Shown: positions 1 to 44,780 of the stretch, in pieces | Position numbering within the stretch: position 1 is the first letter of the stretch | How the letters are laid out: each line of letters starts with the position of its first letter | Origin: Gammaproteobacteria bacterium | GTDB lineage: Bacteria; Pseudomonadota; Gammaproteobacteria; Acidiferrobacterales; SZUA-150 | Assembly: GCA_029880755.1 (NCBI GenBank) | Contig: JAOUNW010000003.1 | Span: forward strand, 1-44,780 | Direction of reading: 5' to 3' | Length of the DNA stretch: 44,780 nucleotides | Made by a program: the position numbers and the translations under genes | Notes under the pieces: model-generated | What the model was told of the DNA's origin: nothing | Database searches by the model: none | Seen by the model: the letters and a program-made list of their open reading frames with translations, nothing else

Positions 1-1
1 C

Positions 2-340
2 AGCCGGGTTTCCAATAAGCGCTTAAGACGCATCCGGGTATTTTCTAACGGAAGTTACTATGGCATGAACTATGAAGACCAGGAACTGGTAATCGTCTAC
101 AAAGACGGTGCTTCAGTTAACACAGAAAGCCAATTGATGACACATCAGAAAAAGATATCAGTAAAATCACGGCCTTCTCTGGAAGTGGAGTTATACGATT
201 TCACGCATTCCGTGCGCAAAGACCTGCCGCCGGTTGTAGACGGTTACGCCGGACTCGCGGCGCTGCAGGTCGCCCTTCAAGTCAAGGAAAGAATCGCGTT
301 ATGTGCCCCCAACCAGAAAACATCCCATTCATTGACCTAG
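2..340 (+). CDS. Gfo/Idh/MocA-family oxidoreductase, C-terminal part (GnnA/WbpB-like), truncated by window edge
   Basis: The frame of ORF 65..340 is open back to base 2 and reads SRVSNKRLRRIRVFSNGSYYGMNY...LEVELYDF...PVVDGYAGLAALQVA, typical of Gfo/Idh/MocA C-termini; it overlaps a DegT aminotransferase gene. Confidence 0.7.
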   Translation, partial: SRVSNKRLRRIRVFSNGSYYGMNYEDQELVIVYKDGASVNTESQLMTHQKKISVKSRPSLEVELYDFTHSVRKDLPPVVDGYAGLAALQVALQVKERIALCAPNQKTSHSLT

Positions 341-1425
341 GCCGGGAATACGACAATCTCGAACAGGAGTGGTTGTCCGAAGTCAGAAAAATCGGCACGC
401 AGGGCCACTTCGTTATGGGAGAAAATGTTACCCGGCTGGAGCAGGAAATCGCCGATTACCTGGGTACGCAACACGGTATCGCTGTTGCCAGTGGAACGGA
501 TGCCTTGGTGTTGTCACTTCTGGCCTTAGGTATTGGGTCGGGCGACGAAGTGATTGTTTCGCCCTTCAGTTTCTTTTCCAGTGCTGAGGCCATCAGTATT
601 GTCGGAGCAACGCCTGTATTTGCCGACATCCTGCCTGACACTTTTCACATTGACCCCGCCTGCATCGAAAAGCGAATCTCGAAAAGGACCCGCGCTATCT
701 TACCGATTCATATCTTCGGCGCACCGGCAGACATGGGTTCAATCATGCGCCTGGCGGAGGCCAGTAATGTTGCCGTCATTGAAGACTGTGCACAGGCATT
801 CGGGGCCGAATATTACAACAAAAAGGCTGGCGGTCTTGGGACGACGGGGTGTTTTAGTTTTTACCCAACCAAAATCTTGAGTTGTTATGGTGATGGCGGT
901 TTTATCAGCACAGACGATGCAGACATTGCTGCACATTTAAGAACACTGCGTAACCATGGCGCGACCGATCCATTTATGCACGCGGAAATTGGCAGGAATA
1001 GCCGCTTGGACGAGATCCAGGCAGCCTTACTCCGGATAAAACTGAGAAATATCGACCAAATCCTGGAGGCGAGACGAAACGTGGCTGAAAGGTATAACGA
1101 GCGACTGGCTGATATTGTACGGTCAGTTCCTCTTTACCCGGAAAACAGCCGCCATGCTTATAATGTATACACTATCCGCACCGCCAATCGCGACCGGGTT
1201 AAGCAGTATCTTACAAGCCATGGCGTGAACGTGGCCGTGTGTTATCCCAAACCCCTGCACCTGCAGTCAGTCTACAAACAATTAAACTATCAATACGGTG
1301 ATCTGCCCGTTAGCGAGCAGGTCTGCCGGGAAGTTCTTTCCCTGCCAATCTACCCAAACATGCCCACACAACACATAGACCGTGTCTGCGAATTAATTCA
1401 GAAAACCTCTAAAATCCTGCAATAG
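301..1425 (+). CDS. DegT/DnrJ/EryC1/StrS PLP-dependent sugar aminotransferase (GnnB/WbpE-like)
   Basis: IPFIDL, SGTDAL, EDCAQAFGA, SFYPTK (PLP lysine), NSRLDEIQAA, LSLPIYP motifs. Confidence 0.93.
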   Translation: MCPQPENIPFIDLGREYDNLEQEWLSEVRKIGTQGHFVMGENVTRLEQEIADYLGTQHGIAVASGTDALVLSLLALGIGSGDEVIVSPFSFFSSAEAISIVGATPVFADILPDTFHIDPACIEKRISKRTRAILPIHIFGAPADMGSIMRLAEASNVAVIEDCAQAFGAEYYNKKAGGLGTTGCFSFYPTKILSCYGDGGFISTDDADIAAHLRTLRNHGATDPFMHAEIGRNSRLDEIQAALLRIKLRNIDQILEARRNVAERYNERLADIVRSVPLYPENSRHAYNVYTIRTANRDRVKQYLTSHGVNVAVCYPKPLHLQSVYKQLNYQYGDLPVSEQVCREVLSLPIYPNMPTQHIDRVCELIQKTSKILQ

Positions 1426-1461
1426 CACTACCGGACCGGAAACGGTTACAATTTGGCCTGT

Positions 1462-2121
1462 ATGTCTGGCCCCGAAAAAATTACCCACTCTCTCGATCTT
1501 GTCGAAGAAATTGATGCCTGGCTACCGCAAACCCAGTGCGGTCAGTGCGGCTATCCCCGCTGTTGGGATTATGCCCGCGCCATTGCAGGGAATCAGGCAG
1601 ACATTAATCAATGCCCACCGGGCGACAGCATCACCATTACCGGGCTGGCCCGGCTCTTAAACAAACCTGTGGTTGCACTCAACACTGCCTTTGGTGTGCA
1701 TCGCCCACGCACCCTGGCCGTCATCAAGGAATCACTGTGTATAGGATGCACTCTGTGCATTCAGGCATGTCCAGTGGATGCCATCGTCGGCAGCGCCAAA
1801 CTGATGCACACAGTAATCGCCCAGGAATGTACTGGCTGTGAATTGTGTCTGCCGCCCTGCCCTATGGATTGTATTGAATTGGTTCCTTATGCATCCCATA
1901 AAAAAAATACAGCGGACCGCTGGCCGGAATACTCGATGGTACAGACAGATCGTGCACGCAATCGGATCAACGCCAGAATACTGCGCTTGCAGGCTGAACA
2001 GAAGCCTCTGCGCGGCAGACATCACAAACAGTCTGCAGAAGAAGTTACCGACCCGGAAAAAATACGCCGGGAAATTCAGGCGGCGCTGGTACGGGTGAAG
2101 GCGAAAAAACAAAATCGTTAG
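1462..2121 (+). CDS. rsxB: RnfB/RsxB-like Fe-S protein (stand-alone, no N-terminal membrane anchor)
   Basis: [14 protein letters not shown]...INQCPPG domain plus two CxxCxxCxxxCP motifs; lies upstream of nth; ATG at 1462 preferred over TTG at 1453. Confidence 0.85.
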
Positions 2122-2179
2122 CAACCCCGACCAAACGACTCTTCATGCTTAACCCAGTAATAGCCATTATGGGCAAATT

Positions 2180-2815
2180 ATGAATGCCGAAAAAAGAAGA
2201 AAACTGTTTGAGCGCCTGCAAGGCATGGATCCGCATCCAACGACAGAACTCAAATACAGAACCCATTTTGAATTACTGGTGGCCGTGATCCTTTCGGCGC
2301 AAGCAACAGACAAGGGAGTCAACAAGGCCACCGAAAAATTATTCCCGGTGGCCAACACACCCCAGGCCATCCTGGATCTGGGTTTAACCAAGTTTAAACG
2401 CTACGTCAAAACCATCGGTCTCTACAATACAAAAGCAGCCAATATCATGAAGACCTGTAAAATACTCGTGGAGAAACATCACGGCAAAGTTCCACGCACC
2501 CGGGAAGAACTGGAGGCCCTGCCCGGTGTCGGTCGTAAAACGGCCAATGTGATTCTTAATATTGCCTACGGCGAACCGACTATTGCTGTGGATACGCATA
2601 TTTTTCGCGTTGCCAACCGCACCGGCCTGGCGCCGGGGAAAAATGTGCTGGAAGTGGAAAAAAACCTGATGAAAGCCGTGCCGAAAGACTTCAGGCAACA
2701 TGCCCACCACTGGCTAATATTACACGGTCGTTATACGTGTATTGCCAGAAAACCCCGATGCGGCAGTTGTGTGATCTATAATTTATGCGAGTATCAGGAT
2801 AAAGTAGAGCCATGA
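2180..2815 (+). CDS. nth: Endonuclease III
   Basis: LLVAVILSAQATD, HhH motif LPGVGRKTANV, AVDTHIFRV, C-x6-C-x2-C-x5-C Fe-S motif. Confidence 0.98.
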   Translation: MNAEKRRKLFERLQGMDPHPTTELKYRTHFELLVAVILSAQATDKGVNKATEKLFPVANTPQAILDLGLTKFKRYVKTIGLYNTKAANIMKTCKILVEKHHGKVPRTREELEALPGVGRKTANVILNIAYGEPTIAVDTHIFRVANRTGLAPGKNVLEVEKNLMKAVPKDFRQHAHHWLILHGRYTCIARKPRCGSCVIYNLCEYQDKVEP

Positions 2816-3912
2816 GCACCATGGATGTTTGCACTGGCCTGAGCCACGGCAACAAAGCTTATCCGGAGCACGCGGCCAAGGCAGTAAAAAAAGCGCTTGA
2901 TCGCGCCGGCCTGTCACAGGCCAATGGTGTCTTGTTATTCCTCACCCCTGAATACGCCTCCGATCCCATTCCGGCATTACGCGCCGCGGCAAAAGCGGCC
3001 GGTTGTCTGCAAATTATCGGTTGTACGGGTGCCGGTCTGCTCACAGAAGAAGAGTGGGTACTGGATAGCCCGGGCGCGGCGGCCATGGTTTTTGGCAACC
3101 ACATCCATTTAGACATCCCTTCTACCCGGTTAACGAACGAAGAACTGCGACTGAGTTTTTGCACACCGGCAGGTATGACAGCGGATTGGCTGGACACACC
3201 CGCCCCCCGCCTGGGCGCGGTCTCGGGCGACGTTTTCGGCCAGGGGCCTTTCGTGGTCTGGAGTGGAGGACGAATTAATGATGGCCAGCACGTGGATACC
3301 GTCGTCAAAGGCGCCACCGGCGTGTTACTGGCTTCGCAGGGTGTGCATGCCTTGACCTCGCCCATCGAGGTAGCAGAAGTGGAAGGTTACGATGTCAGAC
3401 GCCTGGGCAACTACCCGGCGCTCAATGTGTTGGTACAATCTCTGCCGGAGCAGGTACGGGAAATGAAACGTCTGCCCTTCCATTTAATTATGGGTGGCGT
3501 CACCATCGGTGACCCGGCAACGGCGATTCGTGACGGTCGCTATCGGCTTAACCATATTATTTCTGCTAATCTCACGGACCAGTCCATTACGTTGTCTCAT
3601 CCACTCCATCCCGGTGAGCGCCTGTTCTGGGCCATGCGTGACGCCCTGACCGCCGAGCAAGCCATGCAGACATCCATCAAACAGGCGGAACAGCAATTAG
3701 GAACCCGGCCGGATTTTGGTTTTTTGTTTCCCTGCATGGGGCGGGGCCCGCATTTCTACGGTAATCGGGACCGGGACCTGGAGGTCATGAAATCCCGTTT
3801 TCCTGGCATGCCTATTATCGGGTTTTACGGCAATGGTGAGATCGGCCCGTTGGATGGCGCCAATCACTTGTACCAATATTCCGCGGTAGCAGGGCTTTTC
3901 AAGGCAAATTGA
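2812..3912 (+). CDS. FIST-domain (FIST_N/FIST_C) signal-transduction protein
   Basis: IIGCTGAG, C-terminal FPCMGRG and GFYGNGEIGP motifs; ATGA overlap with nth stop. Confidence 0.85.
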   Translation: MSTMDVCTGLSHGNKAYPEHAAKAVKKALDRAGLSQANGVLLFLTPEYASDPIPALRAAAKAAGCLQIIGCTGAGLLTEEEWVLDSPGAAAMVFGNHIHLDIPSTRLTNEELRLSFCTPAGMTADWLDTPAPRLGAVSGDVFGQGPFVVWSGGRINDGQHVDTVVKGATGVLLASQGVHALTSPIEVAEVEGYDVRRLGNYPALNVLVQSLPEQVREMKRLPFHLIMGGVTIGDPATAIRDGRYRLNHIISANLTDQSITLSHPLHPGERLFWAMRDALTAEQAMQTSIKQAEQQLGTRPDFGFLFPCMGRGPHFYGNRDRDLEVMKSRFPGMPIIGFYGNGEIGPLDGANHLYQYSAVAGLFKAN

Positions 3913-3954
3913 CCTTATTTCAGAGCGTGACCCCAAAAACTCTCCCTGACTGGT

Positions 3955-3981
3955 GAACTTACCCGTCATCGCCAGGTCTCA
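3955..3981 (+). promoter_or_regulatory. Candidate ECF (RpoE/AlgU-like) promoter for the RiPP operon
   Basis: GAACTT-N16-TCTCA about 115 bp upstream of the precursor ATG; resembles the GAACTT-N16-TCTnA consensus. Confidence 0.4.
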
Positions 3982-4095
3982 CCCACCAGTAACGAGTTCG
4001 TTGACAAATATCAACATTTTCGTGATGGTGCTGATACCGGTTTCGTTACGGCAATCGACAATCGACAATCTAACAATCTTTAGGAGCTATGAAAC

Positions 4096-4446
4096 ATGGC
4101 AAGTAAGAACAAAATGACCCCCCTGGCCGCCGCTATCGGCGTTTCCATTGCAGCTAGTCTGGCTACCCTGCCCCTGGCCGGTGCAGCAGAAAATCCATTC
4201 GCCATGAAAGACATTGGCAGTGGCTATAAGGTGGCTGAAGAAGGCAAGTGCGGTGGCAAGAAAGACGCCAAAGAAGGCGAATGCGGTGGCAAGAAGGAAG
4301 AAGCCAAGAAAGAAGGCAAGTGCGGTGGCAAGAAAGAAGAGGCCAAAGGCAAGAAGGAAGGCCAATGCGGTGAAGGCAAGTGCGGCGCCGACAAGAAGCA
4401 TGACGAAAAGGAAAAGAAAGAAGGTAACTGCGGCGGCAAGAAGTAA
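4096..4446 (+). CDS. Secreted MNIO RiPP precursor, HvfA/oxazolin (bufferin-related) family, six EGxCG repeats
   Basis: Signal peptide ending AGA-A, ENPF motif, Lys/Glu/Gly-rich core with EGKCG, EGECG, EGKCG, EGQCG, EGKCG, EGNCG; GGAG RBS; directly upstream of DUF692. Confidence 0.9.
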   Translation: MASKNKMTPLAAAIGVSIAASLATLPLAGAAENPFAMKDIGSGYKVAEEGKCGGKKDAKEGECGGKKEEAKKEGKCGGKKEEAKGKKEGQCGEGKCGADKKHDEKEKKEGNCGGKK

Positions 4447-4457
4447 GTCGTTAGTCA

Positions 4458-5318
4458 ATGGACACCAAAACTTATCCCGTTCATGGTGCCGGACTCGGTT
4501 TAAAGCGGGCCCTCATGGGCCCGCTGGCTGAGGCCTCTCCGACACAAATCAATTTTCTGGAAGTGGCTCCGGAGAACTGGATTGGTGTTGGCGGAAAATA
4601 TGGAAAACAATTTCATCGTTTCACGGAACGCTACCCGTTCCTGGCCCACGGACTTTCATTATCTATCGGCGGACCCGATAAACTGGACACCGCTTTTGTC
4701 CGAGATGTAAAAAACTTTCTCGACCAGTTTAATATCCGTTGTTACAGCGAACACCTGAGTTATTGCAGTGACGGCGGACACCTTTACGATCTTATGCCTA
4801 TCCCTTTTACCGAAGAAGCGGTTCACTATGTAGTAACTCGCATCCGGGAGGTGCAGGATATTCTAGAGCGGCGCATTGCCATGGAAAACATCTCCTACTA
4901 TGCCGCGCCTGGACAGGAAATGTCCGAAATCGATTTTATTAATGCCGTACTCAAAGAAGCCGACTGTGATTTGCTGCTGGATGTGAACAACATTTACGTT
5001 AACAGCATTAATCACGGCTATGACGCTGAAGAATTTCTCAAGGCATTGCCCGCCGAGCGGGTCGCCTATTTCCATATTGCGGGCCATTACAAGGAAGCGG
5101 AAGATTTGCTGGTGGATACCCATGGCGCGCCTGTGATCGACACGGTCTGGGATCTGCTGGACAAAGCCTATGAACATGTCGGAGTTGTGCCGACCCTGCT
5201 GGAACGCGATTTTAATATTCCGCCGTTGCAGGAATTATTAACGGAAATGGACCGCATTATTGAAATACAAAACAACTGGAGTCTGCGCAGTGAACCCTCT
5301 GCAGTCAAAACCCGCTAA
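4458..5318 (+). CDS. Multinuclear non-heme iron oxidative enzyme (MNIO, DUF692; HvfB/BufB family)
   Basis: [48 protein letters not shown] motifs. Confidence 0.95.
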
Positions 5319-6072
5319 CCAACCTGAATTTATTCGCAGACAACTGGAGTTTGCCGCCAATATCCGCCACCCGGATAATGCCGCACCTGCTGATATCGAG
5401 GATCGGCGCATGGCTGTCTATCGCGAGCTGTTTTACAACAATGTCGAGGATTTCATGGCCGGCAGTTACCCGGTAATCCGGGAGTTAATGGACGATGAAA
5501 GTTGGCATGCCATGATCCGGGATTATTATTCACGCCACAAAGCGAAAACGCCGCTGTTTCCGACGATGCCGGCGGAATTCCTGGATTACCTGCAGAACGA
5601 AAGAAACTCGGAAAATGATCCGCCATTTCTGATAGAACTGGCACATTACGAATGGATAGAGCTGGCCCTCGCTGTGTCGGATGAATCCATTGATATGCAG
5701 ACGATTGATCCCAATGCCAGCCTGCTAGAGGCGAGTCCGGTTATCTCACCTGTTGCGCTATCCTTAAGCTACGCGTTTCCGGTGCATAAAATTTCCCCCG
5801 ACTTCAAACCCACGCACCCGGACAACACACCAACTTTTTTGGTGGTGTACCGAAATCGGCAGGACCACGTAAAATTCCTGGAGATTAACGCAGTAACGTT
5901 CCGTTTGTTACAGCTTATCTCCGATAATCCAGTGCTGACAGGCAACGAAGTTCTTAATCATGTTGCATCGGAGCTGCCCGGACTGGACCGGGACGTGGTA
6001 CTAAAGAATGGCCAGCGGGCACTGGAAGATCTCAAATCATTCGGCATTATTTTGGGGGCCCGAAAAACCTAA
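5290..6072 (+). CDS. DUF2063 MNIO partner protein (HvfC/BufC family)
   Basis: [37 protein letters not shown] motifs; GTG at 5290 preceded by GGAG and overlapping the MNIO 3' end. Confidence 0.9.
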
Positions 6073-6161
6073 TCTGTCATGAGGGGCGAGAACCACAGCC
6101 CCCTCACTCTTCAGGCAAATCAGCATCACCAACTCAAAGCTGATTCATTTCAGGAGAATAC

Positions 6162-6632
6162 ATGGAAACCATCAATCACTATTATTTTATGGCAACAGAC
6201 AAGCTGAATTGGCTTGGTCAATATGTCGCCGGCCTGGTGTTACGTCTGCTATTGGCCTGGGAGTTTTGGGAAGCGGGTATTGAGAAATTCCGGGGCGAAA
6301 ACTGGTTTGCCGATATTCAGGGCAATTTTCCTTTTCCATTCAGCGTTATTCCTGCAGACATCAGCTGGTTCCTGGCAACCTGGACCGAGATTCTGGGTGC
6401 AGTGGGACTGGTTCTGGGACTAGCGACACGCTTCTGGAGTGCCGGTCTCATCATTCTTACTGTTGTTGCCTGGTCCAGCGTCCATGCCGGGAACGGTTAC
6501 AATGTGTGTGACAATGGATTCAAATTGCCCCTGATGTATCTTATTATGTTCATTCCTTTGTTAACCCAAGGGGCCGGTAAAGCGAGTCTGGACCACTGGA
6601 TTTCACACTACATAACCAAAAAACCCGCTTGA
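6162..6632 (+). CDS. DoxX-family membrane protein (HvfX-like)
   Basis: LRLLLAWEFWEAGIEK, ATWTE, LGLATR, GYNVCDNGFKLPL, GAGKASLD; AGGAG RBS. Confidence 0.9.
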   Translation: METINHYYFMATDKLNWLGQYVAGLVLRLLLAWEFWEAGIEKFRGENWFADIQGNFPFPFSVIPADISWFLATWTEILGAVGLVLGLATRFWSAGLIILTVVAWSSVHAGNGYNVCDNGFKLPLMYLIMFIPLLTQGAGKASLDHWISHYITKKPA

Positions 6633-6657
6633 GTACATTAGCCGGCCCAGGACAATT

Positions 6658-7656
6658 ATGACTGATCTTGCTATACACCGCTTTCCACCCGACACGATTC
6701 CTGCATTTAATGAGTCATTGCATAATGCCGGTTGGTCGCCATTGCGCCGCGCACCGTTGACCGAACTTCAAGTCAATGTAGGCAAACTATGTAACCAGGC
6801 ATGCAATCATTGCCATGTGGATGCCGGGCCCAAGCGCACGGAAATAATGGCCTGGGAAACCATGACGCGCATTCTGCATTGGCGCCGGGAGTCCGGCCTG
6901 ACCAAAGTTGATATAACCGGCGGTGCTCCGGAATTAAACCCCCACTTTCGCCGATTTGTTGACTCATTGGTTAACGATGGTGTGCAGGTAACATGCCGGT
7001 GCAATCTTACAGTCTTACTTGAAACGGGACAGGAGGATCTGGCCCAGTGGTATGCCAATCGCGGCATTCGTTTGGTGTGTTCCCTGCCTTGCTACAATCA
7101 AGATAATGTTGATGCGCAACGCGGTAGAGGCGTTTTTCTCAAGAGCATTGAGGCACTAAAACTACTGAACAAGGAAGGTTACGGAAAACGGGAAACATTA
7201 ACATTGGATCTTGTTTATAATCCTAATGGCGCCTTTCTGCCGCCCGAACAAAGTAAACTGGAACTGGATTACAAAAAGAATCTGTTTGAGCAATATGGCA
7301 TTGAGTTTACGCGCCTGCTGACATTATCCAATCTCCCAATCAGCCGTTTTCAGCACTATCTGGAAAGGACCGGAAAAGAATGGGAATACTGGAATTTATT
7401 ATACGAGAAATTCAATCCAGGCACGCTGGAGGGCTTAATGTGTCGACACCTGATCAGTGTCGATTGGCAAGGCAAAGTGTACGACTGCGACTTTAATCAA
7501 ATGCTCGAACTGCCATTAGCCAGTTCCGGCCACACCTATCTTTGGCAAATTAACAGCCGGAATTTAACCAACAGCCCTATCGCTGTGGGCAGTCATTGTT
7601 ACGGTTGTACTGCCGGCGCGGGTAGCAGTTGCGGCGGGGCACTAACCGATTTGTAG
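6658..7656 (+). CDS. arsS: ArsS-family radical SAM protein (TIGR04167-type, Cys-rich C-terminus)
   Basis: LQVNVGKLCNQACNHCHVDAGP (CxxxCxxC), DITGGAPELNP, YDCDFNQML, HCYGCTAGAGSSCGGAL. Confidence 0.9.
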   Translation: MTDLAIHRFPPDTIPAFNESLHNAGWSPLRRAPLTELQVNVGKLCNQACNHCHVDAGPKRTEIMAWETMTRILHWRRESGLTKVDITGGAPELNPHFRRFVDSLVNDGVQVTCRCNLTVLLETGQEDLAQWYANRGIRLVCSLPCYNQDNVDAQRGRGVFLKSIEALKLLNKEGYGKRETLTLDLVYNPNGAFLPPEQSKLELDYKKNLFEQYGIEFTRLLTLSNLPISRFQHYLERTGKEWEYWNLLYEKFNPGTLEGLMCRHLISVDWQGKVYDCDFNQMLELPLASSGHTYLWQINSRNLTNSPIAVGSHCYGCTAGAGSSCGGALTDL

Positions 7657-7666
7657 CCCGCATTAT

Positions 7667-8299
7667 TCAGTCAGCAACAAACTGCTTCAGAGGTTCATAC
7701 ACCTGAGACACGAGCCATAAATCATCCCAGGTATCAATATCTTTCAACATTGGTAACAACTCAAACGTTATGCTCGCCTGACTGGCTTTATCCATCGTGG
7801 ATTTCAAAACCGAGGCTGTGCCCCACGCGATGTCCTTGAACAAAGACTGCTCCATGACGGCAAGACCAATGAGATAGTAGCCGCCGTCATCGGTGGGGCC
7901 GATAACGCTTTCGTCGTCTGCCAGGAAGTCATACGCTTTCTCTATTACCTCCCCGGGACAGTGGGGTATATCGATACCCATAATGGCAGCGGCGCCCTTT
8001 CGATTAATGTGGTACTCCATGGCACTGGCCATTTTCTGGCCCAGGTCACCTGAACCCTGGTCCTTTAGTACAATGTGTAACTCCTGCGCCAGAGACTGAA
8101 ACACGGGATGATTGCTATCCGGCGAACCATAAAGAAAAACATCGCCGGGCCAGTTTTCCACGGCATTTTGGCAACTCGTTCGTATCAAAAATTCGGAAAT
8201 CTCCGCCGCCTTTTCCGGACCGCACACGGACTGCAAACGCGTCTTACTCTGTCCCGGAATGGGGTGCCGGGCAAATAGCAGCAGATCTGGATTTTTCAC
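7667..8299 (-). CDS. TIGR04282/DUF2064-family transferase (radical SAM/arsenosugar-associated)
   Basis: FARHPIPGQSKTRL, QGSGDLGQKM, IGPTDDGGYYLIG, DIDTWDDL. Confidence 0.88.
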   Translation of the reverse strand: MKNPDLLLFARHPIPGQSKTRLQSVCGPEKAAEISEFLIRTSCQNAVENWPGDVFLYGSPDSNHPVFQSLAQELHIVLKDQGSGDLGQKMASAMEYHINRKGAAAIMGIDIPHCPGEVIEKAYDFLADDESVIGPTDDGGYYLIGLAVMEQSLFKDIAWGTASVLKSTMDKASQASITFELLPMLKDIDTWDDLWLVSQVYEPLKQFVAD

Positions 8300-8300
8300 A

Positions 8301-9044
8301 TTAACGGACCGCGTTATAAAATATGATTAACTTCCCCGGGGAAACACCGGCCCAAAACAGCAGCCGTAATACCCACATAGTCAGTATAGTCACTAAAATG
8401 CCGTTTTGTTGCCAGCGGCGGGCTGATGTGATGGCTTTTTGGGAAATCATGGCCGGTTGGCCAATCTCCTTGAGTCGTTTTGACAGGACGATGTCTTCCA
8501 TCAGTGGTATGTCGGGATAACCTCCCACTACCTCGAAGGCATCACGGCGAACAAATAGCGCCTGATCACCTGTAACAATCCCTGTGATTCGGGAGCGTAG
8601 ATTCATGGCTGCTTCAATGAGCCGATACCAGACTCCCGGATGATCCAGCCGGACATCAAACCGACCCCAGACATCACCCCTGCGCAGACATCGCTGCACC
8701 GTTAAAATTGCGTCTTCAGGTAACCGGGTATCCGCATGCAGGAATAACAACGCATCGCTGGCAGCCATTCGAGCCCCGGCATTCATTTGACAGGCCCGGC
8801 CTGTTGCGCACTGGAGCAGCCGAACATGGCTGCCCTTCGCGATCGCCACCCTGACTAACTCACACGTGGCATCCCGACTACCGCCGTCCACCACAATCAG
8901 CTCCTTGTACTGACTAGAGCTTAAATGCGCCAGCAATGCCTCGATGGTTTTTTCTTCATTCAAAACAGGAACAATAACGGCGACACTGGGTTCCCTGATA
9001 CGCATTGCCCTCGACATCAAGCGATCAGGATTTACCGCTGTCAC
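8301..9044 (-). CDS. TIGR04283-family GT2 glycosyltransferase (radical SAM/arsenosugar-associated); start codon uncertain
   Basis: VPVLNE, VVDGGSRD, GRACQMNAGA, FLHADT, GDQALF, PLMED, TSARRW. Confidence 0.9.
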   Translation of the reverse strand: MTAVNPDRLMSRAMRIREPSVAVIVPVLNEEKTIEALLAHLSSSQYKELIVVDGGSRDATCELVRVAIAKGSHVRLLQCATGRACQMNAGARMAASDALLFLHADTRLPEDAILTVQRCLRRGDVWGRFDVRLDHPGVWYRLIEAAMNLRSRITGIVTGDQALFVRRDAFEVVGGYPDIPLMEDIVLSKRLKEIGQPAMISQKAITSARRWQQNGILVTILTMWVLRLLFWAGVSPGKLIIFYNAVR

Positions 9045-9279
9045 CCGGACTGTTACCCAACATACTTTGTCGAGCCAGTTTCACTATGAGAATCAGGCAG
9101 GCCGAGCCGTGCAGGAAAAGATCGAATATATCGATTGGACGGGAAAGAGAACCGTGCACCAACATTTTTATTTTTTCCCACACATGCGGTTCCGGTGACA
9201 ACGGCGCCAATGACAGAAATGCTGTTACTATAACGGTGGGCAGAAAAGGCAACTTGTCAATCCATCTTATTACTTTCAT
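9025..9279 (-). CDS. Small membrane protein of unknown function
   Basis: Two hydrophobic segments flanking [13 protein letters not shown]...[11 protein letters not shown]; start overlaps gloA stop (ATGA). Confidence 0.7.
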
Positions 9280-9677
9280 TTCCCGCTATCTCTGCTGGAT
9301 GCCTGAATCAGTTCAATCTTGTAACCGTCTGGATCTTCAACGAAGGCTATCACTGTCGTACCGTGCTTCATCGGGCCAGCCTCCCTGACCACATTACCAC
9401 CTCGTTCGCGTATCCGATCACAAGCTGCGTAAGCATCCTCGACTTCAATGGCAATATGACCAAAACCCTTACCGATATCATACTTGTCCGTATCCCAGTT
9501 GTAGGTGAGCTCAATCACCGCCTCGCGGGATTCTGGGCCATAACCGACGAATGCCAACGTGAATTGGCCATCCGGATATTCCTTACGGCGCAATAACTGC
9601 ATCCCAAGGACTTCGGAATAAAACGCAATGGATTTGTCCAGGTTTCCTACCCGTAACATGGTATGTAGTATTCGCAC
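9276..9677 (-). CDS. gloA: Lactoylglutathione lyase (glyoxalase I)
   Basis: [51 protein letters not shown]. Confidence 0.96.
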
Positions 9678-9789
9678 TGTCTCGCCTCTTTTCTGATCAA
9701 GATACAGTGCTGATTATTGCAAATATCTCCGTCTCTTAATACTGCTTGTCATTTTGGGAGAGGCGGCAATACAGTGGCCGAAGCGCCAC

Positions 9790-12700
9790 TCAATTCATAT
9801 GTTTCCTGTGCGTATATTCCGTTGTGGCAAGGAACTCCTCTAAGGGCGCCGGCCTGGATATGAGATATCCTTGCGCATAATCCACTCCCATTTCAGTGAG
9901 CATGTTCAGGGTAGCGGCATCTTCAACAAATTCCGCAATGGTCTTTAATCCCATCAAGTGACCTATGTCAGTGACAGACTTAACCATCGCCCGCGAAACC
10001 GGGTCTTTAGTGATATCTCTGACAAATACGCCATCAATCTTTAACACGTCGACTGGAAGATTCTTCAAATAGGCGAAGGAGCTCAGGCCACTTCCAAAAT
10101 CGTCCAGTGCTATCTGGCATCCCAGGCTGCGCAACTGTCGAATATAACGGTCAGCAGCACTAATATTAGTGATAATTGCGGTTTCCGTTACTTCAAAGCC
10201 AATACGGGCAGGATCGACACCACTGGTCCCGATCGCAGACAGGACAAACTCCATGGTCTGCATGTCTCCCAGAGTCTGGCCCGATAAGTTTATAGCGCAG
10301 TGATATTCACTCAACTCTCCGTTTGCCAATGCCAAGAGTGTATTCCGCACCACCCATAAATCGATCGAAGACATCATATTGTAACGCTCGGCTGATGCGA
10401 TAAATACTGATGGCAGAATCAACTCCCCGTTATCGTCTGTCATGCGAATAAGAATTTCGCATTTTTTCTCATAGGGTCCGTCTAGCGCAATGATAGGCTG
10501 GTAATGCAAAACAAATTTATTTCCTTCAAGCGCTTGCTGGATCTTGTGAGTCCAGTTCATTTCACTGGCCCGCTTGGCTAGTGCTGCATTATCAGGGGTA
10601 TGTATACAAATCTGATTCCGTCCATGATCTTTGGCCAGATAACAGGCGGAATCCGCTGCGCTCAATAGCTGGGCTGCGGTGCCGCTATCTCTGGTAATAG
10701 GAACCAAGCCAAAACTGGCACCAATAGAAAAGACTTTATCTTCCCAGGTAAAACGAAAATCTGAAACAATGCCACGGATCACTTTTACCAGTTCTTCCGC
10801 TTTGGCCAAATCGCAACCGAACATCAATAGGCCGAACTCATCACCACCAAGACGCCCGAAAATATCACTGCCTCTAAGCTTGTCTTTAATAACAAGCGCG
10901 AGTTGCTTGAGTAACTCGTCACCGGCTATATGGCCACAGGTATCATTGACCACTTTGAATTGGTCAAGATCCATATAACAGAAAGCATGTTGTTTATCGT
11001 CATAATAGGCTGAACTGATTGCCTGATCCAACAGCTTGTCAAATTCATGGCGATTGATTAATCCCGTTAATGCATCGTGACCCGCACGATAAGCAATTTC
11101 CTTTGTCAGATCATGCATACTGGTGATATCCCAGAAGTAAACCCGAATAACATTTATCTCCGGGATAAAAGAAATATTCTGCTCGTAAACATACCCGTCA
11201 ATAACGATATCGCAAATCAGCGGTGTTTCAAGTTTCTTTAATTCCTCGACCTGACTTTCCAGACCTTTTAGTACCGGGTGGCTAAACCCCTGCTCTCTCA
11301 GGTCTGGAAACAACTGCATCGCCATAGGATTAACAAAAGTCACCTGGCCGGCGGGTGTAATTTCCACAACCGGTACAGGACTCAACTCCGGGAAAGACGC
11401 CAGTCGCTGCAATTCACGCTCCGCCTCCTTGCGCGCAGTAATATCCCGGACAATCGCGGTAATCAGGAAATCATCTTCGCTTTGCAGCGGGCTAAGACTG
11501 ATTTCCACATGAAACTGTTCACCGTTGCGCCGTTGAGCAACCAGCTCACGGCCCACACCCATGGCATTGGATCCCGGATTCACAGCAAACCCTTTTCGAA
11601 GCGAAGCATGTCTATCGTAAAGTTCGGGCGGGATAAGAATTTCCACTTCCTCCCCAATAAGCTCCTCTCGCTTAAATCCGAACACGCGCTCGCACTGGGC
11701 GTTCACCAGTACTATCTTTCCGTGACGGTCACAAATAATCATGGCATCTGGCGCCGATTCCAGCAGGCCGCTGAATTTTTCCTGTGCACGTTGCAGCTCG
11801 CGCTCGCGCTCGCGTACCTGGGAAAGATTGCGCTTACGTTGCAGAACCCCCGTAGGCTTTCCCATATAGTCTCGAACGATCCTGATTGTCGTTTCCATAG
11901 GAAAGCCCATTTCATTGGCAGGATCATCCGCTTCCATTACCACGATTTCGTCTTTCAATTCCTCGCAGGCCTTTCTGACATGGCAATGTCCTGATGTGCC
12001 GCCGGGATGGAAATATTTGTGGACATGCTTGCCAACAACTTCTTTTGGCGTTTTGTTAATCATTCTGTAAAACGCCTTATTGGCACGAATAAGTTTGCCT
12101 TCCAGATCTTCAAGAAAAATAACATCGTCCAGCGAGTCCATGGCATAAATCCATTCGGCCTGGGTTTCCTCAAGATGTCGCTCAATGGATCGGGCGCGCC
12201 CTCGCAGTTGAACGACATAGGCCGCAATATAGGGAATCATCAGGGCTACGATTACCAGCACCCACCAATAACGCTTCATCAGCGAGACCAGGCTTTTCAA
12301 CTGGTAATCCTTGTAGGGACCCACTGACAAAGTCTTCATTAAAAAATGTATTGCCTGATAGTCCAGCGGGACTGTCCACCCGTGACTTCTGGCCGCTACC
12401 GCTGCCGGGCTGTTTTTGGGCATGCTCAACAATGCGACGCCAACCTTCCCGGCTAACGCCGATTCGACTCCCTTGCGCTGGGCAAATGGCCATTCGGGAT
12501 AGAGATCCGTGCTGTAGAGAAAGGGGAAATCCGGATGGTTCCGGGCGCTTTCGAAAGGCATAACATGATCGTGAGGAATTACGAACAGATTCTTGAGTTG
12601 TATTTTGCCTTCGGCTGCCATGCGCTCCAGGGTACCGGTACGCACTGTGCCTGCGTCGACTTCCCCTCTCAATACTGCTTCCACAACCTTGTCCTGAGGG

Positions 12701-13239
12701 AAGCCGCTAAACTCCAGCCGGGAAAAGTCAGAAAATGGATCGATATCTTTTTGTACAAACTCCATCCATGCCATTTGGAACCCGCCAAACGCGGATTCCT
12801 TGACTGCCATAAAAGACTTGCCTTTTAAGTCACTCAGTCTCTTGATATCCATGCGATCGGCACGTGTAAAAATAACGGCGCCAAATCGGGTTGTGGGCTG
12901 ACCCTGCTCCAAAGTGACCAATGTTGCCATGCGGGTAATACCGTACTTTGCCTCCAGGGTGACATAATCACCGCTATTGGTAATAATAAAATCAACCTCG
13001 GACGCAGCCACAGCGGCTTCCATTTCCGGCAATGAAAGCGGACGAATACGAAATTGGTAATCGGGTAAGCGCTTGTTCAGATAATCCGCGGTAGGGGTCC
13101 AGGTATTATAGGCGTCATCAGCCCCCCATGGCGCGAGCACGCCAATCACAACCGGCGATTTCGCTGGCAGGGTTCCCGAAATAAACACCATTACGGCAAA
13201 AAATAAAAAACGACACAGAGTCGCTGTACTAACAGCCAT
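9790..13239 (-). CDS. Membrane-anchored c-di-GMP enzyme: PhnD/TtrS-like periplasmic binding domain, TM, PAS domains, GGDEF, EAL
   Basis: Signal peptide; IGVLA...W.PTADYL, DAGTVRTG, STDLYPEWPFA; TM YWWVLVIVALMI; PAS repeats; RLGGDEF; EILIRM, DDFGSG, AEFVE, YAQGY. Confidence 0.92.
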   Translation of the reverse strand: MAVSTATLCRFLFFAVMVFISGTLPAKSPVVIGVLAPWGADDAYNTWTPTADYLNKRLPDYQFRIRPLSLPEMEAAVAASEVDFIITNSGDYVTLEAKYGITRMATLVTLEQGQPTTRFGAVIFTRADRMDIKRLSDLKGKSFMAVKESAFGGFQMAWMEFVQKDIDPFSDFSRLEFSGFPQDKVVEAVLRGEVDAGTVRTGTLERMAAEGKIQLKNLFVIPHDHVMPFESARNHPDFPFLYSTDLYPEWPFAQRKGVESALAGKVGVALLSMPKNSPAAVAARSHGWTVPLDYQAIHFLMKTLSVGPYKDYQLKSLVSLMKRYWWVLVIVALMIPYIAAYVVQLRGRARSIERHLEETQAEWIYAMDSLDDVIFLEDLEGKLIRANKAFYRMINKTPKEVVGKHVHKYFHPGGTSGHCHVRKACEELKDEIVVMEADDPANEMGFPMETTIRIVRDYMGKPTGVLQRKRNLSQVRERERELQRAQEKFSGLLESAPDAMIICDRHGKIVLVNAQCERVFGFKREELIGEEVEILIPPELYDRHASLRKGFAVNPGSNAMGVGRELVAQRRNGEQFHVEISLSPLQSEDDFLITAIVRDITARKEAERELQRLASFPELSPVPVVEITPAGQVTFVNPMAMQLFPDLREQGFSHPVLKGLESQVEELKKLETPLICDIVIDGYVYEQNISFIPEINVIRVYFWDITSMHDLTKEIAYRAGHDALTGLINRHEFDKLLDQAISSAYYDDKQHAFCYMDLDQFKVVNDTCGHIAGDELLKQLALVIKDKLRGSDIFGRLGGDEFGLLMFGCDLAKAEELVKVIRGIVSDFRFTWEDKVFSIGASFGLVPITRDSGTAAQLLSAADSACYLAKDHGRNQICIHTPDNAALAKRASEMNWTHKIQQALEGNKFVLHYQPIIALDGPYEKKCEILIRMTDDNGELILPSVFIASAERYNMMSSIDLWVVRNTLLALANGELSEYHCAINLSGQTLGDMQTMEFVLSAIGTSGVDPARIGFEVTETAIITNISAADRYIRQLRSLGCQIALDDFGSGLSSFAYLKNLPVDVLKIDGVFVRDITKDPVSRAMVKSVTDIGHLMGLKTIAEFVEDAATLNMLTEMGVDYAQGYLISRPAPLEEFLATTEYTHRKHMN

Positions 13240-13518
13240 TGTGTCTCCTGTTATTATTGGTTTTTAAAATCCAGTTGCGAAACCACCCGCTCTGGCAATC
13301 CTTGCAACACGACATCAATACATATTAGTAATAATCATAGACTACTCCCGAGCAGGCATTGTGGGAGTTTTTTATGTTTATAATCTGATAGTTAGCATTA
13401 ATCTACATCAGGAAGAGGAGGCAATATGCACCGGAACAGAATATATCCCGATTAGATCTATTGATAACGGCCCCATAGAAACGGGACAAGCAACTGGACA
13501 AAAACAGAGGGGGGTTGT

Positions 13519-14745
13519 CTAGCGTTTCCGCGACCGAAGCTTGCCGGCGATACGCATGCGCAGGGCATTCAATTTAATAAAGCCACCGGCATCCGCCTGA
13601 TTATAAGCGCCAGCATCGTCCTCAAATGTGGCGATTTCCGGGTCAAACAGGCTGTCACTGTCGGACTGGCGACCGACGACCACAACATTGCCCTTGTACA
13701 GCTTCAGTCGCACTTTGCCATTAACGCTTGCCTGTGAGGCATCAATCATTTGCTGCAGCAACTTCCTTTCCGGGCTCCACCAATAGCCGTTATAAATCAG
13801 GCTGGCGTAACGGGGCATTAACTCATCCTTCAGGTGTGCCGCTTCCCGATCCAGAGTCAAAGATTCAATGGCCCGATGCCCTTTTAACATAATTGTTCCA
13901 GCAGGCGTTTCATAACACCCACGGGATTTCATGCCCACGTAACGGTTCTCAACAATGTCAGCACGGCCAATACCATTCGCACCACCCAACATGTTCAGAT
14001 GCTCCATCACACTGGCAGGGCTCATGGGTTGCCCATCAATAGCAACGATATCTCCTTTCTCATAAGTCAGCTCGATATAGGTCGGGCTATCGGGCGCTTC
14101 CTCTGGCGACACAGACCAGCGCCACATGGATTCTTCCGGCTCGGACCAGGGATCTTCCAGCAAATCGCCTTCATAAGAGATATGCAGCAGATTGGCGTCC
14201 ATGGAGTACGGTGATTTTTTTCCACGCTTCATTTCGACCGCGATGCCGTGCTTGTCGGCGTAATCCAGCAGCTTCTGTCTCGAAGTTAGATCCCATTCAC
14301 GCCAGGGAGCGATGACATGGATGTCCGGCTTTAGGGCATAAAACCCCAATTCAAACCGAACCTGATCATTACCTTTGCCCGTTGCCCCATGTGACACAGC
14401 ATCGGCACCGGTTTGATTGGCAATTTCAATCTGACGCTTGGCAATAAGCGGGCGGGCGATGGATGTACCCAGCAGATACTCACCTTCATAAATAGCATTT
14501 GCGCGAAACATGGGAAAAACAAAATCCCGGGCAAACTCCTCACGTAAGTCATCGATAAAAATCTCCTTAACGCCCATGGCCTTTGCCTTGGTGCGCGCAC
14601 TTTCCACTTCCTCGCCCTGGCCAATATCTGCGGTAAATGTCACCACTTCGCAGTCATAGACTTCCTGCAACCACTTCAGGATGACGGAAGTATCCAAACC
14701 ACCTGAATAGGCCAATACCACTTTTTTGACTTTAGCTGACGACAT
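13519..14745 (-). CDS. argG: Argininosuccinate synthase
   Basis: [48 protein letters not shown]; ATG at 14745 with GGAG RBS. Confidence 0.98.
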
Positions 14746-14809
14746 GAACGTGCTGCTCCCGGATTTGCCGACCCTGTATAGAATTGCAGACTTGGAATGT
14801 TTCACCACG

Positions 14810-14841
14810 CCGGAACCGCTCGATTTATAGAACGGTTCCGG
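14810..14841 (-). other. Stem-loop between pdhC and argG
   Basis: CCGGAACCG...CGGTTCCGG 9-bp inverted repeat, no U-tract. Confidence 0.4.
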
Positions 14842-14853
14842 TGCTTCGTTATA

Positions 14854-17800
14854 CTATTTTTTCTTGCTGCGGCGCAATCGTGACAACAAGCGACGCGACA
14901 TATCCCCAAACATTTCTGTCTGAGTGGGATGAGGATGAATTGCCTGCGCCACCTGCTCCAACGTCATATCACCCGCTACCATCATGACTGCTTCGCCAAT
15001 CAACGTGTCCGCATGGTCTGCCAAAAAGTGGACGCCAATAATGCGATGGCTATCACGATCAGCGACGATCTTGATCATGCCATCGGTTTCATTAGTGATC
15101 ATGGCCTTGGCATCAATACTCATGGGTGTTTTCACTTCAATAGCATCAATGCCTTTGCTTTTCGCCTGATCCACAGACAAGCCAACAAATGCTGCCTGAG
15201 GGCGGGTGAAAATAACACCGCAATCCTTGTCCTGGTTGTAAGCCATGGGCTCACCCAGCAACATACCCGCTGCTACCCGACCCTGTTGCCCGGCAGTATG
15301 TGCCAGCATCAACCCACCGATAACATCGCCAACAGCAAAAATATGCGGCACACTGGTTTGGCAGAATTTATCCGCTACCACCACGCCTTTATCCACGGCA
15401 ACACCCGCCTTGTTTAGCTGCAAAGGCTCTAACACCGGACGCTTTCCCGTTGCCATAATGACATAATCGCACTTGAAGTTAGTGCTCTTGCCGTCGGCGT
15501 TTGCATACACCAGCGTCATATCGCCGGGTTTGCCTTTGATTTCTTTGGCCTTGGCCGAGGTTACCAGCGTCAGATTCTTTTCATTCTGTAATAGTCCGGC
15601 CAGTGTTTTGGCGATCTCCGGTTCAACTTCCGCAAGTGGCCGGTCCTGCGCCTCCAGTACGGTAACCTTGGCACCGAAGTCAGCAAAAATTTGCGCCATC
15701 TCCAGTCCAATAGCACCGGCACCAATAATACCTACACGCGCCGGCGCCTTCTTGAGACTCCATACCGTATCAGAAGTAAGAACGCCTTTGGAATCTGCTC
15801 CCGGAATAGGAGGAACGAAAGGCGGTGCACCGGTTGCTATCACCGCTGCACCAAAGGTAATGGTCTTGGTCTTTTTGCCTGCACCCGGTAACGCGCGTAC
15901 ATGCGGATCATCGCTATTGCCGGAGGCATCCACTTCCACGCTGTGATCGGAAGCGAATCGGGCAAACCCGTGGATGACATCAATCTTGACGCCCTTGTCG
16001 GTCTTCAAGGCCATATCGCCGCGAGTCTCCAGCACGGAGCGGCGGGTCTTTTCCAGCTTACTCCAGGACAGTGTCGGTTGGTTTGTACCCTGGATTCCTA
16101 AATGGCTGTCATGCTGACGGTCGCGTACGCGATCAGCGGCAGCACGCCATGCCTTGGAAGGAATGCAACCTCGCCACAAACACTCTCCTCCCGGAAATGG
16201 CGCATCGTTAATCATGGCCACTTTTTTACCATGACCGGCAAGATCCCGCGCACAATCCTCGCCACCGGGGCCGCCTCCGATCACAACGACATCGTAATCC
16301 CAATCACCTTTTGGAATTGTTACCGTCGGCGCATGAATGCCGGCGGGCACGGACTTGCTTACCGCCACCTGACCGACCGCAGCGCCCAACCACGCCGGAT
16401 TCTCTACCAGTTCCTTAAAGGCATTAAGAAACTTGGCGGCGTCAGCGCCGTTAACAATACGATGGTCCGCCGTCACAGTCACCGGCATACCCTGTGGTCC
16501 GGTTGTCGCAATGGCAAAAATAGCTGAAGTACCAGGTGTCGGAATGGCATCGAAATGGGAAACACCCAACATACCCATGTTGGAAATGGTAAACGTGGGA
16601 TTGGAATATTCCTCTGGTTTTAAACGGCGAATACGCGCCCGGTTAACCAGGTCTTTCCAGTTGGCGCTAAGCTCATCCATGCTTTTGTTAATCACATCAC
16701 GCAGCACTGGCACCACCAACCCCATTCCCTCCGTTTCCACTGCCAAACCAACGTCCACTTGCTCGCGTTCGACAATGCGGTCTTCGTGTTGATATACCGC
16801 GTTAACTTTCGGGAACTGCTGTATTGCCAGCGCCGCCGCCTTGGCCAAGGCAACTGTCAGGGAATAACCCTTGGTCTTGGAAGCACTAATGAGATTCTGC
16901 GGCTGAATATTAATCGTTACCCTGAACAATGGCATGGACAGGGAATACTCCATATTGTGTGCCACTGCCTTTTCCATGGCATCCATCGGTCTACCCATGC
17001 CCGGCACCTGAAAGATACGCTTGGTCGAGGTCTTCTGGATATCGCTGTTTAAAACGTCCGCTGCCACGATGACGCCACCGATACCTGATCCGCTGATGCT
17101 GTTTAAATCAATACCATGGGCCCCCGCAAGTTGTCGGGCATAAGGCGTAGCCTTACCGGAGCGAGGGCGCGGCGCCGGCGTTGCGCCATGAGGCATCGCA
17201 GGAATTTTTGTTTTCGCCTTGGGCATTCCGTACGGTTCTGACTTGGGAATGCTCACAGGCGCAGCAGCGACCGACGGGTTCATGGCTGTTCTCTTGCTAT
17301 CCATGACCTGGCTCTTTTCGGCAACCAGATAAGCAATTGCCTCACCTACCGGCACCACGCTGTCGACATCTGCCAATGGACCGGACAGATAACCTTCCCG
17401 GAACACTTCTGCATCCATCACTGCTTTATCGGTTTCAATGGTCGCCACGACCGTACCACGCTCAATAAAATCACCCAGGTTCTTTTCCCAGGACACCAGC
17501 GTGCCCTCCGTCATGGTGTCGGACAGCTGAGGCATTTTAATAGGTGTAGCGTTATCAGGAATGGTTTCAGCTGACGCTGATCCTTCTGCCGGCTTAGCAG
17601 CCTGCTCGCTGTTTCTTGCAGCCACAGCAGCTTTCGCCGGCGCGCCAGCACTATCACTGACTTGCTCCTTCGTAGCAACCAAGAATCCAATTGCCTCACC
17701 CACCGGCACCACGCTGTCTACACCGGCCAACGGGCCAGACAGATAACCCTCGCGGAACACTTCGACATCCATAATGGCTTTGTCGGTCTCAATCGTTGCC

Positions 17801-17913
17801 ACCACAGTACCACGCTCAATAAAATCACCCAGGTTCTTTTCCCAGGACACCAGCGTGCCCTCCGTCATGGTGTCGGAAAGCTGAGGCATTTTAATAATGT
17901 AAGGATCGGCCAT
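14854..17913 (-). CDS. pdhC: Fused pyruvate dehydrogenase E2-E3 (two lipoyl domains, subunit-binding domain, acetyltransferase, dihydrolipoamide dehydrogenase)
   Basis: Two ETDKA lipoyl motifs, ATPYARQLA binding domain, FTISNMG...DHRIVNGA, then GGGPGG, GGECLWRGCIPSK, IGAGAIG, HPHPT in one frame; start MADPY at 17913. Confidence 0.93.
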   Translation of the reverse strand: MADPYIIKMPQLSDTMTEGTLVSWEKNLGDFIERGTVVATIETDKAIMDVEVFREGYLSGPLAGVDSVVPVGEAIGFLVATKEQVSDSAGAPAKAAVAARNSEQAAKPAEGSASAETIPDNATPIKMPQLSDTMTEGTLVSWEKNLGDFIERGTVVATIETDKAVMDAEVFREGYLSGPLADVDSVVPVGEAIAYLVAEKSQVMDSKRTAMNPSVAAAPVSIPKSEPYGMPKAKTKIPAMPHGATPAPRPRSGKATPYARQLAGAHGIDLNSISGSGIGGVIVAADVLNSDIQKTSTKRIFQVPGMGRPMDAMEKAVAHNMEYSLSMPLFRVTINIQPQNLISASKTKGYSLTVALAKAAALAIQQFPKVNAVYQHEDRIVEREQVDVGLAVETEGMGLVVPVLRDVINKSMDELSANWKDLVNRARIRRLKPEEYSNPTFTISNMGMLGVSHFDAIPTPGTSAIFAIATTGPQGMPVTVTADHRIVNGADAAKFLNAFKELVENPAWLGAAVGQVAVSKSVPAGIHAPTVTIPKGDWDYDVVVIGGGPGGEDCARDLAGHGKKVAMINDAPFPGGECLWRGCIPSKAWRAAADRVRDRQHDSHLGIQGTNQPTLSWSKLEKTRRSVLETRGDMALKTDKGVKIDVIHGFARFASDHSVEVDASGNSDDPHVRALPGAGKKTKTITFGAAVIATGAPPFVPPIPGADSKGVLTSDTVWSLKKAPARVGIIGAGAIGLEMAQIFADFGAKVTVLEAQDRPLAEVEPEIAKTLAGLLQNEKNLTLVTSAKAKEIKGKPGDMTLVYANADGKSTNFKCDYVIMATGKRPVLEPLQLNKAGVAVDKGVVVADKFCQTSVPHIFAVGDVIGGLMLAHTAGQQGRVAAGMLLGEPMAYNQDKDCGVIFTRPQAAFVGLSVDQAKSKGIDAIEVKTPMSIDAKAMITNETDGMIKIVADRDSHRIIGVHFLADHADTLIGEAVMMVAGDMTLEQVAQAIHPHPTQTEMFGDMSRRLLSRLRRSKKK
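17453..17896. repeat. Intragenic direct repeat between the two lipoyl-domain coding regions
   Basis: 17453-17542 and 17807-17896 differ at one base by eye (GGACAG vs GGAAAG). Confidence 0.85.
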
Positions 17914-18069
17914 AGTTATTGATTCTATATTCTTGATATTGTCAGTTAGCGTGGCGGAAGAAGCTTTCCTGTTTCTTAATGTTCCCTGCCGTGAGCCCAA
18001 GGCAAAGAAGAAGCCATCATTTCCGTTCCACTATAGGAAAACGCTGCTATTGGATTCTCCTGATTGGTG

Positions 18070-19050
18070 TTAGATCTTACCCATTACCTTTAATGCACCC
18101 TGATAGACATCTTCTACATCAGGAATCGCTTCTTTCTCCAGGGTATAATTGTACGGTACAGGCACATCCGCCGCGTGAATTCGCACTGGTTGCGCGTCCA
18201 GCGCATAAAAACAATCTTCGGTAATTACGGCCATGATCTCGGCACCCACACCTACCGGTGCTTCATCTTCTTCCGCTACCAGTACACGATGGGTTTTTTC
18301 CACTGAGCGGCGAATGGTTTCTCTATCCAGCGGTTTCAGGGCTCGCAGATCCAGTACCTCGGCGCTAATGCCATCACTCTCAAGTCGCTTAGCGGCCTCA
18401 AGACATAAATAAACACTGAAGTTATAACCGATCAAAGTAATGTCAGTACCTTCACGCACAATTTCCGCTCCTTCAAGCGGCCGGAAGAATTCCTCATCCG
18501 GTACTTCTTCCTTGATGTTATACATACGCTCATGTTCAATAATAATAACCGGATCATTGCAGCGTACTGCCGACTTCAACATGCCACAGGCATCCAGCGG
18601 ACCACGAGGTGTTACGACACGCAATCCTGACGTGCTCATAAACATGCGCGCCAACCTGGCAGAATGTTGTGCTGCCAACTGATGCGCCGTACCTCCTGGC
18701 GTACGCATTACAATAGGGCACGAGACACGGCCACCTGACATGTAGCGAATCTTGGCAGCTGCATTAATCAAGGTATCCAGCGCCAGCAAGGCAAAGTTGA
18801 TAGACATGATTTCGATGATCGGCCGCACACCCACCATGGACGCACCGATACCGATGCCAGTGTAGGAGTTCTCGGAGATCGGCGTATCGATAATCCGGCT
18901 CTCACCATACTTATCGTATAACCCCGATGTTGCTTTGTATGTTCCGCCCGCGACACCAATGTCTTCACCCATGGCAATCACCAATGGATCATTGGCCATT
19001 TCCTCGTCATGGGCACGGCGAATTGCTTCCCAATATGCTATTTCAGCCAT
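18070..19050 (-). CDS. pdhB: Pyruvate dehydrogenase E1 beta subunit
   Basis: MGEDIG, IDTPISE, AAQHS, DLRALKPLD motifs. Confidence 0.95.
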   Translation of the reverse strand: MAEIAYWEAIRRAHDEEMANDPLVIAMGEDIGVAGGTYKATSGLYDKYGESRIIDTPISENSYTGIGIGASMVGVRPIIEIMSINFALLALDTLINAAAKIRYMSGGRVSCPIVMRTPGGTAHQLAAQHSARLARMFMSTSGLRVVTPRGPLDACGMLKSAVRCNDPVIIIEHERMYNIKEEVPDEEFFRPLEGAEIVREGTDITLIGYNFSVYLCLEAAKRLESDGISAEVLDLRALKPLDRETIRRSVEKTHRVLVAEEDEAPVGVGAEIMAVITEDCFYALDAQPVRIHAADVPVPYNYTLEKEAIPDVEDVYQGALKVMGKI

Positions 19051-19061
19051 AGCTTACCTCG

Positions 19062-20063
19062 TTATTTATTCTGTAATGGCCCAATCCAGCGCGGATCCGG
19101 GTTATCGTCAAGCACATATTTGTATAGATCTTCCACCCTGGGTTCCGGGCTTTCCTCTGCAAACTTGATGATATCGTTTTCGATCTCATCATCGATTTCC
19201 TTTTCCATTGCCTTGATATCGGCATCCGTAATCACTTTGGCTTTTTTCAGCTTGGCAGCATAGATAGTGATCGGGTCACGCTTCTCCCATTGCTTTTCTT
19301 CTTCCTTGGAACGATAACCTTTGGAATCAGACATGGAGTGTCCACGATACCGGTAAGTCATAAATTCAATAAAGTAAGGTCCCTTGCCGCTGCGCACAAA
19401 ATCAATGGCGGTCTTGGCGGCCTCCATCACTGTATCGATGTCCTGGCCGTCGTGCTGGCTGGCTTTCATGTCATAACCGCAAACGCGTTTGTACTGATCC
19501 GTTACGGCAGTGGACCGCTCAATCCGTGTGCCGATAGCGTACATATTATTTTCGCATACAAACAAAACGGGCAGTTTCCAGACTGATGCCATATTCATGG
19601 TCTCATGGAAGGTGCCCTGGTTGTTGGCGCCATCACCAAGAAAACAAATGGCAATCTGGTCGGTGGCCTTGAGTTTCGCTCCCATTGCCAACCCGGCTGC
19701 CAACGGAAATGGTTGACCTACCAGCGCATAACCACCCATGAAATTCACTGTCGGGTCAAAAATGTGCATGGACCCGCCGCGGCCGCGGGAAGAACCGGTT
19801 TCCTTGCCATATAACTCTGCCATCACTTCACGCGCGGGCGCGCCTGATTTTATGGCATGAACATGATCGCGATATCCCGTGATCACGTAGTCATGACCTG
19901 TTTTGGCCATTTCCAGTACACCTGTCGCAACCGCTTCCTGACCTGAATAGAGGTGCAGAAACCCACCCATTTTTCTTTCCATGTAGGCTTCGAAGCAACG
20001 GTCCTCAAAGCGGCGAAAAAAGATCATCTCACGCAATAAGCGTTTTTGGTCATCAGCTTTCAT
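19062..20063 (-). CDS. pdhA: Pyruvate dehydrogenase E1 alpha subunit
   Basis: GFLHLYSGQEA, YRDH, GRGGSMH, GDGA...ENN TPP motif, TYRYRGHSMSD. Confidence 0.96.
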   Translation of the reverse strand: MKADDQKRLLREMIFFRRFEDRCFEAYMERKMGGFLHLYSGQEAVATGVLEMAKTGHDYVITGYRDHVHAIKSGAPAREVMAELYGKETGSSRGRGGSMHIFDPTVNFMGGYALVGQPFPLAAGLAMGAKLKATDQIAICFLGDGANNQGTFHETMNMASVWKLPVLFVCENNMYAIGTRIERSTAVTDQYKRVCGYDMKASQHDGQDIDTVMEAAKTAIDFVRSGKGPYFIEFMTYRYRGHSMSDSKGYRSKEEEKQWEKRDPITIYAAKLKKAKVITDADIKAMEKEIDDEIENDIIKFAEESPEPRVEDLYKYVLDDNPDPRWIGPLQNK

Positions 20064-20757
20064 GAATCTCCTGTCTAGAGGTAGGCTATCTAAAGAGATA
20101 AGTTATTGAACCCAAAACCGCTCTGCCCAATTTTTGGCAGATACAGTCACTTCTTCTCCGGGTCCCCAAAATGCGGTCGGTATGATCGTTTTTTTGGGGA
20201 AACAGGTCAAGGTGTGCATTGGTTAATAAGATCCGGCGGCAAAACACTTTTTTTGACCTAAGTGTATATATAAGTAATCTCTAATATTTTGGGAAGCATA
20301 ACAGAAGATCGATACAAATCAACCTGGCTTGACCGGAGATCAAAGCAGTTAATCGATTATTTGCAAACCTACCTCACGGGGCGGCCATTTCCTGATTTTT
20401 AATGTAGGTCGATACATCTCGCCGACAAAAATAAAGTCAGAGCTGGTATGGCTATTGGCTTCCCTTACTTTTACCCTTCCCTTGAATTCTTTCCAAATCT
20501 CCCTTAGGCTTTGCGCCCGACTGGAGCACTCAGGTATTATCTGGATGACCCAAGTAAAGTCTTTTAAATCAATAATGTAGAAACAGAGGAAGCGCAATGA
20601 AAAATCCATTGGACTCAATCACCGGCACTATCATTTCAGGATTCGTTTTGACAATTATCCTGTACTTCGTAGTAAAGAATTTTCTGGTAGCGGCGGCCGG
20701 CTAATCCCGCTGACACGTAATCAAACAACTCACCAATAACGATTTCTGGAGATATTT

Positions 20758-21249
20758 ATGGATTTACTCGTGCTCGATCGCTGGCTGCATGTGATGGCCG
20801 GCATAACCTGGATCGGTTTACTTTATTATTTCAACTTTGTTCAAGTTCCTGCGATGGGACAAGCCAAGGCAGATGGTACTGCCGCCGGCATTACCAAGCA
20901 TATCGCGCCACGCGCCTTATTGTGGTTCCGCTGGGCAGCCCTGGTCACATGGCTGACGGGTTCTTATTACCTGGGCAAATTGGGCATCTGGGGTGACGCC
21001 TTCATGCTAAAAGGTGCCGCCGCCCCTATTGGTATGGGTGCCTGGCTGGGAACCATCATGTTGTTTAATGTGTGGGTACTCATTTGGCCCAATCAGAAAA
21101 AAGTTCTGGGAATAGTCCAGGCTTCTGATGAAGAAAAGGCCAAATCCGGCCGTATTGCCCTACTGGCCTCACGCACCAACACAATGCTGTCCATCCCCAT
21201 GGCATTTTTCATGGTGGCAGGACCACATGGCGCGGCCATGTTTTCCTGA
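20758..21249 (+). CDS. PuuD-like (urate oxidase N-terminal) membrane protein, short form
   Basis: RWLHVMAGITWIGLLYYFN, WFRWAA, FNVWVLIWPNQK, SRTNTMLSIP; no CxxCH; GGAG RBS. Confidence 0.8.
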   Translation: MDLLVLDRWLHVMAGITWIGLLYYFNFVQVPAMGQAKADGTAAGITKHIAPRALLWFRWAALVTWLTGSYYLGKLGIWGDAFMLKGAAAPIGMGAWLGTIMLFNVWVLIWPNQKKVLGIVQASDEEKAKSGRIALLASRTNTMLSIPMAFFMVAGPHGAAMFS

Positions 21250-21271
21250 TCACGTCTGACCTGAATCGCCG

Positions 21272-21296
21272 AAAGCCCGGTCAATCCGGGCTTTTT
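21272..21296 (+). terminator. Intrinsic terminator
   Basis: AAAGCCCGG-TCAAT-CCGGGCTTT-TT. Confidence 0.8.
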
Positions 21297-21391
21297 ATTG
21301 CCGAAGATCTTGGCAGCGCGGCAATTAGTCGATAGAATTTTGATCCGAATAACAGTTTTAGTGGCGCCCTGCTCGGGCGCCTTTGTATTTT

Positions 21392-22573
21392 ATGGCACAA
21401 GAGACTGCTTTGATGACCACGTACGGAAGACTGCCGGTGACCTTTGTCCGCGGCGAGGGTGCGTGGCTGTGGGACACCAATAATAAAAAATACCTGGATG
21501 CGTTGTCAGGTGTGGCGGTATGCAGCCTGGGTCACAGCCATCCAAGCATCTCGGAAGCGATCTGCCAACAGGCGGCCCAGCTGATTCATACCTCCAACTG
21601 GTATGGCATTGCCCATCAGGAATCACTGGGGAAAATCCTGTGCGAAAAGGCAGGCATGGAAACCGCTTTTTTTTCCAACTCCGGCGCCGAAGCCAACGAA
21701 GCCGCTATTAAGCTAGCCCGTCTTTACGGGCATCAACAAAATATTTCCGGACCTGCCATTATTGTTACCGAAGGCAGTTTTCACGGCCGCACCATGGCGA
21801 CCCTTACCGCTACGGGTAACCGCAAGGTACAAGCCGGCTTTGAGCCACTGGTACCCGGATTCAATCGAGTGCCGTACAACGACCTGGAAGCGATCCGACA
21901 AGTGGGCGCAAACAACAACAATGTTGTTGCGATACTGGTGGAGCCCATTACCGGTGAAGGCGGTGTCGTCATTCCCGACAAAGACTATCTGAAAGGTCTA
22001 CGCGAAATATGTGACGCCAAGGGCTGGCTGTTGATGCTCGATGAAATCCAGACCGGCATGTGCCGGACCGGCAAATGGTTTGCCTATCAACATGATGATC
22101 TGGCGCCGGATGTCATGACGGTTGCCAAAGCTCTGGGCAATGGTATTCCTATTGGCGCCTGCCTGGCACGGGGTAAGGCAGCCCAGGTACTTAAACCAGG
22201 TTCTCATGGTTCAACCTTTGGCGGTAACCCCCTGGCATGCAAAACTGCGCTAACCGTGATCGATATTATGGAGAAACAGAAACTGCATCTGCGGGCAGCG
22301 GAACTGGGTGAACGTATATTATCGGGGCTGAAAAAATCATTAGAGAACCAGCAGGGCGTTGTATCCGTCCGCGGAAAAGGACTGATGCTGGCGGTTGAGC
22401 TTGACCGGCCTTGTACCGAGTTGTTGCACAAAGCACTGGAAGCCGGTTTGCTGATTAACATCACCACCGAAAAAGTAATCCGGTTGCTGCCACCCCTGAT
22501 TCTGACTGACGATGAGGCAGACATGATTACCGACAAAGTATCCGCGCTTGTGTTTTCATTTCTGGCTGGCTAA
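21392..22573 (+). CDS. argD: Acetylornithine aminotransferase
   Basis: NSGAEANEAAIK, SFHGRT, DEIQTG, AKALGNG, HGSTFGGNP; upstream of argF. Confidence 0.93.
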   Translation: MAQETALMTTYGRLPVTFVRGEGAWLWDTNNKKYLDALSGVAVCSLGHSHPSISEAICQQAAQLIHTSNWYGIAHQESLGKILCEKAGMETAFFSNSGAEANEAAIKLARLYGHQQNISGPAIIVTEGSFHGRTMATLTATGNRKVQAGFEPLVPGFNRVPYNDLEAIRQVGANNNNVVAILVEPITGEGGVVIPDKDYLKGLREICDAKGWLLMLDEIQTGMCRTGKWFAYQHDDLAPDVMTVAKALGNGIPIGACLARGKAAQVLKPGSHGSTFGGNPLACKTALTVIDIMEKQKLHLRAAELGERILSGLKKSLENQQGVVSVRGKGLMLAVELDRPCTELLHKALEAGLLINITTEKVIRLLPPLILTDDEADMITDKVSALVFSFLAG

Positions 22574-22594
22574 ACGGCGAACAGGAAAACTGCT

Positions 22595-23503
22595 ATGGCG
22601 TCAAAACACTTTCTGTCACTTCTGGATTTAACCGGCGATGAGTTTGAACAGCTCATCGCCAGGGCCATTGAACTCAAATCTCTGCAAAAGAAACATATAC
22701 TGCATCAACCGCTGCAAGGGAAAATGCTGGCCATGGTGTTTGACAAATCTTCCACCCGCACCCGGGTTTCCTTTGAGACCGGCATGACCCAGTTGGGCGG
22801 CAACAGCATGTTTCTGTCACCCAGAGATACACAATTAGGTCGAGGTGAACCAATTGAAGATACCGCCCGCGTTCTCTCACGCATGGTGGATGTGGTGGTG
22901 ATCCGCACTGATAAACACCGTACCGTGGAAACCTTCGCAGAATACTCCAGCGTACCTGTCATCAATGCTCTGACCGACCGGTTTCACCCGTGCCAACTGC
23001 TGGCGGATATACAAACCTACCAGGAGCATCGGGGAAGCATTGTCGGCAAGAGAGTTGCCTGGGTTGGCGACGGTAATAACGTCTGCCACTCGTGGATGAA
23101 CGCCGCCAAGCTGCTTGGATTTCAACTGGCGATTGCCACGCCCAAAGGGTACGAGCCGGACAACGATATGGTCAGCGCAACGAAGCAGCATATTGAGATG
23201 ACAACAGACCCCAAAGCGGCGGTAAAAGATGCCGATATTGTTGTCACTGATACCTGGGCCAGCATGGGCCAGGAACAGGAAAAGAGCCAACGGGAGCAGG
23301 CCTTTGCAGGATACCAGGTGACCACCGCACTGATGCAACTGGCAAAGCCTGATGCACTGTTTATGCACTGTTTACCGGCATACCGAGGCTACGAGGTGTC
23401 CGCCGATGTCATTGATGGCCCCCAAAGCGTGGTTTGGGATGAGGCCGAAAATCGCCTGCATGCCCAGAAGGCCCTGCTGGAATTTCTGCTCCTGGCCAAA
23501 TAA
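22595..23503 (+). CDS. argF: Ornithine carbamoyltransferase
   Basis: [36 protein letters not shown]. Confidence 0.97.
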
Positions 23504-23655
23504 GGTTTGGATTGCCATCGTACAACCCGCCCAAAATCCCGCATTTTCCCAGTTGCCGAGGGGTGAATAAGGTATCTCTGGCCATCAGAAAACCGGGCGC
23601 GCAGTCTGATTTTGCGAAAGTACCGTAGCCCCTGCTTTTGTCCTACACTTGAACC

Positions 23656-25956
23656 GTGGAAAAAAAATCTCCCGATAAGCGCATCCTGAGACTACTGATC
23701 GTCGACGATTCCCCCGACGACACCGACTTATTGGCCAAAAATCTGCGTATCGCGCGCTTTATGTTAAAGACGGACCGGGTTACCGATGCCGCCGGTCTTC
23801 AACATGCACTGGACAAAGGCAAATGGGACCTGGTGGTAACGGAGGACAAGCTCAAAAATTTCACAGGACGACTGGCCCTTGAAACCGTCAAACGTCTTAA
23901 TCCAACACTGCCGGTGATTGTCTACGCCAATGAGATAGATGACGCCAGCATGGTAGCTATCATGCACGCGGGCGCCCGTGATGTCGTTATTAAATCGAGG
24001 AATGCCAGAATCATCCCGGCAATTGAGCGTGAACTGGATGTCGCCGCCGCAAGGAAAGAATATCGAAACATGATGGATATGGCCAAGGAGATGGAGGACA
24101 AGCACAAAGCGATGGTGGCAGGGGCCAAGGATGCCATGTGTTATATCCACGACGGCGTTCACCTTGATGCCAATCAATTGTATCTGAATCTTTTCGGTTA
24201 CAGCACTTTGCAGGATCTGGAAGCTATTCCGGTACTGGAGCTGATCGATAAAGAAGACCATGAACGCTTCAAGACACTGCTTCGAAAAGCAGCCAACAAT
24301 AAGCCATTTGACGGTTCCACGGAGTTTACCTGCAAGAAGAATGACGGTACCGCGGTGTATATTGATATTTCTGTCGCCAATGTCAGCCATAAAGGTGAAA
24401 ACTGCCAACAACTGACGGTTAAAGATATTACCAAGCGTAAGGCTGCCGAGAACCGGCTAAAGTATCTCAGTCAGCGTGATCCTCTGACCGGTCTTTACAA
24501 TCGCCATCATTTCACAAAACTTCTTTCTGATGTTATCGAGAAGCTTAAGACAGATAAAATTCCGACCGCACTCATATACATAGACCTGTATGACCTGAAA
24601 GATATCAATGCCGAACTGGGATATACCACCGGCGACCGCATCCTGCTAAAAATAACCAAGATGTTCCGGGAGTCTCTTGCCGAGAAAGCAACTATCGCCC
24701 GTGTCGGAGGTGATGAATTTGCCATCTTGCTTGAAGACAGCACTCTTAAAGATGCAAAGAAAACGGCTGACATACTGAAGCAGCAGTTACAAAAAACACT
24801 TTTGATCGACAAGGGCCAGAAACACTCCTGCAATTGTGCTACCAGCATAACCCTGATTGATGATGCATCCCTCAACGCCCAGGATATTATGGCCAGGGCA
24901 GTTGCAGAATGCGGCGACGAAACACCGGAACCCAAAGCCGCTACACCTGCGCCAAACCAGAAACCCGTGGTCAACCAGCAGGCTGCAACAGACAAACCAA
25001 AACCTGCGCAACCCGCACAGGCATCTAAAGTCACGACACCCCAACAACCCAGGCCAGCGCCGCAGGCAAAGCCGTCAACACCTGCGCCCAAACCTGCAGC
25101 AGAGATGCCGAAACCGGCAGCCGCCAGGCCACAACCTGCCGTCGCGCAAGCGTCTCCCTGGAAACAGCGCATTCAGCAGGCGTTGAAGGAAAACCGTTTC
25201 AAACTGGTTTACCAACCTATTATTAATTTACATGGCGATGCCGATGAGTTTTTCGAAGTTCTGGTGCGCATGATAGGGGATAACGGGCACCTGATCCCGC
25301 CGGGTGAATTCTTTGCTGAAGCCGAGCGATCAGGTCTCATGAAGGATATTGATTTCTGGGTAACAGAACATGCCGTTGAGGCCCTGGGATCACTGCATTC
25401 CGATGGCCGGAAGGCAACATTCTTTATAAACCTGTCCCTGGCAACCTGCAAAGACAAGAATTTCATGGCCTGGGTAAAAGAATCTCTGGAATCCGCCCGA
25501 GTCCATGGCAGTCATCTGGTTTTTGAACTGGAAGAATCGGATATCGCAAGCGGTAACGAAGACACCAACAAAGAGCTTATGGAAAAGCTCACCTCTCTGG
25601 GTAGCGTCATTTCCATTGACAACTGCGGTCTAACGTTGGACACCATACTTAATCTTCCGAGACAATGCGTAGGCTATATGAAGATTAACCGAGCCCAGGT
25701 ATCGGTGGCTGCCGGCAATGTCGACAAGAGGGATTCGCTGACAGCCATGCTGGCCATGGCTACCAAGCTGGAAGTGAAATCCGTTGCCAAGGGCATTGAA
25801 GATGCCCATAGCCTGACAGATTTATGGACCTTCGGCTTCCAGTATGTGCAGGGAAATTACTTCCAGCACGCCGACAGCGAAATCAGTTATGACTTCACCC
25901 CGGAAGACGAGACCGAGCTGTCATCGGACGCCATGCCTTCTTCATGGTCGCGATAA
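23656..25956 (+). CDS. FimX-like REC-PAS-GGDEF-EAL protein with degenerate EAL domain
   Basis: REC (IVDDSPDD), PAS (DGVHLDAN), DPLTGLYNR/RVGGDEF, EVLVRM; IDNCG replaces DDFG and AKGIE replaces AEGVE. Confidence 0.85.
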   Translation: MEKKSPDKRILRLLIVDDSPDDTDLLAKNLRIARFMLKTDRVTDAAGLQHALDKGKWDLVVTEDKLKNFTGRLALETVKRLNPTLPVIVYANEIDDASMVAIMHAGARDVVIKSRNARIIPAIERELDVAAARKEYRNMMDMAKEMEDKHKAMVAGAKDAMCYIHDGVHLDANQLYLNLFGYSTLQDLEAIPVLELIDKEDHERFKTLLRKAANNKPFDGSTEFTCKKNDGTAVYIDISVANVSHKGENCQQLTVKDITKRKAAENRLKYLSQRDPLTGLYNRHHFTKLLSDVIEKLKTDKIPTALIYIDLYDLKDINAELGYTTGDRILLKITKMFRESLAEKATIARVGGDEFAILLEDSTLKDAKKTADILKQQLQKTLLIDKGQKHSCNCATSITLIDDASLNAQDIMARAVAECGDETPEPKAATPAPNQKPVVNQQAATDKPKPAQPAQASKVTTPQQPRPAPQAKPSTPAPKPAAEMPKPAAARPQPAVAQASPWKQRIQQALKENRFKLVYQPIINLHGDADEFFEVLVRMIGDNGHLIPPGEFFAEAERSGLMKDIDFWVTEHAVEALGSLHSDGRKATFFINLSLATCKDKNFMAWVKESLESARVHGSHLVFELEESDIASGNEDTNKELMEKLTSLGSVISIDNCGLTLDTILNLPRQCVGYMKINRAQVSVAAGNVDKRDSLTAMLAMATKLEVKSVAKGIEDAHSLTDLWTFGFQYVQGNYFQHADSEISYDFTPEDETELSSDAMPSSWSR

Positions 25957-26101
25957 CCCCGATTGCCGATACCGGGAAATACACACCCGCCTCCCTATCG
26001 TTTTAATCCCGCAGCAATTACCGGCATACTGCCTCGTTGAATCCGACGCGCTTGTGTACAATGCTGGCTTGATCACCTGAAATTCCGAAGAAGGTAATTC
26101 A

Positions 26102-27913
26102 TTGCGCTTTCAACACTACGGCAAGCCGCCGACAAACCGAAATGACTGGAAAACAATTCGCAGCCTGCTTCCCTATGTCTGGGAATTTCGTTTAAGAATC
26201 CTGCTGGCACTGTCATTCCTGATGGTCGCTAAAGTGGCTAATGTGGGAGTACCGCTGGTGCTCAAAGACATTGTCGACTCCTTCGAAAAACAGGATACGG
26301 TGCTGGTACTACCCATCGCATTACTACTGGGTTATGGTGCGCTCCGCTTCGCCCATTCCCTGTTCTCTGAACTGCGGGATATTGTTTTCGCCAAAGTCAC
26401 ACAAAACACCATACGCCGGGTGACCATCAGGATTTTCCGGCACCTGCACAGCCTGTCTCTGCGTTTTCATTTGGACCGCCAGACCGGCGGTATGTCCAGA
26501 GACCTGGAACGCGGCGCGGCAGGCATTCGCTTCTTGCTCAACTTCATGGTCTTTAACATTCTTCCGACTTTTTTCGAGATTGGTCTCGTTGCAGTAATCC
26601 TGTTTGCCAAATACAAATTTCATTTTGTTGCCACCGTATTGGGTACACTGGTTGCATATGTTGTATTCACGCTGATTGTTACAGAATGGCGCATGTATTT
26701 CCGCCGCAACATGAACGAAATGGATTCAAAGGCAAACACCAACGCTATCGACAGCCTGATTAATTACGAGACTGTTAAATACTTTAATAACGAAGAATAC
26801 GAGGCAAACCGCTACAACAACGTCATGACCCTATGGCAGAAGGCGGCGATTCGCAATCAGACATCGCTGTCTGCCTTAAACGGCGGGCAAAATACCATTA
26901 TTGCAATTGGCGTCACGCTGCTGATGATTCTGGCCAGCCAGGGAGTGGTCGATGGCACTATGACCATTGGTGATCTGGTTTTGGTGAATGCTTTTCTGCT
27001 TCAGTTGTATCAGCCACTTCATTTTCTTGGTTTCGTCTACAGGGAGATTCGTCACTCGCTCGCCGACATGGAACGCATGTTTGACATTGCTAATACGACC
27101 CCGGAGATCCGCAATAAACCCGATGCGTCGGAACTGGATCGCACAGACACTACCATCCGCTTCGAGCAGGTGGATTTTTCCTACGAGCCAAAACGCCAGA
27201 TCCTGTTTGGAGTAGACTTTGAAATTCCTGCCGGCCATAAAGTGGCAGTAGTGGGTCACAGCGGCTCCGGCAAATCGACCCTTTCGCGCCTGTTGTTCCG
27301 TTTTTATGATGTCACCGGCGGGCGTGTACTGATCGGCGGACAGGACGTGCGGGACGTAACACAGGAAAGTCTTCGTGCAGCCATCGGCATCGTGCCCCAG
27401 GATACCGTTTTGTTTAATGACTCTATTTTCTACAACATCGCCTACGGTAATACCGAGGCAAATGAGGAGGAAGTCATTCGTGCCGCCAAGCAGGCGCATA
27501 TCCACGAATTCATCAGTTCCCTGCCTGATGGCTACAAGACAATTGTCGGTGAACGCGGTCTTAAGCTTTCCGGCGGCGAAAAACAACGCGTCGCCATTGC
27601 CCGAACGCTGTTAAAGAATCCACCTATCCTGATTTTTGATGAGGCCACATCAGCACTGGATTCCAAAACCGAAAAGGGCATTCAGCGGGAACTGGAAAAC
27701 ATCGCGGTGAATCATACTACTCTAGTTATCGCCCACCGCCTGTCCACAGTCATGAATGCCGATCAGATACTGGTACTGGATAACGGCCGCATCGTCGAAC
27801 GAGGCACGCATCAGGAATTGTTAAAAAAGAATGGTGCTTACGCCCACATGTGGGCCTTACAACAACAGCAGCAAAATAAGGAGCCGGTGGCGGCTGTAGA
27901 GCATGACGGTTAA
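26102..27913 (+). CDS. ABCB Atm1/HMT1-family ABC transporter (permease and ATPase fused)
   Basis: LRFHLDRQTGG, DSLINYETVKYF, GHSGSGKST, LSGGEKQR, FDEATSALD. Confidence 0.93.
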   Translation: MRFQHYGKPPTNRNDWKTIRSLLPYVWEFRLRILLALSFLMVAKVANVGVPLVLKDIVDSFEKQDTVLVLPIALLLGYGALRFAHSLFSELRDIVFAKVTQNTIRRVTIRIFRHLHSLSLRFHLDRQTGGMSRDLERGAAGIRFLLNFMVFNILPTFFEIGLVAVILFAKYKFHFVATVLGTLVAYVVFTLIVTEWRMYFRRNMNEMDSKANTNAIDSLINYETVKYFNNEEYEANRYNNVMTLWQKAAIRNQTSLSALNGGQNTIIAIGVTLLMILASQGVVDGTMTIGDLVLVNAFLLQLYQPLHFLGFVYREIRHSLADMERMFDIANTTPEIRNKPDASELDRTDTTIRFEQVDFSYEPKRQILFGVDFEIPAGHKVAVVGHSGSGKSTLSRLLFRFYDVTGGRVLIGGQDVRDVTQESLRAAIGIVPQDTVLFNDSIFYNIAYGNTEANEEEVIRAAKQAHIHEFISSLPDGYKTIVGERGLKLSGGEKQRVAIARTLLKNPPILIFDEATSALDSKTEKGIQRELENIAVNHTTLVIAHRLSTVMNADQILVLDNGRIVERGTHQELLKKNGAYAHMWALQQQQQNKEPVAAVEHDG

Positions 27914-27926
27914 TAATAGCGGCTAA

Positions 27927-29615
27927 TTATTGATTAGCGATTTTGGCCCAGGTATCCCGCAGAGTAACCGTACGATTGAATACAGGCTTATTGCCGGGCA
28001 GGTGCAAAGGATCGAGACAAAAATAGCCTTCCCGTTCAAACTGAAACCTGTCACCTGCCTGGGCATCGACCAGAGACTGTTCCAGATAGCAATGCGTTAA
28101 CGTCAACAGGGAATCGGGGTTGATATAGTCTTTATAATCTTTTCCTTCTCTGGCCGCATCGGGTGTCGGGTGACTGAACAGGCGGTCATACAATCGCACC
28201 TCCGCTTCAAGCGCATGACTGGCAGACACCCAGTGAATCACTCCTTTTACCTTTCGCCCTTCCGGATTTTTACCCAGAGTCTCCGGATCATAACTGCATC
28301 GCAATTCAATAATATTTCCATGACCGTCTTTAATCACTTCGTCGCATTTTATGACGTAGGCATTACGCAAGCGTACTTCGCCCCCCGCCACCAAACGCTT
28401 GAACTGCTTCGGCGCCTGTTCCATAAAATCACTTTGATCGATATAGAGATCACCGCTGAAAGTGACTTCCCGGGTTCCCATGGTCTCGTCCTGCGGATGA
28501 TTGGAAGCAATAAGCTGTTCCGTTTTGCCATCCGGATAATTGGTTAATGTCACTTTCAATGGATGCAATACCGCCATCCGGCGCGGGGCGCGGTCGTTGA
28601 GATCGGAACGTATGCAATCCTCCAGCATGGCCATTTCCACCATATTATCTGCCTTGGACACACCAATGCGATGGCAAAATTCGCGTATGGATTCCGGCGT
28701 ATAACCCCGGCGGCGCAAACCAGCAATGGTTGGCAGACGCGGATCATTCCAGCCTTCCACATGACCTTGATCCACCAGCTCCGTAAGCTTGCGTTTGCTC
28801 ATCACCGTGTATTCCAGATTCAGCCGGGAAAACTCGATTTGCTGCGGGTGACAGGGCACATCAAGCTGATCCAGAAACCAGTCATACAAGGGCCGATGAT
28901 CTTCGAATTCGAGTGTACAAATAGAGTGCGTAATCGATTCCAGAGAATCCGACAGGCAGTGAGTAAAATCGTACATAGGATAAATGACCCACTCTTCGCC
29001 GGTCTGGTGATGTATCACCCCGTGTCGAATACGATAAATCGCGGGATCGCGCATGTTGATGTTTGGTGAGGCCATGTCAATTTTGGCCCGCAGCACTTTT
29101 TCCCCGTCATTGAAATCGCCGGCACGCATGCGTGCAAACAACTCAAGATTTTCCTCAACGGTACGACTCCGGTGAGGACTGTTCCTGCCCGGCTCTGTTA
29201 ACGTACCCCGGTACTCACGAATCTGTTCGGCACTGAGGTCATCCACATAGGCCAGCCCCTTTTTAATCAACTCAACGGCATAATCATGCAGCTTTTCAAA
29301 ATAGTCCGAGGCATAAAACAGACGATTGCCCCAGTCATAACCCAGCCAACGCACATCATTTTGTATGGCCTCAACGAACTCGATATTTTCTGCATGGGGG
29401 TTGGTGTCATCGAAACGCAGATTACAGGTGCCACCGTAATCGCGCGCCAATCCGAAATTCAGCACAATGGATTTGGCATGACCGATATGCAGATAACCAT
29501 TTGGCTCAGGGGGGAACCGGGTCGCTACCCGGCCTTGGTTTTTTCCTGCCTTCAGGTCTTCATCAATAATATGGCGAATGAAATTGCTGGGGGCTTTGGT
29601 CTCAATATGACTCAT
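27927..29615 (-). CDS. glnS: Glutamine--tRNA ligase
   Basis: [40 protein letters not shown]. Confidence 0.98.
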
Positions 29616-29726
29616 TAATTTTCTTGACTGGCTTTTTGGGGAACGGCTGTTTAATTCCGCGGGATTCTACTCTATTCGGCCAACGGAACAAAAGACGATG
29701 TAACCGACCCCAAACCACCCGCGGTT

Positions 29727-31076
29727 TTACCGTATTAACGAATAAGTCATCCCTAAGACAGCGCAGGCGGCAATCACGGTAACGATACCCAGCTTAAACC
29801 GGAACAAGGCGATAAATGCGGCAATGCCGATTAACGCCGGGAACCATTCGAAACTTCCCTGAAATCCCTCAGGCCAGAGTACATGATAGGCAAAAAATAC
29901 GGCCAGATTTAGTACAACACCGACAACAGCGGCTGTAATACCTGTCAGCGGTGCCGTAAACCTGAGCTCGTGTCGGGTTGCCTCAACAAGAGGACCTCCC
30001 ACAAGAATAAACAGAAATGAAGGTAAAAAAGTAAACAAGGTCGCCACGCTGGCGCCCGCGACGCCCGCCATGGGCAGCAACTCCGGCCCAAATAACTCCT
30101 TGGTCCAGCCGCCCACAAAACCTACAAACGCCACCACCATGATTAATGGTCCTGGCGTGGTTTCGCCCAGGGCCAGACCGTCGATCATTTGAACCCCCGT
30201 TAGCCAGCCATGGTGTTCCACACCGCCCTGATATACATAGGGCAATACCGCATACGCGCCACCGAAGGTCACAAGCGCAGCCTTGGTAAAAAACCAACTC
30301 ATTTGGGTTAAGACGCCATCCCATCCGTATCGTGCCGACAATAGCGCCATGACCCCGCCCCACATCAGTACGCCAACCAAGGCGATGACCAGCAACCGGC
30401 TCCACTTGAATAGCGCATGATTGGGTACAGGGGAATGATCATCAATTAACGCCGGTCCGTAGGATTTGCCGGGGCCGGCATGATGACCGCCGGCCTTGAA
30501 TTTCTCCGGCATCCATCGGGAACCCACGTAGCCCACCACCCCTGCCGCCAAAACGATATAAGGAAAAGGAACCCCACCGGCGAAAATTGCCACAAAGGCC
30601 AGCAACGCCATGCCCCGGAGAACATTGTTCTTGAGTGCACGCGAACCGATACGATAGGCGGCAAATACAACGATAGCGGTCACTGCCGGCTTGATACCAT
30701 ATAGAATACCGGCGACCAACGAGGCATTACCGTAAACAAGGTAAACCCACGTTAACGTTATTAAGATAACCAGGGAAGGCAGAACAAATAACACACCAGC
30801 CACAATGCCGCCGGGCACGCCATGCATTAACCAGCCGATATAAGTCGCCAGCTGCTGCGCCTCCGGTCCAGGTAATACCATGGTGTAATTCAGAGCATGC
30901 AGAAACCGATGTTCCGAAATCCAGCGCCGCCGTTCCACCAATTCCTGGTGCATCATGCTGATCTGACCGGCGGGTCCACCGAAACTAATAAAACCCAATT
31001 TGAGCCAATACGCTAATGCCTGCCAGAACGTTACTGACTCTGGTGGCTGCGTCACGTCTTCGGCTACAACTGACAT
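29727..31076 (-). CDS. chrA: Chromate efflux transporter, CHR family, long chain
   Basis: LGFISFGGPAGQI, LPGPEAQQLA, TFGGAYAVL, GETTPGP. Confidence 0.93.
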   Translation of the reverse strand: MSVVAEDVTQPPESVTFWQALAYWLKLGFISFGGPAGQISMMHQELVERRRWISEHRFLHALNYTMVLPGPEAQQLATYIGWLMHGVPGGIVAGVLFVLPSLVILITLTWVYLVYGNASLVAGILYGIKPAVTAIVVFAAYRIGSRALKNNVLRGMALLAFVAIFAGGVPFPYIVLAAGVVGYVGSRWMPEKFKAGGHHAGPGKSYGPALIDDHSPVPNHALFKWSRLLVIALVGVLMWGGVMALLSARYGWDGVLTQMSWFFTKAALVTFGGAYAVLPYVYQGGVEHHGWLTGVQMIDGLALGETTPGPLIMVVAFVGFVGGWTKELFGPELLPMAGVAGASVATLFTFLPSFLFILVGGPLVEATRHELRFTAPLTGITAAVVGVVLNLAVFFAYHVLWPEGFQGSFEWFPALIGIAAFIALFRFKLGIVTVIAACAVLGMTYSLIR

Positions 31077-31549
31077 AATAGGTAACCCTCCATGAAATAT
31101 TTCAGGCTAACGCTGAAGGCGCTAGTGTGACACGCCAATGCAAACCACGAAAACAACTTTCGGCAACGACTAACACAACAATAGATACACTTTTAGCGCG
31201 CCTACATTCACGAAACGCCTGCATAAAAATCGAAGAACCGGTTTTCTGTAACCAGTCACCCAAAACAGCAGCAACGCCTGCATTGTTATTAATTTATAAA
31301 GGAAATCATTACTGGTTTATTAGTACATTAGCGAATAACGATATACTAACTTTTTTTCCATAGACTAAGTTGTGTAAAAGCACCAGCTAGCTAAACGAAC
31401 CTATTTATTAATTAATTGTTTACTAATAGGAATAAAGTGCGAAAATAGGTTGTCTTTAGTAGGAGTATCGCTTGATATTTATGGAGTCAAAATAACAATA
31501 TTGAACACTATCATTAAAATAACCACACAACCCTAAGGAGACGACAACC

Positions 31550-33130
31550 ATGGTGTATACCAAAAAATCCCCTGCGTTGTTCATTATAGGGCTCATTATG
31601 CTGGCAATCTGGTACATGGCGGATAGCGGTATGATGGCAGGCTATATTGAACATCTCGCGAACGGAAAAAAATACAAGTATGGTTCTGAACTAACTTCCA
31701 TCCCAATGTACTTCGGTATTGTTGCGGCTGCCATTGGCGCCTGGCAGTGGTTCGGTTCCCATAAGGAAGGCCATTGGGACTACTACTCTTCAACCATCGC
31801 CGGCGGCATGTTCATTCTGCTAATCGCCATGTTGGTTCGCTGGTTTGTAGCACCTGAAATCGAAGTGGTGAGCACAGCAATGGGCGAGGTAGGTCAAACA
31901 GGATCCCACATCCATAAGTTGCTCGGTCTCAACTATGTTGTCATTGGCATCGTCACCGGCATGGTCATTGTCAACGTCTTCAGCATACCCGAGTGGGCAC
32001 AGAACGGCGTACGCCTGTCTCGTCTGGGACTCAAAACCGGTGTAATTCTATTAGGCACATTGTATAGCGCGGCAGAATTAAAGAATCTGGGCGGCCTGTC
32101 CATTGTCATGATTGGTTTCTTTGTGTTGGGTTCCGTGGGTATGGTGCTGTGGATCGGTGGTAAACGCAAAATCCCTAACTCCATGGGCGGTGTATTGTCC
32201 GCCGGCATGGGCGTATGCGGCGTGTCAGCAACAGTGGCTGCGGCCCCCGTGGTTCAGGCCAAGTCCGTGGAAATCGCCTATACCATTGGCACCATCCTGA
32301 TCTGGGGCGTGGGCTGTATGTTTGTGTTCCCGATTATTGGTCAGTTGCTGGGAATGTCCTATGTGCAATTCGGCGCCTGGGCGGGAACCGGTATTCTGAA
32401 TTCGGCTCAGGTGGCAGGTGCCGCACTGGCCTTCCAGCCGGACGGCATTGAGACCCTAAAGGTAGCGGAAATCTTTAACATTACCCGCGTACTGGTGCTG
32501 CCCATTATCGTATTGTGGCTGGCTGTCTGGTATGTCAAACGTGAAGAGAGTGCAACGCAGGTCAACGTAGGTCAGGTCATTTTTGCCAAGTTCCCTGTGT
32601 TTGTTCTGGGCTTCATTTTGATGTTCGCTCTTTCCAGCACAGGCATCTTTGCCCCGGCAGAACACTACAAGGGCAAATATTTCGGGAATACAGCGGAGTC
32701 AGGCTTTAAAGACGATAAGCTTCTCAAAGATGCAGATGTCGCCACACTGCGTTCTGAATTTGGCAAGATTGAGCGTACCGACCGCAAGGACGCGCTACAA
32801 CGACTGGTTGAGAATAGAAAAATTATGTCTCCGGATGACGATGACGTCCTGCGCGGCCTGGTAAATTCCAAGGCTCTATCAAAGGATGCCAACAAAATCC
32901 TGAAAGGCGCCCATAAAGCTGTGCGACATACCGCCAAAAAGATCAAGGCATTCCGTAACTGGATAACCTGGTTATTCGCTTTTGGTCTGGTGGGTCTTGG
33001 TATGCAGATTACCATCGGCTCCATGAAACAGGCGGGCGGCCAACCAGCCGTAATCGGCGGCATTGTCGGTTTTGTCAAAGCGGCGTTATCACTGGTCGTA
33101 GTGATGATGCTTATCAGCGAAAAAATTTAA
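31550..33130 (+). CDS. YeiH/PSE-family putative sulfate exporter with N-terminal extension and large soluble insertion
   Basis: LKTGVILLG, GVCGVSATVAAAP, FGAWAGTGI, FPVFVLGFI, VGLGMQI; AAGGAG RBS. Confidence 0.85.
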   Translation: MVYTKKSPALFIIGLIMLAIWYMADSGMMAGYIEHLANGKKYKYGSELTSIPMYFGIVAAAIGAWQWFGSHKEGHWDYYSSTIAGGMFILLIAMLVRWFVAPEIEVVSTAMGEVGQTGSHIHKLLGLNYVVIGIVTGMVIVNVFSIPEWAQNGVRLSRLGLKTGVILLGTLYSAAELKNLGGLSIVMIGFFVLGSVGMVLWIGGKRKIPNSMGGVLSAGMGVCGVSATVAAAPVVQAKSVEIAYTIGTILIWGVGCMFVFPIIGQLLGMSYVQFGAWAGTGILNSAQVAGAALAFQPDGIETLKVAEIFNITRVLVLPIIVLWLAVWYVKREESATQVNVGQVIFAKFPVFVLGFILMFALSSTGIFAPAEHYKGKYFGNTAESGFKDDKLLKDADVATLRSEFGKIERTDRKDALQRLVENRKIMSPDDDDVLRGLVNSKALSKDANKILKGAHKAVRHTAKKIKAFRNWITWLFAFGLVGLGMQITIGSMKQAGGQPAVIGGIVGFVKAALSLVVVMMLISEKI

Positions 33131-33145
33131 CGTGAGGACCTGAAG

Positions 33146-33268
33146 ATGAGCGAAAATAAATTTGATCGTGGTTCGGCGCTGTCAATTTTCGGCAGTGATC
33201 GCAAAGAAGACTTCATGGCACTGGTATTCGCATTAGTGATTGCCTTTGCTGTGTTCCTTACCTACTAA
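33146..33268 (+). CDS. 40-aa single-TM microprotein (not in ORF track)
   Basis: MSENKFDRGSALSIFGSDRKEDFMALVFALVIAFAVFLTY; GAGGA RBS; 15 bp after YeiH stop and just before a terminator. Confidence 0.75.
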   Translation: MSENKFDRGSALSIFGSDRKEDFMALVFALVIAFAVFLTY

Positions 33269-33284
33269 AATTTATCAGCAAGAC

Positions 33285-33322
33285 AAGACCGGTGTCCGCG
33301 TTTCGCGGGCACCGGTCTTTTT
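33285..33322 (+). terminator. Intrinsic terminator
   Basis: AAGACCGGTGTCCGCG-TTT-CGCGGGCACCGGTCTT-TTT long GC stem with U-tract. Confidence 0.8.
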
Positions 33323-33341
33323 CTGATTAAACGAATAAGCA

Positions 33342-33809
33342 ATGACAACAGTTAACCGTATACTACTGGCAAGCCACGGCACCGAGGGAGCGTTAGCGGC
33401 GGAACAGACCGCCATTAACCTGTGCAACAAAGGCGCGCATATCCATCACCTGATTGTTGTGCCTACCTTCTGGCAGGGTATGACCGGCGATGACTGGCTT
33501 AACAATGGTTCAACGCGTGATACCTTCCGTCGTTATCTGGAGACCGAGCTTGGCAAAGAGGCCGATGAACATTTTGAGCGCGTGAGTCAGGCAGCAACAG
33601 AACACGAATTAACTTATACCAAGGCATTGGTCGTGGGTGAACCGGACGAATGCCTGCTTGCGGCAAGCAAGGAACAAAACTTTGATCTGGTGGTCATGGG
33701 ATCCCCCCGGCCCAAAGGTAAACCCGGGCTGCGCTCGCGCATGATTACAGACCCTCTGACAAAAGGCCTTAAGACGCCCTTATTGGTAGTCCCCTATCCC
33801 GATGAGTGA
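33342..33809 (+). CDS. Universal stress protein
   Basis: RILLASHGT, VGEP, DLVVMGS, PLLVVP. Confidence 0.88.
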   Translation: MTTVNRILLASHGTEGALAAEQTAINLCNKGAHIHHLIVVPTFWQGMTGDDWLNNGSTRDTFRRYLETELGKEADEHFERVSQAATEHELTYTKALVVGEPDECLLAASKEQNFDLVVMGSPRPKGKPGLRSRMITDPLTKGLKTPLLVVPYPDE

Positions 33810-34410
33810 TTCACACGGGGAACACAGCCAGGACATTGCCTGGGCCTCACTAACTACCCCATTATCAACCGAAGACCTGAACCAGTTCTGTCAGGATATC
33901 GAACGCCTGTTTCGCATTAATCCGTACCTGGAATTTAACCAGTGGCAGGCTGTTTCGGACAGACGTTATCGCTTCAGTGGCCGTAATCTCAGCCAGGAGC
34001 AACCGTTTGAATTTGATTACGAACTGACGGTGCATCCCTCCGACAAGGGTTTGCGCATCGACTACAACTCGGGTATCAAGTCGAACACGGAAATCAAAAT
34101 AGAGCCGGAAGGGCAAGGATCAAAACTTACCATCACTGACCGTTACGAGCGTCTTCCGGAAAACGAAAGGGAAGCTTATTTACATGAAGTGGACAAAAGC
34201 CTGGTCGCCTGGGCCAACTATATGCGGACATACCTGACAAGTTGGCGGCGCTGGTCCTGGTTCGGGCCGTGGCGCTGGTACATGCGCAGAATCTGGCAAC
34301 CCATGAAACCCACAGCGCGGCGTATTACCTATGTCCTGTTGTGGATTACCGTGTTCGAGATCGCACTAATCGCACTGGGTGTGGCGATATATTTTATAGA
34401 GTACCGCTGA
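33802..34410 (+). CDS. Hypothetical protein with C-terminal TM helix
   Basis: Overlaps USP stop; DIERLFRINPYLEF, Trp/Arg-rich segment, then hydrophobic C-terminus. Confidence 0.75.
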   Translation: MSDSHGEHSQDIAWASLTTPLSTEDLNQFCQDIERLFRINPYLEFNQWQAVSDRRYRFSGRNLSQEQPFEFDYELTVHPSDKGLRIDYNSGIKSNTEIKIEPEGQGSKLTITDRYERLPENEREAYLHEVDKSLVAWANYMRTYLTSWRRWSWFGPWRWYMRRIWQPMKPTARRITYVLLWITVFEIALIALGVAIYFIEYR

Positions 34411-34442
34411 TCCGATTATTCCTGGGTAGAGTCTCTCGGCAC

Positions 34443-35651
34443 CTAGACATACTGGGCTGCTGCATAAGCAGACGACCAGGCCCACTGAAAATTAAAGCCG
34501 CCCAGATGCCCGGTCACATCCACCACTTCGCCGATAAAATAGAGGCCCGGCTGCACTGTACTCTCCATGGTCTTGGAGGATAGCTGCCGGGTATCAATAC
34601 CGCCCAGTGTCACTTCCGCCGTCCGGTAGCCTTCTGTGCCCGATGGTTTGAGTTGCCAAGCCTGCAAACCACTGGACAATGTTTTTAATGTCTCATCTGG
34701 GATTTCCGCTAACGGTATTTCGGCCCACGCTTGCCAGAACAGTGTTTGTAATTCAGCGACCAGATTCTTCGACAGGCATTGCGCCAACAAGCTTCGTAAC
34801 AGGCTTTTTGGATGGGTGCGTTTTTGTGTAAGAAGCCATTTCTCCAGGGACTCGCCGGGAAACAAATCAAGCGCGATACTCTCCCCTGATTGCCAGTAAC
34901 TGGAAAGCTGCAGTGCCGCCGGGCCACTCATCCCGCGATGGGTAAACAGAATGCTTTCCGTAAAACACGTTCCCGGTGCACAAAGCTGCGCTTGCTCCAC
35001 CGATACGCCGGACAACCGATCACAGGTTTCCTTAAACCGGCCGCTAAAGGTAAACGGCACCAGTCCGGCCCGAACAGCCAACACCGCCAGACCAAACTGG
35101 CGGGCGACATCATAACCGTAACCGCTGCCGCCCAGCGTTGGAATGGATAGCCCTCCAGTTGCGATGACCAACGACCGCGCCGTCAGCAGGCCACGGTCTG
35201 TGTGCAACCGAAACCGGGCGCTACTGCCTTCTCCCTGATCGATGGTTTCAATCTTCCCGGTTTCGCACCGGGTATAAATCCTGACGCCCGCACGTTCACA
35301 CTCGTTCAACAGCATTGCCAAAATATCTTTGGCGGAGTCATCACAAAACAACTGTCCAGATTTTTTCTCGTGATACCGGATGCCGTGCTGTTCCACCAGG
35401 GCGATAAAATCCGTGGGCGTGTAGCGCTTTAATGCTGACTTGCAAAAATGCGGGTTGGCGGAAATATAATTGTCGGCGCTAATATCGAGATTGGTAAAAT
35501 TACAGCGCCCGCCACCGGACATGAGGATTTTCTTTCCCGGTTTATTGCTGCGCTCCAGAACCAGCACCTTGCGCCCGCGCTGACCGGCGTGGAACGCGCA
35601 GAATAGCCCGGCCGCACCGGCACCCAAAACAATGACATCAAATTCACTCAA
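34443..35651 (-). CDS. HI0933/YhiN/BaiN-family flavoprotein
   Basis: LGAGAAG, KILMSGGGRCNFTN, FTHRGMSGP, AEVTLGG, GGFNFQWAWSS. Confidence 0.93.
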   Translation of the reverse strand: MSEFDVIVLGAGAAGLFCAFHAGQRGRKVLVLERSNKPGKKILMSGGGRCNFTNLDISADNYISANPHFCKSALKRYTPTDFIALVEQHGIRYHEKKSGQLFCDDSAKDILAMLLNECERAGVRIYTRCETGKIETIDQGEGSSARFRLHTDRGLLTARSLVIATGGLSIPTLGGSGYGYDVARQFGLAVLAVRAGLVPFTFSGRFKETCDRLSGVSVEQAQLCAPGTCFTESILFTHRGMSGPAALQLSSYWQSGESIALDLFPGESLEKWLLTQKRTHPKSLLRSLLAQCLSKNLVAELQTLFWQAWAEIPLAEIPDETLKTLSSGLQAWQLKPSGTEGYRTAEVTLGGIDTRQLSSKTMESTVQPGLYFIGEVVDVTGHLGGFNFQWAWSSAYAAAQYV

Positions 35652-37267
35652 TCTGCTGTGCTCGTAGTGCTGGCAATCATGTCCAGGGCCAGGGCCTCCG
35701 CAACTTTAATGCCGTCTACTGCCGCCGACAGAATCCCGCCGGCATAACCGGCGCCCTCGCCCGCCGGATAAAGTCCCTGCGTATTCACGCTCTGATAATC
35801 ATCCTTGCGTTTAACACGCACCGGCGATGATGTGCGGGTCTCGACACCGGTGAGTACAGCATCACTCATGGCGAAACCCTTTATCTGTTTATCAAAGGCA
35901 GGCAAGGCCTCGCGAATCGCATCAATAGCGTACTCCGGCAAACAAGTGCTCAAATCACCCAAATGCACCGCAGGCGTGTAGGATGGCTGCACTTGCCCAA
36001 ACCGGGTCGATGGCCGCTTTGCCAGAAAGTCGCCCACCAGTTGCCCCGGCGCATCATAATTACCGCCGCCCAACTCAAACGCACGTTCTTCCCAGTGTCG
36101 TTGAAACTCGATACCTGCCAACGGACCATCCGGATAATCCTCCGGTGTAATGCCGACAACGATAGCGCTATTGGCATTACGTTCATTGCGCGAATACTGG
36201 CTCATGCCATTGGTCACGACTCGCCCCGGTTCCGAAGCCGCCGCCACTACCGTACCCCCCGGACACATACAAAAACTGTAAACTGATCTGCCGTTTTTGC
36301 AGTGGTGCACCAGTTTGTAATCCGCCGCCCCCAATAACGGATGGCCCGCCTGGGGACCAAAACGGCAACGGTCAACTAATGACTGCGGATGTTCAATGCG
36401 CAAACCAATGGAAAACGGTTTGGCTTCCACATAAACGCCTTGGTCATACAGCATCTGGAACGTGTCGCGGGCACTGTGACCCACCGCCAATACCACGTGA
36501 CGAGTGTCAATCACCTCGCCATCCGCCAGTGTCACAGCACGCACCTCGCCCTGTTCTACATTGATTTGGTGCACCCGGCTCTGAAAACGGATTTCACCGC
36601 CCAGGGACTGAATAGTATTGCGCATATTCTCTACCATACCCACCAGCCGGAATGTGCCGATGTGAGGTTTGCTGACATAGAGAATCTCTTCCGGCGCCCC
36701 GGCTTTGACGAATTCGGTCAAGACCTTGCGGCCGCGATAATGAGGATCTTTTATCTGGCTGTGAAGTTTGCCGTCAGAAAAGGTGCCGGCACCCCCTTCA
36801 CCAAACTGGACATTGGACTCCGGATTCAGCACCCGTTTACGCCAGAGGCCGAAAGTGTCAACCGTGCGCTCACGCACCGCCTTGCCGCGCTCCAGAATGA
36901 TAGGGCGGAATCCCATTTGCGCCAGAACCAGACCGGCGAATAACCCGCATGGCCCCAGGCCGATCACTACCGGCCGTTCCGTCAGATTTGGCGGTGCCTG
37001 TGCGACAAAGTGATAAGTCATGTCCGGCGCCGATTTGACGCTGTTGTCTTTTTGAAAACGCCTGAGAACCTGATCGTCACAGGTAGTCTGTACATCCAGG
37101 CTATAAATGAATGTGATCGCGCCACGCTTACGGGCGTCATAGCCGCGCCGAACCACGGCATACCCAAGCAGCTGTTCAGCCGTTATGTTCAGCTTCCCGA
37201 GTATTGCCTCGCGCAGGGCTGACTCCGGGTGATCCAGAGGGAGTTTTATTTCGGTCAAGCGCAACAT
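35648..37267 (-). CDS. NAD(P)/FAD-dependent oxidoreductase
   Basis: GLGPCG, FGEGGAGTFSDGKL, SFCMCPGG, VETRTSSP, GEGAGYAGGI; start MLRLTEIK at 37267. Confidence 0.9.
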   Translation of the reverse strand: MLRLTEIKLPLDHPESALREAILGKLNITAEQLLGYAVVRRGYDARKRGAITFIYSLDVQTTCDDQVLRRFQKDNSVKSAPDMTYHFVAQAPPNLTERPVVIGLGPCGLFAGLVLAQMGFRPIILERGKAVRERTVDTFGLWRKRVLNPESNVQFGEGGAGTFSDGKLHSQIKDPHYRGRKVLTEFVKAGAPEEILYVSKPHIGTFRLVGMVENMRNTIQSLGGEIRFQSRVHQINVEQGEVRAVTLADGEVIDTRHVVLAVGHSARDTFQMLYDQGVYVEAKPFSIGLRIEHPQSLVDRCRFGPQAGHPLLGAADYKLVHHCKNGRSVYSFCMCPGGTVVAAASEPGRVVTNGMSQYSRNERNANSAIVVGITPEDYPDGPLAGIEFQRHWEERAFELGGGNYDAPGQLVGDFLAKRPSTRFGQVQPSYTPAVHLGDLSTCLPEYAIDAIREALPAFDKQIKGFAMSDAVLTGVETRTSSPVRVKRKDDYQSVNTQGLYPAGEGAGYAGGILSAAVDGIKVAEALALDMIASTTSTAD

Positions 37268-37386
37268 CTTCGGATATCCGGCATGGTCAGTTTTTCTGGG
37301 CCACGGTCGTAAGACATTCATATAGGCAAGGCATGGGTTTTGGAGTATAAATCGCCACGATTTGGAATAGAAAGAGGAATATTTGC

Positions 37387-38043
37387 TTGAACGCACTCCC
37401 CAGGGCGCAAGGGCCCTACGACGGTGACATCTATACGCGCATTATTCAGTCCCTGCGCGATCAAGGCTATTGTGTCGTTTCAGACTTTCTACCCACCGAC
37501 CTGATCCAGTCACTGTTTATTGACATCAAAAAACTGGACAACAGCCATTTCAAAACGGCGGCCATCGGACGTCACGACAATGTCCTGGTTAACCGTTTTG
37601 TACGCGGCGATCGTATTTGCTGGGTAGATGAAGACAACACAAGCGTGAAAAGCTACCTCGACTGGATTGAGTCCTTGAGACTGAGAATAAACCGGGAGCT
37701 TTATCTCGGTCTGTTTGATTTTGAGTGTATGTATGCTCACTACCCTGAAGGCGCATTCTATAAAAAGCATTACGATGCCTTTCAGGGCGAGTCCAATCGC
37801 AAGCTCTCGGTCATTCTTTATCTTAACCCGGCCTGGCAACATCATGACGGCGGCGAGCTGGTTGTCTATGACAAACATGACAATATTATTGAGAAGGTGA
37901 CGCCGACCTTCGGGAAAATGGTTATCTTCTTGAGCGAAGAGTTTCCTCATGAAGTGTTGGCTACCCACAGGTCACGTTATAGCCTGACAGGCTGGTTTCG
38001 TATCAACAATACTTCAGGTATTACGCTGGACCCTCCCGCGTAG
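37387..38043 (+). CDS. 2OG-Fe(II) oxygenase (SM-20/prolyl-hydroxylase-like)
   Basis: RGDRICW, YKKHYD (HxD), YLNPAW...GGEL, FPHEV, RYSLTGW. Confidence 0.9.
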   Translation: MNALPRAQGPYDGDIYTRIIQSLRDQGYCVVSDFLPTDLIQSLFIDIKKLDNSHFKTAAIGRHDNVLVNRFVRGDRICWVDEDNTSVKSYLDWIESLRLRINRELYLGLFDFECMYAHYPEGAFYKKHYDAFQGESNRKLSVILYLNPAWQHHDGGELVVYDKHDNIIEKVTPTFGKMVIFLSEEFPHEVLATHRSRYSLTGWFRINNTSGITLDPPA

Positions 38044-38080
38044 GTTTCGGATTCACCCAGGCAGCAATCACATTGTTTCA

Positions 38081-38406
38081 TCCGGCGGATTCGCTCGCGC
38101 TTAATCCGCCCTACGCAATCTACGTTATCCACGTCATTGTCTGCGTAGGGCGCAATGGCATTTTTATTGCGCCGCAGGGGTGTGAGATTAATATTGCATG
38201 ACGATACCCTACGGCAATTACATTCCTGAGAAAGCATTTGACGATTTTTCGTCCGGCGGATTCGCTCACGCTTAATCCGCCCTACGTTATCCACGTCATT
38301 GTCTGCGTAGGGCGCAATGGCTTTTTTATTGCGCCGCAGGGGTTTGAGATTAATATTGCATGACGATACCCTACGGCGGATTCGCTCACGCTTAATCCGC
38401 CCTACG
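38081..38406. repeat. REP/BIME-like cluster with GTAG-footed palindromes
   Basis: Three copies of GGCGGATTCGCTCRCGCTTAATCCGCCCTACG (near 38081, 38252, 38374) alternate with two opposite-facing CGTAGGGCGCAATGGC..TTATTGCGCCG (38144, 38306); between convergent genes. Confidence 0.85.
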
Positions 38407-38417
38407 CGATCTGCTGT

Positions 38418-38789
38418 TCAATAGAGTACAAACACCACTGCAATAATTACTAACAGCCAGATCAAAACAATCGCGACCGCGCCAGCGGTGCTTGGCGGTG
38501 CGCTATCCACTGATTTTTCTGCCTGCGCCTGACACTCCAGCCACACATCACGAGGCACTAAACGCAACGCCAGCCAAATTGCCAACGGCAATAACAATAA
38601 ATCATCCAGATAACCAATCACGGGAATAAAATCGGGAATGAGGTCTATGGGGCTCAAGGCATAAGCCAGTACCAGGACAATGATCCACTTCGCCGGCAGC
38701 GGCACGCGCGCATCCCGCGATGCCAGATAAAGCGCACCGATATGGCGCTTAAGGGACCTGGCCCATTGTTTTAATGATGACGATTTCAT
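38418..38789 (-). CDS. YkvA/DUF1232 membrane protein
   Basis: [21 protein letters not shown]; start MKSSSLKQW at 38789. Confidence 0.92.
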
Positions 38790-38991
38790 AGCCAATTTAT
38801 AGTTAATGTAGCGACACGAATATTCGACTGAACCAACTCTTTGGTGCCTGTCACGCACAGCAATATTAGTTATTGCTGATATTTCTATTCTCACCGCCTC
38901 CACAAATTTTGATTTCCTGACATTATCGACGCACGACAAAATCAGGCAATCCTTTGAACACTAAGCGATAAACCGATAATCAGTGTCATAT

Positions 38992-39020
38992 TTGTTATGG
39001 CGCGCCCGCTACGGTACACT
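38992..39020 (+). promoter_or_regulatory. Candidate sigma70/sigmaS promoter of the betaine operon
   Basis: TTGTTA-N17-TACACT. Confidence 0.5.
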
Positions 39021-39043
39021 TGCCGTTCTAGATGGTATTTCAG

Positions 39044-39235
39044 CAGGCGAATCCGGCTCTCTGCCTGATTCAGACTTGCTCATCATTCAGGGATTGGCAC
39101 AGCCATCCTGCCATAGTTGTAGTCCGCGTACTACACGTCATTGCCTCCGGGCAGCTTGAACACAATCTGAAATGACTACGACGGCCCGTCGTTAACCGGC
39201 ACAAGGTGGATTCTGTTCACCCGTTATTTTTCATT
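39044..39235 (+). promoter_or_regulatory. Structured 5' leader, candidate cis-regulatory RNA
   Basis: Series of hairpins with a mutually exclusive long-range pairing upstream of GSMT (see findings). Confidence 0.45.
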
Positions 39236-39258
39236 ACCAAACTAATGGGAGAGACATA

Positions 39259-40080
39259 TTGAGTAAGGCAAATCACGCCCAATCTTTCGGCGAAGACCCA
39301 ACCTCCGTCCGAGATACCAGTCACTACAAAGAAGAGTACGTCAAAAGTTTCGTGGAGAAATGGGATGAACTCATCGACTGGGAACGACGCTGGAAAAGTG
39401 AGGGTGAGTTTTTTATTGAACAACTGAGAAGCTATGGCGTAAAACGCGTACTTGATGTGGCAACGGGAACCGGCTTCCATTCTGTGCGACTGTTGAGCGC
39501 GGGCTTTGATGTGGTCAGCGCCGACGGCAGTCCGGAAATGCTGGCAAGGGCATTTCAAAATGCCCGCAACCGCGGCTACATTCTGCGTGCAGTTCAAGCG
39601 GACTGGCGCTGGTTAAATCGTACCATTCATGAACAATTTGATGCTGTCATTTGCCTGGGTAATTCCTTTACCCATTTATTCAAGGAACATGACCGGCGCA
39701 AGGCCCTGGCGGAGTATTACGCCACATTGAATCATGACGGCATTTTGATTCTCGATCAGCGTAATTACGACTCCATACTGGACGAGGGATTCAGCACTAA
39801 ACACAAATTCTATTATTGTGGCGAGGATGTAGTGGCTGAACCGGAACATGTCGATGAAGGCCTGGCCCGTTTTCGGTATTCCTTTCCTGACGGATCCGCA
39901 TACCACCTCAATATGTTTCCATTGCGCAAGAAATACACCCGGCGCCTGATGCACGAAGTGGGTTTTCAGCATGTTGAAACCTATGGCGACTTTCAAGAGA
40001 CATTCAAGGCGAATGATCCGGACTTTCTGGTACACATAGCGGAAAAAACCTATCAGGAAACAGATGACCCGGAGAGCTAA
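39259..40080 (+). CDS. gsmt: Glycine/sarcosine N-methyltransferase
   Basis: FVEKWDELIDW, VLDVATGTGFHS, ICLGNSFTHL, DQRNYD, YHLNMFPLRK; TTG start with GGGAG RBS. Confidence 0.93.
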   Translation: MSKANHAQSFGEDPTSVRDTSHYKEEYVKSFVEKWDELIDWERRWKSEGEFFIEQLRSYGVKRVLDVATGTGFHSVRLLSAGFDVVSADGSPEMLARAFQNARNRGYILRAVQADWRWLNRTIHEQFDAVICLGNSFTHLFKEHDRRKALAEYYATLNHDGILILDQRNYDSILDEGFSTKHKFYYCGEDVVAEPEHVDEGLARFRYSFPDGSAYHLNMFPLRKKYTRRLMHEVGFQHVETYGDFQETFKANDPDFLVHIAEKTYQETDDPES

Positions 40081-40085
40081 TCACT

Positions 40086-40922
40086 ATGGGAAACAATTAT
40101 TCTGAAGCGGTCAATACGGCCCGCGATTACTACAACAGCGAAGACGCCGATAACTTCTACGCCAACATTTGGGGCGGCGAAGACATCCATATCGGTTTAT
40201 ATAATAGTCCGGAAGAGTCCATCACCAGTGCCAGCCGCCGTACTGTACGGCACATGGCGGCAATGGTGCCACTCAAAACCGAGAATCGCGTGCTCGACAT
40301 CGGTTCCGGCTATGGCGGCGCTGCGCGCTACCTGGCTTCGACTTTCGGCTGCTCCGTCATGGCGCTCAACCTGAGCGAGAAGGAAAATGAGCGCGCCCGA
40401 AGCTACAACAAGGAGCGTGGCCTAAGCCATAAAATCATGGTGGTGGACGGCAGCTTTGAAAATATTCCGGCGCATGAAGAAGAATTTGATATGGTCTGGT
40501 CACAGGACGCCATTTTACATAGCGGTCACAGAGAGAGGGTTATTCAAGAGGTATCCCGAGTATTAAAACTGGGCGGCCGATTCATTTTTACCGACCCAAT
40601 GCAGTCCGATGACTGCCCCGATGGCGTACTGCAACCCATCCTCGACCGGATTCATCTCACCTCCCTTGGCTCTCCCCGCTTTTATCGCGAACAGACTAAA
40701 AAATACGGCATGGTGGAAATTGACTTCGAAGAACATACCGACCAGCTCATCAAACACTACAGCCGGGTCAGGGAAGAAACAGAAAAGAAACAGACTGATC
40801 TAACCAAGGTGGTGGAAACCGAGTACGTGGAGCGCATGAAGAAGGGTCTGGGGCACTGGATAGACGGCGGCGAACGCGGCTATCTGACCTGGGGAATTTT
40901 TGTGTTCCAAAAACAGATCTGA
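40086..40922 (+). CDS. sdmt: Sarcosine/dimethylglycine N-methyltransferase
   Basis: YYNSEDADNFY, WGGEDIHIG, LDIGSGYGG, WSQDAILH, FTDPMQ, MKKGLGHW. Confidence 0.93.
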   Translation: MGNNYSEAVNTARDYYNSEDADNFYANIWGGEDIHIGLYNSPEESITSASRRTVRHMAAMVPLKTENRVLDIGSGYGGAARYLASTFGCSVMALNLSEKENERARSYNKERGLSHKIMVVDGSFENIPAHEEEFDMVWSQDAILHSGHRERVIQEVSRVLKLGGRFIFTDPMQSDDCPDGVLQPILDRIHLTSLGSPRFYREQTKKYGMVEIDFEEHTDQLIKHYSRVREETEKKQTDLTKVVETEYVERMKKGLGHWIDGGERGYLTWGIFVFQKQI

Positions 40923-40946
40923 TCACAAAAACAAGAAACACCGAAC

Positions 40947-42502
<1,556 letters not shown>

Positions 42503-42506
<4 letters not shown>

Positions 42507-42817
42507 TCAATAAAAGAGCAGCAATAGTCGGTCACGCCGTTCGACTTAATCTGAAACGAGGCATTGGCCGCCACCTCAAAGGTGTCACCCGCCCCAAAGC
42601 GGCGCCACGTGCTCTCTCCGGGCAATAATACCTCCACTTCTCCCGACTGAATTTCCATCAGTTCCTTCTTGCCGGTATCAAAGGTGTATTCACCCGGCAG
42701 CATGATACCGAGTGTTTTCTTTTCGCCATTAACAAACTGGATGGTGCGGCTGGTGACGCCGCCGTCGAAATAGATATTGGCCTTTTTAACGACGGTCACA
42801 TTATTAAACTCACTCAT
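42503..42817 (-). CDS. ppnP: Pyrimidine/purine nucleoside phosphorylase (DUF1255)
   Basis: [31 protein letters not shown]. Confidence 0.9.
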
Positions 42818-42917
42818 TATTGTCTTCTCACGTTATTAACAGAAATTAGTACATTGTGAAATACAGCATCCACTATCCCTTCCTTATCGCTTTGCCAATG
42901 TCTTCCAATGGCCCCTA

Positions 42918-43664
42918 CTACTCTATTCTCAGCGTCAGGTTTACATTGGAAATATAGGTCAGTTCGCCAAAGCTCTGTCCGGCGCCACCCATGGAGTCTT
43001 CCATCTCGTAACTGGCGGACATGGCTTTTAGCTTGGCTTCGCGCAAGCGGTGCTGTGGCGCAGCCTGTATCACCTGCTCCGACAAATTCACCAGCTTCAG
43101 ACGAATGTTGAGTGTCTTTTCATAGACCGCCTTTTTGGCATTAGCGTTTTCTATGGCCTTTTGCAGGGCGCTGTTTTCGTATTTCTGCTTGTCCGATTGT
43201 TCAAAGCGAGTGCTCACTAACGATACGCTGGCATACTCATCCACCAGACTGGATGCGGCTTCCAGTTCCTCGCCGGTATGAATCTCGATAGACACGATAT
43301 TATTCACTTTGTAATTGTTGGGCTTGTCGCCAAAGAATCCGTACTCCGGCGTGGAGGAAAACTTGGAGTCTTTAATGTATTCGGGCTTGATACCCTTCTG
43401 CTTCAGCACGTTCCGGATGGTGTTACGCACTTCTTTATTCTTTTTAATCGCGCCACTGAGCTTGCTGTCTTCCGTCTTAACCACCAATGTAATCACGGCC
43501 TTATCGGCATTTGCCTTGATCTCGCCATAGCCCGAAATAAACACCTTCTCCGGTACCCCGGAAAGATAACTGCTTAGCTCGCCCGGGGTGCCTTTTAGCT
43601 CCGGCTCGGCAACACTGGCAGCGCTGTAAGCCGCCAGAAAAATGAGAAATAAACGGTGCTTCAT
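42918..43664 (-). CDS. SIMPL (DUF541) domain exported protein
   Basis: Signal peptide; ISGYGEIKANADKA, YKVNNIVSI, ALQKAIENANAK. Confidence 0.8.
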   Translation of the reverse strand: MKHRLFLIFLAAYSAASVAEPELKGTPGELSSYLSGVPEKVFISGYGEIKANADKAVITLVVKTEDSKLSGAIKKNKEVRNTIRNVLKQKGIKPEYIKDSKFSSTPEYGFFGDKPNNYKVNNIVSIEIHTGEELEAASSLVDEYASVSLVSTRFEQSDKQKYENSALQKAIENANAKKAVYEKTLNIRLKLVNLSEQVIQAAPQHRLREAKLKAMSASYEMEDSMGGAGQSFGELTYISNVNLTLRIE

Positions 43665-43915
43665 GATTGTGCTTGCCCTCTATGAATAAACATTCGTTAG
43701 CGGCCTACTTTACTGTCCGCCGGTGGCGGTTACCAGCCGGTATCACCCAGGCCAGACAAAACCCCTCTGTTTACAGGTTATGTTAATTAAGTATTTCGTT
43801 ACATTCTTATGTACCAATATAGAAAAGTTCTATCACGGTAGCCTTAAAACCGATTACGCCTCGACTACACTTGGATCAAGTGGCACAAAACGCCAATTAA
43901 TATGAGGTAAGAATC

Positions 43916-44137
43916 ATGAAACTACATCAATCATTCGACATGGTCACAGGCATGCTCCACGGCATTGTAGGCCTTGGTATGAGCCTGGCAGTCACCTTCC
44001 TGGTCGTTGACCTGTTGTTCCCCGGCACCACCAACATTGTTAACAATGTGGCCGCCATGGTGAACAGCTTTATTGGTCATGGGTTGGTCGGCATGATCGC
44101 ATTGCTGGTGTTCATTTCTCTTTACCGCGACAAATAA
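43916..44137 (+). CDS. Small membrane protein, paralog 1
   Basis: 73 aa, GAGG RBS, DLLFPG...GLVGMIALLVF. Confidence 0.75.
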   Translation: MKLHQSFDMVTGMLHGIVGLGMSLAVTFLVVDLLFPGTTNIVNNVAAMVNSFIGHGLVGMIALLVFISLYRDK

Positions 44138-44182
44138 TTTCTCGCTAACTTAATAGTCAAAAAAGAGAAAGGAGACACTCAA

Positions 44183-44437
44183 ATGGCCAAAGCAACCGAA
44201 AAGCTATCCTTCAAGGATACGCTTAACCAGGTCACTGACTGGCTGCGTTATCTAACGGAGTTTGGCTTTGCACTGATCCTTGCTTTCGTAATGATCGACA
44301 TCCTGTTCCCGGGCGCCACCGGCGTGGTCAAAAATCTCGGGGTGGTAGTTGGTCAGTTCTCGAAAGAAGGACTGTCGGGCCTGATCGCCCTGCTGCTGTT
44401 CCTGGTCTTGTTCCGCAGCAAGCAATTACCCAAGTGA
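44183..44437 (+). CDS. Small membrane protein, paralog 2
   Basis: 84 aa, AAGGAG RBS, DILFPG...GLSGLIALLLF. Confidence 0.8.
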   Translation: MAKATEKLSFKDTLNQVTDWLRYLTEFGFALILAFVMIDILFPGATGVVKNLGVVVGQFSKEGLSGLIALLLFLVLFRSKQLPK

Positions 44438-44463
44438 CTGTAATTGACTGGCGAAAGCCAATA

Positions 44464-44494
44464 AAAACGGGCCCAAACGGGCCCGTTTTCTTTT
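44464..44494 (+). terminator. Intrinsic terminator (bidirectional form)
   Basis: AAAACGGGCCC-AAAC-GGGCCCGTTTT-CTTTT. Confidence 0.85.
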
Positions 44495-44780
44495 GGGATT
44501 GATCCTAACCCATGGGCTGGTTTTATTACGCCAATACGCGGCATCTCCAACCAGTCGTTTGTAATAATTGAGACCATTCTATCTATCACAATAAGCATTT
44601 ACTTATACAGTTATCACTTTTCCCTTAAAAATAAGGACATCGAGGTGTAATATTTGAGACTGGTCACAAACAAATGCAGACCGTTCTATATAATCAACTG
44701 TTGCAGCCGACGAACGAACCAAAAGAATATTCTTAATGCAATTGAAAGAAGTTGATAAAAAATGAAATCGATGATACTAA

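Follow-up and report, generated by a model that had tools for sequence, protein, structure and literature searches.

Introduction

The closest described system for the first half of the locus reported here is the hvfXABC/oxazolin operon of nontypeable Haemophilus influenzae, which belongs to the 'Buf_EGKCG' class of MNIO RiPPs. The chemistry of HvfA was assigned as oxazolone/thioamide in 2024 (in the portion of PMC11252979 available to us) and in NCBIfam. The newest assignment is 5-thiooxazole (accessible portion of bioRxiv 10.64898/2026.07.17.739211), which fits the azole-based copper ligands named in the initial annotation of this DNA. The second half resembles the ArsS/ArsM arsenosugar initiation system, in which ArsS adenosylates DMAs(III) to DDMAA (accessible portion of PMC13598754). 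Here, arsS starts 25 bp after an hvf operon, which is not a feature of H. influenzae hvfXABC; it is thus appended to a RiPP operon, unlike in the usual ArsS/ArsM system. We found no paper on a pairing of Hvf/MNIO operons with ArsS. In the main article of the MNIO landscape paper PMC12452194, the strings 'arsen' and 'DUF3641' do not occur, and 'radical SAM' is confined to the reference list.

Organization of the locus

The window, i.e. the whole stretch of DNA analyzed (44,780 nt; contig JAOUNW010000003.1 of GCA_029880755.1, positions 1 to 44,780, forward strand), comes from a 71%-complete genome. Genes were assigned to families by comparing NCBIfam scores with curated cut-offs, and Pfam agrees. 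All family scores at the locus exceed these cut-offs, only marginally in the case of the HvfA motif (Table 1). The initial annotation described precursor, MNIO, DUF2063 and DoxX genes followed after 25 bp by an ArsS gene and, 10 bp further, by a convergent gloA-small ORF-TIGR04283-TIGR04282 unit; ORFs and family scores agree with this layout. hvfB, hvfC and hvfX are co-directional, and neighboring genes overlap or are separated by no more than 90 bp. The arsS stop lies 10 bp from the convergent TIGR04282 stop and 645 bp from the TIGR04283 gene. Since an independent 258-nt contig of sediment run X2, from a separate study, spans positions 6570-6827 with 0 differences and therefore bridges the hvfX-arsS joint, this joint is not an assembly artefact.

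Table 1. Features of the hvf-arsS locus (positions in the window; scores in bits versus curated cut-off where given)
Feature	Position	Strand	Evidence
Candidate sigma-E-like promoter motif 5' of hvfA	3955-3981	+	single match to GAACTT-N15-17-TCNNA
hvfA, Cys-repeat precursor (116 aa), putatively exported	4096-4446	+	NF050137 20.8 vs 19.5
hvfB, MNIO (DUF692) maturase	4458-5318	+	NF003818 452.2 vs 360; PF05114 360.6
hvfC, DUF2063 partner protein	5260-6072	+	NF050145 301 vs 142; PF09836 + PF22106
hvfX, DoxX-family membrane protein	6162-6632	+	NF050144 149.7 vs 80; PF07681
hvfX-arsS spacer, 25 bp	6633-6657	+	AGGA ribosome-binding site, no hairpin
arsS, radical SAM with C-terminal Cys-rich DUF3641 domain	6658-7656	+	TIGR04167 431.8 vs 300; PF04055 + PF12345
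TIGR04282 (DUF2064) transferase	7667-8299	-	175.8 vs 134; PF09837
TIGR04283 family-2 glycosyltransferase	8301-9044	-	263.5 vs 182; PF00535
84-aa small hydrophobic protein	9025-9279	-	ORF only; no Pfam/NCBIfam match
gloA (glyoxalase I)	9276-9677	-	TIGR00068 177.6 vs 120

The same four gene families as in the H. influenzae operon are present above NCBIfam cut-offs. As in H. influenzae HvfA (accessible portion of PMC11252979), the translated HvfA has six Cys, each in a G-x-C-G context, but its repeats are separated by Lys/Glu-rich linkers, unlike those of hvfXABC, and the DoxX gene is the last of the operon whereas it is the first in H. influenzae (same portion of PMC11252979). The HvfA N-terminus is hydrophobic and ends in A-G-A, which by eye makes it a putative Sec signal peptide, and the architecture is the same in the HvfA of eight relatives. 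Public contigs break at the hvfA repeat region. As listed, the hvfC ORF opens at a TTG within hvfB and the NF050145 match begins at residue 28; the true hvfC start is probably later. The MNIO scores above the HvfB cut-off (452.2 vs 360) and below that of BufB (276.7 vs 310). Bufferin (Buf1/Buf2) bufABC-doxX operons share their operon logic and DoxX tail with the window, differ from it in precursor class (BufA2 or DUF2282 versus EGKCG-type) and, in L051, G358, G192 and G215, are directly followed by arsS like the window operon. The motif upstream of hvfA follows GAACTT-N15-17-TCNNA, which we take to be the sigma-E consensus. It has one match in the 44.8-kb window, 0.81 being expected by chance, and is therefore not significant; a similar motif precedes hvfA in 2/8 Hvf-carrying relatives scanned and is absent from 6/6 Buf-type loci scanned.

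The ArsS module

ArsS matches the equivalog model TIGR04167 end to end (model positions 2-303 of 303). Cys residues C45/C49/C52 of the CX3CX2C radical SAM motif and C262, C277, C314, C317 and C325 of the C-terminal part are invariant in alignment A1. PF12345 scores 182 bits, and the protein has Cys instead of Sec. As in the ArsS/ArsM system, TIGR04167, TIGR04282 and TIGR04283 are all above cut-off within 1.7 kb of each other. However, the transferase genes are inverted relative to arsS and lie behind gloA, whereas arsS-TIGR04283-TIGR04282 are co-directional and contiguous in many other loci, and TIGR04168 (metallophosphoesterase), unlike in the ArsS/ArsM system, was not found in the 71%-complete genome, nor was TIGR04169. 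Among 80 ArsS loci from many phyla, the usual neighbors are TIGR04283 (40/80), TIGR04282 (34/80), a flavoprotein reductase (22/80), ArsM (17/80) and MNIO (4/80).

The initial annotation had also remarked that the window lacks arsM, and indeed the sole NF008823 match in it reaches 52.8 bits (cut-off 263). The search that it proposed in the rest of the genome found an arsM gene on contig C30 (G000:C30:7609-8403, 372.6 bits vs 263). An ArsM that could supply ArsS with methylated As(III) is thus encoded by this genome, but unlinked to arsS. An unlinked arsM above cut-off is also present in 5/5 relatives checked (G001, G003, G004, G005 and G010).

These data bear on another possible role of the module, in which ArsS of this clade and the two transferases would have as substrate a small molecule that has nothing to do with the peptide, their target being a soft atom such as selenium or sulfur instead of arsenic. 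TIGR04167 was originally defined as a radical SAM/selenodomain family and its model is named rSAM_SeCys. ArsM is adjacent in only the 17 loci mentioned above and in none of the examined loci from the ArsS clade of the window. Furthermore, ArsS is present in 189 genomes of a 400-genome sample of the class, a distribution wider, to our knowledge, than documented arsenosugar production. However, the end-to-end equivalog match, the arsM genes of this genome and of all relatives checked, and the co-directional arsS-arsM-like-TIGR04283-TIGR04282 cluster found in other members of the order argue against a non-arsenic substrate, which we consider quite unlikely.

A syntenic slot with two independently varying modules

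The locus sits in a conserved rnfB-nth-FIST ... gloA-argG slot, syntenic across the order, and relatives carry the Hvf and ArsS modules together, singly or apart. All four same-family relatives that have both show the order FIST-hvfABC-(glutamate-synthase-domain gene)-doxX-arsS, then convergent TIGR04282, TIGR04283, small ORF and gloA. Two genomes (G020 and G031) keep hvfABCX and gloA, and no ArsS was found in them. Two others (G009 and G025) keep hvfABCX in the slot and carry a co-directional reductase-arsS-arsM-like-TIGR04283-TIGR04282 cluster on another contig. Conversely, L047, L048 and L049 harbor FIST-DUF1841-doxX-arsS without MNIO, and L050, L127 and L128 have arsS without doxX. The position before arsS is occupied by two MNIO types, Hvf in the window and Buf2 in L051 and G358. 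In this slot, the Hvf and ArsS modules have therefore come and gone independently of each other. gloA is a backbone gene outside both modules, being retained in the ArsS-less relatives L044 and L045. The 84-aa small protein (117 proteins at E<=0.001 including itself, some of them named 'RND transporter') is encoded in 4/4 same-family relatives and in L047-L049 and L128, and is missing beside gloA in L044 and L045; it travels with TIGR04283/TIGR04282 in this clade.

Co-occurrence and proximity in the class

In the class sample, ArsS is found in 90 of 183 BufB carriers and 77 of 132 HvfB carriers, i.e. genome-level co-occurrence with MNIOs is near random. Hvf-ArsS adjacency is confined, among the genomes sampled, to the window's own family: it occurs in 0/76 other class-sample genomes that have both, and on one contig the two are never closer than 28 kb. 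Bufferin-type MNIO-DoxX operons behave differently, since five of the 90 genomes with both BufB and ArsS (G215, G358, G192, G041 and G309) have one within 5 kb of ArsS, where we estimate that about 0.4 would be expected by chance. This roughly tenfold excess involves at least four gene orders and two ArsS clades. Restriction to this lineage, which the initial annotation would have held against its proposal, is thus observed for the Hvf type and not for the bufferin type. Together with the two MNIO types found at the same position before arsS, the excess hints at selection for the pairing. The excess of MNIO-ArsS proximity, spread over different gene orders and ArsS clades, makes it plausible that metal(loid) stress co-regulates the two.

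Could the link be chemical? As one of two alternatives, the initial annotation had suggested that the peptide might be the substrate of ArsS and the transferases. A thiooxazole sulfur could, for instance, be adenosylated and then glycosylated before export. The shared strand and tight spacing are consistent with this, as are the cytoplasmic location of all the enzymes, the peptide being modified before Sec export, and the two MNIO operon types that end in arsS in several families. However, close relatives (L047-L050, L127, L128) have ArsS without a nearby precursor or MNIO, G020 and G031 have Hvf operons but yielded no ArsS, and 58/189 ArsS genomes of the class sample lack both HvfB and BufB under the thresholds applied. 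HvfA proteins encoded next to ArsS and those encoded elsewhere have one architecture and no distinguishing motif. The window ArsS reaches only 18-37 bits with peptide-maturase radical SAM models (mycofactocin, WgkB, AlbA, SbtM and others; cut-offs 265-850), Pfam finds in it Radical_SAM and DUF3641 only, with neither SPASM nor a RiPP-recognition element, and the transferase genes are on the opposite strand behind gloA. With arsM elsewhere in the genome, modules gained and lost independently, near-random co-occurrence and no motif in the precursor, peptide tailoring by ArsS or the transferases finds no support and is very improbable.

The hvfX-arsS joint

In the 25-bp gap after the hvfX stop, AGGA lies 7-10 nt upstream of the arsS ATG. 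A scan of positions 4581-9900 listed no terminator-like site on the + strand, and the fold of RNA 6585-6700 is no more stable than shuffles (z = +1.05), so that the initial remark that no terminator is visible stands. Given the short gap, the ribosome-binding site and the lack of both terminator-like site and stable fold, co-transcription is plausible. The space before arsS can hold neither a terminator nor an evident promoter, so that transcription from the hvf promoter probably continues into the gene.

Alternatively, the chemistries may be separate but arsS may have its own promoter within the 3' end of hvfX, adjacency being inherited gene order without regulatory meaning. A sigma-70-like match (TTCAAA-17-TATTAT, 9/12) does lie at 6519-6547, some 110 bp upstream of the arsS start codon; however, promoter-like matches in the region (10) show no excess over shuffles (7.6 +/- 2.6). 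Since synteny across the order extends to the entire slot, with genes as unrelated as nth, FIST, gloA and argG, conserved order needs no function. Moreover, the window HvfX, 72% identical to that of G031, where no ArsS was found, shares only 24-31% identity with DoxX from relatives of the same family and belongs to another DoxX clade, which argues that the window joint is evolutionarily recent. Against mere inheritance stand the short doxX-arsS gaps (9-87 bp) kept in every lineage examined and the tenfold excess of MNIO-ArsS proximity, and we regard this alternative as possible but doubtful.

DoxX itself, or elsewhere the flavoprotein disulfide reductase, might serve both the MNIO system and ArsS, the pairing being selected without ArsS touching the peptide. 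The 16 distinct ArsS rows that have DoxX encoded immediately upstream all belong to a single ArsS clade (26 rows, support 100), DoxX clade A precedes arsS in 7/7 loci sampled, three of them without any MNIO, and Buf clusters adjoin an ArsS-associated reductase in G041, G309 and G215/G376. HvfX has no assigned function in the accessible portion of PMC11252979, which leaves room for such a role. However, the DoxX sample is ArsS-centred and hence biased, DoxX precedes ArsS in just 7/80 ArsS loci, all near relatives, and L050, L127 and L128, of the same clade, have arsS without DoxX. The DoxX genes preceding arsS belong to three different DoxX clades, a pattern more readily explained by accident than by a specific partnership. 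Functional coupling through DoxX or redox supply is therefore unlikely.

Proposed functioning of the locus

We favor, with moderate confidence, two self-sufficient modules, i.e. separate pathways in a shared slot linked by co-expression and not by shared chemistry. The combined metal/metalloid locus, possibly under one promoter, put forward in the initial annotation fits the tight spacing, the ribosome-binding site, the absence of a hairpin and the recurrence of MNIO-DoxX-ArsS layouts in other gammaproteobacterial families.

In the first module, hvfABCX would yield a peptide for Sec export, whose six Cys the iron enzyme HvfB would convert, together with HvfC, into copper-binding heterocycles (5-thiooxazoles or, in the earlier assignment, oxazolone/thioamide). 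The second would be the usual ArsS set, i.e. the radical SAM ArsS and the TIGR04283 and TIGR04282 transferases, with the arsenite methyltransferase encoded on another contig as partner. ArsS would adenosylate dimethylarsenite, as its family name suggests, and later steps of an arsenosugar-type pathway would fall to the transferases. With transcription probably running from the hvf promoter into arsS, and with the transferase genes behind gloA, the link between the modules may be co-expression in a shared response to metal(loid) or envelope stress.

An MNIO operon ending in an ArsS gene

Both halves of the locus belong to known families, and most of it is ordinary. Its novelty lies in the layout, a variant of known systems in which an MNIO copper-peptide operon ends in an ArsS gene. 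All gene calls of the initial annotation were upheld by the ORF list and by NCBIfam and Pfam scans. The 25 bp between hvfX and arsS and the 10 bp between the convergent stops of arsS and the TIGR04282 gene were also as first described, and AGGA precedes the ATG of arsS.

Features of the MNIO-ArsS locus (coordinates in the window)
Feature	Position	Strand	Description	Score / cut-off
FIST	2812-3912	+	Protein with FIST N+C domains; its gene immediately precedes hvfA	
hvfA	4096-4446	+	116-aa precursor, six Cys in G-x-C-G motifs	20.8 / 19.5 (NCBIfam)
hvfB	4458-5318	+	MNIO	452.2 / 360 (NCBIfam)
hvfC	5260-6072	+	DUF2063 partner	301 / 142 (NCBIfam)
hvfX	6162-6632	+	DoxX family	149.7 / 80 (NCBIfam)
arsS	6658-7656	+	Radical_SAM + DUF3641	431.8 / 300 (TIGR04167)
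TIGR04282	7667-8299	-	Transferase	175.8 / 134
TIGR04283	8301-9044	-	Transferase	263.5 / 182
84-aa ORF	9025-9279	-		
gloA	9276-9677	-		

The hvfX-arsS joint is real DNA and no chimera, since a contig from another study's sediment sequencing run (X2) covers 6570-6827 with 0 differences. The absence of a visible terminator reported initially was borne out: the + strand has no predicted terminator-like site past 4581, and RNA of the joint is no more stably folded than its shuffled versions (z = +1.05). The spacing between doxX and arsS is short in every lineage (9-87 bp); hence, arsS is predicted to be read through from the peptide operon, and this is probable. A sigma-E-like motif (GAACTT-N16-TCTCA, scanned with a presumed sigma-E consensus) occupies 3955-3981, some 115-140 bp before hvfA. 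The window has no other match, and this count is not above chance (1 versus 0.81 expected). A similar motif is found upstream of hvfA in two of eight Hvf-carrying relatives scanned, and none precedes arsS in the window scan.

Public contigs break inside the hvfA repeats (4256-4442), and one X2 contig connects 4256 to 4364, thus skipping 107 nt of them. Possible reasons are strain variation in repeat number and mis-assembly of the repeats.

The - strand unit made of gloA, the 84-aa ORF, TIGR04283 and TIGR04282 is closely packed. The 84-aa product, encoded between gloA and TIGR04283, is hydrophobic and accompanies TIGR04283/TIGR04282 in the window's clade. It belongs to an unnamed family: a search yielded 117 proteins (69-111 aa), its own sequence included, with no Pfam domain and no informative name among the named matches. 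Some of these relatives, including ones from Roseobacteraceae and Anaerolineae, are annotated 'RND transporter'.

Independent modules in a conserved slot

Among 40 relatives, 25 encode ArsS and 25 an MNIO (E <= 1e-20). According to tblastn maps of fetched regions, the backbone rnfB-nth-FIST-[hvfABC-doxX] ... gloA-(GGDEF/EAL)-argG is order-wide. Inside this one slot, we found all of the following combinations: both modules, Hvf only, ArsS only, Buf with ArsS, and DoxX with ArsS. For instance, the four same-family relatives carrying both genes (G001, G003, G004 and G005) have the order hvfABC, a gene with a glutamate-synthase domain (510-533 aa), a 200-aa DoxX and arsS, followed 3' by convergent TIGR04282, TIGR04283, small ORF and gloA. 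Two genomes (G020 and G031) retain hvfABCX and gloA, and ArsS was found in neither. Two others (G009 and G025) keep hvfABCX behind FIST and carry on another contig a one-strand cluster encoding a flavoprotein reductase, ArsS, an ArsM-like methyltransferase, TIGR04283 and TIGR04282.

In this cluster (L040 328-5279 in G009; L042 in G025), the reductase is a class-I flavoprotein disulfide reductase. In G009, the methyltransferase has 372 aa and a Cys-rich tail, and its closest model is the arsinothricin-type ArsM (359.9 bits, below the cut-off of 500). Throughout the order and related orders, FIST stays after nth, whichever module comes next. In many relatives (for instance L047 5113-5550, L051 6797-7222, L127 and L128), a DUF1841 protein (186.6 bits) is encoded after FIST and ahead of doxX or arsS; it has no counterpart in the window.

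Phylogeny of DoxX and ArsS

The DoxX tree splits into three clades, all well supported. The DoxX encoded ahead of arsS in seven loci (L047-L049, L051-L053 and L056) is of clade A, clade B includes the window and G031 proteins (72% identical), and clade C includes the 200-aa form found in the window's family and in family f5. HvfB of the window is 71-79% identical to that of same-family relatives, whereas HvfX is only 24-31% identical to theirs. Since hvfABC resembles that of these relatives while hvfX belongs to the DoxX clade of a different family, the operon of the window is a mosaic. Its hvfX stands where relatives have the glutamate-synthase-domain gene and the 200-aa DoxX (L036 6957-9276; L039 4995-7266).

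In the ArsS tree (109 rows), a single clade of 26 rows (support 100) contains every one of the 16 rows in which DoxX is encoded immediately upstream, along with 10 rows lacking DoxX. ArsS proteins from families f5 and f7 belong to another clade, which is that of the co-directional arsS-transferase clusters.

MNIO-ArsS proximity beyond the order

We scanned species genomes for ArsS and counted neighbours within the flanks of the 80 loci found, which come from many phyla. TIGR04283 is near ArsS in 40 of them, TIGR04282 in 34, a flavoprotein reductase in 22, ArsM in 17 and an MNIO in four (L051, L052, L053 and L056, labelled Arenicellales or Gammaproteobacteria). L051 encodes a BufA2-like precursor, BufB (385.1/310), a DUF2063 protein, DoxX and, after 12 bp, ArsS. 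The nearest ArsS relatives of the window differ: three (L047, L048 and L049, from MAGs labelled Muproteobacteria, Sulfuricaulis and Pseudomonadota) show FIST-DUF1841-DoxX-arsS without MNIO, and three more (L050, L127 and L128) have arsS behind FIST or DUF1841 without DoxX.

In a class sample of 400 genomes (HvfB E <= 1e-95, BufB E <= 1e-90), 189 encode ArsS, 132 HvfB and 183 BufB. These totals include four genomes flagged unpublished (G079, G180, G334 and G346), none of which is an adjacency case. ArsS is encoded by 47% of the sampled genomes overall, by 49% of those with BufB and by 58% of those with HvfB, and 58 ArsS genomes have neither MNIO type at these thresholds: at the genome level, co-occurrence of ArsS and MNIO is near random. 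HvfB and ArsS occur together in 77 genomes, that of the window included. In none of the others are the genes less than 28 kb apart on one contig (coordinates compared by hand), the pairs being mostly on separate contigs. Adjacency across a contig break is possible in fragmented assemblies. BufB and ArsS occur together in 90 genomes and lie within 5 kb in five of them, about tenfold above the chance expectation of about 0.4 cases, a figure obtained by hand arithmetic that takes genome size as about 3 Mb and the mean BufB copy number as about 1.4.

These five genomes display several gene orders. G358 and G192, from one genus, carry nth-FIST-bufA2-bufB-bufC-doxX-arsS. G215 has bufA2BC-doxX-arsS off the nth-FIST backbone, and its congener G376 has the same pieces divided between two contigs, which looks like adjacency across a contig break. 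In G041, arsS is followed by two unrelated genes and then by a Buf1 cluster that includes DoxX and a VTT-reductase fusion, and in G309, bufC-bufB-reductase is divergent from arsS-arsM. In a FastTree phylogeny of ArsS, G358 and G192 are in the backbone clade; the other clade contains G215/G376, G041 and G309, each at a position of its own. In G041 (L133 4447-9264), the Buf1 (DUF2282) cluster precedes the gene of a 713-aa protein in which a VTT/DedA membrane domain is fused to a pyridine nucleotide-disulfide reductase, and an ECF sigma factor gene comes next.

Unlinked arsM

The window has no arsM, as stated initially. A search of the remaining genome, whose assembly is 71% complete and in 255 contigs, identified one on contig C30 (273-aa ORF, 372.6 bits for a cut-off of 263). 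Likewise, arsM is above the cut-off and unlinked to arsS in all five relatives checked (four of the window's family and one of a sister family). Two more ArsM-family methyltransferase genes, on contigs C169 and C119 (L002 and L003), score about 195 bits, below the cut-off of 263; added to arsM of C30, they bring the ArsM family to three members in this genome. They are not orthologues of the ArsM-like gene of the G009 cluster (31-33% identity). Since the latter scores 196 bits versus the cut-off of 263, a single ArsM model misses part of ArsM diversity. TIGR04168 and TIGR04169 were not found in the 71% of the window's genome that is assembled.

Two pathways or one

The initial annotation had proposed either a combined metal/metalloid locus or action of the radical SAM enzyme and transferases on something other than arsenic, possibly the peptide. 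A combined locus is plausible, and peptide tailoring is unsupported. Shared chemistry is disfavoured by the near-random co-occurrence at the genome level, by the independent presence or absence of the two modules in the slot, by the usual partners that ArsS has at other loci and by the lack of linkage between arsM and arsS. HvfA also shows no difference between ArsS-linked and unlinked loci; no ArsS-specific HvfA motif was seen when five linked loci were compared with four unlinked ones. The hvf and ArsS modules are most likely two separate pathways.

Only one observation is not fully accounted for by two neighbouring pathways: MNIO and ArsS genes lie close together more often than expected, with two MNIO types and in several gene orders. 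This points to selected co-expression in response to metal(loid) or redox stress; a functional link via DoxX or the reductase is less likely. We consider it improbable that ArsS is a recurrent, selected terminal gene of MNIO-DoxX operons (Hvf and bufferin) in several gammaproteobacterial lineages, with ArsS/reductase and thiooxazole peptides forming one pathway. Such a pathway might involve alkylation by ArsS of a soft atom that the modified peptide holds or contains, or a redox module for Cu/As detoxification shared by DoxX, ArsS and the reductase.

Full-text literature searches, including searches by family number, found nothing in print on the pairing of MNIO with ArsS, and when bufferin was combined with arsenosugar, the only matches were chance hits on 'buffering'. 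The HvfA/oxazolin chemistry and operon (PMC11252979), the reassignment of the HvfA modification to 5-thiooxazole (bioRxiv 10.64898/2026.07.17.739211) and the ArsS reaction (PMC13598754) have been described. The text on the MNIO landscape mentions DoxX, DUF2063 and a few redox genes in EGKCG clusters (PMC12452194). In that text, 'arsen' and 'DUF3641' are absent and 'radical SAM' occurs in the reference list only; its supplements might list rare extra Buf_EGKCG genes.

The whole slot is syntenic while its two modules come and go independently, a caution from our survey against inferring function from conserved gene order. Should the pairing reflect co-regulation, copper and arsenic handling would be linked in sediment sulfur-cycle bacteria. 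If it reflected shared chemistry, which is unlikely, it would reveal a new substrate for ArsS-family enzymes and a new tailoring step for MNIO peptides.
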